Positions 1-64,000 of a stretch of DNA of 64,000 bases are shown in pieces. Under the pieces are notes generated by a model. That model saw only the letters and a program-made list of their open reading frames with translations, was not told the origin of the DNA and searched no databases. The stretch is from Pseudomonadota bacterium. Lineage in GTDB: Bacteria > Pseudomonadota > Gammaproteobacteria > Acidiferrobacterales > UBA6901. The translations under genes and the position numbers were made by a program. Within the stretch, counting starts at the first letter, position 1. Each line of letters opens with the position of its first letter. Location of the stretch: the NCBI GenBank assembly GCA_027364845.1, contig DAHXOO010000002.1, positions 12,156-76,155 of the forward strand. The letters run 5' to 3'.

Positions 1-91
1 TGCGCGTGGCGGACAGGTGCGCATTCTTCCCTACGAAAGCGGCTGTTCGACGAGCAACATCATTGCGGCCATTCGCGGCGCCGAACGCTGA
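1..91 (+). CDS. hldE: 3' end of bifunctional heptose 7-phosphate kinase / heptose 1-phosphate adenylyltransferase (partial, start outside window)
   Basis: Frame 2 reads ...QVRILPYESGCSTSNIIAAIRGAER* (stop 89-91). This resembles the HldE/RfaE C-terminus (FEDGCSTTNII). It sits directly upstream of hldD-gmhA-gmhB. Confidence 0.6.
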   Translation, partial: ARGGQVRILPYESGCSTSNIIAAIRGAER

Positions 92-136
92 CGCGGACAA
101 CGTCACCTTGGACGGCTCAACAATGGGAAAACAACA

Positions 137-1084
137 GTGATCATAGTGACCGGCGGCGCCGGCTTCATCGGCGCAAACCTGATTGCAGCGCTCAATGCAC
201 GCGGGCGTCGCGACGTGCTCGTCGTGGACAACCTGAGCAACGGCGTCAAGTTTAGAAATCTCGCCGATTGCGAGATCCTCGACTATCAGGACAAGGAGGA
301 TTTCCTGCGAACAATCGTGGCGTCCGGCGACTTGGCCGAACCGGTCGAGGCAGTGTTTCATCTGGGCGCTTGTTCCAGCACCACCGAATGGGACGGGCGC
401 TACATGATGCGGAACAACTACGAGTACTCCAAGGTGCTGCTGCACTATTGCCTGGATAGACGAGTTCCGTTGATATATGCGTCTTCGGCCTCTGTCTATG
501 GTGGCGGCAAGATGTTTCGCGAGGACCGGGAATTGGAGTTCCCACTCAATGTTTATGGCTACTCCAAATTTCTTTTTGACCAATATGTACGACGTGTCAT
601 GCCGTCGGCGACAAGCCAGGTGGTCGGACTGCGCTATTTTAATGTCTACGGCCAGCGCGAGGAGCACAAGGGTTCCATGGCGAGCGTCGCCTATCATTTG
701 AATAGCCAGGTTCTCAACGATGGCCGGGTCAGGCTGTTCGAAGGAACGGATGGCTATGGCAATGGCGAACAGAGGCGGGATTTCATTTATGTCGGCGATA
801 CCTGCTCCGTCAAACTTTGGTTCCTGGATCACCCGGCCCGCTCCGGAATATTCAACGTCGGCACTGGGCGCAGCGAGAGTTTCAATGACGTGGCCCGGGC
901 GGTAATCGCCTGGCACGGACGCGGCGAGATCGAATACATCCCTTTTCCCGATCAGCTGCGCGGGCGCTATCAGAGCTTTACTCAGGCGGACATCGATGCA
1001 TTGCGTGCGGCCGGCTATCACGAACCGTTCAAAACGGTGGAGCAGGGAGTCCGGGAGTACATGCAATGGCTTAACAGGAAATGA
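137..1084 (+). CDS. hldD: ADP-L-glycero-D-manno-heptose 6-epimerase
   Basis: GTG start. N-terminal Rossmann motif [13 protein letters not shown]. Full-length 315 aa, typical of HldD/RfaD, in a heptose operon context. Confidence 0.93.
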
Positions 1085-1707
1085 CCGGGCCGAACGGCAC
1101 GACGAACCGAGATGCAACCATGACTTACCGAGACAAGTTATTTAGCAATCTGCAATCGTCAATCGCAGCGAAGCACGAATTCATGCAGCGTGAGGAGCAG
1201 ATCGAAAGCTTCTGCCGTGCGGTCGAAACGGTAGTGCGCGCATACCGCCATGGCGGTCGGTTGTACATCGCGGGCAACGGCGGATCGGCTGCGGATGCCC
1301 AGCATCTTGCTGCCGAATTTGTAGGACGATTCGGTACGCGTGAGCGTGCATCGCTGCCGGCCGAGGCACTGACAACTGACACTTCGACACTGACTGCAAT
1401 CGGGAATGACTACGGTTACGACGAGGTGTTTTCGCGCCAGATGGCTGGAAAAATGCGCAGCCCCGATGTGTTTTTGGGCATCACCACTTCCGGCAATTCG
1501 CGCAACATACTGCGGGCTCTCGAGCAGTGCCGCTCAATGGCTCTTTCCAGCATCGTATTCTGCGGACGCGGCGGCGGCCAGGCGCGAGCGCTGGCGGATC
1601 ACTGCATCGTCGCGGCTGGGCAAAGCACGAGCACCATACAGGAGCTTCACATAGTACTCGCACATTCTCTGTGCGAGTGCGTGGAAGAGGAAATCTTCGG
1701 CGGGTGA
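1081..1707 (+). CDS. gmhA: Phosphoheptose isomerase (SIS domain)
   Basis: SIS motif [23 protein letters not shown] overlap with the hldD stop. An alternative start at 1120 (MTYRDKLF) is possible. Confidence 0.88.
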
Positions 1708-1788
1708 GTGCCCCGGACTGGATGCACCGAGCGGCGACCAGCATGCCGGGCCGCATCGCCTGTTGGCCTGATCGTCGGTAGAACAAAC

Positions 1789-2340
1789 ATGCCCAGAAAC
1801 GCGGTTTTTCTTGACCGAGATGGAACAATCAACGTAGAGAAGAGCTACCTCCACCGTCTTGAGGACTGGGAATGGATACCCGGGGCAATCGACGCGATCC
1901 GCCGCCTCAACCGCGCCGGGTATTTGGTCATCGTCGTGACAAATCAGGCTGGGATTGCGCGCGGCATGTACGGAGAAGAGGAGGTCCGCAAACTCCATGG
2001 GCAGATCGACGCCATGCTTGCATCCCAGGGTGCACACATCGATGCCTACTATTACTGCCCCCACCATCCCGACTTCGGAGACCAAATTGCGTGCAATTGC
2101 CGCAAACCTGCACCAGGGATGATTCTGCAGGCCCGCGATGATTGGGTCATTGATCTGTCGCGCTCCTACATCGTCGGCGACAAGATCGCCGACATGGAGG
2201 CCGGCCTCGCCGTCGGGGTCATGCCCATCCTGGTCGCTACCGGCTACGGCGCCGAAACACGACTGACACTCCCTCCCGGCGTGCGCTGCGTCGCCGATGT
2301 GGGTGCTGCCACCCGACTGATACTGGGCACCGACGATTGA
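1789..2340 (+). CDS. gmhB: D-glycero-beta-D-manno-heptose 1,7-bisphosphate 7-phosphatase (HAD family)
   Basis: HAD motif I FLDRDGTIN follows the internal ATG at 1789. The Zn-site cysteines CPHHP...CNCRKP are present. The track ORF start at 1708 adds an implausible R/C-rich leader. Confidence 0.88.
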   Translation: MPRNAVFLDRDGTINVEKSYLHRLEDWEWIPGAIDAIRRLNRAGYLVIVVTNQAGIARGMYGEEEVRKLHGQIDAMLASQGAHIDAYYYCPHHPDFGDQIACNCRKPAPGMILQARDDWVIDLSRSYIVGDKIADMEAGLAVGVMPILVATGYGAETRLTLPPGVRCVADVGAATRLILGTDD

Positions 2341-2362
2341 GCCTCGGGCACGCCGCCAGCAA

Positions 2363-2812
2363 TCAGCCGCGAATGCAACCCGTGTTTTTGCGCGCGACTT
2401 TCTTCAGGCGCCTGTCCCAGTTTTTGAACTTCTTCCGGCAATATCTGAGCAGCGAGTCATAGCCGGGGAAGAACAGATCGAAGTCTTCGGCACCGGCGGG
2501 ACCTTCGAACTCGCAGCCGTCATTGGAATGTTCGCGGCAGATCTGCGGACGGTTTTCGTAGATCCCACAGCGCCCGTCGGGCAGGAGGTGGCCGCAGCGG
2601 TTATTGACCAGCAGAAACCAGCCGTCCTCGTCCTTGTAGGCCTGCGTGTTGTGGTGCGAAACCTGCCACAACAGGGTGTCGAAATCCTCCATGGACCGTG
2701 GAGTATCAAGATGCTGGGTGAGATAGGTGCAACAGGTGGAATTCGTACAGAAACCACACTTGTTTTCCGGCGTTATTTCGTCTTTGATTGGAACGGTGAT
2801 TGCCTTGTTCAT
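2363..2812 (-). CDS. YkgJ/UPF0153-type cysteine-cluster (putative Fe-S/Zn) protein
   Basis: Cys cluster CGFCTNSTCC plus downstream CGHLLPDGRCGIYENRPQICREH, as in the YkgJ family. The start is taken at the internal ATG (MNKAITVPIK). Confidence 0.7.
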   Translation of the reverse strand: MNKAITVPIKDEITPENKCGFCTNSTCCTYLTQHLDTPRSMEDFDTLLWQVSHHNTQAYKDEDGWFLLVNNRCGHLLPDGRCGIYENRPQICREHSNDGCEFEGPAGAEDFDLFFPGYDSLLRYCRKKFKNWDRRLKKVARKNTGCIRG

Positions 2813-2919
2813 GGGATCGTAGCGTGCCGGCAAAAATGCCAGTGTAACAAAAACCCGCGGCAGGTTCATCGGTAGTCGCGGTTCGGCAGTGATCCCAGCC
2901 AAGATAAAGGGATACTTGC

Positions 2920-3285
2920 GTGGCTAAAGAGCGTTACTTCGCGGCAACACTGCTTCTGACAATCATGCTCTCCGCCTGTGGTGGTGGGGGCGGGGGGAGC
3001 AATTCAACTCCCTCCACCACTCATGTCGTTTCGCTCTACTGGGCGGCAAACCACGAAAACGGTGTCAACAGCCTTGGCGGCGGCTACCAGGTTTTGGTCA
3101 ATGGCCAAACGGCGGCAACCGTACCGTATACCTCTGGCGCTCTGGCGCCAACCTCGACGATGATCTCACTAGCAACAGGCGTTTATACAGTGACGGTACG
3201 CGCCTATGCGGCGCTCGACGCGCAGGGCGGCGGCAGCGGCACATACAGCGCCGCCTCGCAACCCACTCTTGTCACCGTGCCGTAG
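2920..3285 (+). CDS. Small lipoprotein, beta-rich (Fn3-like) domain
   Basis: Canonical lipobox LSAC followed by a G6S linker. It lies 3-15 bp upstream of the S8 protease gene on the same strand. Confidence 0.6.
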   Translation: MAKERYFAATLLLTIMLSACGGGGGGSNSTPSTTHVVSLYWAANHENGVNSLGGGYQVLVNGQTAATVPYTSGALAPTSTMISLATGVYTVTVRAYAALDAQGGGSGTYSAASQPTLVTVP

Positions 3286-3300
3286 AAAGTGGGGGAAGTT

Positions 3301-5166
3301 ATGAATCTCAAGAAAACCTTGCGCCAGATTTGCGCCATGCTTTTTTTGGGCGGAATTTTTCTCGCTTTCTCCGGGTTTGTCAGCGCCGCAACGATTGCTC
3401 CATCGGCTCATTACGTGCCGGGCGAAGTGCTCGTGAAATTTAAGCCAGCAATGGCGGCACAGGACCGCGCGGCGGCCGTCACTACAATGGGAAACACAGT
3501 ACGCGCCGACGTCACGACCCACTGGGTCCGAGTCGCGCTCGGCGCCGACCAGACAGTGGCGCAGGCGGTGTCGGCCTACAAAAGCGATCCAGACGTTGAA
3601 TATGCACAGCCGAACTATATATATCATGCCGTTGCGGTGCCGAATGATCCACAATTCGGGAGCCTCTGGGCATTCAAGAACACCGGCCAGGCAGTGACTT
3701 CCATTACCCAGGGCGAGGGCGGGATTTATTCCCCCAACCAGGGTACACCTGGCGATGACATGGACATCGAACCTGCCTGGAGCCATATCACGGACTGCAG
3801 CAGCGTGGTTGTCGCCGTGATCGACACCGGGGTCAACTACAACCAGGAAGATCTCGCCGCCAATATGTGGAACGGCTCGGGCGTGTCTTACAACGGCGTC
3901 AGCCTCGTCAACCACGGCTACAACTTCGTCGACAACAATAACGACCCGATGGATCTCAACGGTCACGGTACCCATGTCGCCGGCATCATCGGCGCCGCGG
4001 GAAACAACAACAAGGGCACCACCGGTGTATGCTGGAAAGCGAACATCATGGCTGTGCGTGTCCTCGATGCCGCTGGCAGCGGAACGACCGCAAACATCGT
4101 CCAGGGTGTCGATTTTGCGGTGGCCAACGGCGCCAAGGTGATCAATATGAGCCTGGGTGGCGCCGGCCCGTTTGACCAGCTTTTCAATGACGCCATCGCG
4201 AATGCCCAAAATAGCGACGTCGTGGTGGTAGTCGCGGCAGGAAACGACGACGTCAACAATGATACAAGCGGCAACGCGCACTATCCTTGCGACTTTTCCC
4301 AGCCGAACCTGATCTGCGTTGCGGCGCTCGACCAGAACTTTGCGCTTGCCAGGTTCTCGGACTGGGGGCCTATCAGCGTCGATGTGGGGGCGCCGGGCAC
4401 CAACATCCTGAGCACCTACGCGGGCAGCAACGCCCAGATTTCCGACTCGTTTTCGAGCGGCTGGACGGAAACGAAAACCACTGGCAGTGGGTGGACGGTC
4501 GGCGCCGTCGGCACGCCCCCGGTACCCGCGCTGCTGGATCCGTCAAGCTGGTCATCCGGCACGTATGCGCTCAATACCGACGATCGTGCCTACAAGACCT
4601 TCTCACCCTTTAGTGGGGTGAACTCCGTCGTCCTCAACGCAAGTCTTTATGCCAATGTGACCCAAGATGGCAGCATCGCCTTGGCCTACAGCACGAGCGG
4701 GGGCGACCCATTCTCATTGTCCCCCCCGAATTACCTGTGGGGCCCCTATTACACCGATACGACGCCGACTCCGCCCTCCACATCCAGCCTCGTTTCGGTC
4801 AGCGCAGATATTTCCAGCTGCATTTCGGCCAGCTGCACGGTCGGCATCCAGATGGTCACCGGCTCCACGGCCGATTACGGCGCAGCGTTTTACAACCTCA
4901 ATTTCCAGACCCTGGCGCTCAACACCAACAGTTACAACACGCTGAATGGCACGTCTATGGCAACGCCGGAGGTTGCCGGGCTCGCCGCGATGCTGCGCGC
5001 CTACAACCCCCAGGACACATTCGCTGATGTAGTGAATGCCATCAAGAATGGCGGCAGGACGGTACCAAGCCTCGTCGGGACGACATCCACCGGCAACGCA
5101 ATTGACGTCATGAAGTCACTCGCTTACATCAACACGCCGACCGGGCTCAGTGTCACGGTCCATTGA
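3301..5166 (+). CDS. Secreted subtilisin-like serine protease (peptidase S8) with N-terminal I9-type propeptide and a large insertion before the catalytic Ser
   Basis: Signal peptide ending VSA|A. Propeptide region VPGEVLVKFKP...VEYAQPNYIYHA. Catalytic motifs VAVIDTGV (Asp), HGTHVAGI (His) and GTSMATPEVAG (Ser). GGGGGA sits upstream of ATG 3301, and GTG 3289 is an alternative start. Confidence 0.9.
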   Translation: MNLKKTLRQICAMLFLGGIFLAFSGFVSAATIAPSAHYVPGEVLVKFKPAMAAQDRAAAVTTMGNTVRADVTTHWVRVALGADQTVAQAVSAYKSDPDVEYAQPNYIYHAVAVPNDPQFGSLWAFKNTGQAVTSITQGEGGIYSPNQGTPGDDMDIEPAWSHITDCSSVVVAVIDTGVNYNQEDLAANMWNGSGVSYNGVSLVNHGYNFVDNNNDPMDLNGHGTHVAGIIGAAGNNNKGTTGVCWKANIMAVRVLDAAGSGTTANIVQGVDFAVANGAKVINMSLGGAGPFDQLFNDAIANAQNSDVVVVVAAGNDDVNNDTSGNAHYPCDFSQPNLICVAALDQNFALARFSDWGPISVDVGAPGTNILSTYAGSNAQISDSFSSGWTETKTTGSGWTVGAVGTPPVPALLDPSSWSSGTYALNTDDRAYKTFSPFSGVNSVVLNASLYANVTQDGSIALAYSTSGGDPFSLSPPNYLWGPYYTDTTPTPPSTSSLVSVSADISSCISASCTVGIQMVTGSTADYGAAFYNLNFQTLALNTNSYNTLNGTSMATPEVAGLAAMLRAYNPQDTFADVVNAIKNGGRTVPSLVGTTSTGNAIDVMKSLAYINTPTGLSVTVH

Positions 5167-5175
5167 GGAAATCGC

Positions 5176-5547
5176 ATGTCCATCAGTCGGCCGCGCTGGA
5201 TACCAGTGGCCCTAGTGTTCACCGTTGTCGGCAGTGCACCTGCATGTAGCCAGACATCAATGAATCCGCAGTTGGTGCCTACGAAGGTTGCGCCTAACCC
5301 GATGAGGGCGCCTGGCGAATATCTAGTCACTCTCGCGCCGGGAACCGACATCGAGGTCCTTGCCGACCTCTACGGCCGTTTCAAAATCAAGCGCATCCGC
5401 ACACTCGGCGCCAATGTCTATCTGATGACTATCGAAGACGATCCGGGCCCGGTGATAATGGAGAAGCTGCGCTTGCGCGACCTGCAAATCAGAGCGGTAC
5501 AACCGAACTTCGTGTATAGGGCTACCCCGTCGCCAAAGGCACAATAG
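5176..5547 (+). CDS. Secreted stand-alone subtilase-propeptide-like (inhibitor I9-like) protein
   Basis: Signal peptide with an APA|C cleavage-type site. The mature part, APGEYLVTLAPG...IRAVQPNFVYRA, parallels the propeptide of the upstream S8 enzyme. A GAGGA RBS is present and the gene starts 9 bp after the S8 stop. Confidence 0.6.
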   Translation: MSISRPRWIPVALVFTVVGSAPACSQTSMNPQLVPTKVAPNPMRAPGEYLVTLAPGTDIEVLADLYGRFKIKRIRTLGANVYLMTIEDDPGPVIMEKLRLRDLQIRAVQPNFVYRATPSPKAQ

Positions 5548-5725
5548 TCCGCGAAACACCGTGCGGCGATCGGCTTGCCCGCCAATTGCCCAGCCCGTAA
5601 CAGGCAGCTGGGGCGGGAACTGCGGCACCGGTCACGATGGGTCGACCCTGCTGCGCGCCAGAACAGGCGGGACAGCGGTGCAATGTGGATTACAATATGT
5701 CCGGCAAACAGTCTGGAGCACAAAC

Positions 5726-6571
5726 GTGAGACTCAGCAGCAAAGAATTCAGGGCCTGGGACAACAAGTGTGTGACCCTGCTGGGGATGTCCGGGGTGGGA
5801 AAGACGCGCCTGGCGAACGCGCTGCGCAAGCGCAACTGGTTCCATTACTCGGCCGACTACCGCATTGGTACGCGCTATCTGGATGAGCCGATACTGGATA
5901 ACATAAAAAGTCAGGCGATGCAGATCCCGTTTCTGCGCGATCTGCTTCGATCGGATTCCATACACATCAGCAACAACATTACTGTCGACAACCTCAAACC
6001 GGTGTCAAGCTTCCTTGGAAAACTCGGTAACCCGGAGCTCGGCGGATTGGATCTCAGGGAGTTCAAACGCCGCCAGGCACTGCACCTGCACGCAGAAATC
6101 GCCGCAATGAAGGATGTGCCAGAGTTCATCCGAAAAGCCCGGGAAATCTATGGCTATCGGCACTTCGTCAATGACGCCGGCGGCAGCGTGTGTGAACTCG
6201 ACGATGCGGACGCGATCAGGACACTGGCTGAACATACCCTGATCGTGTATATCAAGGCTACCGAACGCGACGAGCAGGAACTGATCAGGCGGGCGGAGGA
6301 GGACCCGAAACCTCTGTACTACCGCGAGGCATTCCTGGACGAACAACTCGCCATCTACATGCGCGACCATGGGCTGTCGTATGTGGCGCTTATTGATCCA
6401 GACCAGTTCGTGCGCTGGATGTTCCCGCGGCTTTTCTATGCGCGCATACCGCGCTACGAGGCCATTGCTTCCGAATACAGCTACACCGTCACGACCGAAG
6501 AACTGGCACAGGTCCGGGACGAATCCGGTTTCCTGCGGCTGTTGGAAAAGGCCGTGGAAAGGCAGCCCTGA
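5726..6571 (+). CDS. Uncharacterised P-loop NTPase (kinase-like Walker A)
   Basis: Walker A LLGMSGVGKTRLA close to the N-terminus. GTG 5726 is preceded by GGAG. The track ORF start at 5561 adds an R/G-rich leader. Only 51 bp separate it from metA. Confidence 0.65.
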   Translation: MRLSSKEFRAWDNKCVTLLGMSGVGKTRLANALRKRNWFHYSADYRIGTRYLDEPILDNIKSQAMQIPFLRDLLRSDSIHISNNITVDNLKPVSSFLGKLGNPELGGLDLREFKRRQALHLHAEIAAMKDVPEFIRKAREIYGYRHFVNDAGGSVCELDDADAIRTLAEHTLIVYIKATERDEQELIRRAEEDPKPLYYREAFLDEQLAIYMRDHGLSYVALIDPDQFVRWMFPRLFYARIPRYEAIASEYSYTVTTEELAQVRDESGFLRLLEKAVERQP

Positions 6572-6622
6572 CGGAATTGTGGAATATAATAGACACAACA
6601 TCTTCCGCCGGAACCACTCATC

Positions 6623-7693
6623 ATGCCGCTAGTTGCCAGCACGAATCTTCCCACTTTTGACCGCCTGAAACAGGAAGGGGAAAACGTGGTGCCGCGCGAC
6701 GTCGCGCTGCGCCAAGATATCCGTGAACTGCATATCGGCCTGCTTAACATGATGCCGGATACGGCACTGGCGGCAACCGAACGTCAGTTTTTCCGGCTCG
6801 TCGGGGAAAGCAACCAGATAGCCCAGTTCTACATGCACCCATTTACGCTCAGGGAGCTCAGACGCGGACCGGAGGGCTCCGCCCATATCGAGCGCTATTA
6901 CGAGAGTTTCGAGCAGATCAGGCGCGACGGCCTCGATGCGCTGATCATCACCGGCGCCAACGTAACCCAGCCGGACTTGTCGCGCGAGCCGTTCTGGACG
7001 CCGCTCATCGATGTGATCGACTGGGCCTACGAGAACGTGGCCTCCACGCTCTGCTCTTGTCTTGCTACCCATGCGGTGCTCCAGTTCCGCTATGGTCAGA
7101 AACGCCGGCCGCTCGGCTTCAAGCGCTGGGGCGTTTATTCCCATCGTGTCGTCGACCGGCGCCATCCGCTGGTGTCGGACGTGAATACCCGCTTTGATGT
7201 TCCACACTCACGATTTAACGACGTCAGTCGTGAACAATTCGAGGCGGCACGGCTGCACGTGTTGGCAGAAGGTGAAGTGCCGGGCGTGCACCTGGCAGTG
7301 AGCGAAGACTTGTTTCGCATTGTCTTCTTCCAAGGCCACCCGGAATACGACACGATAAGCTTACTCAAGGAGTACAAACGCGAGCTGATCCGCTTCGTCA
7401 AGGGCGAGTGCGACGACTACCCGCCGCTCCCCGACGATTATTTCACCCCCCGGACCCAAGCAATCCTCTACGAACACAAAGAGCGGGTCACGGCTGCACA
7501 CACCCGCGGTGAGCCGGTTCCGGACCTCCCGGAGTCGCTGATCACCAAGAATTTGGACAACACATGGCACGACACCGGTGAAGCGGTGATCAACAACTGG
7601 ATGGGTAAGGTCTACCAAGTCACCAACAATAACCGCAGGCTGCAATTCATGGAAGGGATCGATCCGGACGATCCGCTCGGGCTGCGTGAGTAG
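6623..7693 (+). CDS. metA: Homoserine O-acyltransferase, MetA family
   Basis: N-terminus MPLVASTNLPTFDRLKQEGENV and HIGLLNMMPD match the MetA (HTS) family. The conserved ...FQGHPEYD motif is also present. Confidence 0.9.
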   Translation: MPLVASTNLPTFDRLKQEGENVVPRDVALRQDIRELHIGLLNMMPDTALAATERQFFRLVGESNQIAQFYMHPFTLRELRRGPEGSAHIERYYESFEQIRRDGLDALIITGANVTQPDLSREPFWTPLIDVIDWAYENVASTLCSCLATHAVLQFRYGQKRRPLGFKRWGVYSHRVVDRRHPLVSDVNTRFDVPHSRFNDVSREQFEAARLHVLAEGEVPGVHLAVSEDLFRIVFFQGHPEYDTISLLKEYKRELIRFVKGECDDYPPLPDDYFTPRTQAILYEHKERVTAAHTRGEPVPDLPESLITKNLDNTWHDTGEAVINNWMGKVYQVTNNNRRLQFMEGIDPDDPLGLRE

Positions 7694-7752
7694 CCATCCC
7701 GGCACGTGGCACCGACCGAATCGCGCGGCGAACCGCCAACCAGGATTGGGCT

Positions 7753-9537
7753 TCAGCTTGCCGCTCGATCCACGTTGATCTGGAGCCATAATTCGAGGAA
7801 CGCCAGGTGTCGCAGCGGCGCGCCTCCGATAGGTGTAAATCTCGCCTCAGGTGCAGCCAGCAGGCTTTCCACATAGACACGATCGAACAGGCCGCGTTTG
7901 CGACACGCTGCAGAGTCCAGAATGTCGCGCATGAAAGCGAGGAACCCGCCGCGCAGGCTCGTGAGCGCCGGCATCGGGAAATATCCCTTGGGCCGGTCAA
8001 TCACGACATCTGGAATCAGGCCGCGGGCGACCGCTTTGAGCGGGAATTTTCCACCGTTCTGAAGTTTGAACTCTGGTGGCATCTGCGCCGCGAGCTCAAC
8101 GAGCTCGTGATCGAGCAGTGGTACGCGCGCCTCTAGTCCCCAGGCCATGGTGAGGTTGTCCACGCGTTTGAGTGGGTCGTCCACTAAGAGGGTCGTCACA
8201 TCCAGGCGCAGTACCCGGTCGAGAAACAGCTGCGCCCCAGGCTCCGCCAAGCGCGCGCCGATGAACGCCGAACTGTAGTCGGCGCCGAGGTAAGCCGGCG
8301 CGACCACGGCACCGAAATCCGCATGGCTGCGGTCAAAGTAATGCGTGCGAAAGCGCTCCAGGTCGCTGCCGGACTCGGCCTGCATGCGAGGGTACCAATA
8401 GTACCCGGCAAAGGCTTCGTCGGCTCCCTGGCCACTGAGGACCACTTTCACGTCCCGCGCCACGCGTTCAGCCAGTAGGTAGAACGCTGCCACATCCTGG
8501 CTTACCATAGGTTCGGCCATGGCACCGATCGTATCGGGCAGTGCCGTCAGCAGCTCATCGTTGGTCAGAAGGTAGCGGTGGTGGTGGGTTCGAAAACGGC
8601 TCGCTACTGCATCGGAGTACTCGAACTCGTCGGCGCGTTCGCCGCCGGACTCCTCGAAGCCGATCGAAAAGGTCGGTATATCCTTCGCCCCGGCGGCATC
8701 CAGCAGACCTACGAGCAGACTGGAATCGAGGCCACCGGAAAGCAATACCCCCACGGGAGTATCGGCCGCCCCGTACTGGCGCTCCACCGCACGGGTGAGC
8801 GCCGCGCGGGTGAGCGCGATCCACTCGGCTTCGCTGCGTTCCACCGGCGGTCGTACAGCACGCAGTTCCCAGTAACGGCGCTCGTGCTGCCGGCCGTCAG
8901 CGGTGATCCGCAGGGTCGTGGCCGGCGCCAGCTTGCGGAGTCCGCGCAAGATGGTGTGCGGCGCCGGCACAACACCGTGGAGCGTCAGCTGGAAGTGGAG
9001 CGCAACCGGATCGCCGGCAGTGTCGACTCCACCGGCCGCGAGCAGGGCCTGGGTATTGGAAGCGAAACGAAAGCGGGATCGGTACGCAGTATAGTAGAGC
9101 GGCTTGATTCCCAGACGGTCCCGTGCGAGCAACAGTTCGCGGTTATGGGCATCCCAGACCACGAACGCAAACATGCCGTTCATTCGCTCGACACAACGCT
9201 CACCCCAGGCGTGGTACGCCTTCAGTATCACCTCGGTGTCGCCACTCGAGAAAAAGCGATACCCGAGGCCGATGAGCTCGGAACGCAGCTCGCGATAGTT
9301 GTATATGGTTCCGTTGAATACCAGGCAGAGTTTGAGTTCGCTGTCGACCATCGGCTGATCGGAACCTTCCGACAGGTCGATGATCGCAAGCCGCCGATGG
9401 CCGAAGGCGACTGGTCCGTCGGCGTGCGCGCCCTCATGATCCGGCCCGCGGCGCTTGAGTGCACCCATCATGCGCGCCACCGCACCGAGGTCCGGGTCGG
9501 TCCCGTCGAACTTTATTTCTCCGCAGATTCCACACAT
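7753..9537 (-). CDS. asnB: Asparagine synthase (glutamine-hydrolysing) family amidotransferase (AsnB/AsnO-like)
   Basis: N-terminal nucleophile MCGICGE, taken as the start. PP-loop SGGLDSS. Length about 594 aa. Confidence 0.88.
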   Translation of the reverse strand: MCGICGEIKFDGTDPDLGAVARMMGALKRRGPDHEGAHADGPVAFGHRRLAIIDLSEGSDQPMVDSELKLCLVFNGTIYNYRELRSELIGLGYRFFSSGDTEVILKAYHAWGERCVERMNGMFAFVVWDAHNRELLLARDRLGIKPLYYTAYRSRFRFASNTQALLAAGGVDTAGDPVALHFQLTLHGVVPAPHTILRGLRKLAPATTLRITADGRQHERRYWELRAVRPPVERSEAEWIALTRAALTRAVERQYGAADTPVGVLLSGGLDSSLLVGLLDAAGAKDIPTFSIGFEESGGERADEFEYSDAVASRFRTHHHRYLLTNDELLTALPDTIGAMAEPMVSQDVAAFYLLAERVARDVKVVLSGQGADEAFAGYYWYPRMQAESGSDLERFRTHYFDRSHADFGAVVAPAYLGADYSSAFIGARLAEPGAQLFLDRVLRLDVTTLLVDDPLKRVDNLTMAWGLEARVPLLDHELVELAAQMPPEFKLQNGGKFPLKAVARGLIPDVVIDRPKGYFPMPALTSLRGGFLAFMRDILDSAACRKRGLFDRVYVESLLAAPEARFTPIGGAPLRHLAFLELWLQINVDRAAS

Positions 9538-10280
9538 GCCTGAGTCATCCAGAAGCAAATGCCGACATTATAGGTAGGGCCTCGAACCGTGCAATCGATG
9601 CCTACCCGGAACGACCATAGTCCACCTGACGGTACGGAACTACGGGGGCAGATGAATCGTGTTTTGGCCGGGGGAAACTTCGCTAAGGTAGTGGCGATGG
9701 GGTGCAGATGGGCGGCACCATGAAGATGGTCACGATGATAGCGCGATCGATAATGCATTCGAGACGGATCGGGAGTCTACCCCATAATGCAACCGGGTCG
9801 ATAAGCAGAATAGACGATGTTACTTCAATCGAATTGGACGTGCGACAACTGTGATTCCGACCGCGGGCGGTATACCCTATGCCTACGGCATGCACACCCC
9901 GCAGTCCAGGTCTTGGGGCTGAGTACTGTCTGCCGCAACATCAGGCTTAACCGGCCAACACGCAAGAGTTAGGAAAATCACATCGGTTTGCAGTCGCGCC
10001 CGCGGCCGACATTTGCTCTTCCAGAATGATCATCACGCATCCGGACTGGCGAGGTTCGCCCCAGGAGGAAAGAAGTCGTTACTTCGATCCTGAAAGTGCG
10101 ACGACAGGAGTGGCTGATGCCAATATGGGAAGCGTGCGAAAGGATAAACGCTTCTTAATGATTGTAACTAAGAAAATCACCGGACCCGGAGTTAAAGAAG
10201 TGGTGATCTACCCAGTCTTGGACTGATATATCGCGGGTACACGGCGGGCAGGATCCCTCATGACAGTTTAATCGCACATA

Positions 10281-10303
10281 CTAATCAGTTCGTAAGTATC
10301 TAC
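10281..10303. repeat. IS630 terminal inverted repeat (left)
   Basis: CTAATCAGTTCGTAAGTATCTAC; the reverse complement of 11368-11390 matches at 20 of 23 positions. Confidence 0.8.
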
Positions 10304-10309
10304 GCATAT

Positions 10310-11335
10310 TTACGCTGCGTAGCGCGTATCAGGGGATTGGAAGAAGCTGCGCACCCGGTCCGGGCGCTTCTGCAGGAAGCGTAGGCGTCCGACGACAGCG
10401 CGATGCAAGTCCTTCGGTCCGTCGAGCTTGGAGCGACCGACGGCATTGTTCTTCACGTCGTTCCAGACGAGTTCATCCGGGTTGAGCTCCGGAGAGTACG
10501 GCGGCAGGAAGTACAGCCGCAGTTTGCCTTCGAGGCTCTCGACGAATTCTTTGACGATCTTGGCTCGATGCGCCGGGTGACCATCGACGATCAGGAACAC
10601 CGGCCGCCGTTGCCCGTGCATCAGGCGCTTGAGGAATTCGATGAACACCCGGGCACCGACTCCGCCCTTGACCACCATGAAGCGCAATGCACCGCGCGGG
10701 CTGATCGCCGAGATCATGTTGAGGCTGAAGCGCTGGCCCGTCACCCGCACGATCGGGGTCTGACCGCGCACCGCCCAGGTGCTGCCGCTGTGAAAATCCG
10801 AACGCACTCCGGACTCGTCCTCGAAGAAAACCTCCGCTTTCTCCCGCTTCGCCAGTGCCCTAATTCGCGGATACTCCCTCTTCAGCCACTGCTGCACACG
10901 GGATCCGTCCTGCTGGTAGGCCCGCCACAGCGGTTTCTGACAGGTCAGCCCGAGCTGCGCCAGCAGCCGTCCCACCGACACCAGGCTCAAGCGCACGCCG
11001 CAGTGCTTGCGGATCAGACTCTGAACCATCCCGCGCGTCCACAGCGCAAACGGAAACCCCCGTTGCAGCGGGTTCTTGCCCGTCACCGTCCGATAGACCC
11101 ACTGCATGTCCCGACCCGACAGCCTCCTCGGCCGCCCCGGTATCTTCTTCGCCTTCAGCGCATCCCAGCCACCGGCCCGGTACATCGCCAGCCAGCTGTA
11201 AATACATCGCCTGGTGAAACCCAGTGCCCGAATGACTGCCTCCGGACTCTCCCCCGCCTGCACCTGCCGCACCGCCCGCACTCGAATCGCCTCCAGCGTC
11301 CCGTGATCCAGCGTGCGCGCATCTTGCTTGTCCAT
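10310..11335 (-). CDS. IS630-family DDE transposase
   Basis: 341 aa. N-terminal HTH region ([22 protein letters not shown]), a C-terminal DDE region (FEDESG...VDGHPAH...[13 protein letters not shown]), and a typical IS630 architecture. Confidence 0.9.
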
Positions 11336-11367
11336 AGGCCAAGCATATCAAACATTCGAACAAATGA

Positions 11368-11390
11368 GTAGTTACTTATGGACTGATTAG
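11368..11390. repeat. IS630 terminal inverted repeat (right)
   Basis: GTAGTTACTTATGGACTGATTAG, followed by TA. Confidence 0.8.
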
Positions 11391-11494
11391 TATCCCACTT
11401 CAGCTGCTGCGTAGATGAAACGGCTGTAAGAATTTTACGATGCAAGATAAGCGGTCAAATTTCGATAACACGAGACAACACAAGGAGGATGTCC

Positions 11495-11713
11495 ATGCCA
11501 GGAGCAACGTTATTACGCATCGATCTATTGCCGGTCATCGTCGTCGGCCTGCTGCTCGGCGGCCGTGCCCGGACGTTCCTGGGTACTCCGGACCGTAAAC
11601 CCGGTGACGTCTCTGGCGAGCGTTATGTGACCTTAGCAAGCGGCGAGCCTGCGGTGTTCAGCTTCAGCATCAGTGCGACGCGGATCGTACCGGGCGAACC
11701 ACCACAAGGTTGA
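11495..11713 (+). CDS. Hypothetical small membrane protein (72 aa)
   Basis: Strong SD AAGGAGG 6 nt upstream of ATG 11495. One hydrophobic helix (LLPVIVVGLLLGG). I recognise no family. Confidence 0.35.
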   Translation: MPGATLLRIDLLPVIVVGLLLGGRARTFLGTPDRKPGDVSGERYVTLASGEPAVFSFSISATRIVPGEPPQG

Positions 11714-11874
11714 TCGAATTGTTCGTAGTGTTATTTGGAGGGCCGACAGCACCGCGGGCACTCCTGTAGCGGAAAGCCCGTCCATTCGCTTCTTGCCTGG
11801 TGCCTCCGGGATCCGGCTTCGAACCGGCGGCGCTTCCAAAAGCTGCGGAGCGAATTGCGCCGTTTGGCATGGTA

Positions 11875-12171
11875 TCAGTGTTTGTGGTCCTTGACCGCGC
11901 GCTTGAACGCCCTGCCCCCGGCCCTGGCCGCAGCGCCGATGGCCTTCCCAACCTTCTTGGCATCATGTCCGATTTCCTTTCCTGCCTTCTTCGCGCTGTG
12001 GCCGATGTCATGAGCCGCTCTACCGGTCGCATGACCGATTTTCCTCGCGACATGCTTAAGACTGTCCCGGGACGCAAACGCACGCGGCGAGCCAGCGGTG
12101 ATCAATACCACTGCGCAGGCGCAAACCAGTATCTTGGCGAGCGCATTGGGGGAATTTGGATTGCGTTTCAT
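11875..12171 (-). CDS. Small secreted Lys/His-rich protein built from 11-residue repeats
   Basis: AAGGAG RBS upstream of ATG 12171. Signal peptide (ILVCACAVVLITAGSPRAFA). Then about five 11-mer repeats, each with an IGH or equivalent core (KIGHATGRAAH / DIGHSAKKAGK / EIGHDAKKVGK / AIGAAARAGGR). Confidence 0.55.
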   Translation of the reverse strand: MKRNPNSPNALAKILVCACAVVLITAGSPRAFASRDSLKHVARKIGHATGRAAHDIGHSAKKAGKEIGHDAKKVGKAIGAAARAGGRAFKRAVKDHKH

Positions 12172-12269
12172 CAATTACGACTCCTTTATTGACATGCGTT
12201 CTGCAAACGAACCTGGATGAACCGGGAGGTTCCACCTGTTCCACCCGGGTCAGCAAGACGGATAGCGGC

Positions 12270-12821
12270 CTAGGCCCTCGACACACACAGATTGCCCCGG
12301 ATATAAAACCGCAGCAACCTGCTGGCCCAAGCTCCGGCATAGTCGACACCGATGCGTGGTCTTTTCGCGATCTGGAAATGATCGACTTGAGGGCTGGCCG
12401 CAATGTAAAAAGTCTCGCTGATCAGATCGTGGGCGTTCAGGCGCCGGTCGATACGCATCGCCCTGCACAGCAGGCCGGGGCCTTGTGTCCGAGCTGTGAT
12501 ATTTTTTACCGGCTCGACCGCACGCAACAGCACAGCAGAGGCGTGGCCAGTTCGCTCGGTCACGACGTTCATGCAGTAATACATGCCGTATATCATGTAG
12601 ACATAGGCGTGTCCGGGCGGGCCGAACATCACCCTGGTCCGCTCGGTCAGACCCTTTACGGAGTGCGCCGCCAGGTCGTGCGGCCCGAGATAGGCCTCCA
12701 CTTCCACGATTCGGCCTACACGCTGCACCCCGCGCGAGTCGTGTACGAGATACTTCCCGAGCAGTTCCCGGGCAACTACGATCGTATCTCTGGCATAAAA
12801 TGCGCGACCGAGTTTTCGCAT
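12270..12821 (-). CDS. mpg: DNA-3-methyladenine glycosylase (MPG/AAG family)
   Basis: ARELLGKYLV, VEVEAYLG..D.AAHS and GHAYVYMIYGMYYCMNVV are hallmark MPG-family motifs. Confidence 0.88.
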   Translation of the reverse strand: MRKLGRAFYARDTIVVARELLGKYLVHDSRGVQRVGRIVEVEAYLGPHDLAAHSVKGLTERTRVMFGPPGHAYVYMIYGMYYCMNVVTERTGHASAVLLRAVEPVKNITARTQGPGLLCRAMRIDRRLNAHDLISETFYIAASPQVDHFQIAKRPRIGVDYAGAWASRLLRFYIRGNLCVSRA

Positions 12822-13427
12822 AGAATTTTATACTATATCGTGGTGCTTCTCCATTTCCAGACCCGAGCCAGCTTGCTCGGCGAACACAAATCCTCCCGGA
12901 AAGCCGGTCGCCAGACCCGCGAAGACCGCTGCGCCTCCCCGTGGAACGGCTGTTGCCGACAGCCAGACGCTCGGCTCTGCATAATCCTGAGCGAATAGAC
13001 CCACAGCACATTCTTGTCGGGACACCCGTTGCCTTCGCCTCCTGACAAAACCGCCATCCGGCGACCGCTCCAAGACGCTTTATCTGGATTGACGGATAAA
13101 CTGGCCGCAACAGGCACCGAGCCCGAATGACTTCTGATACGCGACAGACAGGAACGCAACCGCAGACAAATGCTTTCGGAATCGGTTGGCCTCATAGGGA
13201 AAACGGTATCGCATGTCGAACTTGTGTAGTGCTATGATAAAAAATTGCTGACTGAGTCGAGACTGGGCAAATTACCCAGATGGTGTGGTATTGCGCGGAC
13301 ACGGGCAATGGTGCGGACTGGCCATGTGAAAGGTTAGGCTCTTTCGTGCCAAAGAGCACCGTCAACGACGATGGGTCGCTGACCACAACCCGGTGTATTG
13401 CTTTCTGGAAATAGGGGGCTGACGGGC

Positions 13428-14144
13428 ATGTTGAGCTTGAAAGACAAGGTGGTGGTCATCACCGGAGCGGTCGGCAACCTGGGGCGCGCGGTGGCCAAGT
13501 GCGTGCAGGGTTTGGACAGTCGCACGGTCTTGGTTGACCGCTCCGGTGACCGGCTGCGCGAAGTGTATGGAGACTTAAAGGACTGCGCCAGGCACTGGCT
13601 TGCCGAAGGCGTAGACATGACCGACCCAAAAGCAGTTAACACACTGATGGCAGAAGCCCATAGGCGCTTCGGGCGGCTGGATGGCCTTGTGAACACTGTC
13701 GGTGGATTTCGAGGCGGCAAGCCGGTCCACCAGACCGACATTGCGGATTGGAACTGCCTGTATGACATCAACGTCCGAACCGCACTCAACGCCTGTCGCG
13801 CGGTGGTTCCCTATATGCTGCAAACGCAGGGTGGCCGCATCATCAACATTGCCAGTCGCAATGCCTTTCAGGGTGGCGCCAACTACGGCGCTTACAGCGC
13901 CGCCAAAACAGCGGTGCTGCGACTCACGGAAAGCATGGCAGGGGAACTGAACACACGGGGCATAACCGTCAATTGCATCGTGCCCGGGACACTCGACACT
14001 CCGCAGAACCGCGATGCCATGCCGAAAGCGGACTTTTCCGCCTGGGTCCCTCCGGCGGATGTCGCCAATGTGATAGCCTTTTTGCTGTCCGACGAGGCCC
14101 GATCGGTCACGGGCGCCGCGGTGCCGGTATACGGACGCAGCTAG
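13428..14144 (+). CDS. SDR-family oxidoreductase
   Basis: TGAVGNLG cofactor motif and YSAAK catalytic motif. The ATG at 13428 is preceded by AGGGGG. Confidence 0.88.
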   Translation: MLSLKDKVVVITGAVGNLGRAVAKCVQGLDSRTVLVDRSGDRLREVYGDLKDCARHWLAEGVDMTDPKAVNTLMAEAHRRFGRLDGLVNTVGGFRGGKPVHQTDIADWNCLYDINVRTALNACRAVVPYMLQTQGGRIINIASRNAFQGGANYGAYSAAKTAVLRLTESMAGELNTRGITVNCIVPGTLDTPQNRDAMPKADFSAWVPPADVANVIAFLLSDEARSVTGAAVPVYGRS

Positions 14145-14213
14145 ATACCGTGGAGCTTCCCTGCTGGCATCGGGACAACGCCAGATTGGGGCGCGAAGCT
14201 TGACCCGGGTGAC

Positions 14214-16391
14214 TCAGGTCTGCTCTTCGCGCACGTGATGGAACTGCTCGTGATAGAGTTGGGCGTATAGACCGCCGCGGGCAAGCAGTTCTGCGTGCCG
14301 ACCCAGATCGACGATGCGTCCCGCCTCCAGCACCACGATGCGGTCGGCATTGAGTATGGTCGACAGGCGGTGGGCGATCACGATCGACGTACGGCCCTTG
14401 AGGAGACGCGCCAATGCCTGCTGGATACGCCGCTCGGCGCGCGAATCGAGCGCCGAAGTGGCTTCGTCCAGCAGCAGAATCCTCGGGTTCTTGAGAAAGG
14501 CGCGCGCCAGAGCGAGGCGCTGCCGCTGACCACCGGAAAGCACCGCGCCACGCTCGCCAATCTCGGTCCATAGCCCCTCCGGCAACTCTTCGACGAACTC
14601 GCGCGCGTTCGCTGCCTCGAGCGCGGCCTCAATCTCTTCGGCGCCGGCATCCGGTTTGGCGAGCAGAAGGTTTTCCTGCACCGTCCCGGAGAACAAGATC
14701 GTTTCCTGGCTGACGATACCGATGTGTCGGCGCAGCGAGGCGAGCTCCAGATCGCGCAGATCTTCTCCGTCCAGCAGCAGGCGGCCAGCGCTTGGATCAT
14801 AGAAACGCGGCACAAGATTGGCGAACGTGGTCTTACCAGCCCCGCTCGGCCCAACCAGCGCAACGTTTTCTCCCGGAGCGATCGTGAGATCGACGTCGCG
14901 CAACACCGGGTTGTCCGGTTCGTAGCCAAAAGTTACGTGTTCGAACATGATTGCACCGAGGCAATCTGGGAGACTGCGTGCGTCGGGACGCTCGACCACG
15001 TGCGGCTGGGTGTCGAAATACTCGAACACCCGGTCTATGGCAGCGAGCGAGTTCGACAACACTACGCTCAAGTCCGAAAGGCGCTGCAGCGGGAAGTAGA
15101 ACATCCCAAGATAAAGCAGGAACTGCGTGAGCTCTCCCACTGTCATGCGCCCGGCGATGATCTGGGTCACCCCATACCACACCACCAGCACTGGCGCGGA
15201 ATGCACCACGAATCCGACGACCATTTCGTTGGCCGCAGTGTAGCGCACTGAATACAGAACCTTGTTGAGAAGCTTGTTCGCGTGCGTCGCGAAGAGCTGC
15301 GCCTCCTGGGTTTCTCGCGCAAAACCCTTCACCACTGAGACGCCCGCGACCTTTTCATGCAGCCCACCTGACAGAACCTCGAGACGCTGCTGCACCTCCC
15401 GAGTCGAGAGCCGGATCTTTGGTCCGATATAACGCAGTGATAACACGTATATCGGCATAAGAGATAGCGACACCAGCGCCATCATTGGATGGATCGAAAA
15501 CAGGATGATGATCAGCGCCAGCAGTAACGCACTGTCCATCCAGACGTTGGTGAGAGCGGAACCCACGAAATTCTGCGCCAGGCTGATGTCACTCACTACG
15601 CGCGAGACGATAGCGCCGGTCTGGTGGCGCAGGAAGAAGGAGTGCGACAGACGCTGCACGTGGTCGAAAAGCGCGACGCGCAAGTCGCGAATCATGCGGT
15701 GCCCGGCAACAGCAGCATAGACGCTACGAAGGTAGGTCGCCCCCATCCAAAGCAGGTTCAAGGCCAGCACGCCGAGCACCAGATACAGTGTTGTGCGCTC
15801 ACGGACATTCGGATCAATTCCACGCTTGAGCACGACATCGTCGAGTAGCACCCTTAGCATCCAAGGGAAGACGAGCGGCACGAGGAATTTCACCAGCCCG
15901 GCCGCGGTGGCAACGGCGACATAGCGCCAGTAGGGACGAACGTAGGACAGAAAGCGCCATACCGGTGCGCGCCGGTATTCGCGTGGCGCAAAGTGTGCGC
16001 GAACCGAATCTCCGACCGTATTCTTCACGTCGACAATGCGCGGGGCGCTTACGTCTACCTCCGGGTAACGCGAGCGCAACTGCAGGCTTCGTGTTACGTC
16101 GGGCGCGAGTCCTGTCGGCAGGCGGCGCTGGGTGATCGGGCCGGCGACAAGCATGTCCGCATCGAGATCGAGCACCAGCACCACGTACTCCGGTTCCGCC
16201 GACACTGCCGCGTCCAGAGCGGCAATCAATACACGGATGTCCTCCCAGCGGTCGAAGACGTAGTGGCGCCCATCGCTGCGCGCCATGCCGTCCTCGAGAT
16301 ACTTCGGGGCATCGTCGGCACGACAGAGGTGATAAAAAATCATGCCATGTGGATCAAACGGAAGGTTCCGCACACCGCCGCGACCATTCAT
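14214..16391 (-). CDS. ABC exporter, fused permease/ATPase (MsbA-like type I exporter) with an extra N-terminal domain of about 145 aa
   Basis: Six-TM exporter domain starts near WRFLSYVRPYWRYV. Walker A GPSGAGKTT, signature LSGGQRQR and Walker B ILLLDEATS are present. The N-terminal 145 aa are soluble-looking and lie outside the usual architecture. Confidence 0.85.
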   Translation of the reverse strand: MNGRGGVRNLPFDPHGMIFYHLCRADDAPKYLEDGMARSDGRHYVFDRWEDIRVLIAALDAAVSAEPEYVVLVLDLDADMLVAGPITQRRLPTGLAPDVTRSLQLRSRYPEVDVSAPRIVDVKNTVGDSVRAHFAPREYRRAPVWRFLSYVRPYWRYVAVATAAGLVKFLVPLVFPWMLRVLLDDVVLKRGIDPNVRERTTLYLVLGVLALNLLWMGATYLRSVYAAVAGHRMIRDLRVALFDHVQRLSHSFFLRHQTGAIVSRVVSDISLAQNFVGSALTNVWMDSALLLALIIILFSIHPMMALVSLSLMPIYVLSLRYIGPKIRLSTREVQQRLEVLSGGLHEKVAGVSVVKGFARETQEAQLFATHANKLLNKVLYSVRYTAANEMVVGFVVHSAPVLVVWYGVTQIIAGRMTVGELTQFLLYLGMFYFPLQRLSDLSVVLSNSLAAIDRVFEYFDTQPHVVERPDARSLPDCLGAIMFEHVTFGYEPDNPVLRDVDLTIAPGENVALVGPSGAGKTTFANLVPRFYDPSAGRLLLDGEDLRDLELASLRRHIGIVSQETILFSGTVQENLLLAKPDAGAEEIEAALEAANAREFVEELPEGLWTEIGERGAVLSGGQRQRLALARAFLKNPRILLLDEATSALDSRAERRIQQALARLLKGRTSIVIAHRLSTILNADRIVVLEAGRIVDLGRHAELLARGGLYAQLYHEQFHHVREEQT

Positions 16392-16496
16392 AACCGGGAT
16401 TTCGGCGGGACCGGGTTAGCCCGAAAACCCGGGTCATTCGGGAAGGATGCTGGTGTTGCACGGTGGCGGTCTGCATATACCGCGGCCGGCCGGCAT

Positions 16497-18525
<2,029 letters not shown>

Positions 18526-18637
18526 CACGCTATCGGATTCTCCACGGGATTGCAACGGCAGAGTGCCAGCGCTTGCACCTTAAGCGCAAAGTGCTTAACC
18601 TTGTACGCCTTTTTCCCTGCAATTCCCAGGTATTTTC

Positions 18638-19300
18638 ATGTCGCAAGTGGACGTTGATGTAGCTCGGCAAAACATGGTCGAATCTCAGATCCGCACTTGG
18701 GAGGTGTTGGACCCGCGCGTGCTGGAACTGGTGGCACGTGCGCCACGCGAGGCTTTCGTGCCGGAACAGTATCGGAGCCTGGCCTACGCCGACATGAGCC
18801 TGCCCCTCGGGCGCGGCCAGGTGATGATGGCGCCCAAGATGGAGGCGCGGCTCTTGCAGGTACTCGAGATCAGCCGCGGCGACAGGATTCTCGAGATCGG
18901 CACCGGGAGTGGTTACATGACTTGGCTGCTTTCGGCCCTCGGCGCCCACGTCTACAGCGTGGAAATCATCCCGCAGTTCAAGATGAACGCGGCTGCAAAA
19001 CTTGCTGCCCACGGCGCCACGAACGTCACGCTCGATATCGGCGACGGGGCACACGGGTGGAATCGCCATCAACCCTACGACGTGATTCTGCTCACCGGCT
19101 CCGTGCCGGTGTTGGCCGACACATTTCGCAGCAGCCTTGCGATCGGTGGACGTCTGGCCGCCGTCGTGGGAAAGCCGCCGGTTATGGAAGCGGTCCTGAT
19201 GCGGCGTGCTGGGCCGAACGGTTTCACCGAGGAAAGCCTGTTCGAAACCGATCTTGCGCCGCTGATAAATGCCAATGAGCCCGAGAAATTCATATTCTAG
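18638..19300 (+). CDS. pcm: Protein-L-isoaspartate O-methyltransferase family protein
   Basis: SAM-binding motif ILEIGTGSGY and a length of about 220 aa, as in the Pcm family. Confidence 0.82.
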   Translation: MSQVDVDVARQNMVESQIRTWEVLDPRVLELVARAPREAFVPEQYRSLAYADMSLPLGRGQVMMAPKMEARLLQVLEISRGDRILEIGTGSGYMTWLLSALGAHVYSVEIIPQFKMNAAAKLAAHGATNVTLDIGDGAHGWNRHQPYDVILLTGSVPVLADTFRSSLAIGGRLAAVVGKPPVMEAVLMRRAGPNGFTEESLFETDLAPLINANEPEKFIF

Positions 19301-19327
19301 CGCGCGGCGCGGACTAGGCGACATTTC

Positions 19328-19648
19328 ATGCAGCAGCTGAGCGTACGGCAGCTCAAGGCCCATCTCGATGCGGCTTCGGAAGCGCCGCAGTTGCTCGACG
19401 TGCGGGAAGCCTGGGAGGTGCGGCTGTGCGTGCTCGCAGGCTCGCTTCATATACCCATGAACCAGATTCCGGGGCGTCTCGAAGAACTTGATCGCGCGCG
19501 CCAGACGATCGTCATCTGCCATCACGGCGTGCGCAGCCATCGCGTTGCGCACTTTCTCGAGCATCAGGGATTCGCGAATGTCTGCAACCTGAGCGGCGGC
19601 ATCGATGCCTGGGCGCGCGAAATCGACCAAACGTTGGCAACATACTGA
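19328..19648 (+). CDS. Single-domain rhodanese (sulfurtransferase)
   Basis: 106 aa, with the active-site loop CHHGVRS. Confidence 0.85.
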   Translation: MQQLSVRQLKAHLDAASEAPQLLDVREAWEVRLCVLAGSLHIPMNQIPGRLEELDRARQTIVICHHGVRSHRVAHFLEHQGFANVCNLSGGIDAWAREIDQTLATY

Positions 19649-19690
19649 CGGCTGTCGGCGCCCTGGTCGAACGACAAAAAACTGATGGTG

Positions 19691-19731
19691 GCACTTTCCG
19701 GCAGTGCAGCGTCCGGAAAGTGCTTCGTACT
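19691..19731 (+). terminator. Strong hairpin downstream of the rhodanese gene (possible intrinsic terminator)
   Basis: Perfect 11-bp inverted repeat GCACTTTCCGG-N11-CCGGAAAGTGC followed by TTCGTACTT. The U-tract is weak. Confidence 0.45.
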
Positions 19732-19923
19732 TGGGGCGATTCTGCGCTGGCACAAAATCCCTATCGGCGGTTCGGCCGGCGACAACATTGTCACCGTACC
19801 CGGATTGGCCTAAGCTTCAATGCGGATCCGGCCGCTCGTCCTTCCATCACGGCGCTGGCAGAGGTATTGAAGGGCATACGCGTTCAAGTCATCCTGAAGA
19901 GATATTCCTGAACTGCGGAGCAA

Positions 19924-20445
19924 ATGGACATACAACTCTCCCACACCGCGCCTGGCTTCGACCAGCCACTTGCAATGCTGCGTGCATGCCACACGCGTAT
20001 CCTGCGGCAATGCGACTCTCTGGTCCGCCTGGCACAATACCTCGGCGACCAAGGCGTGACAGACGAAGCGCGCGAAACCGCGCACCGGGTGCATCGTTAC
20101 TTTTCGAGTGCAGGGAAACACCATCATGAAGACGAGGAACAGGATCTGTTTCCCTCGCTGCTTGCGGCACGCCCTGAACTGGCAAACGCAATCACTGAGC
20201 TCAGACTGGAGCACCGTGAAATGGAGCATCTTTGGGCACAGCTCGAACCAATGCTGCTCGACATCGGTTCGATAACCGACATCGCGGCATTCACTCACGA
20301 TGTATTGCAGTTCCGGGCGGTCTACCTCTCCCACATCGAACGCGAGAACACTGGGATTCTGCCGGCAGCGCAGAATGCGATATCGGCCGCTCAGCTTTCT
20401 GAGCTGGGCGCACAGATGGCACGCCGTCGTGGCGTCAGATTGTGA
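19924..20445 (+). CDS. Hemerythrin (HHE cation-binding) domain protein
   Basis: H...HHHEDEEQDLFP and EHREMEH motifs typical of hemerythrin-like domains. GGAG lies upstream of the ATG. Confidence 0.8.
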   Translation: MDIQLSHTAPGFDQPLAMLRACHTRILRQCDSLVRLAQYLGDQGVTDEARETAHRVHRYFSSAGKHHHEDEEQDLFPSLLAARPELANAITELRLEHREMEHLWAQLEPMLLDIGSITDIAAFTHDVLQFRAVYLSHIERENTGILPAAQNAISAAQLSELGAQMARRRGVRL

Positions 20446-21703
20446 TCAACGTATCGAGCAGCGCCAAGGTGCGCTGCAACGCACCGCGATTCTCCTCAAC
20501 CATCTTGTGCCCGGATTCTCCGGCATTGAACCGCAGGTCCGCATTCGCCAGGTATGCGGCGACAGCCGCACCCATCTCGCCGCTGTCGCGCACCCGCCTG
20601 CCGGCACCACGTTCGGCCGCCAGGCGCGCGATTTCCGCAAAGTTGAACATATGCGGGCCGAATACGACAGCAACGCCGGCCGCCGCCGGCTCGAGCAGGT
20701 TGTGTCCGCCGGCAGGCACCAGACTGCCGCCAACAAACGCCACATCCGCGGCAGCGTACAACAGCGGCAGCTCTCCCATCGTGTCACCGACCAGAATATC
20801 GACGTCGGATGAAAGGGCTGCATCGCGTTCACTGCGCAGCGCAATGACCAACCCCGTGCGTCGGCACAGACGGGTCACTTGCGCGAAGCGCTCCGGATGC
20901 CGCGGCACAAGCACCAGCAGCAGCTCGGGAAATTGCTCCCGCAACCATTGAAACTGTTCAAGCACAAGCTCATCCTCACCTTCGCGTGTGCTTGCTGCAA
21001 TCCACACTGGACGCTGCGCGCCCCACTGACGACGCAGCGCCTGTGCTTGTTCACGCAGGCTTGCCGGCGGATTGATCTCGAACTTCATGCTGCCCGTGAC
21101 CCTGACCCGCTGCGGGTCGGCACCGAGCGTACGCAAGCGCGTGGCATCGGCCTCGGACTGAGCCGCGAATAATCTTACCTGAGACAGCGTCGCACGCGTG
21201 AACGCGGAAAAACGCAGGTAGCGGCACATCGATTTCTCCGACATACGGACATTGGCGACAACAACTGGCACCGCGCGCGCCGCGCATCCGTGAAACAAAT
21301 TCGGCCACAGTTCCGTTTCCATGATCACCGCAAGTTGCGGCCGCGCGCGATCAAGGAAGCGGGCCACCGAGGATGGCAAATCATAGGGAAGATAGCAGTG
21401 CACAACGCGGCTACCAAACAGCTCGCTCACCTGCGTGGATCCAGTGGGCGTCATGGTGGTGACCAGTATTCGCTGACCGGGGCAACGCTGTTCCAGTGCT
21501 GCCACAAGAGGAACTGCCGCGCGCACTTCGCCCACGGACACTGCATGCACCCACAGCGTTCCTTCCGGAAGGTGGGCGACAAACCCGAAGCGCTCGTTCC
21601 ATCGGTGCCAGTAGCCGCGATTGCGCAAGCCGCGCAGCAACAGACGCACCAGCACTGCCGGTACCAAAAGGTAGAGCAACAGCGAGTAAAGTCTTCTTGT
21701 CAC
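20435..21703 (-). CDS. waaA: 3-deoxy-D-manno-octulosonic acid (Kdo) transferase
   Basis: 422 aa. N-terminal anchor plus WVHAVSVGE and the C-terminal GGSL...GGHN.LEPA motifs of WaaA/KdtA. Confidence 0.9.
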   Translation of the reverse strand: MTRRLYSLLLYLLVPAVLVRLLLRGLRNRGYWHRWNERFGFVAHLPEGTLWVHAVSVGEVRAAVPLVAALEQRCPGQRILVTTMTPTGSTQVSELFGSRVVHCYLPYDLPSSVARFLDRARPQLAVIMETELWPNLFHGCAARAVPVVVANVRMSEKSMCRYLRFSAFTRATLSQVRLFAAQSEADATRLRTLGADPQRVRVTGSMKFEINPPASLREQAQALRRQWGAQRPVWIAASTREGEDELVLEQFQWLREQFPELLLVLVPRHPERFAQVTRLCRRTGLVIALRSERDAALSSDVDILVGDTMGELPLLYAAADVAFVGGSLVPAGGHNLLEPAAAGVAVVFGPHMFNFAEIARLAAERGAGRRVRDSGEMGAAVAAYLANADLRFNAGESGHKMVEENRGALQRTLALLDTLITI

Positions 21704-22348
21704 GTTGGCTCTGGGAAGGCGAGATTTGGCGGTTATTTTACACGTTATCGGTGCGCTGTGCGGCCAGTCGCTCGTGCCCTCGACCCGCTTTCGCGCGGTC
21801 TTTGTGCTTCAACCTGAAGCAGACTCACTCGGCGCCGGACACGCCGCCAACGATATATTGCTATGTCACCTTGGTCGCTTTCAACCGCGCAGAAACTCTG
21901 CGCGCTGATCTTGGACCCGCCTTCGCCAGTTGCTTCGGAGCGGGTCAGAGCATCGGCAGCATTGCGTGGGCGCACTGCCGGCGTTGTGCCCAAGTCGGTA
22001 ACGCACGCTTCTGTGGCACGCAGCGCACATGATCAGACGGAAGCAGTCGGACCGCAGCAGCCGTGACAGGTTGGTTTGACACTGCGGAGTACTGCTGCCG
22101 AAAAATCGGCCTCTCTGTAAGCGGCTGCAGCACTCGATATTTGCGGACGAAGAAATCCGTCCAGACCTGTGTTTCCTCTTATCTGAAGATCTTCCAGCAG
22201 GCTCGGCCGCCGTACTTGGGCCGAAGATCCGAGCGGGGACGCCCAGCACAGCTCGCGATGCACATTCGAGGCAGCGTGAAGGCGATTCAAGTCCACTCCG
22301 GATGAAGGATCCAATGATCAGCATGAGGAAGCACCGCCTGCCTGCTGA

Positions 22349-22582
22349 TCATTCGTCCACCTTCAGCACGTACACCGCGCCGCAATAAGGGCAACGCGCC
22401 TCGCGACTCTCCTCGAGGGGGAGGTACACTCGCGGGTGCGAATTCCACAGGCTCATGCCATCCATTGGGCAGTGCAGCGGCAGATCCGCCGGCGTCACTT
22501 CATACCGGTTCTGGGCATTTGCCTGGATCTCCCTCGTCCCTAGCTTCTGCCGGGGGGCGCCTGTGCCGTGCATTTCCGCCAT
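22349..22582 (-). CDS. Small zinc-finger (CHCC-type) protein
   Basis: LHCPMDG...WNSHPRVYL...ARCPYCGAVYVL. The start is taken at the internal ATG after the ilvE stop. Confidence 0.7.
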   Translation of the reverse strand: MAEMHGTGAPRQKLGTREIQANAQNRYEVTPADLPLHCPMDGMSLWNSHPRVYLPLEESREARCPYCGAVYVLKVDE

Positions 22583-22593
22583 CACTGTGCCCC

Positions 22594-23520
22594 TTAATCG
22601 TTTAGCGCTGTGAGCCACTCGGGAAACACCGCGCGCCGCCCGTACACCTGATCAAAATACAGTGCCTGCAGACGTTCAGTAACCGGACCACGGCTGCCGG
22701 TACCTATCTTGCGCCCGTCCAGTTCGCGGATCGGCGTCACCTCGGCGGCAGTGCCGGTAAAGAACGCCTCGTCGGCAATATACACTTCGTCACGCGTGAT
22801 GCGTTTCTCCCGTACTGGGACGCGGATTTCTGCTGCGAGCTTGAAGATCGTATCGCGCGTGATGCCATCCAACGCAGAGGTCAGTTCGGGAGTGAAAAGC
22901 GTGCCGTCGCGCACGATGAATATGTTTTCGCCGCTGCCCTCCGACACATAGCCTTCAGTGTCGAGCAGCAACGCTTCATCGGCGCCGGAGGATATGGCCT
23001 CGCGCAACGCAAGCATGGAATTCATGTAGTTGCCGTTGGCCTTGGCGCGGCACATGGCGATGTTCACATGATGCCGGTTATACGAGGACGTGCGGACCCG
23101 GATGCCCTTCTTCTGGCCTTCATCACCGAGATATGCGCCCCAAGTCCAGGCAGCTACGATGACATGCACCTTGAGATTGTCGGCACGCAGGCCCATACCT
23201 TCGGACCCATAAAAGCACATCGGACGTATATATGCCGACTCAAGCCGGTTCTCACGCACTGCGGCACGCACCGCGGAATCCAATGTTAGCTTGTCGTAGG
23301 GCATGGACATGTCGAGAATGTGCGCCGATCGGAACAGGCGATCGATGTGGGCATCCAGGCGAAAAATCGCGGTTCCGCGCGCGGTCTTATAGGCGCGTAT
23401 CCCCTCGAATATGCCCATTCCATAGTGCAGGGTATGGGTCAGGACGTGGGTGGTCGCCTCGCGCCATGGAACAAGCTTGCCGTCATACCAGATGACGCCG
23501 TCACGGTCAGCCATAGACAT
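22594..23520 (-). CDS. ilvE: Branched-chain amino acid aminotransferase
   Basis: Full-length class IV aminotransferase, 308 aa, with the N-terminus MSMADRDGVIWYDGKLVPW typical of IlvE. Confidence 0.95.
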   Translation of the reverse strand: MSMADRDGVIWYDGKLVPWREATTHVLTHTLHYGMGIFEGIRAYKTARGTAIFRLDAHIDRLFRSAHILDMSMPYDKLTLDSAVRAAVRENRLESAYIRPMCFYGSEGMGLRADNLKVHVIVAAWTWGAYLGDEGQKKGIRVRTSSYNRHHVNIAMCRAKANGNYMNSMLALREAISSGADEALLLDTEGYVSEGSGENIFIVRDGTLFTPELTSALDGITRDTIFKLAAEIRVPVREKRITRDEVYIADEAFFTGTAAEVTPIRELDGRKIGTGSRGPVTERLQALYFDQVYGRRAVFPEWLTALND

Positions 23521-23561
23521 CTGCTTCTTTCTCCTTCGATCAAAATTTAGGCCGGGTACGC

Positions 23562-26483
23562 TCAGTTTGTGGCTGGATCAGATTCCATCGTGGCATGCCA
23601 TATCCGTACGACCTGTTCCGGAAATTCTCCGAGTTCCCCGGCAACAACTCGGGCCTGGCGATCCAGCAGTTTCAGGCGGTGCTCGACAGACAGGTAGCGG
23701 CGATAGGCTCCTGTCAGAACCGCTGCGTCGCCGGCGTTCAACAAACCGGCACCGGCCAAGGCTTCCAGCAAGTGAATGTTATCCCGCCAATTGATGAACT
23801 CAGGAAATTCATGCGCCCGCCACAGGACCCAGTATTGCACCATAAATTCTACGTCAATCATACCTCCCGGGTCCTGCCTGATGTCGAACAGATGTTCCGC
23901 GTGCGCCAGCATGGCTGAGCGCATGCGGGCACGCATTTCGACAATGTCCCGGCGCAGACGATCCGGATCACGCTGCAGGCAAAGAACTTCTTTGCGCACA
24001 ACCTCGAAAGCCTGGCTGAGCTCCACGCTGCCGGCAACCGCGCGTGCCCGCACCAGCGCCTGGTGCTCCCAGGTCCACGCCTTGCCAAGCTGGTAGCTGC
24101 GAAACGCATCCAGGTTGGCGACCAACAGACCGCTGCCGCCGCTCGGTCGTAGCCGCATGTCTATCTGATACAGAATTCCGGCGGGGGTACGGGTGGCAAT
24201 CATATGAATCAGCCGCTGTCCGAGTCGCGTGAAAAACACTTCATTGGCCACCGCCCGGACCCCGTCGGTCATGGCCTCGCCTTGGCAGTTGTCGTGCAGA
24301 AAGATCATGTCCAGATCGGAACCGTAGCCGAGTTCGCGGCTACCGAGCTTGCCATAGGCGATGACGGCGAATCCCGGACTGCTGGTCGTTCCCGAGGTTC
24401 GACACGTTGGGCGGCCATGTCGGGCAACCAAGCTGGCTTCAGCCACGGCAAGGGTCTGCTCAAGCACGCACTCGGCAATGTCTGCAAGCTGGGCGCTCAC
24501 TTCCTTGTCTTCCAGCCCCGGACCCACGTCCGCCGCCGCAACGCGCAGCACATATCCATGGTGGAATTCGCGCAGCACATCCATTTGTCCTTCAAGGTCA
24601 TCTGCCGCGCGCGCTCCCAAACGCACCTGGAGTTCCATGCGCATCGCCACGCGCGACTGCGGAGCGTAAAGGCTGACGGGATCAATGAGCTCATCGAGCA
24701 GGATCGGGTGCTGGCTGATCCAGTCCGCAATCCATGCGCTCGCAGCACACAGCTTCACCAGCTGCGACAGTGCCATGGGGTTTTCGACCAACAGCGAAAG
24801 ATAGACCGAGCGACGTGCGATGGCCTCGATCAGCGTTACCAGCCGGGTCAAGGTCACCTGAGGATCAACACTCAAGCTGGCTGCCCCCAGCAGTAACGGC
24901 ATCAGGCGGTCGAGACGTTCGCGTCCCTCACTCGACAGTTCATGATATTGCCGGCTCCGGAGAAAACCGCGCAAGACCTCCAGGACAGATGGGGCGTCGC
25001 GGAAGCCAGCTTGCGTCAACCGCTGCACCGCAGTCTCGTTGTCCAGAGTTGCGAGCCACACACCGGACAACCCGTGATCCTCCTCAGTATGCAAGCTCTG
25101 GGGCGCGGTAAATACCTGTTCGAAGTACCCATGCGCCTTGTGCATATGACGGTTCAATTCAGCATAGAAACCCACCCAACCGGCGAACCCCATGGCTACC
25201 GCCAGCCGTAGCTGTTCCTCGGCTTCCTTGGGCAGAACGTGGGTTTGCCGGTCTTCGAACATCTGCAGACGGTTTTCCGTGCGCCGCAGAAACACGTAGG
25301 CAGCATCGAGATCGGCTACCGCCTGATGCGTCAGATCTCCGCGCCGGCCCAGGGATGCGAGTACTCGCTGGATGGCGCGCTCGCGCAGCGCCGCCTCGCG
25401 ACCACCGCGAATCAGCTGAAACGTCTGGCCGATGAATTCGATTTCGCGTATCCCCCCGGGACCGAGCTTGATGTTTTGTTCGATCCCCTTGCGCTGCAGC
25501 TCGCGTTCGATAAGGTTTTTGAGCGAGCGGATTGCGTCGAAAGCACCATAGTCCAGGTAGCGCCGATAAATGAATGGCCGCAATCGCTCAAGCAACGCAG
25601 CGCCAGCAGTGCGGTCGCCAGCGACCTGGCGTGCCTTGATCAGGGCATAGCGTTCCCACTCGCGGCCGTGTATCTGATAGTACTGTTCCATCGCGTCGAA
25701 CGACTGTGCTAGCGGTCCGCTGGCTCCGTGCGGGCGCAATCGCATGTCCACGCGGAACACGAATCCATCGGCGGTGTGGTCGTTCATGGTGTCGATCAGG
25801 CTGCGTCCCAGGCGAGCAAAGAATTCATGGTTGCTCAGCGGCCGCTGGCCCGACACCTCGCCCTCTCCGGTGTAGGCGAATATGAGGTCAATATCCGAGG
25901 AAAAATTGAGCTCTTCACCGCCGAGCTTGCCCATGCCCAGCACCACCAAGGAAGCCTCCGTACCGTCCGCGGTCATGGGCCGGCCAGTGCGCGCGACCGA
26001 CCACGCAAACAGGATTGTCAGCGCACCTTCAAGGCAGGCCTCGGCAAAGCCGGAAAGCTCTGCCATCACTTCGCCAAGCGTGGCCCAGCCGGCAAGATCG
26101 CGCCAGGCAATGCGCAGCATTTCGCGACGGCGCGCGCGCCGCAACGACGCCTTGAGCCCGGCTTCATCAGTTGCTGCAGCGATCGCCTTACCCACGTGAT
26201 CAGCCAGCTCATGGTCACCATAGGCACGAAACAGGTCACCGCTGGCAGCGATCTCGACGAGCAGGGAGGGGTAGGCAATACAGGTACGCGCCACGAACTC
26301 GCTTGCTGCCCAGACGCGGGGCAGCAAGCCCAAATAGTCCTGCATTTCAGCGGCCGGTGCCTCGGTCAATGGCTGCGCATGGACACGATAGTCTTCCCAA
26401 TATGCACAAACCCGCGATTGCAGGGGCTGCGGAAGCTTGGAGAGCGCGGCGTCAACAGTACCGTATCGAAGATCGACCATCAC
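23562..26483 (-). CDS. glnE: Bifunctional glutamine synthetase adenylyltransferase / adenylyl-removing enzyme
   Basis: 973 aa with two nucleotidyltransferase modules (GKLGGEELNFSSDIDLIF and GKLGSRELGYGSDLDMIF). Confidence 0.95.
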   Translation of the reverse strand: MMVDLRYGTVDAALSKLPQPLQSRVCAYWEDYRVHAQPLTEAPAAEMQDYLGLLPRVWAASEFVARTCIAYPSLLVEIAASGDLFRAYGDHELADHVGKAIAAATDEAGLKASLRRARRREMLRIAWRDLAGWATLGEVMAELSGFAEACLEGALTILFAWSVARTGRPMTADGTEASLVVLGMGKLGGEELNFSSDIDLIFAYTGEGEVSGQRPLSNHEFFARLGRSLIDTMNDHTADGFVFRVDMRLRPHGASGPLAQSFDAMEQYYQIHGREWERYALIKARQVAGDRTAGAALLERLRPFIYRRYLDYGAFDAIRSLKNLIERELQRKGIEQNIKLGPGGIREIEFIGQTFQLIRGGREAALRERAIQRVLASLGRRGDLTHQAVADLDAAYVFLRRTENRLQMFEDRQTHVLPKEAEEQLRLAVAMGFAGWVGFYAELNRHMHKAHGYFEQVFTAPQSLHTEEDHGLSGVWLATLDNETAVQRLTQAGFRDAPSVLEVLRGFLRSRQYHELSSEGRERLDRLMPLLLGAASLSVDPQVTLTRLVTLIEAIARRSVYLSLLVENPMALSQLVKLCAASAWIADWISQHPILLDELIDPVSLYAPQSRVAMRMELQVRLGARAADDLEGQMDVLREFHHGYVLRVAAADVGPGLEDKEVSAQLADIAECVLEQTLAVAEASLVARHGRPTCRTSGTTSSPGFAVIAYGKLGSRELGYGSDLDMIFLHDNCQGEAMTDGVRAVANEVFFTRLGQRLIHMIATRTPAGILYQIDMRLRPSGGSGLLVANLDAFRSYQLGKAWTWEHQALVRARAVAGSVELSQAFEVVRKEVLCLQRDPDRLRRDIVEMRARMRSAMLAHAEHLFDIRQDPGGMIDVEFMVQYWVLWRAHEFPEFINWRDNIHLLEALAGAGLLNAGDAAVLTGAYRRYLSVEHRLKLLDRQARVVAGELGEFPEQVVRIWHATMESDPATN

Positions 26484-26581
26484 TGACCCGTACTTATATA
26501 CTGCAACATCAGCTTCTGCCGGCAGACGGCAAATCCGAGCATGCTGCCTTGGGCATTAGTCACGAATACAGGAGATGAGCG

Positions 26582-27223
26582 ATGAAGCGCTTCGTAAGTG
26601 AGGCCATTGAAAGCTATTGTAGGCAACATTCCGCCGCACCGTCCGCGCTGCTCCGGGAGCTGGAAGCATACACGATCGCCCACTGCGCTCAATCGCAGAT
26701 GCTTACGGGCTCCCTGGAAGGGGCTCTGTTGCGCCTGCTGGTGCAGATGACTGGTGCACGCCGCATCCTGGAGCTGGGCTTGTTTACCGGCTACTCCGCC
26801 CTAACCATGGCCGAGGCTCTACCCGAAGACGGCACAATACTGTCCTGCGATATTAATCCCGAGACCACGGCGATCGCGCAGTCGTTTTTCGATCGTAGTG
26901 CGCACGGCGGAAAGATCGAGGTACGCCTGGGGCCAGCGCTCGACACACTTGCGGCATTACCAGCGGGGCAGGAGTTCGATCTGGTTTTCATTGACGCCGA
27001 CAAGGAAAACTACGCCAGCTACTACGACGCGGCGCTGCCACGGCTACGGCGTGGCGGTCTGGTGGTTGCCGACAATGTACTGTGGTCAGGCGCGGTTCTG
27101 AAGCCGCAGCAACGCAGCGACCACGCCATGGTTGCCTTCAATGATCACGTGCAGCACGATCCACGCGTGGAGAACGTCATGTTAACGGTGCGTGACGGTA
27201 TGACCTTGGCGCGGAAACGATGA
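26582..27223 (+). CDS. Class I SAM-dependent O-methyltransferase (caffeoyl-CoA OMT-like)
   Basis: ILELGLFTGYSAL SAM motif and FDLVFIDADKENY, typical of the Methyltransf_3 family. Confidence 0.85.
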   Translation: MKRFVSEAIESYCRQHSAAPSALLRELEAYTIAHCAQSQMLTGSLEGALLRLLVQMTGARRILELGLFTGYSALTMAEALPEDGTILSCDINPETTAIAQSFFDRSAHGGKIEVRLGPALDTLAALPAGQEFDLVFIDADKENYASYYDAALPRLRRGGLVVADNVLWSGAVLKPQQRSDHAMVAFNDHVQHDPRVENVMLTVRDGMTLARKR

Positions 27224-27377
27224 TGGGTCAGACCGGGATTTCCGACGCGATGACTGAAGCACCAGGCTGAGCGCTTTCCGGCTAGTTTGATCCGTGGTGG
27301 AACAGCAGTCACGCTACATGTCCGGCACACTCACCTGGACGAAATAATCCGCGCTGGCGCCTTGAGTACCGGGACAA

Positions 27378-27408
27378 ATAAAAAAAGGCCCCGCAACAGC
27401 GGGGCCTT
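27378..27408 (-). terminator. Rho-independent terminator of groESL
   Basis: The minus strand has AGGCCCCGC-TGTT-GCGGGGCCT followed by a T7 run, 26 bp after the groEL stop. Confidence 0.85.
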
Positions 27409-27433
27409 TCGGGTACTGCGAGCAACGTGGCGC

Positions 27434-29089
<1,656 letters not shown>

Positions 29090-29125
29090 TCACTGAGTTC
29101 GTAATATGTCCAGACGGGATGAGAG

Positions 29126-29419
29126 TTACTTGCCCTCGACCACACCCATGATGTCTTCTTCACGCATCACGAGCAGTTCTTCGTCGCCGACCTTCACTTC
29201 GGTACCCGAATATTTACCAAAAAGCACCCTGTCGCCGACCTTCACGTCGAGCGGACGTACCTGGCCGTTCTCCAGAATCTTGCCTTTGCCAGCGGCAAGG
29301 ACTTCGCCCTGAATGGGCTTTTCCTTGGCGGTATCGGGAATAACGATGCCGCCCGCAGATTTGCGCTCTTCTTCCAGACGGCGCACGATAACACGGTCAT
29401 GAAGTGGACGAATTTTCAC
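29126..29419 (-). CDS. groS: Co-chaperonin GroES
   Basis: GTG start gives (M)[13 protein letters not shown], preceded by AGGAGA at 7 nt. The track start at 29458 would add 13 atypical residues. Confidence 0.95.
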
Positions 29420-29517
29420 GGATGCTTCTCCTGATTTCTTGGCAGATTGTGCAGTCATTGCTTTTCCTCCTGATTTTTCAATGACAGATCTAACCTTGGA
29501 GGCGATACGCTATAGTA

Positions 29518-29544
29518 TTAGCACTCGCCTTAGGTGAGTGCTAA
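29518..29544 (-). promoter_or_regulatory. CIRCE operator (HrcA binding site)
   Basis: TTAGCACTC-GCCTTAGGT-GAGTGCTAA is a perfect match to the CIRCE consensus TTAGCACTC-N9-GAGTGCTAA. It lies about 100 nt upstream of the groES start. Confidence 0.88.
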
Positions 29545-29571
29545 TGATAGGGATTATCGCTTTATTGTCAA
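29544..29571 (-). promoter_or_regulatory. Putative sigma70-type groESL promoter abutting CIRCE
   Basis: The minus strand reads TTGACA, a 16-nt spacer, then TATCAT. The -10 hexamer overlaps the first base of CIRCE. Confidence 0.45.
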
Positions 29572-29715
29572 GACCTGAGTCGGTGTCCCTGCTATTAATC
29601 TCTGCACCCCTAGCTTTGGCGAGGGCAGGCCAGCCTTGTGGATGGCGTGTATGCACGATAAATAGCATCATTTGATGTATTATATGATGCATAATATATG
29701 AAACGAGGTATTGCC

Positions 29716-29913
29716 ATGCGCACGACTCTGAACATCGACGACCAACTACTGGCTGAGGCCCAGCGCATTACGGGAATGGCCGAGAAGACTGCCTTGGTGC
29801 GGGAAGGCCTGAAGGCCTTGATCGAGCGTGAGAGTGCCCGCCGGCTGGCGCGCCTGGGCGGGAGCGAACCTAAGATCCAACCCATCCCCCGCCGGCGAAC
29901 CGATCCTGCATGA
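29716..29913 (+). CDS. vapB: Type II antitoxin, VapB family
   Basis: MRTTLNIDDQLLAEAQRITG...TALVREGLKALIERE. GAGG RBS. ATGA overlap with the downstream PIN gene. Confidence 0.8.
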   Translation: MRTTLNIDDQLLAEAQRITGMAEKTALVREGLKALIERESARRLARLGGSEPKIQPIPRRRTDPA

Positions 29914-30275
29914 TCCTGATCGATACCTCGGTCTGGATCGATCATTTGCGCGCCGATGACAAGGGGCTTGCCAGTCTCCTCGACCGCGCGCAAGCGCTGA
30001 CCCATCCTTTTGTGGCGGGAGAGTTGGCGTGCGGCAATTTGCGTAATCGGGCGGAGGTGTTGAGGCTGCTTCAGGACCTGCCGCAGAGCCCGGTCGCGCG
30101 TGATGCTGAGGTGCTTTTTTTCATCGAGCAGCACCGGCTGATGGGTCGCGGCATCGGTTACGTCGACGCGCACCTTCTGGCCGCCACCGCTTTGGCCGAC
30201 CCGGCCCGATTGTGGACCCGCGACCAGAGACTGACCGCTGTCGCCCGGGATCTGAAATTGGCCTACTCTGGTTGA
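29910..30275 (+). CDS. vapC: Type II toxin, PIN-domain ribonuclease VapC
   Basis: MILIDTSVWIDHLR carries the first acidic PIN residue. Downstream acidic residues (GELACG..., YVDAHLLA) are present. Length 121 aa. Confidence 0.88.
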   Translation: MILIDTSVWIDHLRADDKGLASLLDRAQALTHPFVAGELACGNLRNRAEVLRLLQDLPQSPVARDAEVLFFIEQHRLMGRGIGYVDAHLLAATALADPARLWTRDQRLTAVARDLKLAYSG

Positions 30276-30840
30276 GGATCGCCAACCGATAATGACCGTG
30301 GCCACTTACACCATTACACCAAAAAGATGCGTTGGTCCGCCAGCGATGGGCAATGCAAAATGCAAGGCATTGATGATCTCGGCCTTTTGCCCGGCGCCAC
30401 CTCAGCATGCGCTGCGTCAAGACCTAATTCGCTAGCTAGAACCTCGGTCTTGGCATGTTTGTCCCCAGGCATCATGGCCCATGACAAGCCGGTACTTCTC
30501 TACCCTGCACCGGTCCAGCTCGCGAAATAGGGGGCCGATAGTTTGCCTATTCGCATGCCGTGGATTAGTGTCCGACGTGCTCACCACTGACCATGCGCGG
30601 AATATCCAGGCCACGCTTACCGTCATTTTGAGGGCAATGGCTTTGGATCCCAAGATGGGCGGAACTGGAACAGCGGCGGAGTCGCTTCGCAAAATTTAGA
30701 TGGATTTAAAATCACCCTGCGGCCACACAGAATGCGCAATAGCCGGAGCATTTGCACGCAATCTCGGCTTTTTCGAAGCGTTCATGCAGATCTGGAATAG
30801 CGGGCCAACTGTGACACAGATTTTAAACACCGGGAGTTAC

Positions 30841-30876
30841 TCAAAAAAAGGTGACATGACGTAGTGTTATGTCACC
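30841..30876 (-). terminator. Orphan rho-independent terminator (no annotated gene upstream on this strand)
   Basis: The minus strand has GGTGACAT-N11-ATGTCACC followed by a T7 run. Upstream on that strand there are only about 100 nt before the divergent cutA start. Confidence 0.45.
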
Positions 30877-30978
30877 CTAACCACATGAATTAACACAAGC
30901 AGAAATCTGAAAGCTGTTAATGCAATCCATCCACCAGACATTTTCTGTGATTGCTCGATACCTATGTGAGTTCCCGCT

Positions 30979-31308
30979 ATGAGCAAACCCCTTTACCAGC
31001 TGATTCTGACGACCCTGCCCGATGCGCAGTCCGCGCAGCGACTGGGTGAGGCACTGGTGCGCGAAGGCCTTTCCGCCTGCGTCAACATTTTGCCGCCGAT
31101 GCAATCGATATATACTTGGCGCGGCAAGGTCGAGACCGCCACCGAGTACCTCGTTCTCGTCAAATCTCTGGCTTCGCGCTACAGGGCGATCCAGGAACGG
31201 ATTCAGGCATTGCATCCTTACGAACTTCCCGAGATTATCGCGGTCCCAATCGCGGACGGCTTAGCTGCCTACCTGGCATGGCTGCACAACCCGGACATTG
31301 CTCCATGA
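30979..31308 (+). CDS. cutA: Divalent-cation tolerance protein CutA
   Basis: 109 aa; ACVNILP...SIYTWRGKVE...E..L.VK...YELPEI motifs of the CutA1 family. Confidence 0.9.
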   Translation: MSKPLYQLILTTLPDAQSAQRLGEALVREGLSACVNILPPMQSIYTWRGKVETATEYLVLVKSLASRYRAIQERIQALHPYELPEIIAVPIADGLAAYLAWLHNPDIAP

Positions 31309-33629
31309 AATATCTGCTCTACGCCATGCTAGCCATGGGCTCGGCCCTGGCCATCATCCCGCTTGGTCACGCCAATTCTCTGCCGAGCGGACTGCTCAAG
31401 GCCGACAAGGCGTTCGCGCTCAGCGCCCAGGTACGCAATGGCGACGCCGTAGTGGCACACTGGAACATTGCCAGAGGTTACTATCTCTACCGCGACAAGT
31501 TTCGGTTCGTGGTACAGAACAGCGGAATTGCCCTGCAGAACCCGGTTTTCCCCGCGGGCATTCGCAAACATGATGAGTATTTCGGCGACGTCCAAATCTA
31601 CCGCAACGCGGTGAGCGTGCTACTGCCAGTATCGCGCACCGATCCGGCAGTCCGAACGCTGAACCTGCAGGTCACGGCCCAAGGCTGTGCCGATATCGGC
31701 GTGTGCTATCCGCCCATCGTCAAGACAGTAACGCTCACGCTCCCTCCCTCCCGTGTGCCGACCACGACGCCAGGGCGCCCGCCGGCCTCTGCCGTTGAGA
31801 CATCGGGGACAACCGACGACAATCGCCAGTTCCTGAAGCCCGGACAGGCGTTCCGTTTGCAGGTCGTACGGCGCACCGTCGATTCTCTCAGTGCCCGCTT
31901 CGCGATCGCACCCGGCTATTACCTCTACCGCGACAAGATTCATTTCAAGCTGCTGCCGGGACAGGGCATAAGCCTGGCACCCTACGTACTACCCAGTGGC
32001 CTGGTGGAAATCGACCCGTTCATAGGACGCACTGAAATCTACGAGACCGCTTTCAAGATCACATTGCCACTCATCGGCAACACCGGCCAGGCGCCCGTGG
32101 TCCGGCTCCAGGCGAGTTACCAAGGCTGCGCTGAGAAGGGGATTTGCTATCCGCCAATCACGAAGGTGGTAACCGTAGCGATGACCGGCGCTGGCATGAC
32201 GAACGAAGTTGCCTCAGCCAGTGGACCCGCCGCCAGCGGGCCGGGACACCATGCCAGCTTCAAAACGTACATGCTCGCGATGCTGGCGGGCTTCGGCACT
32301 GGGCTGCTTTTGGCCTTCACCCCCTGCGTCCTACCCATGATCCCGATATTATCGAGCATCATCGTTGGACAGAGCGACCGTAATGTTACCAAACTGCGCG
32401 CCGCGATGTTGTCGCTATCCTACGTGCTTGGCACCGCGGTGACCTATACCGCGGCCGGGGAACTGGCGGGAGCAACAGGCGTTCAACTGCAGGCTTATTT
32501 CCAAAATCCCTATGCGATCGGCCTGTTCAGCGCCATATTCGTGTTCCTGGCGCTTTCCATGTTCGGGTTCTACGACCTACAGGTCCCGGCCTTCATACAG
32601 TCGCATCTTCACCACCATAGCCGGGAGCTGCACAAGAAGAGTCATCGCATCAAGGGTGGTGCATTTTTCGGGACCTTCGTACTCGGGCTGGTCTCAGCCC
32701 TGATTGTCGGCGCCTGCGTATCGCCACTGCTGATCTCGGCGCTGGGCATCGCCATCTCCAGCCATGATCCAGCTCTTGGCGCCGCCATCATGTTTTCCAT
32801 CGCCATGGGCACCGGCGCGATACTCATTGCCATAGGCGTGGGCGCGGGTTTTCTCCTCCCCAAGGCCGGTCCCTGGATGGACAAGGTGAAGCACGTCTTT
32901 GGGGTACTCCTCCTCGGAGTGGCGATCTACGTTTTGAGCGCTCTGCCGCAGGTACCCGTACTGCTGCTATGGGCAGCCCTGCTGATTGTCGCCGGAGTAT
33001 ATCTCGGCGCCACGCAGACCCTGGCAAAGGACGCAGGCGGCTGGAGCTACCTGTGGAAGGGGGTTGGCACGGTATTGCTCATCTGGGGCGTCTTTGCACT
33101 GTTTGGCGCCCTGAGCGGCAAACGCAACATACTTAACCCCCTCCCCCGCGGAGGCGTCGCCGGCATCGCCACACAGATCACCGCGGGCACGCCTATAGAG
33201 AAGGCAGCGTCCTCCGCCCCATTGTTCCAGCGCTATGCCACGCCGAGGGAAATTTTGGCCGCCATGGCCGATGCGCGCGCCCAGGGCAAACCGGTGGTCC
33301 TGGACTTTTATGCTTCCTGGTGCGTCGACTGCGTACAGCTGGAACGCGGCACCTTCTCCGATCCGCGCGTGCGTGCCGCGTTGAGCCACTTTGTCGCGCT
33401 GCAGGCCGACGTGACCGACACCGATGCCGCGACCCAGGCACTTAAGACGCAATTTGGCGTCCTCGGCCCTCCGGCGGTGTTGTGGTTCTCACCTGACGGA
33501 AGGGAGCTGAAACGCTTGAGCTTCTACGGGTACCGGTCACCAGACCGTTTTCTCGCCACGGTGCTGCAGGCTGAGGCCGAATTTTCCGGGAAAGACCGGA
33601 TTCCATCTCAACCCGGAGCAACTCCATGA
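31305..33629 (+). CDS. dsbD: Thiol:disulfide interchange protein DsbD with a tandemly duplicated N-terminal alpha domain
   Basis: ATGA overlap with cutA. Signal peptide. Two alpha-like modules, each with GYYLYRDK and QGCA..G.CYPP. A membrane core with FTPCVLPMIP and GACVSPLL. A C-terminal thioredoxin fold with WCVDC. The track start at 31116 overlaps cutA and is rejected. Confidence 0.9.
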   Translation: MKYLLYAMLAMGSALAIIPLGHANSLPSGLLKADKAFALSAQVRNGDAVVAHWNIARGYYLYRDKFRFVVQNSGIALQNPVFPAGIRKHDEYFGDVQIYRNAVSVLLPVSRTDPAVRTLNLQVTAQGCADIGVCYPPIVKTVTLTLPPSRVPTTTPGRPPASAVETSGTTDDNRQFLKPGQAFRLQVVRRTVDSLSARFAIAPGYYLYRDKIHFKLLPGQGISLAPYVLPSGLVEIDPFIGRTEIYETAFKITLPLIGNTGQAPVVRLQASYQGCAEKGICYPPITKVVTVAMTGAGMTNEVASASGPAASGPGHHASFKTYMLAMLAGFGTGLLLAFTPCVLPMIPILSSIIVGQSDRNVTKLRAAMLSLSYVLGTAVTYTAAGELAGATGVQLQAYFQNPYAIGLFSAIFVFLALSMFGFYDLQVPAFIQSHLHHHSRELHKKSHRIKGGAFFGTFVLGLVSALIVGACVSPLLISALGIAISSHDPALGAAIMFSIAMGTGAILIAIGVGAGFLLPKAGPWMDKVKHVFGVLLLGVAIYVLSALPQVPVLLLWAALLIVAGVYLGATQTLAKDAGGWSYLWKGVGTVLLIWGVFALFGALSGKRNILNPLPRGGVAGIATQITAGTPIEKAASSAPLFQRYATPREILAAMADARAQGKPVVLDFYASWCVDCVQLERGTFSDPRVRAALSHFVALQADVTDTDAATQALKTQFGVLGPPAVLWFSPDGRELKRLSFYGYRSPDRFLATVLQAEAEFSGKDRIPSQPGATP

Positions 33630-34165
33630 AAAGTTTCCTTTTGCTGGCGGTGGCCGCCATACTCGCTGGCGTGGCTGGAATGTGGCTCGGACAACATTTT
33701 CACCACTCGCCATTGTCTGTCCAGCAGGCAGTGGGAACGCAAACCGTCGCATTCTCGCTCCCCGATATCCAAGGACATAGCCGTGATATCCAGGATTGGA
33801 ACGGCAAGGTTCGCATAGTCAATTTCTGGGCAACCTGGTGCCCGCCGTGCCGCGAGGAGATCCCGGAATTCATTAAGGCGCAGCAGCGCCTTGGCCCAAG
33901 TGGCCTGCAGATCATTGGTGTCGCCGTGGACAGGACCTCGTCCGTGATCCGCTTCTACAAGGCCAAGAAGATGAACTATCCGGTACTACTGGGCGAACAG
34001 CAGGGCGTACAGTTGATGGCGAAGTACGGAGATATGGAGGGCGGTCTGCCCTACAGCATCATTCTCGACCGGCATGGCCGAATCGTGGCCCGCAAGCTTG
34101 GGGCATTCTCCAAGGCTGGCCTGGAAAAAACCTTGCGACCCTATCTGAAGAAGGCCTCATCCTGA
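33626..34165 (+). CDS. TlpA-family periplasmic thiol:disulfide oxidoreductase
   Basis: N-terminal anchor and the WATWCPPCREE active site. ATGA overlap with dsbD. Confidence 0.85.
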   Translation: MKSFLLLAVAAILAGVAGMWLGQHFHHSPLSVQQAVGTQTVAFSLPDIQGHSRDIQDWNGKVRIVNFWATWCPPCREEIPEFIKAQQRLGPSGLQIIGVAVDRTSSVIRFYKAKKMNYPVLLGEQQGVQLMAKYGDMEGGLPYSIILDRHGRIVARKLGAFSKAGLEKTLRPYLKKASS

Positions 34166-34359
34166 TGGACGTGAGTCGCCCAGTCCCGTAATTGCCTCCA
34201 TCGGTTCTTTGGCCCGAACTCCGGCGATTTTGCTGGAACTTGTCTTGAACTGGACAAAACCTGCCCATCTGCGTACTATCCTGAGCCCAATTGATACTGA
34301 TACTGTCTGTGCGCCGATAAGTCCTGGTTCGCGCGGAAGTGGGCACCAATCGGGGGTCT

Positions 34360-34842
34360 ATGGCCGAGATACTGGTACTAAACGGACCGAATCTCAATTT
34401 GCTGGGGACGCGCGAACCCCGATATTACGGTTCCAGCAGCTTGGAGACAATCAATACAGAACTTGCCCGAATCGCGGCAGAAGCGGGCTACAAATTGAGC
34501 GTTTTTCAAAGCAATGCCGAGCACGAACTGGTGCAGCGCGTGCATCAGTCAATGGAACAGAAAGCAGCGTTCATTTTGCTCAACCCCGCCGCCTTTACTC
34601 ATACCAGCATTGCGCTACGTGATGCGCTTGCGGCGACAGCCATACCTTTCATTGAAGTTCATCTTTCCAACATCCATGCGCGTGAGTCATTTCGCCGCCA
34701 TTCCTATTTCTCTGACCTTGCCAAGGGAGTCATTAGTGGGCTTGGTGCCCAAGGTTACGAATTGGCGCTCGCGGCGGCCATCCGGTACTTGAAAAACCAG
34801 GACAACAATCGTGGACATACGCAAGATCAAGAAGCTCATTGA
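34360..34842 (+). CDS. aroQ: Type II 3-dehydroquinate dehydratase
   Basis: [22 protein letters not shown] and [24 protein letters not shown] motifs. Confidence 0.9.
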
Positions 34843-35269
34843 GATGCTTGAGGAATCCAACCTCTCGGAAATGGAAATCCGGGAGGGCGAGGAGACCATC
34901 CGGCTGAGCCGCATGATGACGGTCGCGCCGACAGCTCCGGCGCTGGCTCATGCGCCGATCCAGACATCTTTCGCGCCGGCCCCGGGATCCACCGCGGGCG
35001 GCGAGAAGCCGGCGGAGGTCTCCTCCGTCCCTTCAGGTCATGTCGTTACCTCGCCGATGGTCGGCAGCTTTTACCGCGCGCCATCGCCCAATGCTGCACC
35101 ATTCGTGGAGATTGGCAGCCAGGTGAAGGTCGGCGATACGCTTTGCATCATCGAAGCGATGAAGATGCTCAACCCTATCGAGGCTGACAAGGCTGGGACG
35201 ATCAAAGCCATCCTCAAAGAGAATGGCCAGCCGGTGGAATATGGCGAACCCCTGTTTGTCATCGAATAA
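34811..35269 (+). CDS. accB: Acetyl-CoA carboxylase biotin carboxyl carrier protein
   Basis: [16 protein letters not shown] and the biotinylation motif EAMKMLN. Confidence 0.95.
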
Positions 35270-35299
35270 TCGTCCTTCCGGCAACCTCACGATAATCCC

Positions 35300-36640
35300 A
35301 TGATCGAGAAAGTGGTCATAGCCAATCGTGGTGAGATCGCACTGCGCATTCAGCGGGCGTGCCGCACCCTTGGAATTCGCACCGTCGCACTGCACTCGGA
35401 GGCCGATCGGGACGCGAAGTACGTCAAGCTTGCGGACGAATCCGTATGCATTGGTCCGCCACCGGCCAGGGACAGTTACCTGAACATTCCAGCGGTCATC
35501 AGCGCCGCCGAAGTCACGGATGCGGTCGCCATTCATCCAGGGTACGGCTTTCTCTCGGAAAATGCTGATTTTGCCGAGCGCGTCGAACAGAGCGGCTTTA
35601 TCTTCATCGGTCCGCGTGCCGAGACGATTCGGCTGATGGGCGACAAGATTTCCGCCATCCGGGCAATGAAAAAGGCCGGAGTACCCTGCGTACCGGGGTC
35701 CGATGGACCGCTGGCGGATGACGACGACGAAAACCTAAGGCTCGCCGCGGACATCGGTTACCCGGTACTTATCAAGGCTACTGGCGGTGGTGGTGGAAAG
35801 GGGATGCGCGTGGTGCACAGCGAAGCCGCTCTGCGCAACGCCATCTCGCTCACTCGTGCTGAAGCGAAAGCAGCTTTCAACAACGACGTTGTCTACATGG
35901 AGAAGTACCTCGAGAACCCGCGTCACGTGGAGTTTCAAGTGCTCGCAGATCAACATGGCAGCGCCATCCACTTGGGCGAACGCGATTGCTCCATGCAGCG
36001 GCGTCACCAGAAAGTGGTCGAAGAAAGCCCTGCCCCGGGCATCTCTGAAAGAGTGCGCCAACGCATGGGGGAGCGCTGTGCGGAGGCCTGTCGCAAGATC
36101 GGTTACCGCGGAGCTGGGACCTTCGAGTTCCTGTACGAGAATGGCGAATTCTATTTTATAGAAATGAACACGCGCGTGCAGGTGGAGCATCCGGTGACAG
36201 AAATGGTCACTGGCGTCGACATCGTACGCGAGCAGCTGCTGATCGCCTCCGGCGAACGCCTGTCGTACCGCCAGAAAGACATCACTTGGCACGGGCACGC
36301 GATTGAGTGTCGCATCAACGCCGAAGACGCCCGGACCTTCATGCCGTCGCCAGGGCGCATCACTCAATTCCACCAGCCGGGCGGACCAGGAATCCGTGTG
36401 GACTCACACGTTTACAATAACTATGTGGTGCCACCCAATTACGACTCGATGATCGGCAAACTGATTGCCTATGGCGAGAATCGCGAGACCGCTATGGCCC
36501 GCATGCGCATTGCGCTGAGCGAGATGGTGATCGATGGGATCCGAACCAATATTGCCTTGCATCAGGACATCATGAACGATGCCGCATTCGGGTCCGGCGG
36601 AGTAAACATTCACTATCTGGAAAAGAAGCTTGGGCTTTGA
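35300..36640 (+). CDS. accC: Acetyl-CoA carboxylase biotin carboxylase subunit
   Basis: [17 protein letters not shown]..., ATP-grasp, 446 aa. Confidence 0.97.
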
Positions 36641-36758
36641 CGAACAAGCCGTCGCCGGCTGGGTACGGTCATTCGGCACTCGGAGGTGAATCCAAGCCGT
36701 GCAATCCGCGCTTCGACTCCGACAACAACTGTCGCGCCAACACTTCACGTGAACCGAA

Positions 36759-37652
36759 ATGCCCTGGCTCTGCGTCCGCCTGAGTGTTGACCGAGAGCGG
36801 GTGGACAGCGTCTCCGATGCCCTGGAATGCTGCGGCGCACTCGCGGTCATGCTGGAAGATGCCGGCAACGAGGCTCTGTTTGGCGGCGCCGGCGACGACG
36901 AACTGCGACTCTGGGCGCATACCACCCTGTGCGCGTTACTACCCGCTGACACGGAGCCTTCACAGTTCGTCCGCGACGTCACGGCGCTGCTGGGTATGAA
37001 TACACCCCTGACCTGGGAAGCAGATCGGCTTCCGGACCAAGATTGGGAGCGAGCATGGATGGACCGCTTCAGGCCGATGCATGCTGGTGGGTATTTATGG
37101 ATCTGTCCGAGCTGGCTTGCCCCGCCGCCACCTCCGGCGGTAGTCGTCACGCTCGATCCAGGGCTTGCCTTCGGCACCGGAACGCACGCCACCACCGCTT
37201 TGTGCCTGAACTGGCTGGCAACCCACGCACTGTCCGGAAAGGAAATCATTGATTTTGGCTGCGGTTCGGGCATCCTTGCGATAGCCGCCTTGAAGCTGGG
37301 CGCGCACAGCGCCTGGTCTATCGACACCGACCCCGGCGCACTAGCGGTCACCTGTGAAAATGCCCAGCGCAACGAGGTAAGTGACCGGCTAAGTGCCGTT
37401 ACTCCGCAATCCCTGCCGGCGGGCGCAAACGCCGATGTCGTCGTCGCGAACATCCTGGCTGATCCCCTGATCCAGCTCGCCCCGCGTCTCACCGGACTCA
37501 CGCGCACGGGCGGTGTTCTGCTGCTATCCGGGATGCTGGAGCAGCAATCTGCCGAAGTTGAACGTCACTATTCGGCGGAGTTTGCTGTCGAAACCCACGT
37601 CCGTGACGGCTGGGCGCTACTGGCCTGTCGCAGACTTGCGCTGGGCACCTGA
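36759..37652 (+). CDS. prmA: Ribosomal protein L11 methyltransferase
   Basis: GLAFGTGTHATT and DFGCGSGILAIAA motifs, with conserved position after accC. Confidence 0.92.
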   Translation: MPWLCVRLSVDRERVDSVSDALECCGALAVMLEDAGNEALFGGAGDDELRLWAHTTLCALLPADTEPSQFVRDVTALLGMNTPLTWEADRLPDQDWERAWMDRFRPMHAGGYLWICPSWLAPPPPPAVVVTLDPGLAFGTGTHATTALCLNWLATHALSGKEIIDFGCGSGILAIAALKLGAHSAWSIDTDPGALAVTCENAQRNEVSDRLSAVTPQSLPAGANADVVVANILADPLIQLAPRLTGLTRTGGVLLLSGMLEQQSAEVERHYSAEFAVETHVRDGWALLACRRLALGT

Positions 37653-37674
37653 AGGCCTGCGGCACGACCGAATC

Positions 37675-38442
37675 ATGTACACCCGCTGCCCCCGATGTCA
37701 CACCGTATTCAGCCTTACCGATGTTCAGCGTGCGGCGCGCGGAGGTCTGGTGCGATGCGGGCGGTGTTCCACCGTGTTCCAGAGCAACGACAGGCTGCTT
37801 CAAGCGCTATCCATGGAGAACGAGGTTTCCAGCAGCGATGCGGCCACGGCAGGCATCGCGGACCGGGCAGCAACTTTCAATGCGGTGGACATCATGCTGC
37901 CTGAAACACGCCCAGGAACAGAGCCGCTGGAGTTCCCCCTGCTGCGCCGGGCACGGCGCCCACGTACGCGTATGCCATTCTGGATATTGGGTAATCTGCT
38001 TCTCATGCTCCTTCTTGGTGCACAGGCGCTATACTTTTACGGCACTACACTGTCGCGATGGTATCCGCCGATCAGCCAGATCGAGGCAAGCACCAGGCGC
38101 TGGTTCGGATTCAGGACACCTGCACGACTGGACGTCGACCTGGTCGACCTAGAGCGGGCGCAGATTGCCCCGCATCCCAGAGTTGCTAACGCGCTGCGCA
38201 TCACGGCAACACTGGTCAACCGGGCCGCACACGCACAGCCTTATCCGCTGCTCGAAGTGACTTTTAGCGGCAACGGTGGCAATGTGGTCGCGCGGCGCGT
38301 GTTTCATCCACATGAATACCTTGGCAAGGCGCAGTCGGGTGCTGGCATGCCACCGAACATCGCTGTCCCAATCTCCTTCGATGTGCTCAATCCCGGCCGA
38401 CGCGCGGTCGGCTATGAAATCCAGCTGTTTGCCGCCCGGTAG
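37675..38442 (+). CDS. Zinc-ribbon (MJ0042-type) plus DUF3426-like membrane protein
   Basis: MYTRCPRCHTVF...VRCGRCSTVF zinc ribbon, then one TM helix, then a C-terminal beta-rich domain. The track start at 37513 overlaps prmA. Confidence 0.75.
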   Translation: MYTRCPRCHTVFSLTDVQRAARGGLVRCGRCSTVFQSNDRLLQALSMENEVSSSDAATAGIADRAATFNAVDIMLPETRPGTEPLEFPLLRRARRPRTRMPFWILGNLLLMLLLGAQALYFYGTTLSRWYPPISQIEASTRRWFGFRTPARLDVDLVDLERAQIAPHPRVANALRITATLVNRAAHAQPYPLLEVTFSGNGGNVVARRVFHPHEYLGKAQSGAGMPPNIAVPISFDVLNPGRRAVGYEIQLFAAR

Positions 38443-38615
38443 CGGTGCGTCTGCGTCCCCCCGCACCGCCGCCATGCGGGACGCGCTGAACGTGACACGA
38501 ACACGAACCGGATCCACGCGGGCGACAGGCATGATGGTGCGTCAGCCTCTTCCCTGTACCCACAATTTATGAGTATTATGCCGCCTCTTCCGCTTGCGAC
38601 TCGAACAAGACCTCA

Positions 38616-39614
38616 ATGCGACTGGGCCCCTACATCCTGAAGAGCAATCTGATCGTCGCGCCAATGGCCGGGGTCACTGACCGGCCGTTCCGCCAGCTGT
38701 GTCGCAGGCTCGGTGCCGGCATGGCGGTGTCCGAGATGGTTTCTTCAAACTCGCTGTTGTGGGGTAGCGAGAAAACCCTGCGGCGAGCAAATCACGACGG
38801 CGAGCCAGAACCAAAATCAGTGCAACTCGCCGGCGCCGATCCGACAATGATGGCCGAAGCCGCACGTCGCAACGTGGACCGCGGCGCGCAGATCATCGAT
38901 ATCAACATGGGTTGTCCGGCCAAGAAGGTTTGCAACGTGTTGGCCGGCTCCGCGCTGCTGCGCGATGAGCCACTCGTGGCACGTATCGTCGAATCGGTGG
39001 TGCGCAGCGTAGACGTTCCGGTCACTCTCAAGATCCGTACCGGCTGGGACCGGGACCATCGCAACGGCGTGCAGATCGCGCGCATCGCCGAGGCGACTGG
39101 CATCCAAGCGCTGGCTGTGCACGGTCGTACCCGTGCGGACGCCTACCAGGGTGAAGCGGAATACGAAACCATTGCTGCGATCAAGGCAGCGGTCCGGATC
39201 CCGGTCATCGCCAACGGCGACATCGACTCCGCAGAAAAAGCCAAGTATGTACTGGAAAAGACCGGTGCCGATGGCGTAATGATCGGCCGTGCTGCCCAGG
39301 GAAGGCCATGGATTTTCCGGGAGGTTTCGCATTTCCTCCGCACCGGCACGCTCCTGCCGGAGCCGGGGCCACGCGAGATTCGCGACATTCTGCTCGGCCA
39401 TCTGGCCGATCTGTATGGATTCTACGGCGAGCGTCTGGGCGTGTGTATCGCGCGCAAACATATCTCCTGGTACAGCAAGGGCTTGATCGGCGGCGGCGCT
39501 TTCCGTCATGCCGTCAATCAGGCGGAAACGACGACGGCGCAGGTCGACATGATTGAGGAGTTTTTTATACGACAGATCGACGCGATCGGGCAGACAGCCG
39601 GGATGGCGGCATGA
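38616..39614 (+). CDS. dusB: tRNA-dihydrouridine synthase B
   Basis: LIVAPMAGVTDRPFR and DINMGCPAKKV motifs, followed by fis as in the conserved dusB-fis operon. Confidence 0.93.
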   Translation: MRLGPYILKSNLIVAPMAGVTDRPFRQLCRRLGAGMAVSEMVSSNSLLWGSEKTLRRANHDGEPEPKSVQLAGADPTMMAEAARRNVDRGAQIIDINMGCPAKKVCNVLAGSALLRDEPLVARIVESVVRSVDVPVTLKIRTGWDRDHRNGVQIARIAEATGIQALAVHGRTRADAYQGEAEYETIAAIKAAVRIPVIANGDIDSAEKAKYVLEKTGADGVMIGRAAQGRPWIFREVSHFLRTGTLLPEPGPREIRDILLGHLADLYGFYGERLGVCIARKHISWYSKGLIGGGAFRHAVNQAETTTAQVDMIEEFFIRQIDAIGQTAGMAA

Positions 39615-39856
39615 AGGAACATCACCGCAAGGGGCCACTTGCCGCCTGCGTCAGGACCGCGCTGGAACGCTACTTTCACGATCTGGACGGCGAGAAACCG
39701 GGCAGCCTGTATGCCATGGTCATCGGTGAGATCGAGCGCCCGCTGCTTGAGGCAGTCATGCATCACGCACAGAGCAACCAGTGTAAGGCGGCACGGATGC
39801 TCGGGATCAACCGCAATACATTGCGCAAGAAACTCAAACTACACGGTCTAGACTGA
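39611..39856 (+). CDS. fis: DNA-binding protein Fis
   Basis: 81 aa with the C-terminal HTH QSNQCKAARMLGINRNTLRKKLK. ATGA overlap with dusB. Confidence 0.9.
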   Translation: MKEHHRKGPLAACVRTALERYFHDLDGEKPGSLYAMVIGEIERPLLEAVMHHAQSNQCKAARMLGINRNTLRKKLKLHGLD

Positions 39857-39988
39857 CGCACCCAGACAATCACGCGGCAGGAAAAGGCGCGTCGATCAAC
39901 GGGACTTTTCCTGTGCGGAAACACGGCAGTGCCAGAGTATTCCGGCATCTTCGGCCATCGTCTAACCAACAACCGCTAAAGGGGTAGC

Positions 39989-41560
39989 ATGGCGATCATC
40001 AAACGCGCTCTGATCAGCGTTTCGGAAAAGACGGGCATCATCGCGCTCGCCCGGTTTCTGCGGTCCTATAACGTCGAAATTATCTCCACCGGCGGCACTG
40101 CCAGGCTTCTTGCCGACAATGACGTCGAGGTCATCGAGGTCTCCGACTATACCGGCTTTCCGGAGATGCTCGATGGACGGCTGAAAACCCTGCACCCCAG
40201 AATTCACGGCGGAGTTTTGGGACGGCGCGACCTACAAAGCCACCGCCAGGCCATGGAGGCTCACGGCATCCCACCGATAGACCTGGTGGTCGTCAATCTC
40301 TATCCGTTTGAACAGACTGTGGCACGCAAGGACTGCGGACTCGAGCTGGCGATCGAAAACATCGATATCGGCGGCCCGACGCTGCTGCGCGCTGCCGCGA
40401 AGAACCACTCGGCGGTCACGGTGGTCGTCGACAACGCTGATTTCGACATCGTGCTCGAGGAAATGAAAGCGCACGGCGGCTCGGTAACCGACGCGACGCG
40501 CTTCGCGCTGGCAGTCAAGGCGTTCGAGCACACGGCTCGCTATGATGGCGCCATTGCCAACTATCTCGGTGCCATTGAGCCGGGCGGCATCCGCACACGC
40601 TTTCCCAGGACCTTCAACACTCAGCTCGTCAAAGTCCAGGACATGCGTTACGGAGAGAACCCGCATCAGCAGGCGGCGTTCTATCGCGAGCGTGCTCCGG
40701 CAGAGGCATGCATCGTCACCACGACGCAGCTGCAGGGCAAGGAGCTTTCGTTTAATAACGTCGCCGACACCGATGCCGCACTGGAATGTGTGAAATCCTT
40801 CGGCGAGACGGCATGCGTCATCGTCAAGCACGCGAACCCGTGCGGTGTGGCGGTGGCGGATACGCTGTATGACGCATACCATAATGCCTACATCACGGAT
40901 CCGACATCTGCGTTCGGCGGCATCATCGCCTTCAACCGCGCGCTTGACGCGCATACAGCACGCGCGATCATCGATCGCCAGTTCGTAGAGGTGATCGTCG
41001 CGCCGTCGGTCACGCCGGAGGCACGCATAGCCCTCGCGGCAAAGCAGAACGTGCGTGTGCTTGAGTGCGGTGAATGGGGGAACGAACGGCCGCCCGGCCT
41101 GGACTTTCGGCGCGTCACCGGCGGACTCTTGGTTCAGGAGCGTGACAACGCCACCCTTGACCAAGCCGGCCTCAAGGTTGTCACCAGGCGCGCGCCGACT
41201 GCGAATGAACTCAACGATCTGCTGTTCTCCTGGAAGGTCGTCAAGTTCGTCAAGTCCAATGCCATCGTTTACTGCAAGGCCGGCCGCACCGTGGGCGTCG
41301 GCGCGGGCCAGATGAGCCGCGTGTATAGCGCACGCATCGCTTCCATCAAGGCGGCGGATGCTGGCCTCGAGGTCCGCGGCTCGGTAATGGCTTCCGATGC
41401 GTTCTTTCCGTTCCGCGATGGCCTGGATCAGGCGGCGGAAGCCGGCGTCACAGCGGTGATTCAACCGGGCGGTTCCATGCGCGACCAGGAGGTCATTGAA
41501 GCTGCCGACCAGCATGGCATCGCTATGGTCTTCACCGGTATGCGCCACTTTCGGCACTAA
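39989..41560 (+). CDS. purH: Bifunctional AICAR transformylase / IMP cyclohydrolase
   Basis: [12 protein letters not shown]..., full-length 523 aa, ending in ...FTGMRHFRH. Confidence 0.97.
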
Positions 41561-41597
41561 CCATCCGCGCGGTGCAATGTGCCGCTGCCAGGTCGAT

Positions 41598-42029
41598 ATG
41601 AACATTGCCATGGCCACTTCCGAAAGGGAGATCAGACGCTGCTTCCCCGTCATGGTTCAGCTGCGCACGAAACTTGTCGAGGACCAGTTCATCCGGCAAG
41701 TTCAGCAACTACAGCGGCAAAGCTACCAGCTTGCCTATCTTGAAGATAGCGGCAAGGTGCGTTCGCTGGCCGGGTTCCGGTTCATGCAGAGGCTGTCACA
41801 CGCGAACATCATGTACGTCGAGGATCTGGTTACAGCGGATGATCAACGATCACGCGGTTACGGCGCTCAACTCTTCGACTGGTTGGTCGAGCGCGCTGTC
41901 GCGGAAGGGTGCACTGAACTGCGCCTGGATTCCGGTGTGCAGCGGTTTGCCGCACATCGCTTCTATTTCGCCCGACGCATGCACATCTCTGCCTATCATT
42001 TTTCCTTGAACCTGGACGAACGCACATGA
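41598..42029 (+). CDS. GNAT-family N-acetyltransferase
   Basis: Acetyl-CoA motif RSRGYGAQLFDWL and a length of about 143 aa. Its stop overlaps the purD start (ATGA). The track start at 41496 overlaps purH. Confidence 0.78.
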   Translation: MNIAMATSEREIRRCFPVMVQLRTKLVEDQFIRQVQQLQRQSYQLAYLEDSGKVRSLAGFRFMQRLSHANIMYVEDLVTADDQRSRGYGAQLFDWLVERAVAEGCTELRLDSGVQRFAAHRFYFARRMHISAYHFSLNLDERT

Positions 42030-43309
42030 AGGTTCTCATCGTGGGTGGCGGCGGGCGCGAACATGCGCTGGCCTGGAAGTCGGCGCAATCCGCCCGCGCC
42101 GAAAAGATCTTCGTCGCACCCGGAAACGCCGGCACCGCACGCGAGGCCAAGTGCGAAAATGTCGCCATCGCTGCGGAAGATGTCGATGGACTGCTGCACT
42201 TTGCGCTTGCCGCCGGGGTCGATCTCACGATCATCGGGCCTGAGGCACCGCTGGTGCTAGGCATCGTCGACCGATTCAGGGCGGCCGGTCTGCGCTGTTT
42301 CGGACCGAGCCGCTCGGCGGCGCAGCTTGAGGGTTCAAAGGTTTTCGCCAAGGATTTCCTGGCGCGCCACTGCATTCCGACCGCTGCCTATGGCAGCTTC
42401 ACCGACGTGGCAAAGGCCGTCGCATACATTGAGCGGATGGGCGCGCCCATCGTCGTCAAAGCCGATGGCCTGGCGGCCGGAAAAGGTGTGATTGTCGCGC
42501 AGACAACGGAAGAAGCGGCGGCGGCGACACGTGCCATGCTCGCGGACAACACGTTCGGCGAAGCCGGCCGGCGCGTGGTGGTCGAAGAGTTTCTGACTGG
42601 GGAAGAAGCGAGCTTCATCGTGATGGTGGACGGCAAGCATGTGCTTGCGCTCGCGACCTCTCAGGACCATAAGCGTTTGCATGATGAGGATCAAGGGCCT
42701 AACACCGGCGGCATGGGTGCATACTCACCGGCACCGGTTGTCACACCGCAGATTCACAACCGCATCCTGCGAGAGGTCATCGAACCCACAGTACGAGGGA
42801 TGACAGATGAAGGCTGTCCTTATACCGGCTTTCTTTACGCCGGTCTCATGATTGCTGCCGACGGCACACCCAAGGTTCTCGAATTCAACTGCCGCTTCGG
42901 AGACCCGGAGACCCAACCTATCATGATGCGCCTGCGCTCGGACCTGCTGTCTCTGGTCGAAGCCGCGGTCGAGGGCCGTCTCGACCGCGCCGAGGCACTG
43001 TGGGATCCGCGCGTGGCGCTGGGCGTGGTCATGGTGGCAGCCGGCTATCCCGGGGCTTACCGCAAAGGCGATGTGATTCATGGCCTGAGCGCGAAAATCG
43101 GACCGGAACAAAAGGTATTTCACGCAGGAACGGTGCTGTCCGGCGACCAGGTGTTGACCCAGGGCGGCCGCGTTCTGTGCGCGACTGCCCTGGGCGCGAA
43201 CGTCGCTGAAGCACAGCGGCGCGCTTACGCGCTCGCACGCAACATCAGTTGGGAGGGCGTACAGTACCGCGCCGATATAGGTCATCGCGCCATCGCCCGC
43301 GGGCTTTAG
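42026..43309 (+). CDS. purD: Phosphoribosylamine-glycine ligase
   Basis: MKVLIVGGGGREHALAWK..., ATP-grasp, 427 aa. Confidence 0.97.
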   Translation: MKVLIVGGGGREHALAWKSAQSARAEKIFVAPGNAGTAREAKCENVAIAAEDVDGLLHFALAAGVDLTIIGPEAPLVLGIVDRFRAAGLRCFGPSRSAAQLEGSKVFAKDFLARHCIPTAAYGSFTDVAKAVAYIERMGAPIVVKADGLAAGKGVIVAQTTEEAAAATRAMLADNTFGEAGRRVVVEEFLTGEEASFIVMVDGKHVLALATSQDHKRLHDEDQGPNTGGMGAYSPAPVVTPQIHNRILREVIEPTVRGMTDEGCPYTGFLYAGLMIAADGTPKVLEFNCRFGDPETQPIMMRLRSDLLSLVEAAVEGRLDRAEALWDPRVALGVVMVAAGYPGAYRKGDVIHGLSAKIGPEQKVFHAGTVLSGDQVLTQGGRVLCATALGANVAEAQRRAYALARNISWEGVQYRADIGHRAIARGL

Positions 43310-43411
43310 TGCGTACTCTTTCACAAGCACGGCCGGACCCGCTGCCCGGCCGTTTCCCTGTATAATCCGGCGTTGCCAACGATGCATATCCAGCACCGGG
43401 AGACAATGTAG

Positions 43412-43918
43412 ATGAGCAAACCTTTCGTAGCGGTTCTGATGGGCTCTGATTCCGACCTGCCGACGATGGAGACAACCGCCGCCGTGCTGGATAAGCTCGC
43501 CGTGCCGTATGAAATAAAGATTACTTCTGCGCACCGCACACCGGATGCCACCCACGCCTATGTCAAGGATGCCGATGCCCGCGGCTGCGCCGTGTTCGTC
43601 GCCGCCGCGGGGCTGGCTGCGCACTTGGCCGGAACCGTCGCCGCGCTCACCATCAAGCCGGTCGTTGGCGTACCCATGGAAGGGGGCCCTCTTAACGGCG
43701 AGGACGCCCTGCTCTCCACTGTGCAGATGCCGGGCGGGATCCCGGTGGCATGCGTGGCGATCGGCAGACATGGGGCGAAGAATGCTGCCTACCTGGCGGC
43801 GCAGATCCTGGCCCTCAACGATCAAGCGCTCGCCAGACGACTGGTGGACGAACGCGCCGCCAATGCCGCCGAGATCATCGCAAAAGACCGGGCGCTGCAG
43901 CTGAAGCGCGGAAAATAA
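43412..43918 (+). CDS. purE: 5-(carboxyamino)imidazole ribonucleotide mutase
   Basis: [14 protein letters not shown] and SAHRTP motifs. Confidence 0.95.
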
Positions 43919-43920
43919 TC

Positions 43921-44466
43921 ATGTCGGCGAGCAATCTGCAGCACGCTGCTGCGGTGCTTCGCGCCGGAGGTGTCGTTGCCTACGCCACGGAGGCCGTGTT
44001 CGGCCTGGGCTGTAATCCGCGCAATCGGCGCGCGGTTGAGCGCCTGCGCCGGATCAAGCTACGCAGCACCCGCAAGGGTTTCATTCTGATCGCCGCACAT
44101 CCGGCACAGCTGGCGGCCTACGTCACCAACTTTTCGCCACGTGCGCTCACAAGCTGGCCAGGTCCGCATACCTGGCTGCTGCCAGCGCGCATCCGAATCA
44201 TCCCTTGGGTAACCGGCCGGTCCGCCACCGTAGCCGTCCGGGTGACGGCCCATACTCAGGCGGCAGCGCTGTGCCGCGCCTGTGGCATGGCTATCGTCTC
44301 TACCAGCGCCAACCGCGCCGGCCAGCGTCCGGCACGCAGCCACCGTGATGTGCTGCGCCGATTCGGTCGGCTCATCGATTACGTCCTGCCCGGCCACGTC
44401 GGCGGCTTGAGCCGCCCCACTGCAATCGCCGATGCGGCGACCGGCCGCCTTGTACGCCCCGGCTAG
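43921..44466 (+). CDS. tsaC: L-threonylcarbamoyladenylate synthase (YrdC/TsaC type)
   Basis: VVAYATEAVFGLGCNP and SANRAGQ motifs of the Sua5/YrdC fold. Short, single-domain form of 181 aa. The track start at 43750 overlaps purE. Confidence 0.82.
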   Translation: MSASNLQHAAAVLRAGGVVAYATEAVFGLGCNPRNRRAVERLRRIKLRSTRKGFILIAAHPAQLAAYVTNFSPRALTSWPGPHTWLLPARIRIIPWVTGRSATVAVRVTAHTQAAALCRACGMAIVSTSANRAGQRPARSHRDVLRRFGRLIDYVLPGHVGGLSRPTAIADAATGRLVRPG

Positions 44467-45387
<921 letters not shown>

Positions 45388-45468
45388 CCGGGCCTGGCCA
45401 TTTGGCCGAGGGCGCCGCCGCCACACACGTTCGGCAGCTGCGGGCGAATGCGGTAGATCCACAGCCGC

Positions 45469-46230
45469 CTATGTTTTTTCCTTCTGCAGAAGGTCGCGAA
45501 ACGTGGTAAGGATATCCACGGGCAATGGGAAAACGATGGTCGAAGTCCTTTCACCCGCAATAGTCACCAGGGTCTGCAGGTAGCGCAGCTGCAGAGCCTG
45601 CGGGCTCTGACTGATGAGTTGCGCCGCCTGCACCAGCTTTTCCGCCGCCTGGAATTCGCCCTCGGCATTGATCACCTTGGCGCGCCGCTGACGCTCAGCC
45701 TCAGCCTGCTGCGAAATGGCGCGCACCAGAGTGGGGTCGATATCCACGTGCTTGATCTCGACATTCGCCACTTTGATGCCCCAGGCGTCGGTCGCGGCGT
45801 CGAGGATTTTCTGGATGTCGGCATTGAGCTTGTCACGCTCGGCCAGCATCTCGTCCAGCTCGTGCTTGCCGAGCACGCTGCGCAGGGTCGTCTGGGCAAG
45901 CTGGCTGGTTGCAGCGTAGTAATCCTCGACCTGAATAATGGCACGCTGCGGCTCTATCACGCGGAAGTAGACAACGGCGCTGACTTTCACCGAGACGTTA
46001 TCGCGCGATATCACGTCCTGTGGCGGCACTTCGAACACGATGGTGCGCAGATCCACCTTTACCAGCTGCTGGATGACGGGAATGACCAGGACCATCCCCG
46101 GTCCCTTGACCTTCCAGAACCGCCCCAGCAGAAACACCACACCACGCTCGTATTCACGCAGGATGCGCATCGCCGAAAGCAGCAATACCAGCACTACCAG
46201 GACTATGACGACTAATGACAGGAATTCCAT
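45469..46230 (-). CDS. SPFH/band-7 (stomatin-like) protein
   Basis: N-terminal TM helix followed by an SPFH core ([16 protein letters not shown]...). The start at 46230 sits 1 nt after the nfeD stop; 46248 is an alternative. Confidence 0.9.
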
Positions 46231-46231
46231 G

Positions 46232-47599
46232 CTAGGTGACTCCCCCATCGAATGGTTCTACCAGCAATACCAGACCTTCCATGCCCACCACCCTGACTTT
46301 CTGGCCGGAGGCCAGCGGTTGGTGCGTGCGTGCCTGCCACTCCTCGCTGTGCACCCGCACCCGTCCATCGGTCTTGAAGGTGGCCAGTGCCTCACCGACC
46401 GCGCCGATCATCTGTTCTCGTCCGCTCACAATTGGGCGCCGGCGCGCCTTCAGCGCCAGCGTAACCACCGTCATGAAGAACGCCGCGCTCAACAATGCCA
46501 CGCCACCGACCAACCACCATGATGGGCCGAAACCTGGCGATGCCGCATCCAGCAACATCACCGAGCCGACGACGAACGCAGAGATCCCGCCCAGCCCGAG
46601 CACGCCGAAGCTCGGCAGGAATACTTCGGCCACCATCATGCCAATGCCCAGCAATATCAGCCCCAGGCCGGCGAAACTCACTGGCAGGACCTGGAATGCG
46701 AACAAGGCCAGAAGCAGGGATATTGCCCCGATCACACCGGGGAAAACGAGACCGGGATGCCACATCTCGAAGAATAGGCCGTAGATCCCGAGCAGCATCA
46801 GAATATAGGCCATATTCGGATCGGTAATCACCGACAGCAGGCGGTTTCGCCAGTCGGGCTGGAAGCGAACCACGTGCGCGCCCACGGTATCCAGGGTGAT
46901 CGAACCACCCGGCACACTGACCGCGCGTCCGTTGATCTTGGCAAGCAGGTCGGGAACATTCCGGGCAACCAGATCGATGACCCGCAGATTGAGCGCTTCC
47001 TCCGCAGGCAGGCTGACCGCCTGGCGCACGGCTTTTACCGCCCAGACGGCATTGCGCCCACGTAGCTGCGCCAGACTGCGTATGTAGGCAGCGGCATCGT
47101 TGACGGTCTTGCGGGTTTCAGTGCTTTCGTGCGACTCCGGTGCACTCGATTTCCCGCTGCTGCCGGCCTTCGGTGCCTTTCCGCCGCCGGATCCAGGCAG
47201 GGTGCCGATCTCTATCGGAGTGGCGGCGCCGAGGTTGGTGGCGGGCGCCATGACGGCAATGTTGCAGGCGTAGAGGATGTAGGTGCCGGCGCTGGCCGCA
47301 CGCGCCCCGCTTGGCGCAACGAAACCGACCACCGGCACGGGCGAGGCAAGAATGTCGCGTATGATCCGGCGCATGGCGAGGTCCAGACCACCCGGCGTAT
47401 CCATGCGCAGCACGATAAGCACGGCATTCAGCTTTCTGGCACGCTCCAGCCCGCGGTGTACATAGTCACTGGTGGCCGGACCTATGGGTCCGTCGATGTC
47501 CAGCTGCACCACAATTCTGTCCGACGCCATGACAGCCCCGGGAAGAAACACCGGCAAGGCGACAAGCACACACAAGACCAGCAGGCCTGGGCGCGACAT
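46232..47599 (-). CDS. nfeD: NfeD-family membrane-bound serine protease (ClpP-like domain plus TM region plus C-terminal OB domain)
   Basis: Signal peptide, a ClpP-class domain ([13 protein letters not shown]), multiple TM helices, and a classic operon partner of the downstream SPFH gene. Confidence 0.88.
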
Positions 47600-47880
47600 A
47601 GCGCTACATTACCAGCATTACCAAACGATGAGTAGAAAGAGTTCCGGGTATTCTGATTTGAACGGGCTTGAGCCGTCCAACCTGCCGGATTCGATTTACC
47701 GGGTCAGTGTACTGACGTCCTCACCCGGCCTTTAAGGACGGAGATTCCTGCGGCACGGTACAAAGGACGGCGACGAGCACACGCAGCGTGCTGCCGCGGG
47801 CCCGGGTTTTCTCGAAATCACGGCACAGCCCTCGACGAGCGTCCGCGCGCTTCAGCTGCAGGGCCAGCGGCGTAATCCAG

Positions 47881-48519
47881 TCAACGGCACCGGTCAGTCC
47901 TGGCCAGGTAGGACAAAATGAAGTCCAGTACTTCGAAGCGATCGTACGCCTCCTGCAGGCTCTGCCCCCAGACTGTCGCGCCATGCGCACGGACCATCAG
48001 GGCGGAAACTGCAGGAACCGCCTCGCTGAAACGCCGACGAATTGCCTCGGCGATTTGCTCGACGTCCAGGCTGTTTTCGAACAGTGGCAGCCTGACTTGC
48101 GGATCCTGCTCCCAGATGCCGAGCCCCTTAAGCATCTCGAGCGGCGGCAAGTTCAGGCTTTCCGAGCGCAGCTCGGCGTGGTCTGCTGCCAGGCACGCCT
48201 CCACACTGTGCCCGTGAAGACAGGCTCCGGCGTCGGGAAACAGCGCATAAATGATGCGATGGACGCAAGTCTCGGCCGATGGTCTGTCCTGAGGCGTGAG
48301 CCGCTCGATCACGGCGCCGTCGACGATCCGGATCAGCAGAAAATCCGATTCCTGCATGCCACCCTTCGGCTTGCCGCTGGCAGAAATCCAGAAGTGCTCT
48401 CCATCAGCACGCGCACTGAGGTTGCCGGAGGTGCCAGACATCCAGCCGCGCGCGTGGAAATCACGCGCGATATCGACGAGCGCAGAGCGCGGCGGGCGGC
48501 TGTCGAACAGGTGTGCCAT
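47881..48519 (-). CDS. mtnB: Methylthioribulose-1-phosphate dehydratase (class II aldolase fold)
   Basis: GWMSGTSGNLS and HGHS... motifs, adjacent to mtnD. Confidence 0.82.
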   Translation of the reverse strand: MAHLFDSRPPRSALVDIARDFHARGWMSGTSGNLSARADGEHFWISASGKPKGGMQESDFLLIRIVDGAVIERLTPQDRPSAETCVHRIIYALFPDAGACLHGHSVEACLAADHAELRSESLNLPPLEMLKGLGIWEQDPQVRLPLFENSLDVEQIAEAIRRRFSEAVPAVSALMVRAHGATVWGQSLQEAYDRFEVLDFILSYLARTDRCR

Positions 48520-48546
48520 GGGGCGGCAGTCAGACCGACAAGAACG

Positions 48547-49104
48547 TCACTCGAATGCGGCCAGCGCGCGCTCCGTGTATACCGGCGCCCAGCCCGAGGT
48601 ATCGATGAAGTAGCGCACTGCCTTGATGCGTTGCGAGTCCTTCATCTCAAACCAGTGCTCGGCGTTGGCCGGAACGTTGATGTAGTCACAGGCATTGACC
48701 TCGAGTAAGAACTGCTCGCCATCCGGCTCCACAAACCCGAAGTAACCGCGGCCGGCGACGACGTAGCGCACTTCATCATCGGTGTGGTAGTGGATTCTCT
48801 CAAACTTGGCGAGCATATCGGCCAAGCCCGGCACATCCTCGTGGATCACAACCATGTCGCGGGTGGTGTAGCCGTTGGAACGCTTGAGTTCTTCGAAGCG
48901 ATCATCCACGGACTCCAACAGCCGCGCCTTTTCCGCCTCGTCGAGAGCCTTCTTGCCGAGCAATGCACGCATTTCCGGATCCGCGGGCGCCGCCCACGAG
49001 TTGAGCACAACACCCAGGCGCGCCAGTCGGCGTTGGATCGCGGCAAAGTCCGTGGTTTCGGTTCCGTCGGAAGAAATGATCTTGGCCATTCCAGGGTTCT
49101 CCAT
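48547..49104 (-). CDS. mtnD: Acireductone dioxygenase (ARD, cupin)
   Basis: HYHTDDEVRYVVAGRGYF and NVPANAEHWF cupin metal ligands of the ARD family. An alternative start is at 49089. Confidence 0.87.
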   Translation of the reverse strand: MENPGMAKIISSDGTETTDFAAIQRRLARLGVVLNSWAAPADPEMRALLGKKALDEAEKARLLESVDDRFEELKRSNGYTTRDMVVIHEDVPGLADMLAKFERIHYHTDDEVRYVVAGRGYFGFVEPDGEQFLLEVNACDYINVPANAEHWFEMKDSQRIKAVRYFIDTSGWAPVYTERALAAFE

Positions 49105-49138
49105 AGCAGGTGTTGTCGTAACTACTGCGCGCCAACAA

Positions 49139-50563
49139 TCATCCGATCACCGGCTTCTCCCGTTGCTTGTACCGGTGCGATGGGCCACGCTTCGACCGCG
49201 GCAACTCGACCTCGGATGCAGCTGTTTTCGGGACCAAAGGCGCCGCAGGGGGCGTCTGCTCTCGGACAACACTGTCCGGTCGTGGTGCGTCGTGCCGCCG
49301 CGGGCGGTCCGGTCCACGTTTCCGCGGCCGCGAGTCACGGTGACCCGAACGCTCGCGGCTGCGATCCACCCAGCCTACGGGCCGCTCGAGCACGGGCAGC
49401 AGGTCGTCGCTCACGCGCTCGACCGGAATTTTGTGCCCAATGTACTGCTCGATGTCCATCAACGAAAACGCGTATTCCTCGCAGGCAAAGCTGATGGCGT
49501 CACCGCTCGCACCGGCACGCGCAGTGCGCCCGATGCGGTGCACGTAATCCTCGGCGTCCTGCGGCAGATCGAAGTTGAACACGTGACTCACGTCCGGAAT
49601 GTGCAACCCGCGGGCCGCGACATCGGTTGCGACCAGTATCGGCAGCCTTCCCTCCTGGAACTCGCGCAACAAGTGCTGGCGCTTGGTCTGAGGCACGTCA
49701 CCCGATAGCACTTCGGCATTGAAACCGTTTGCCGACAACCACGCCCGAAGCCGTTCTGCCGCGCCCTTGGTGTTGGTGAACACCAGACTGCGCCTCGGAT
49801 CGGTTCGCCGCAACAGACCCACGAGCAGCGGGATCTTTTCCTCGTTGGCAGTGTGGTAAAGCGCTTCGGTCACCTTGTCCGCGGTAATCTTGTCCGGCTC
49901 TATCTTGATGAGCCGCGGGTTGTTCATATGCTCGTATGCGAGTTCGGTAACACGATAGGACAGCGTCGCGGAGAACAGCATGCCCAGGCGCTGATCAGGC
50001 GGCGGCATCCGGCGCAGCAGGTAGCGAATGTCCTTGATGAAACCGAGGTCAAACATGCGGTCGGCCTCATCCAGTACCATGACCTGGACCGCATCAAGTC
50101 CGAAAAAATGCTGTTTGAAGTAATCGATCATGCGCCCGGGCGTTCCGACCAGCACGTCCACACCCTGCTCTAGGGCACGGCGCTGGGATTCGTATCCGGT
50201 GCCACCGTAGACCAGAACTAGCCGGAAACCGGTGTGCGCACCCAACAGTTCGGCATCCTTGTGGATCTGTATGGCCAGCTCACGGGTGGGGGCGAGAATT
50301 ACGACCCGCGGCTGATTAGCGCGCCGGGTCTGGGCTGCCGGATGCGTCAAGAGATGGCTGAATGCCGCTAACAGGAATGCCGCGGTCTTGCCGGTGCCGG
50401 TTTGCGCCTGGCCGGCCACATCGTGACCGGCCAGCGCCAGCGGCAGGGCCGCAGCTTGGATCGGAGTACAATATTCAAATCCGAGATCGCGGACACCGCG
50501 CAGCAGGGGTTCTGCTAGGCTCAGGTCGGCAAATCGCCGGTCGGTAGGGTATTGTGCGCTCAT
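49139..50563 (-). CDS. rhlB: DEAD-box ATP-dependent RNA helicase (RhlB-like, Arg-rich C-terminal tail)
   Basis: Q-motif/[24 protein letters not shown] and [10 protein letters not shown] motifs. It is divergent from trxA-rho, as in enterobacterial synteny. Confidence 0.88.
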
Positions 50564-50766
50564 TGATGGTGCGCCAAGGATAACAGGAAATGACCGCCTT
50601 GGGGATAAGAGTTCGGGGAATCGGGCTCAAATCCACCGATTTTTGGCCCTGTCCTTGAATTGGCAGGGCGAATCCGCTCAAAATACCACACGCTCGGCAT
50701 TCGGCAGCGGAACACCCGGCTGCCATGCGGTAACCCATCCCACAGTCACTTCGGAGACAAGCGACC

Positions 50767-51093
50767 ATGAGTCAAGGCATCAGTCACGTTACGGACAGCT
50801 CTTTCGAGCAGGAGGTGCTCAAAGCGCCTGGGCCGGTTTTGGTCGATTTCTGGGCGGAGTGGTGCGGGCCCTGCAAAATGATAGCGCCGGTGCTTGAGGA
50901 GATCTCGGGAGAGTATGCGGGCAAGCTCAAGATCACCAAGCTCAACATCGACGAAAATCCGGCGACACCCCCAAAATACGGTATTCGCGGCATTCCGACG
51001 CTGATGCTCTTCAAGAACGGCAACGTAGAAGCGACCAAAGTCGGCGCCGTCTCGAAATCGCAACTGTCGGCTTTCATCGACGGCAATCTGTGA
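50767..51093 (+). CDS. trxA: Thioredoxin 1
   Basis: 108 aa with the WAEWCGPCK active site. Confidence 0.97.
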
Positions 51094-51167
51094 CGGCCCG
51101 TCCGACACAGGAAGTATTTTCCAATCCTTAGCTGAGTCTGGGAGCGGCGTCAGCGAGTCATTCTTAA

Positions 51168-51919
51168 TCAACCGGATTTGAGATCCTGTTCACGAGTCGC
51201 AAGGAACAGCTTATGACGGGCTCTCTGGAGACGTTCCGCCGGACCTGCGTCTTGCCCGCCGGGCGAGCGTTGCAGGGGGCCAATCCGGTCTCGTTAGCAG
51301 GTAGCGACTTGAGTTGGTCGTAGGGCGTCATCATCGGTTCATAGCGCTCGCGCCGCTTTAATTTTTCGCGTGCATGGGTCTCGGGGGGAGAAGCAGGGGA
51401 TAGTGGTGATTCACGGAGGGATTGAGGTGCTGCTGACTGAAGATATTGATCAGCCTGGCAAAGTGGTTCGGGATATGGCTGTCGCCGAAGATCTTTCGGA
51501 CCACAGCCCCGTTCTTGTTCTTCGCCAAGACATGGGCCTTGGATTGTCATTAGTGCAGTTCGGTGGACTCAATGAGAAGTTTTTCGAGCGGATCTGATAA
51601 CCTGTTTGTTAATGTATTCCGAACCGTGATATTTTTAGAAGCGATTGTGGAATCACTGTCACGGCGTGTTGATTGAACTGTCCGATGGAGCGTGAAAAAA
51701 GTACGCGGTACTGTCCGATCAATCGGGTGAGCTGCTGCCGGGAATAGTCGCCAACCCGCATCAGGGACCGGATGAGTGTGTTTTGAATCCATTGGTAGCG
51801 AGCCGCCGGGTATTGGACAGGAACTCGGCCCGCTGATCAAAGGGGGTGAAGTCATCGAGACTCATGCGGACTTTCACCTCTCTACCATAAACAGCGGCCA
51901 AGACCGGTTTCAGACTCAT
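51168..51919 (-). pseudogene. Decayed rve/DDE-type transposase (frameshifted, internally deleted)
   Basis: My own translation of the minus strand gives three fragments. (1) An N-terminal piece MSLKPV...SLDDFTPFDQRAEFL, then after a frameshift MRVGDYSRQQLTRLIGQYR (HTH-like). (2) A post-catalytic piece KNKNGAVVRKIFGDSHIPNHFARLINIFSQQHLNPSVNHHYP. (3) A C-terminal piece RERYEPMMTPYDQLKSLP, then after a frameshift ERLQRARHKLF. These lie in at least three frames and span only about 750 bp, so the DDE core is missing. Confidence 0.6.
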
Positions 51920-52131
51920 TTCATACAGGAAAAAGCACAGGCTAGACGACGACCGAAACAGGTGCTATGGTAGTTGCTCAAGAATCGAATAATTCCTTTT
52001 GAGTTTTCCAACTCCAATTAGTTAGGTTTAAGCCCTTTTTTTCAACCCATAGGGCTGCCGCCGTTGGGCCAGCCCGTCCTGTGCCCTCCCTATGTACCCA
52101 GCTTCTACCTACCGATCCGACCCAGAGACTT

Positions 52132-53388
52132 ATGAACCTTTCAGAACTGAAGAAAAAACCCGCCACTGAACTGGTCGACATGGCCACGGCCATGGACCTG
52201 GAAGGTGGCAGCCGGCTGCGCAAGCAAGACCTGATATTCGCGCTGCTGAAGGCCCAAGCAAAGAAGGGAGAAGATATCACCGGCGAGGGCGTGGTTGAGA
52301 TCCTGCAGGACGGGTTCGGCTTCCTGCGGTCTGCCGACAGCTCCTATCTGGCCGGTCCCGACGACATCTACGTTTCGCCATCCCAGATTCGGCGCTTCAA
52401 CCTGCGCACCGGCGACACGGTAAGCGGTACCATCCGGCCGCCCAAGGAGTCGGAACGATACTTCGCGCTGCTCAAGGTGGACCAGGTCAATTACCAGTCC
52501 CCGGAAGAAGCCAAGAACAAGGTGTTGTTCGAGAACCTTACCCCACTGCATCCGAATCGCCGGCTCATGCTTGAGCGCGACAATGCATCGACCGAGAACC
52601 TCACTGGCCGGGTCATCGACTTGATCGCCCCCATCGGCATGGGACAGCGCGGCCTGATCGTCTCATCGCCGAAGAGCGGTAAGACGGTCATGCTGCAAAA
52701 CATCGCCCATTCCATCACCGCCAACCATCCGGAGTGCCTGCTGATTGTCCTGTTGATCGATGAGCGCCCGGAAGAAGTGACGGAAATGCAGCGCTCGGTG
52801 CGCGGCGAAGTGATTTCTTCGACTTTTGACGAGCCCGCTACCCGTCACGTGCAGGTCGCCGAGATGGTGATAGAGAAAGCCAAGCGGCTGGTGGAGCACA
52901 AACGCGATGTGATCATCCTGCTTGATTCGATCACGCGCCTGGCGCGAGCCTACAACACCGTCGTACCCGCTTCAGGAAAGGTACTTACCGGCGGTGTCGA
53001 CGCCAACGCACTGCAACGACCGAAACGGTTCTTCGGTGCGGCGCGCAATATCGAAGAAGGTGGCAGCCTGACCATCCTTGCCACGGCCCTGATCGAGACC
53101 GGTTCCAAAATGGACGACGTCATCTACGAGGAGTTCAAAGGCACGGGTAACATGGAGATCCATCTTGACCGCAGGCTTTCGGAAAAGCGCGTCTACCCGG
53201 CCATTAACATCAACCGTTCCGGCACGCGCCGCGAGGAACTTTTGATCGAGCCGGCGGAGCTGCAGAAAATGTGGATACTACGCAAACTGTTGCACCCGAT
53301 GGACGACATGGAGGCTTCCGAATTCCTGCTCGACAAGATGCGGTCGACCAAGAACAACGCCGAATTCTTTGATTCCATGAGGCGCTGA
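52132..53388 (+). CDS. rho: Transcription termination factor Rho
   Basis: [18 protein letters not shown]... is collinear with enterobacterial Rho through to the C-terminus. The track start at 52081 is upstream of the conserved N-terminus. Confidence 0.98.
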
Positions 53389-53471
53389 GCCGGGCTTGCG
53401 TCGCATCCGAGTTTTGCTTAAGATGCACGCCCCTCGGGGTCTTCCAACCCGCCCGGAGCAAAGGTAAACCC

Positions 53472-53684
53472 ATGAAAACTGGCATACATCCCGAATACAA
53501 GGAAATCCAGGTGGCCTGTGCCTGCGGTAACATCTTTACGACCCGCTCCACGCTCGGCCACAACCTGCAGATTGAAGTCTGCGCGAGCTGCCATCCCTTT
53601 TATACCGGCAAGCAGAAGATTGTTGACAGCGGCGGGCGGGTGGAGAAATTCCGCCAGAAATACGGAATGGGCACGAAGCGTTAG
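53472..53684 (+). CDS. rpmE: 50S ribosomal protein L31 (Zn-binding type A)
   Basis: [20 protein letters not shown]...[13 protein letters not shown]. Confidence 0.97.
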
Positions 53685-53710
53685 CGGTGAAAATTCCCCT
53701 ACAGACATCA

Positions 53711-53736
53711 AAAAGGCGCCGGACGGCGCCTTTTTG
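53711..53736 (+). terminator. Rho-independent terminator of rpmE
   Basis: AAAAGGCGCC-GGAC-GGCGCCTTTTT. Confidence 0.85.
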
Positions 53737-53875
53737 CTTTGGATCCGAAGGAGGCCAAGGTCCAACCAGGTCTGCAGCGACAGGATGGTGGCCCATCACG
53801 CGTGACTGAAATCGCCCGCTGCGGCGGCGCGCTCCAGCATATCGATGCTTTTTAATTCATCTGGTTCGGAAACAT

Positions 53876-55171
53876 ATGGAAAACGACTTTAGACAAGCCG
53901 CCCTCGATTATCACGCACTGCCGGTACCGGGCAAACTGAGCGTCACCCCTAGCAAGCCCTGTGTCTCTCAATACGATCTGTCCTTGGCCTATACACCGGG
54001 GGTGGCTGAACCGGTGCGTGAGATCGCCAACGACCCCGAGGCGGCGTACCGCTACACCAACCGTGGCAACCTGGTAGCAGTCATCACTGACGGCACCGCG
54101 GTACTGGGGCTGGGAAACGTTGGGCCGATCGCAGCCAAGCCCGTACTCGAAGGCAAGGCGGTACTTTTCAAGTATTTCGCAGGCATCGATGTGTTCGATA
54201 TCGAGGTCGCGGCGCGCACCACCGCTGAATTCATTAATACCGTTGCGGCAATTGCGCCGACGTTCGGGGGAATCAACCTCGAGGACATCGCCGCTCCCGA
54301 ATGCTTCGTGATCGAAGATGCCCTCATGAAGCTCCTGGATATCCCGGTATTCCACGATGATCAGCATGGCACGGCGGTTATCATTGCTGCCGGCCTGCTC
54401 AATGCCCTCGAACTTCAGGGTAAGAAACTAGCGGAAGCACGCATCGTTTGCCTGGGGGCGGGCGCAGCCGGCCTGACATCCATGAGCCTGCTGGTGGACC
54501 TCGGCGCCAACATTGAAAACATCATGGTCGTCGACAGCAAGGGTGTGATCCACAGCGGTCGCGATGACCTGAACGTGTACAAGCAGCGCTTTACACGCGT
54601 CACCGCAGCCCGCAGTCTCGCAGATGCCATGCGCAATGCCGATGTCTTTGTAGGCGTGTCGGCCGCAAATCTGGTAAAACCGGAGATGCTCACAGCGATG
54701 GCCCCAAAGCCCATCGTTTTTGCGCTTTCCAATCCTGACCCGGAGATTCGCCCCGAAGTTGCGCGCAGTACGCGCAGCGATCTCATCATGGCCACTGGAC
54801 GGTCCGATTTTCCGAATCAGATCAATAATGTATTGGGATTTCCGTTCATCTTTCGCGGAGCCCTGGACGTGCGAGCGCGCAGCATCAACCGGGAAATGAT
54901 GATCGCGGCCGTCAAAACACTCTGCGCTCTGACACACGAACCCGTGCCGGCCCAGGTCCTCGAAGCCTATAAGCTCGCGAGCCTGAGCTACGGACCCGAT
55001 TACATCATTCCCAAGCCGCTGGATCCGAGGCTGATTCAGGTCGTACCGCCGGCGGTAGCCCAGGCAGCAATCGACTCGGGCGTCGCGCGCGCACCATTTC
55101 CGGCGCATTACAGCAGACCACAGGGCGGTGACTGGTCAGGCCGCCTGCCCAAAAGCATGCCATCGGAATAG
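53876..55171 (+). CDS. NAD(P)-dependent malic enzyme (short form, no phosphotransacetylase-like domain)
   Basis: [15 protein letters not shown]..., [19 protein letters not shown] and GAGAAG motifs. 431 aa. Confidence 0.92.
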
Positions 55172-55409
55172 CCGGACGCGCGCCCCCGGCTGCTCAAGTC
55201 CTGGCCCGGCTTCGCCGCGCACGTGGCTTACTTGGGAGGGGCCGCAAGAACGGAGCGCTGCGGGCGGGCGCCAGCGACAAACCACGGCTGGCCCTGCGCG
55301 CAGACTACAGGCGGACGGTACGGCGATCAGGAACTTGCGCCCATTTCCTCTATACTAAAAAGAAAAAAATGCTGGACTGGAACCCGGCGGCCGGGAATTG
55401 GAGCATTCA

Positions 55410-56339
55410 ATGGACAAAATCACCATCGTTGGTGCAGGGCGGGTAGGCGAGTCCACAGCTCATAACCTCGCGAAGGCGGAACTGTGTCGGCGAATCGTCC
55501 TCATCGACATCAAGGAGGGGATACCTCAGGGAACCGCCCTGGATATACAAGAATCCGCGCCGATATTCGGGTTCGACACCAAGCTGACCGGGCACAACGA
55601 GCTCGGCGCCATGGCCGGCTCGGACCTGATCATCATCACCGCGGGGGTTCCGCGCAAGCCCGGAATGTCGCGATCTGACGTGCTGGATGTCAATGTTCCG
55701 GTGGTCACTGCAGTTGTCGATGAGGCGGTGCGTTCTGCTCCGGAGGCCATGATTCTCGTGGTAACCAATCCCGTTGATGTGCTGACCTATGTCGCCTGGA
55801 AACGCAGCGGTTGGAAACGCAACCGGGTGTTCGGGCTGTCCGGGGTTCTCGATTCGACGCGCATGGCCAGTTTCGTGGCGATGGAGACCGGCTTTTCCGT
55901 CAAAGACATCAGCGCCATGGTACTGGGAGGACATGGTGACACCATGGTGCCACTGCCCCGGTTCACCTGCGTCAACGGCATACCGATAAGCCGCTTCCTG
56001 GATCCGCAGTCCGTGGCGCGTATTGCCGAACGCACACGCCAGGGGGGTGCTGAGATTCTGGCCCTGCGCAAGACCAGCAGCGCCTACGACGCCCCAGCGG
56101 CGGCAGTGGCAACGATGGTCGATGCCATCCAGCACGGCCGCAAACGAATACTTCCGTGCGTCGCCATTCTCGATGGGGAGTACGGTCAGCACGGGATATG
56201 CATGGGGGTGCCGGTGATGCTCGGCAGCAACGGCATGGAGCAGGTCGTGGAACTGGATCTGAACGAAGAAGAATCCGGTCAATTCAGCCGCTCGGCAGAA
56301 CACGTCCGCGCGGACCTCGCACGGCTCAAGCTCAGCTGA
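55410..56339 (+). CDS. mdh: Malate dehydrogenase (LDH-like type)
   Basis: MDKITIVGAGRVGESTA, ITAGVPRKPGMSR and GGHGDTMVP. The ATG at 55410 is preceded by GGAG. Confidence 0.93.
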   Translation: MDKITIVGAGRVGESTAHNLAKAELCRRIVLIDIKEGIPQGTALDIQESAPIFGFDTKLTGHNELGAMAGSDLIIITAGVPRKPGMSRSDVLDVNVPVVTAVVDEAVRSAPEAMILVVTNPVDVLTYVAWKRSGWKRNRVFGLSGVLDSTRMASFVAMETGFSVKDISAMVLGGHGDTMVPLPRFTCVNGIPISRFLDPQSVARIAERTRQGGAEILALRKTSSAYDAPAAAVATMVDAIQHGRKRILPCVAILDGEYGQHGICMGVPVMLGSNGMEQVVELDLNEEESGQFSRSAEHVRADLARLKLS

Positions 56340-56349
56340 CGCGACGCCT

Positions 56350-56940
56350 TCAGGACGGCATGCCGGCCATGCCCGCAGTTATCGCGAAACGCATCGCGTC
56401 CTGCGTCGACATGGGAACGGACTTGATGGCAGATCGTGGTACCAGCACCATGTGTCCGCCGATCTGATAACTCAGTGGTATGTACACCGCCACTGTGTCT
56501 TCGCTGCCCATTTCCGGCGGAAACCCGGCAAAATCCTGGCGGGTGACGAACCCGAGCGTACTCAGGTTCGTCTGGCCAAGAGTTACCAGTACCACGTGGC
56601 TGAAGCCACGATCCTCGCCGCCCGAAAAGAAGCGCATGAGGTCGCGCAGCGAACCGTAAATAACCTTGACCAGTGGAATCCGACCCAGGATGTTCTCGCC
56701 CCAGCTGAACAGACGGCGCACCACGAAGGCCCGCATCAGCACACCCAGGATGAAAACCAACAATACGCCGGCGATCACCCCCATGCCTACGTGGTACAGG
56801 CCGCGCGGCAGCACCAGCTTGATTCCGGTGCCTAAGATTGACTCCGCCCACGAAGCCAGCCGGATCAGGACATAAAAAGTGATGGCAATCGGCAATATTG
56901 CAGCCAGCCCGGTGAGAAACGTCTTGCTCAGACCTTTCAT
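56350..56940 (-). CDS. DUF502-family membrane protein
   Basis: N-terminus KTFLTGLAAILPIAITFYVL, a second TM helix, and the conserved ...IPLVKVIY..L.. segment typical of DUF502. Confidence 0.78.
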   Translation of the reverse strand: MKGLSKTFLTGLAAILPIAITFYVLIRLASWAESILGTGIKLVLPRGLYHVGMGVIAGVLLVFILGVLMRAFVVRRLFSWGENILGRIPLVKVIYGSLRDLMRFFSGGEDRGFSHVVLVTLGQTNLSTLGFVTRQDFAGFPPEMGSEDTVAVYIPLSYQIGGHMVLVPRSAIKSVPMSTQDAMRFAITAGMAGMPS

Positions 56941-57227
56941 GTCGCATGTCTCCTAAAGATATTCCTCGATGAGCAATAGTGTACGCCGTTTAGGTTGATT
57001 CTGGCCGGCCGAAAGGCCACTTATGCTGCTCTGCTGTACTCCACCACGACGAAGGATGTTGGGGGATCCGTCCGTCTGCCGCGCCGGGGCGACGATCGGA
57101 CGGCGGCTCTGCCAGCCCGTGATCGGTCGAGTTTTGTGTGTATAACAAGGCTATAGGGACGGTGACCGGCTTGCAGCGAGGAACGGTCTTGCAACCAGAA
57201 AGCATAAGCACCGGCGGTGAATCCACC

Positions 57228-58418
57228 ATGGAAAACGTAAGGCGCCTGCTGGGCGGCCTACGTAAAACCGCAGAGGGAGAAATCCTTCACGGCCTGATCG
57301 ACCGTGCGCTGCAGCGCTATCGAACAATGGACGGAGGCAGCGAACAGGCGTTCGCGGGGTTTTTACGTCGGCTGCTCGACAACTACGTCGACAAACCCAT
57401 CAGCGACCCTGTGACTCGGATCAAGGTCCGGGTTCTTCGCCAGCGTCTTGCCGCCTGCCTGCCGCAGACCTCCCGCGCAACCAGGACGTCTGAAAGGCAG
57501 GATGACCCTGCCAGGCATCCGGCTTTGGCGGAAGCGGCGCGGGGAGGAGCTCCGGCGCTCGCCGCTTCTCCCTCGACGACATCGGCTGCGTACATCGGTG
57601 ATGCCGTGCAGGCGCGGCAGCCTGACAACGCGGCGGCTGATACGATAACGGTGGATTCGCTCCCTATCGAGGCCACGCAGATACGGCCTGCGCTCAATCT
57701 GGGATTTGACGGCCTGTTGCAATCCGGCATGGCCACGATCAAGCACAAACACGGCGATGCCGATGGCCTCAGGAACCGTTTGATCCGCGGCATCGAGGAA
57801 CTCGTCCGCAACCAGCATGCGCTGGACGAACATCTGCAGGCGACCACGCGCTACCTCCGCGCAATCCATGCCGACAGGCACCACCTCGCCGATGCGCTAG
57901 AGCAGGCACGCTGCTACAGTCTTACCGATGAGCTCACGGGGCTGCCCAATCGCGCCGCCTTCCTCCGCCAGCTGGAAAGCGAGATCGGGCGCACGCGGCG
58001 CTACCGTTTCTCCTTGGCGCTGGCGCTGATCGATCTCGATGACCTCGGTGCAATCAATGACCGCCACGGACGCGATGTCGGCGATGCCGTGCTGAGTAGC
58101 TATAGCCGCGAAGTGCTGTCGCAGTTCCGCAGCTACGATATAGTTGCGCGCTACGGGAACGATGAGTTCGCCGTCCTGCTCCCCAACACACAACGCGAAG
58201 GCGCCATGTGCGCCCTGGAAAAGGCACGGCAGCGTGCCCGCGATATGCGCATCAAGCACCTGGGCAGGCCGCTGTCCCTCCCGAGTTTTTCGAGCGTTCT
58301 GACATTTTATGCGCCGGGCGAGAAACCTGCGCTCTGGCTTAAGCGGGCGAATGAGGCCCTGAGCCACGCGAAAGCCCAGGGTCCGCGACAATCGGTCGTG
58401 GCCTTGCAGACTGGCTAG
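57228..58418 (+). CDS. GGDEF-domain protein with degenerate active site (GNDEF) and an intact RxxD I-site
   Basis: C-terminal domain LTDELTGLPNRAAF...LIDLDDLGAINDRHG...FRSYDIVARYGNDEFAVLLPNT. The N-terminal ~230 aa are unrecognised. The start is taken at ATG 57228 (MENVRRLL). Confidence 0.8.
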   Translation: MENVRRLLGGLRKTAEGEILHGLIDRALQRYRTMDGGSEQAFAGFLRRLLDNYVDKPISDPVTRIKVRVLRQRLAACLPQTSRATRTSERQDDPARHPALAEAARGGAPALAASPSTTSAAYIGDAVQARQPDNAAADTITVDSLPIEATQIRPALNLGFDGLLQSGMATIKHKHGDADGLRNRLIRGIEELVRNQHALDEHLQATTRYLRAIHADRHHLADALEQARCYSLTDELTGLPNRAAFLRQLESEIGRTRRYRFSLALALIDLDDLGAINDRHGRDVGDAVLSSYSREVLSQFRSYDIVARYGNDEFAVLLPNTQREGAMCALEKARQRARDMRIKHLGRPLSLPSFSSVLTFYAPGEKPALWLKRANEALSHAKAQGPRQSVVALQTG

Positions 58419-58467
58419 CCGGGCAGATTTCGGCCGCTGCGGCCGCCCCAACCCCATCATCGCCTGT

Positions 58468-59910
58468 TTGCCTGGCTACCCAAAGGTGCGGCGGGGCAGT
58501 GCCCTTTCTCGCGCCATTTGTTATTCTTCTCCGGCTGGTAGATTTTCCCTTGCAGATCATGTGAATTCAGAACCAAACAAATGGGAGCTAGTCTTGGCCG
58601 CCGTTCCTGTCCCACCCGATGAATCGGAGCTGATCAGCAAGCTGCTGGCGCTCGCGACCACCCTGCTACAGACGCCCGACGGCACTGTGCTGCGCGCGCA
58701 GCTTGAGCGGGGCAGCAGCGTGCGCACCAACATACTCAAGTCGGTCGACCGTGCTTATATCGCCTTCGTCCACGCCCTGTTGCGCCAATACAGCAAGAAT
58801 CCCAAGAGCGACCCCGCTACCCGTGTGCGCACTATACTTATTCAACAGCGTATCGCTCCCTATCTGGAACCGGACAAGAGGGCGGGAACAGCAGCAGACC
58901 CAGGGTGGCAGGCCGCCGGAGCCGGTGCGCTTGGCGCAATTGAAAGCTTCGAGCAGCAGATAGCTTCGGTATTATGGTCCGTGAGAAACCTGGCGCAGGT
59001 CGACACGCAAGCTGAATATGCATTGGCGCCGGACAACCGGCGCCAGATACAGAGACGGATAAGCGACGGCACCGACGCTGTCCGCAGTCCGGATCCCCAT
59101 GCCGAGCACAACCGTCTTGCGGACATCCACACAGCGCTCGGTCAAGGTCTCGACCGGGCACTGTCCGAAACGATCGATTGCATCGCTCATATTAAGACCG
59201 CCCAGCTCGCCCTGCATCAAGCGGACAATACATCGGAGATCATCGCGTTCCGGCAAATCCTTTTCGATTGCATGGACGAACTGATTCAAGGCCAGGCCTG
59301 TCTGGCTGGGCACTTGCGCTCCGCCGACAGCCGCGCGCGCGAGTTGCGATTACTGCACGATCAGCCGGGGTCTGAGGCCGGACAGCCGCACGACCCGACG
59401 CTGACCGACGCGCTGACCGGCATCCCCAATCGCGCTGCCCTTTTGCATCGTCTCAGAGCCGAGACCGGGCGGGCACAGCGTTATGGAATGCCGCTGGCGC
59501 TGGCAATCCTGGATCCGGACAGACTCAATGACATCGGCAGTTTTGCTGGTGCCGCGGCAGCCGACGAAGTCGTGCGCTGCTACGCACAAGACATTCTGGC
59601 GAATTTCCGAGCCTACGATATGGTGGCGCGTTATAACCATGACGGGGAGTTTGCCGTGTTGCTACCCAACACAGGGCGCGAGCAGGCGGTATCGGCACTG
59701 CACAAGGCCCGACACAGGGTAAGCGGGACGTATTATCAGCACCGGGGCAGGCGGCTGTCGGCCCCGACGTTCTCTTCCGGCCTTACCTGGTATCTTTCCG
59801 GGGAACGTCCTGAAGATCTGTTGCAACGCGCGTCACAGGCATTGCGGCGCGCCAAGAGCAGCGGCACCAATCGCATCGAAACTGCTTTGCCGGAAACAAT
59901 TAGCTGCTGA
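58468..59910 (+). CDS. Paralogous GGDEF-like protein, more degenerate (NHDGEF; lost INDxxG motif), RxxD retained
   Basis: LTDALTGIPNRAAL...ILDPDRLNDIGSFAG...FRAYDMVARYNHDGEFAVLLPNT. It shares the N-terminal motif P(K/I)SDP(A/V)TR(V/I) with the upstream gene. The true start is uncertain; GTG 58561 is possible. Confidence 0.72.
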   Translation: MPGYPKVRRGSALSRAICYSSPAGRFSLADHVNSEPNKWELVLAAVPVPPDESELISKLLALATTLLQTPDGTVLRAQLERGSSVRTNILKSVDRAYIAFVHALLRQYSKNPKSDPATRVRTILIQQRIAPYLEPDKRAGTAADPGWQAAGAGALGAIESFEQQIASVLWSVRNLAQVDTQAEYALAPDNRRQIQRRISDGTDAVRSPDPHAEHNRLADIHTALGQGLDRALSETIDCIAHIKTAQLALHQADNTSEIIAFRQILFDCMDELIQGQACLAGHLRSADSRARELRLLHDQPGSEAGQPHDPTLTDALTGIPNRAALLHRLRAETGRAQRYGMPLALAILDPDRLNDIGSFAGAAAADEVVRCYAQDILANFRAYDMVARYNHDGEFAVLLPNTGREQAVSALHKARHRVSGTYYQHRGRRLSAPTFSSGLTWYLSGERPEDLLQRASQALRRAKSSGTNRIETALPETISC

Positions 59911-60010
59911 GCGTTTCATCAGGAATTACCGCGCGCCGGCGTTTGGCGGCAGGATAAACCAGAACCGGCGATTCTCAGGTCGTGCGCGGCCAGACACGCG
60001 GTGTCGGATA

Positions 60011-60403
60011 TCAACCGTGTCTTCTGGCTGCCAGTCCGATGTGCGTAACTCCGGCCACGCGGCAGGCATCCATCACCGCCATCAGGCTCTGGACTGAAGC
60101 CTGTTTCGCACCCTCAATGGTGACAACGACATGGGCCGGGTCGCGCCCCTGCAGGAGGGCCGTCAGCTGGACCGCGGAAAGCGTGCGCCCACCCACCGTA
60201 ATAATGCCCTCGGAATCCAGCGCTACCAGGACCTTCGGTCGTGGCAGGGAGGTAGCGGTAGCGCTATCGGGGAGACTGGTCGCGAGTCCCACTGATGGAA
60301 TCATGCGCAACGTGATCATGATAAAGAAGACCAGCAGGAAAAACATGATGTCGATCATCGGGATAATTTCGATGCGGGCTTTTTTTCTTTCGAAGTAGCG
60401 CAC
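60011..60403 (-). CDS. exbD: Biopolymer transport protein ExbD/TolR
   Basis: 130 aa; IEIIPMIDIMFFLLVFF single TM helix plus a periplasmic domain. It starts 1 nt after the exbB stop. Confidence 0.87.
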   Translation of the reverse strand: MRYFERKKARIEIIPMIDIMFFLLVFFIMITLRMIPSVGLATSLPDSATATSLPRPKVLVALDSEGIITVGGRTLSAVQLTALLQGRDPAHVVVTIEGAKQASVQSLMAVMDACRVAGVTHIGLAARRHG

Positions 60404-60404
60404 T

Positions 60405-61100
60405 TCAGATTTCTCCTGCTCTGAGCATGCGCGGAACGGCCGGGCGCTCGCGTCCGCGCGGACCGGCCTGCAGCGGAATCCGGTAATGCGGATACATCCG
60501 ATTGATGATCATCACTTTCAGCGTTTCAAGCTGGTGCATGATTACGCGCACCCGGTTGTTAAGTCCATTGAACAGCACCAGCCCGATGATGGCCACGAAC
60601 AATCCCGACGCGGTGGCCAACAGCGCCTCGGCCACACCGCCGGTGACCTGGCTGGGCGCGCCGGCGGCGTCTGAGAGCACATGAAAGGTGCTGAACATGC
60701 CGAGAATGGTTCCCAGGAGACCGAGCAACGGTGCCAGCGTGACAATGGTATCGAGCGCCCACAGGTAGCGGTCGATGCGGGGTGCTTCACGCAATATCGC
60801 CTCCTCGATCCTGTCGGAGAGTCGTTCGAACTCGTGATCCAGGTCGTGCTTGAGGGTGGCTGCCAGCACCTGGGCGGGGGGCAGATTCTTGCAGTTTTCG
60901 CCGAGATCCAGCAGTTGCTGCTCCTCGAGCCGGGTTACCGGGTCCAGCTTTGCCATGATCCGGTTTCCCGCCACGAGTGCCCGCTTAAGGTACCACGCCC
61001 GTTCCAGCGCGATGGTCAGGGCAATGAACAGCAGCAGCGCCATTAGGTAGACGATGTCGCCGGTAGAGTTTGCCGCATGCATGAAAGTGTCGAGATTCAT
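60405..61100 (-). CDS. exbB: MotA/TolQ/ExbB proton-channel protein
   Basis: Three TM helices with the conserved LGLLGTILGM and VAEALLATASGL segments. Confidence 0.87.
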   Translation of the reverse strand: MNLDTFMHAANSTGDIVYLMALLLFIALTIALERAWYLKRALVAGNRIMAKLDPVTRLEEQQLLDLGENCKNLPPAQVLAATLKHDLDHEFERLSDRIEEAILREAPRIDRYLWALDTIVTLAPLLGLLGTILGMFSTFHVLSDAAGAPSQVTGGVAEALLATASGLFVAIIGLVLFNGLNNRVRVIMHQLETLKVMIINRMYPHYRIPLQAGPRGRERPAVPRMLRAGEI

Positions 61101-61556
61101 ATGCCTTGCCCGTAATGATGAAGGTACCGTGGCTGTTGTCCAGGCGCGGATCGGGTACCGCGACTTGGGTCGACGCCTCGAAAATTCGAGTTGCCTTGTG
61201 CCCGCTGAGCCTCTATCCCATGCTGCCTGGGTTTTCGTCCAACCGTTCCGATTGTGGGCAACGACACACTGCGCCCGCTTGAAGCGGTCTGCTCACGCCC
61301 ACGCAAAGAGCCACTCCCGCAAAGCCGTGGCGGTCACTTCTGCACCGGACACTGCTGTTGCAATCGGCTTCGGAATCGATCGTGAATCTAGACCAGGAAT
61401 ATTACGCAGGCATGACGCTTCGATGACTTTGATGCGACCGGTGTACCGGTGGCACAACCCCTGGCCGATCCGATGCCGTCACCGTCTGCAGGCAGATACC
61501 GGCCTGGCAAACCGCTCCGCGGATGCAAGCACCACCCGGAGAATCGCCCACTACTA

Positions 61557-64000
61557 TCAAGAAAATTCGCGCAGGGTCAGCAGCGGTGGGCAGGTGAACA
61601 CAAAGCGCGTACCCCATACGCCAAAGAATCCGACCCCGATACCGCCACCGATCAGTCCGGCAAGCCACAGTCGCGGATCGACGCGGTAGTGGAGATGAAA
61701 CAGATGCGACGCGATAAGGTAGCCCGCGACTGTCGCGGCAAAAGCCGCCAGAATCCCGGAGAGCATTCCAAGGGCGACGAACTCCACCGCCAGACTCAGC
61801 GTCAGCTGGCGCGTGGTCGCACCCAAGGCACGCATCAGCGCGATCTCATGCGTGCGCTCGTCCTGCGTGGCCTGGACGGCGGCGTAGAGCACCGTCAGTC
61901 CTGCCAGCAAAGTAAAAACGAACACATATTCCAGTGACAGGTTCACGCGGTTCATGATGCTGCGGACTTGGGCCATCACCGCCTGCACGTCAATGATGGT
62001 GAGATTGGGGAAATGTTGCATCAGCTTCTGCAGCAGCCCGTGCCGGGTCGCAGCAAGATGAAAGCTCGTGATATACGTTGCCGGATAGCTGTCGAGCAGG
62101 CCGGGCGGAGCCACAACGAAGAAATTCACGCGGAAGGAATCCCACTCGACCCGCCGCAGATTCGCAACGCGGACAGAAATGTCCCGGTCTGCGATACGGT
62201 ATTCAAGCGTGTCGCCAAGCTTTATTCCCAGTGTCTTGGCCAGGCCCTGCTCCACCGATATGAGCGGCTTGCCATATTGCGCTACAGTCCACCATTGGCC
62301 CGCAATGACGTGATTGTCGCGCTGCGGTCGCGCGGCCCACGACAGATTGAACTCTCGCTCAACCAGATGGCGGGCGCGGATATTGGAGTAACTCGAGGCA
62401 TCCACCGGCTTGCTGTTGATCGCGAGCAGCCGCCCGCGCACCATCGGATAAAGCTCTGTGCCCTTCAGCCCGTTGGCAGCGAAAAACTGCTGCAGTGACG
62501 TGACCTGGTCGGGCTGTACATTGATGACGAACTGGTTCGGAATGCCCGACGGCAAGCTATGTTCCCACTCCCTGATCAGATCACCGCGCACGAGCGACAG
62601 CAGCAGTAGCAGCATGATGCTAACCCCGAATGCGACCACTTGCACAACACTGGTGCCGGCGCGGCGCGCGATGCTCGCAAGCGCGAAACGCCAGGCAACG
62701 CCGGAGTGCGCACGCAGCATCCTGAGCAGGCGCACCAATCCGTACGCCACCGCGCCCAGGATGACAAGTGTGGCCGAGGTACCGATGAGCAGGTAGGCCG
62801 TGAGCTGCAGATCACGCGTTTGCCAGAGCATGAGCGCGGCGATGACCGCCAGCGCAGCAGCATAAACCACCCAGGTTCGTGCCTGCATCTGGCCAAGGTC
62901 GCGCCGCAGTACGCGTGCAGGAGGCACGTCCCTCAGCCGCAGCACCGGAGGAAGAGCGAAACCAAGCAGGGCGGCCAGACCGGTAAACATGCCGCTCACT
63001 ACCGGAAGCCATGACGGTGGCGGAAGCGGTGCAACGACCAGGCCGGAAAGCAGGTACACGAGGACCTGCTGAGCAAAGTAACCGACGGCACAGCCGGCCA
63101 GGCTGGCGCCCAGACCGAGCCACAGCATCTGCAGTACATGAAGCCATAGAATAAAGCGCTGCGTGGCCCCGAGACAGCGCATGACCGCGGTACCGTCAAG
63201 ATGGCGCGTGGCATAGCGCCGTGTCGCCGTCGCGATGGCCACTCCCGCGAGCACCACGCTGACCAACGCGGCGAGGCCGAGAAACTTCTGCGCGCGGTCA
63301 AGCGCCTCGCGCAACTGCGGGTTGGCATCGCGAACGTCTTCGAGACGCTCCCCCGGTTGAAGCCGCCGGCCGACCCACCGCCGGAACGTCGCTAGCGCCG
63401 GCGCCGGACCGGCGATGAGCAGGCGGTAACCGACGCGACTGCCCGGGCCAATCAAGCGGGTAGCCGACATGTCATCGAGATTCATCAGCAGTCGGGGCGC
63501 GATACCAAACAGATCGCCTCCGCGGTCGGGCTCGTAACCGAGTACCTTGGCGATCGTGAGTACCGAGGAACCGAGCTTGAGCCTGTCACCTATGCGCAGC
63601 TCGAGACGAGTGAGCGCACGTGGACCCAGCCATACCGTGTTGCGTGCCGGGATGGCGCGCGTCGGCGACTCGCTGCCATAGGGAACTTGCGCGACCCGCA
63701 GCATCCCGCGTAGCGGGTAGCCGGTACTCACCGCCTTGACTGCGAGCAGTTGGGTCTTTCCGCGGGCGAGCACAACGCTTGGAAAACTGACTGTCTCCGC
63801 CGTTTCCAGACCGAGACTGCGGGCATTACCGGCGAACCCGGGATCGATAGGATCGGAGGAGACCACCGCGAGGTCTGCGCCGAGCAGCGCCGAGGCCTGA
63901 CCTTCCATGAGCTGCCGCACGCGATCGGTGAAAAACCCAACTGCGGTCGTGCTCGCGACGGCGATGGCGAGCGCCAATGCCAGCACCCGAAGTTCACCCG
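61557..64000 (-). CDS. FtsX-family ABC transporter permease, YbbP-like double-module type (5' end outside window)
   Basis: About 10 TM helices in two FtsX modules separated by large periplasmic loops. The reading frame remains open to the window edge (…GELRVLALALAIAV). Confidence 0.85.
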   Translation of the reverse strand, partial: GELRVLALALAIAVASTTAVGFFTDRVRQLMEGQASALLGADLAVVSSDPIDPGFAGNARSLGLETAETVSFPSVVLARGKTQLLAVKAVSTGYPLRGMLRVAQVPYGSESPTRAIPARNTVWLGPRALTRLELRIGDRLKLGSSVLTIAKVLGYEPDRGGDLFGIAPRLLMNLDDMSATRLIGPGSRVGYRLLIAGPAPALATFRRWVGRRLQPGERLEDVRDANPQLREALDRAQKFLGLAALVSVVLAGVAIATATRRYATRHLDGTAVMRCLGATQRFILWLHVLQMLWLGLGASLAGCAVGYFAQQVLVYLLSGLVVAPLPPPSWLPVVSGMFTGLAALLGFALPPVLRLRDVPPARVLRRDLGQMQARTWVVYAAALAVIAALMLWQTRDLQLTAYLLIGTSATLVILGAVAYGLVRLLRMLRAHSGVAWRFALASIARRAGTSVVQVVAFGVSIMLLLLLSLVRGDLIREWEHSLPSGIPNQFVINVQPDQVTSLQQFFAANGLKGTELYPMVRGRLLAINSKPVDASSYSNIRARHLVEREFNLSWAARPQRDNHVIAGQWWTVAQYGKPLISVEQGLAKTLGIKLGDTLEYRIADRDISVRVANLRRVEWDSFRVNFFVVAPPGLLDSYPATYITSFHLAATRHGLLQKLMQHFPNLTIIDVQAVMAQVRSIMNRVNLSLEYVFVFTLLAGLTVLYAAVQATQDERTHEIALMRALGATTRQLTLSLAVEFVALGMLSGILAAFAATVAGYLIASHLFHLHYRVDPRLWLAGLIGGGIGVGFFGVWGTRFVFTCPPLLTLREFS

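What the first reader, a model, noticed from the sequence alone, without database searches (positions are those of the whole stretch)
57228..59910. Tandem paralogous GGDEF-like proteins with degenerate active sites but conserved RxxD I-sites
The two adjacent genes encode proteins that align over the C-terminal domain: LTD(E/A)LTG(L/I)PNRAA...FR(S/A)YD(I/M)VARY...EFAVLLPNT...P(S/T)FSS.LT. They also share an N-terminal motif, P(I/K)SDP(V/A)TR. The catalytic GG(D/E)EF is GNDEF in the first protein (58155-58169). In the second it is NHDGEF with an extra residue (59635-59652), and that protein has also lost the (D)xDxF..IND..GH metal/substrate motif (ILDPDRLNDIGSFAG). Both keep RxxD exactly five residues upstream of the motif. 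This pattern predicts c-di-GMP receptors rather than cyclases. Their ~230-330-aa N-terminal regions match no sensor domain I recognise, so this may be a duplicated effector pair of unknown output.
Basis: partly seen in the sequence, partly recalled or inferred. Interest (0 to 1): 0.55.

Follow-up and report, generated by a model that had tools for sequence, protein, structure and literature searches.

The report
Paired degenerate GGDEF signalling proteins
Two neighbouring duplicate genes encode soluble c-di-GMP-type signalling proteins; the second has clearly lost its enzyme site but kept its c-di-GMP-binding site, a known way for such enzymes to become sensors, so the finding is real but fairly ordinary.

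Summary
Two adjacent + strand genes, A (57189-58418, 409 aa) and B (58594-59910, 438 aa), are full-length paralogues (34% identity, E 9e-54). Each has one GGDEF domain (117 and 93.5 bits). Aligned to PleD, A reads GNDEF and B reads NHD-G-EF with a one-residue insertion. Both keep RxxD five residues upstream.

B is almost certainly not a cyclase. All 14 B-clade proteins lack the guanine-binding Asn335 and Arg446, and 7 of 14 lack the catalytic acid.

A is less clear. It keeps every metal- and base-binding residue. GNDEF is fixed in its four close orthologues as well. One GNDEF domain is reported active and one GEDEF domain is reported inactive but GTP-binding.

Across 158 degenerate family members, the best-conserved columns include the c-di-GMP inhibitory-site residues: R359 and D362 (99%), the secondary-site R313 (99%) and position 390 (93%). 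This supports c-di-GMP sensing.

The N-terminus is an orphan four-helix bundle, followed by a disordered linker and a SiaD-like stalk. It occurs almost only in this family, which is centred on Acidiferrobacterales. B is a lineage-specific duplicate of the A type, and four relatives keep B alone. This is a new member of a known kind, with unknown output.

The parts
57189..58418 (+). Gene A: soluble stalked GGDEF protein, 409 aa, start TTG 57189
   Evidence: ORF. 100% identical to the 409-aa database protein P0001. GAGGA ribosome-binding site 6 nt upstream. Orthologue homology extends upstream of ATG 57228. No transmembrane segment, maximum KD19 0.80.
57189..57458 (+). A: N-terminal four-helix bundle carrying the conserved SDPxTR motif (57396-57419)
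   Evidence: AF2 helices 2-13, 15-32, 38-55 and 61-77 in ATG numbering, pLDDT 84. No Pfam or PDB match. The profile finds only 195 cluster representatives among 1.84 billion; of the 83 new full-length ones, at least 67 carry a recognisable RxxD-plus-motif GGDEF signature.
57471..57650 (+). A: Ala/Pro/Thr-rich linker, predicted disordered
   Evidence: pLDDT below 50 for residues 82-141 in ATG numbering. Variable length and composition in the family alignment.
57663..57917 (+). A: helical hairpin and long stalk helix leading into the GGDEF domain
   Evidence: AF2 helices 146-173 and 179-230. Aligns with the SiaD stalk by sequence (7e6g, query 185-391) and by fold (best Foldseek hit 7e6g, E 2.8e-17).
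57921..58403 (+). A: GGDEF domain
   Evidence: PF00990, 117.1 bits. Superposes on PleD at 1.6 A over about 165 columns.
57975..58004 (+). A: ESEIGRTRRY; R268 corresponds to PleD R313, the secondary inhibitory site
   Evidence: Ungapped HMMER alignment to PleD. The column is 99-100% Arg across the family. Role of R313 from PMC8041772 and PMC8457831.
58128..58139 (+). A: RSYD, primary inhibitory site (PleD R359-D362)
   Evidence: R and D are each kept in 156 of 158 degenerate family members.
58155..58169 (+). A: GNDEF in place of GG(D/E)EF (PleD G369 replaced by N)
   Evidence: The same state is found in window A and in all four of its 56-60%-identical orthologues.
58419..58593 (.). 175-bp spacer between A and B
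   Evidence: No terminator-like or promoter-like site found here. Whether the genes are co-transcribed is undetermined.
58594..59910 (+). Gene B: paralogue of A, 438 aa, start TTG 58594
   Evidence: ORF. Matches the 438-aa database protein P0121. GGGAG ribosome-binding site 6 nt upstream. 34% identical to A over the full length. No transmembrane segment.
58594..58869 (+). B: N-terminal domain homologous to that of A (PKSDPATR at 58801-58824); end approximate
58948..58992 (+). B: FEQQIASVLWSVRNL, a conserved linker motif in the B-clade sequences aligned and absent from the A type
   Evidence: Alignment columns about 175-200. Coordinates.
59401..59874 (+). B: degenerate GGDEF domain
   Evidence: PF00990, 93.5 bits. 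Alignment to PleD and SiaD.
59455..59484 (+). B: RAETGRAQRY; R293 corresponds to PleD R313, the secondary inhibitory site
59506..59550 (+). B: ILDPDRLNDIGSFAG; both Asp kept, K332 replaced by N and N335 by G (H340 replaced by A in the next codon, 59551-59553)
59608..59619 (+). B: RAYD, primary inhibitory site
59635..59652 (+). B: NHDGEF, a degenerate motif with a one-residue insertion
   Evidence: Six of the 14 B-clade proteins carry the insertion.

Best explanation
A and B are two paralogous, soluble, cytoplasmic proteins of an uncharacterised family centred on Acidiferrobacterales. Each has the same four parts: an orphan four-helix bundle of about 80 aa, a disordered linker, a helical stalk and a GGDEF domain. 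This overall design resembles SiaD.

Inferred: the stalk makes them parallel dimers. B has lost the ability to bind and condense GTP. It keeps the complete product-binding inhibitory site, namely RxxD, the Lys at PleD position 390 and the secondary-site Arg at PleD position 313. B therefore most likely acts as a c-di-GMP sensor. An intercalated c-di-GMP dimer would cross-link the two GGDEF domains of a dimer, as in PleD and DgcR, and change what the stalk and N-terminal bundle present to an unidentified partner.

A has the same inhibitory site and a nearly intact active site, with GNDEF in place of GGDEF. It is either a second sensor or a weak, product-inhibited cyclase.

Shown: domain content, paralogy, residue states, conservation pattern and gene order. 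Inferred: dimerisation, c-di-GMP binding, loss of catalysis and the existence of a partner.
For: Both proteins carry a GGDEF domain and are full-length paralogues.

Residue table against PleD:
- B clade: N335 lost in 14 of 14, R446 lost in 14 of 14, position 370 is Gly in 7 of 14, and position 369 is variable. R359, D362, R366 and K390 are invariant, and K442 is kept in 13 of 14 (Arg in the other).
- Clade C paralogues are canonical at all 17 positions in 11 of the 12 tabulated; the twelfth, the short P0146, departs at 340, 390, 442 and 446.

In 158 degenerate members the most conserved GGDEF columns include R313, R359 and D362 at 99% and K390 at 93%. The active-site columns fall to 46-76% (with D327 at 120 of 158). 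The roles of RxxD, R390 and R313 in cross-linking by a c-di-GMP dimer are taken from PMC8041772 and PMC8457831.

B orthologues are intact at 43-71% identity, so B is not a pseudogene. The AF2 model gives bundle, disordered linker, stalk and GGDEF. The best sequence and fold match is SiaD, 7e6g. Neither protein has a transmembrane segment. Degenerate GGDEF domains with an intact inhibitory site are established c-di-GMP receptors, for example PopA, PelD, CdgA and SgmT (PMC3974145).
Against: No binding or activity data exist for any member of this family. RxxD, R313 and K390 are equally conserved in the canonical clade, where they would serve ordinary product inhibition. Their retention could therefore partly reflect structural constraint or inheritance.

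A's active site is close to canonical, and one GNDEF domain has been reported active (PMC12900916). 'Receptor rather than cyclase' may therefore be wrong for A.

No output domain or conserved functional neighbour was found. The flanks are housekeeping genes: malic enzyme, Mdh, DUF502, ExbBD and YbbAP-like genes.
Confidence: 0.6

Rival explanations
1. A is a working, product-inhibited diguanylate cyclase with an unusual GNDEF motif. Only B is a non-catalytic paralogue. B may modulate A, for example by forming stalk-mediated heterodimers that have only one competent half-site.
For: A keeps D327, D329, N335, D344, R366, D370, E371 and K442. GNDEF is found in window A and in all four of its close orthologues, and it recurs elsewhere in the family. 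Position 369 in degenerate members is mostly Asp or Asn (92 of 158). From general knowledge, these are the residues other than Gly that best tolerate a turn conformation. The GNDEF domain of ZMO0401 is reported to have cyclase activity (PMC12900916, secondary citation). In other lineages the family occurs as a pair of one canonical and one degenerate-prone copy. Examples are the C-A tandems in L003, L004, L007, L008 and L009, and the GGDEF plus GEDEF pair in L085.
Against: Published active variants are (G/S/A)G(D/E)EF, which vary at the first position (PMC3974145). The second-position variant GEDEF of CC3396 is cyclase-inactive (PMC4823724). A also has K332 replaced by G and R446 by P. Four relatives keep B without A at the locus, so B does not need A in cis.
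Confidence: 0.3
2. A senses GTP rather than c-di-GMP. Its inactive but nucleotide-binding A-site would report the GTP level, as in Caulobacter CC3396/PdeA, and pass that signal through the stalk and N-terminal domain.
For: A keeps all guanine- and metal-binding residues and has a second-position substitution like the GEDEF of CC3396, which binds GTP without catalysis (PMC4823724).
Against: There is no EAL or other enzymatic output domain to regulate. B cannot work this way because it has lost N335. The best-conserved residues in degenerate members are the inhibitory-site residues, not the A-site residues.
Confidence: 0.07
3. The degenerate copies are decaying duplicates with no nucleotide-dependent function, acting as scaffolds or on their way to becoming pseudogenes.
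For: The active-site motif is very diverse across the family, for example KSDEF, SADTF, DHATF and QDDRF.
Against: Intact full-length ORFs are retained in many genomes at 43-71% identity. The N-terminal domain, the stalk and the inhibitory-site residues are invariant. B is kept even where A is lost.
Confidence: 0.03

Closest known systems
Degenerate-GGDEF c-di-GMP receptors (PopA of Caulobacter, PelD of Pseudomonas aeruginosa, CdgA of Bdellovibrio, SgmT of Myxococcus)
   Same: The GGDEF fold has a non-canonical active-site motif and an intact RxxD inhibitory site. In those proteins the inhibitory site is the c-di-GMP binding site (PMC3974145).
   Different: The other domains differ. PopA has receiver domains, PelD is membrane-bound with GAF, and SgmT is a histidine kinase. 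Here there is an orphan four-helix bundle, a linker and a stalk. Binding and output are untested.
SiaD of Pseudomonas aeruginosa (PDB 7e6g)
   Same: It is the best sequence and fold match for both proteins. It shares the plan of a small N-terminal domain, a long dimeric stalk and a GGDEF domain, with RxxD, the secondary-site Arg (R125, equivalent to PleD R313) and the position-390 residue (PMC8457831).
   Different: SiaD has a canonical active motif and is activated by SiaC binding to its stalk. The NCBIfam SiaD model scores 119.7 and 96.7 bits against a cut-off of 290. The N-terminal domains are unrelated. No siaABC-like genes lie next to the pair.
PleD / DgcR product inhibition by domain cross-linking
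   Same: All four contact residues are present in A and B: R359, D362, position 390 (Lys here) and R313. They are near-invariant in the family (PMC8041772).
   Different: In PleD and DgcR the mechanism switches off an active cyclase. In B there is no activity to switch off, so the same binding event would have to be read out in another way.
CC3396/PdeA GEDEF domain and ZMO0401 GNDEF domain
   Same: Both are substituted at the second motif position, as A is.
   Different: Both are GGDEF-EAL proteins. They point in opposite directions for activity, inactive GTP sensor versus reported active (PMC4823724, PMC12900916), so they do not settle A's status.

Membership tests
GGDEF domain (Pfam PF00990) | Profile match above the gathering score of 23.8 bits | tested here: met
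   A scores 117.1 bits and B 93.5 bits, each covering almost the whole 161-position model.
Catalytically competent diguanylate cyclase | (G/S/A)G(D/E)EF motif | tested here: not met
   A has GNDEF. B has NHD-G-EF with an insertion. One GNDEF exception is reported in the literature (PMC12900916).
Catalytically competent diguanylate cyclase | Guanine-binding N335 and D344; metal-binding D327 with E370/E371; phosphate-binding K442 and R446 (PleD numbering) | tested here: inconclusive
   A keeps all except R446 (now P), and also has K332 replaced by G. B lacks N335 and R446, while its D327, D344, D370, E371 and K442 are present. The feature is not met for B and nearly met for A.
Catalytically competent diguanylate cyclase | Synthesis of c-di-GMP from GTP | not testable with these tools
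   Needs an enzyme assay.
Degenerate-GGDEF c-di-GMP receptor (PopA/PelD/CdgA class) | Non-canonical active site together with an intact RxxD inhibitory site | tested here: met
   RSYD and RAYD lie five residues upstream of the degenerate motifs. R and D are each kept in 156 of 158 degenerate family members.
Degenerate-GGDEF c-di-GMP receptor (PopA/PelD/CdgA class) | Measured c-di-GMP binding that depends on the inhibitory site | not testable with these tools
   Needs DRaCALA, ITC or MST with R-to-A and D-to-A mutants.
Degenerate-GGDEF c-di-GMP receptor (PopA/PelD/CdgA class) | An identifiable output (domain or partner) | tested here: not met
   There is no further Pfam or NCBIfam domain. The neighbours are housekeeping genes and are not conserved with the family.
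SiaD (NCBIfam NF038266, equivalog) | Score at or above the curated cut-off of 290 bits | tested here: not met
   119.7 bits for A and 96.7 bits for B.
SiaD (NCBIfam NF038266, equivalog) | Encoded with siaA, siaB and siaC | tested here: not met
   The flanks are malic enzyme, Mdh and DUF502 upstream, and ExbD, ExbB and an FtsX-type permease downstream.
GTP-sensing degenerate GGDEF (CC3396/PdeA type) | A degenerate GGDEF domain fused to the EAL domain it regulates | tested here: not met
   Neither protein has an EAL or HD-GYP domain.

The most novel reading that the evidence does not exclude
The family is a previously undescribed c-di-GMP signalling module. Its stalked GGDEF proteins are recruited through an orphan N-terminal four-helix bundle. 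They typically work as a pair of one catalytic and one non-catalytic paralogue that heterodimerise and are locked by c-di-GMP cross-linking. In the window's lineage both copies would have given up catalysis, so the pair acts purely as a c-di-GMP-operated switch on an unknown partner.
Probability: 0.15. Interest if true: 0.5.

Novelty: new member of a known kind. Interest (0 to 1): 0.3.

Why it matters
Roughly a quarter of GGDEF domains have degenerate motifs (PMC3974145), and sequence alone often cannot say which are sensors and which are still enzymes.

This family shows a graded series within one architecture: a fully canonical clade, a clade that varies mainly at the second motif position, and a clade with a wrecked active site. 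The inhibitory-site residues stay near-invariant throughout. That makes it a convenient natural test set for two questions. How tolerant is the second Gly of GGDEF? Is inhibitory-site retention a reliable marker of receptor function?

The family also marks an uncharacterised N-terminal domain that is tied to c-di-GMP signalling in sulfur-oxidising Gammaproteobacteria. Beyond that, the finding is a routine case of a known evolutionary route.

Tried and rejected
- Literature search on the bare motif strings GNDEF, GDDEF, GEDEF and GKDEF returned mostly noise such as surnames and acronyms. Whole-word searches combined with 'diguanylate cyclase' were needed.
- Pfam at E up to 10 on 41 N-terminal domains gave only scattered chance hits, and the PDB profile search gave nothing significant.
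The source organism is therefore known only through its relatives, which are MAGs labelled Acidiferrobacterales or Gammaproteobacteria.
- I looked for a remnant of gene A in the DUF502-B gaps of the genomes that keep B alone. The only hit was a weak tblastn match (E 0.028) whose translation contains a stop and no motif, so I rejected it.
- The promoter and terminator scan of 56800-60200 was uninformative about operon structure.
- SiaD orthology was rejected on score and gene context.
- No other GGDEF gene and no Rfam family other than a TPP riboswitch, so no c-di-GMP riboswitch, is present in the window.
- The flanks of the window's locus are shared only with the closest relatives, so gene context gives no functional lead.
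Full report
**What is there**

The region holds two + strand ORFs, at 57138/57228-58418 and 58468-59910. The first protein is 100% identical to a 409-aa database protein and the second to a 438-aa one.

The 409-aa form of gene A starts at TTG 57189, six bases after GAGGA. The residues it adds (QPESISTGGEST) align with the N-termini of orthologues. The 438-aa form of gene B starts at TTG 58594, six bases after GGGAG. I therefore take gene A as 57189-58418 and gene B as 58594-59910, with a 175-bp spacer. No promoter-like or terminator-like site was found in the spacer.

Neither protein has a hydrophobic segment long enough to span a membrane (maximum KD19 about 0.8).

**Checking the observation**

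Both proteins hit Pfam GGDEF and nothing else, at 117.1 and 93.5 bits against a cut-off of 23.8. They align with each other over nearly their whole length (34% identity, E 9e-54).

HMMER alignments to PleD and a family alignment containing the PleD GGDEF domain give the following states in PleD numbering:
- A keeps D327, D329, N335, D344, R359, D362, R366, G368, D370, E371, F372 and K442. It has K332 replaced by G, H340 by R, G369 by N and R446 by P.
- B keeps D327, D329, D344, R359, D362, R366, D370, E371, F372 and K442. It has K332 replaced by N, N335 by G, H340 by A, G368 by N, G369 by H and R446 by T. It also has a Gly inserted between positions 370 and 371.

One refinement is that B keeps the two metal-site Asp residues and has lost the base-binding Asn, rather than the whole DxD...IND...GH element.

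**Architecture**

An AlphaFold2 model of A, built with 101 aligned relatives, has mean pLDDT 82. In numbering from ATG 57228 it shows:
- a four-helix bundle at residues 1-77;
- a disordered Ala/Pro-rich linker at 82-141;
- a helical hairpin whose second helix (179-230) runs into the GGDEF domain;
- a standard GGDEF fold.

The best match is SiaD of P. aeruginosa (7e6g), both by sequence and by fold (E 2.8e-17 over 260 columns). SiaD is itself described as a small N-terminal domain, a long dimeric stalk and a GGDEF domain (PMC8457831). The GGDEF domain of A superposes on PleD at 1.6 A.

Modelled alone, the N-terminal bundle has pLDDT 84. It has no significant fold match in the PDB (best E 0.73) and no Pfam, NCBIfam or PDB sequence match.

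A profile of the bundle was searched against 1.84 billion cluster representatives. It found only 195 proteins at E of 0.001 or better. Most of the 150 listed are 340-500 aa long, and the rest are shorter sequences. Of the 83 new full-length hits, at least 67 carry a recognisable RxxD-plus-motif GGDEF signature. The domain is therefore essentially private to this GGDEF family.

**The family and its three clades**

Full-length relatives are numerous: more than 1,500 proteins at E of 1e-10 or better among the candidates scored. Where named, they come from MAGs labelled Acidiferrobacterales, Sulfuricaulis, Candidatus Muproteobacteria, Thiogranum, Thiohalobacter and other Gammaproteobacteria.

An NJ tree of the stalk plus GGDEF region separates a clade C from a clade that contains the A type and, as its sister, the B type.

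- Clade C is canonical at all 17 catalytic and allosteric positions examined, with GGEEF, in 11 of the 12 proteins tabulated; the short P0146 is the exception.
- The A type varies mainly at the second motif position. Among the 120 best hits there are 35 GGDEF, 29 GDDEF and 15 GNDEF, plus GKDEF, GQDEF, GEDEF, A(D/E)DEF and others.
- Window A and its four 56-60%-identical orthologues all share K332G, G369N and R446P.
- The B clade (14 proteins, 43-100% identical to B) has lost N335 and R446 in every member. It has Gly at the catalytic position 370 in 7 of 14. Its motifs include NHDGEF, GNGGEF, ANGGEF, GGDGEF, GKGEF, GAGEF, GENGEF, GEDGEF, GEDEF and GHDEF.
- At the level of 50% clusters the N-domain family also includes motifs as far gone as KSDEF, SADTF, DHATF and QDDRF.

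**What is conserved when the active site decays**

I compared 158 family members with a non-canonical motif. R359 and D362 are each kept in 156. The active-site positions fall well below that: D327 in 120, N335 in 97, G369 in 8, and position 370 as Asp or Glu in 115.

When all GGDEF columns are ranked by conservation in these degenerate members, the top group (99%) contains R359, D362 and the Arg at PleD position 313. The Lys at PleD position 390 reaches 93%. Position 360, inside RxxD, is variable.

According to the structural literature, RxxD plus R390 form the primary inhibitory site of PleD. R313 of the partner GGDEF domain (R125 in SiaD) forms the secondary site. An intercalated c-di-GMP dimer cross-links the two domains through these sites (PMC8041772, PMC8457831).

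In A these residues are R314, D317, K345 and R268. In B they are R339, D342, K371 and R293. This pattern is the strongest computational support for c-di-GMP binding. It is not proof, because the canonical clade conserves the same residues, presumably for ordinary product inhibition.

**Is A a cyclase?**

The literature accepts (G/S/A)G(D/E)EF as active and shows that first-position tolerance is idiosyncratic (PMC3974145). For the second position I found two cases that point in opposite directions. The GEDEF domain of Caulobacter CC3396 is cyclase-inactive but binds GTP (PMC4823724). The GNDEF domain of Zymomonas ZMO0401 is stated to have cyclase activity (PMC12900916, citing Li, Xia et al. 2023; I could not read the primary paper).

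A keeps every metal- and base-binding residue. In degenerate family members the second position is mostly Asp or Asn (92 of 158). From general knowledge of turn propensities, these are the residues most compatible, after Gly, with a hairpin-turn conformation. This is an inference that I did not test on coordinates.

K332 and R446 also vary among family members with a canonical motif, so they weigh little. I therefore treat A's catalytic status as open, at roughly 55-60% inactive. B I regard as non-catalytic with high confidence.

**Gene order**

The A-B tandem sits between DUF502 (minus strand; malic enzyme and Mdh lie further upstream) and ExbD/ExbB plus a YbbP-like permease (minus strand). 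The arrangements found elsewhere are:
- A followed by B in L001, where B is cut by the contig end, and in L085. In L085 the A-type copy is canonical GGDEF and B is GEDEF.
- Probably A followed by B in three further cases, where A-type and B-type proteins share the same longest-contig length. This is an inference.
- B alone in exactly the same slot in four related assemblies (L081/L082, L083/L084, L089, L090). I found no convincing remnant of A there.
- The A type alone after malic enzyme in a more distant relative (L088).
- A tandem of clade C followed by the A type in Sulfuricaulis- and Muproteobacteria-like genomes (L003, L004, L007, L008, L009, and fragmentary in L047).
- B at the conserved locus plus an unlinked canonical clade C gene in one MAG, DBS.bin8 (L089 and L011).

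B is therefore a lineage-specific duplicate of the A type. The tandem is only partly conserved, and B does not need A next to it. No conserved non-housekeeping neighbour suggests an output.

**Mechanism proposed**

By analogy with SiaD, and from the predicted long helix, the stalk probably makes parallel dimers (inferred). At high c-di-GMP, an intercalated dimer of the nucleotide would bridge RxxD and K390 of one GGDEF domain to R313 of the other. This would fix the two domains relative to the stalk (inferred from residue conservation and from the PleD and DgcR structures).

In clade C enzymes this would be product inhibition. In B, and perhaps in A, it would be the signal itself. The signal would be read out through the stalk, through B's clade-specific linker motif FEQQIASVLWS, or through the conserved N-terminal bundle by an unknown partner. 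This last step is speculative.

**Comparison and verdict**

This is the well-known route by which GGDEF enzymes become c-di-GMP receptors, as in PopA, PelD, CdgA and SgmT. Here it occurs in a SiaD-like stalked architecture with an unclassified N-terminal domain.

The pair is not SiaD: it scores 119.7 and 96.7 bits against a cut-off of 290, has no siaABC genes nearby, and has an unrelated N-terminal domain. It is not a CC3396-type GTP sensor either, because it has no EAL domain.

I classify it as a new member of a known kind.

Noticed in passing
window 18430-18523 (- strand): TPP riboswitch (RF00059), 71.8 bits against a gathering score of 54.3. It is the only Rfam family match in the window. 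No tRNA genes were found in the 64 kb.
   Followed up: no
window 58948-58992: The B-clade sequences aligned share a conserved short motif, FEQQ(I/V)ASVLWS, inside the otherwise variable linker. It is absent from the A type and might be a docking element.
   Followed up: partly
Orthologue similarity continues through these 13 codons.
   Followed up: yes
L081, L083, L089, L090 (relatives of the window locus): Four related assemblies have only the B-type gene between DUF502 and the next downstream gene (ExbD in three, a large PAS/GAF gene in L089). The A-type gene is missing and I found no recognisable remnant of it.
   Followed up: partly
L003, L004, L007, L008, L009, L047: In Sulfuricaulis- and Muproteobacteria-like genomes the same family forms a different tandem. 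A fully canonical GGEEF paralogue (clade C) lies directly upstream of an A-type gene with GGDEF or GEDEF.
   Followed up: partly
window 60011-63986 (- strand) and relatives L081/L083: Downstream of the pair lie exbD, exbB and a large FtsX-type permease. In relatives these are followed by an ABC ATPase and a divergent GDSL lipase, an arrangement that recalls E. coli tesA-ybbA-ybbP (from memory).
   Followed up: no
family-wide, PleD position 369: The second motif position in degenerate members is strongly biased to Asp or Asn (92 of 158) rather than being random. This suggests the hairpin turn is preserved even where Gly is lost.
   Followed up: partly
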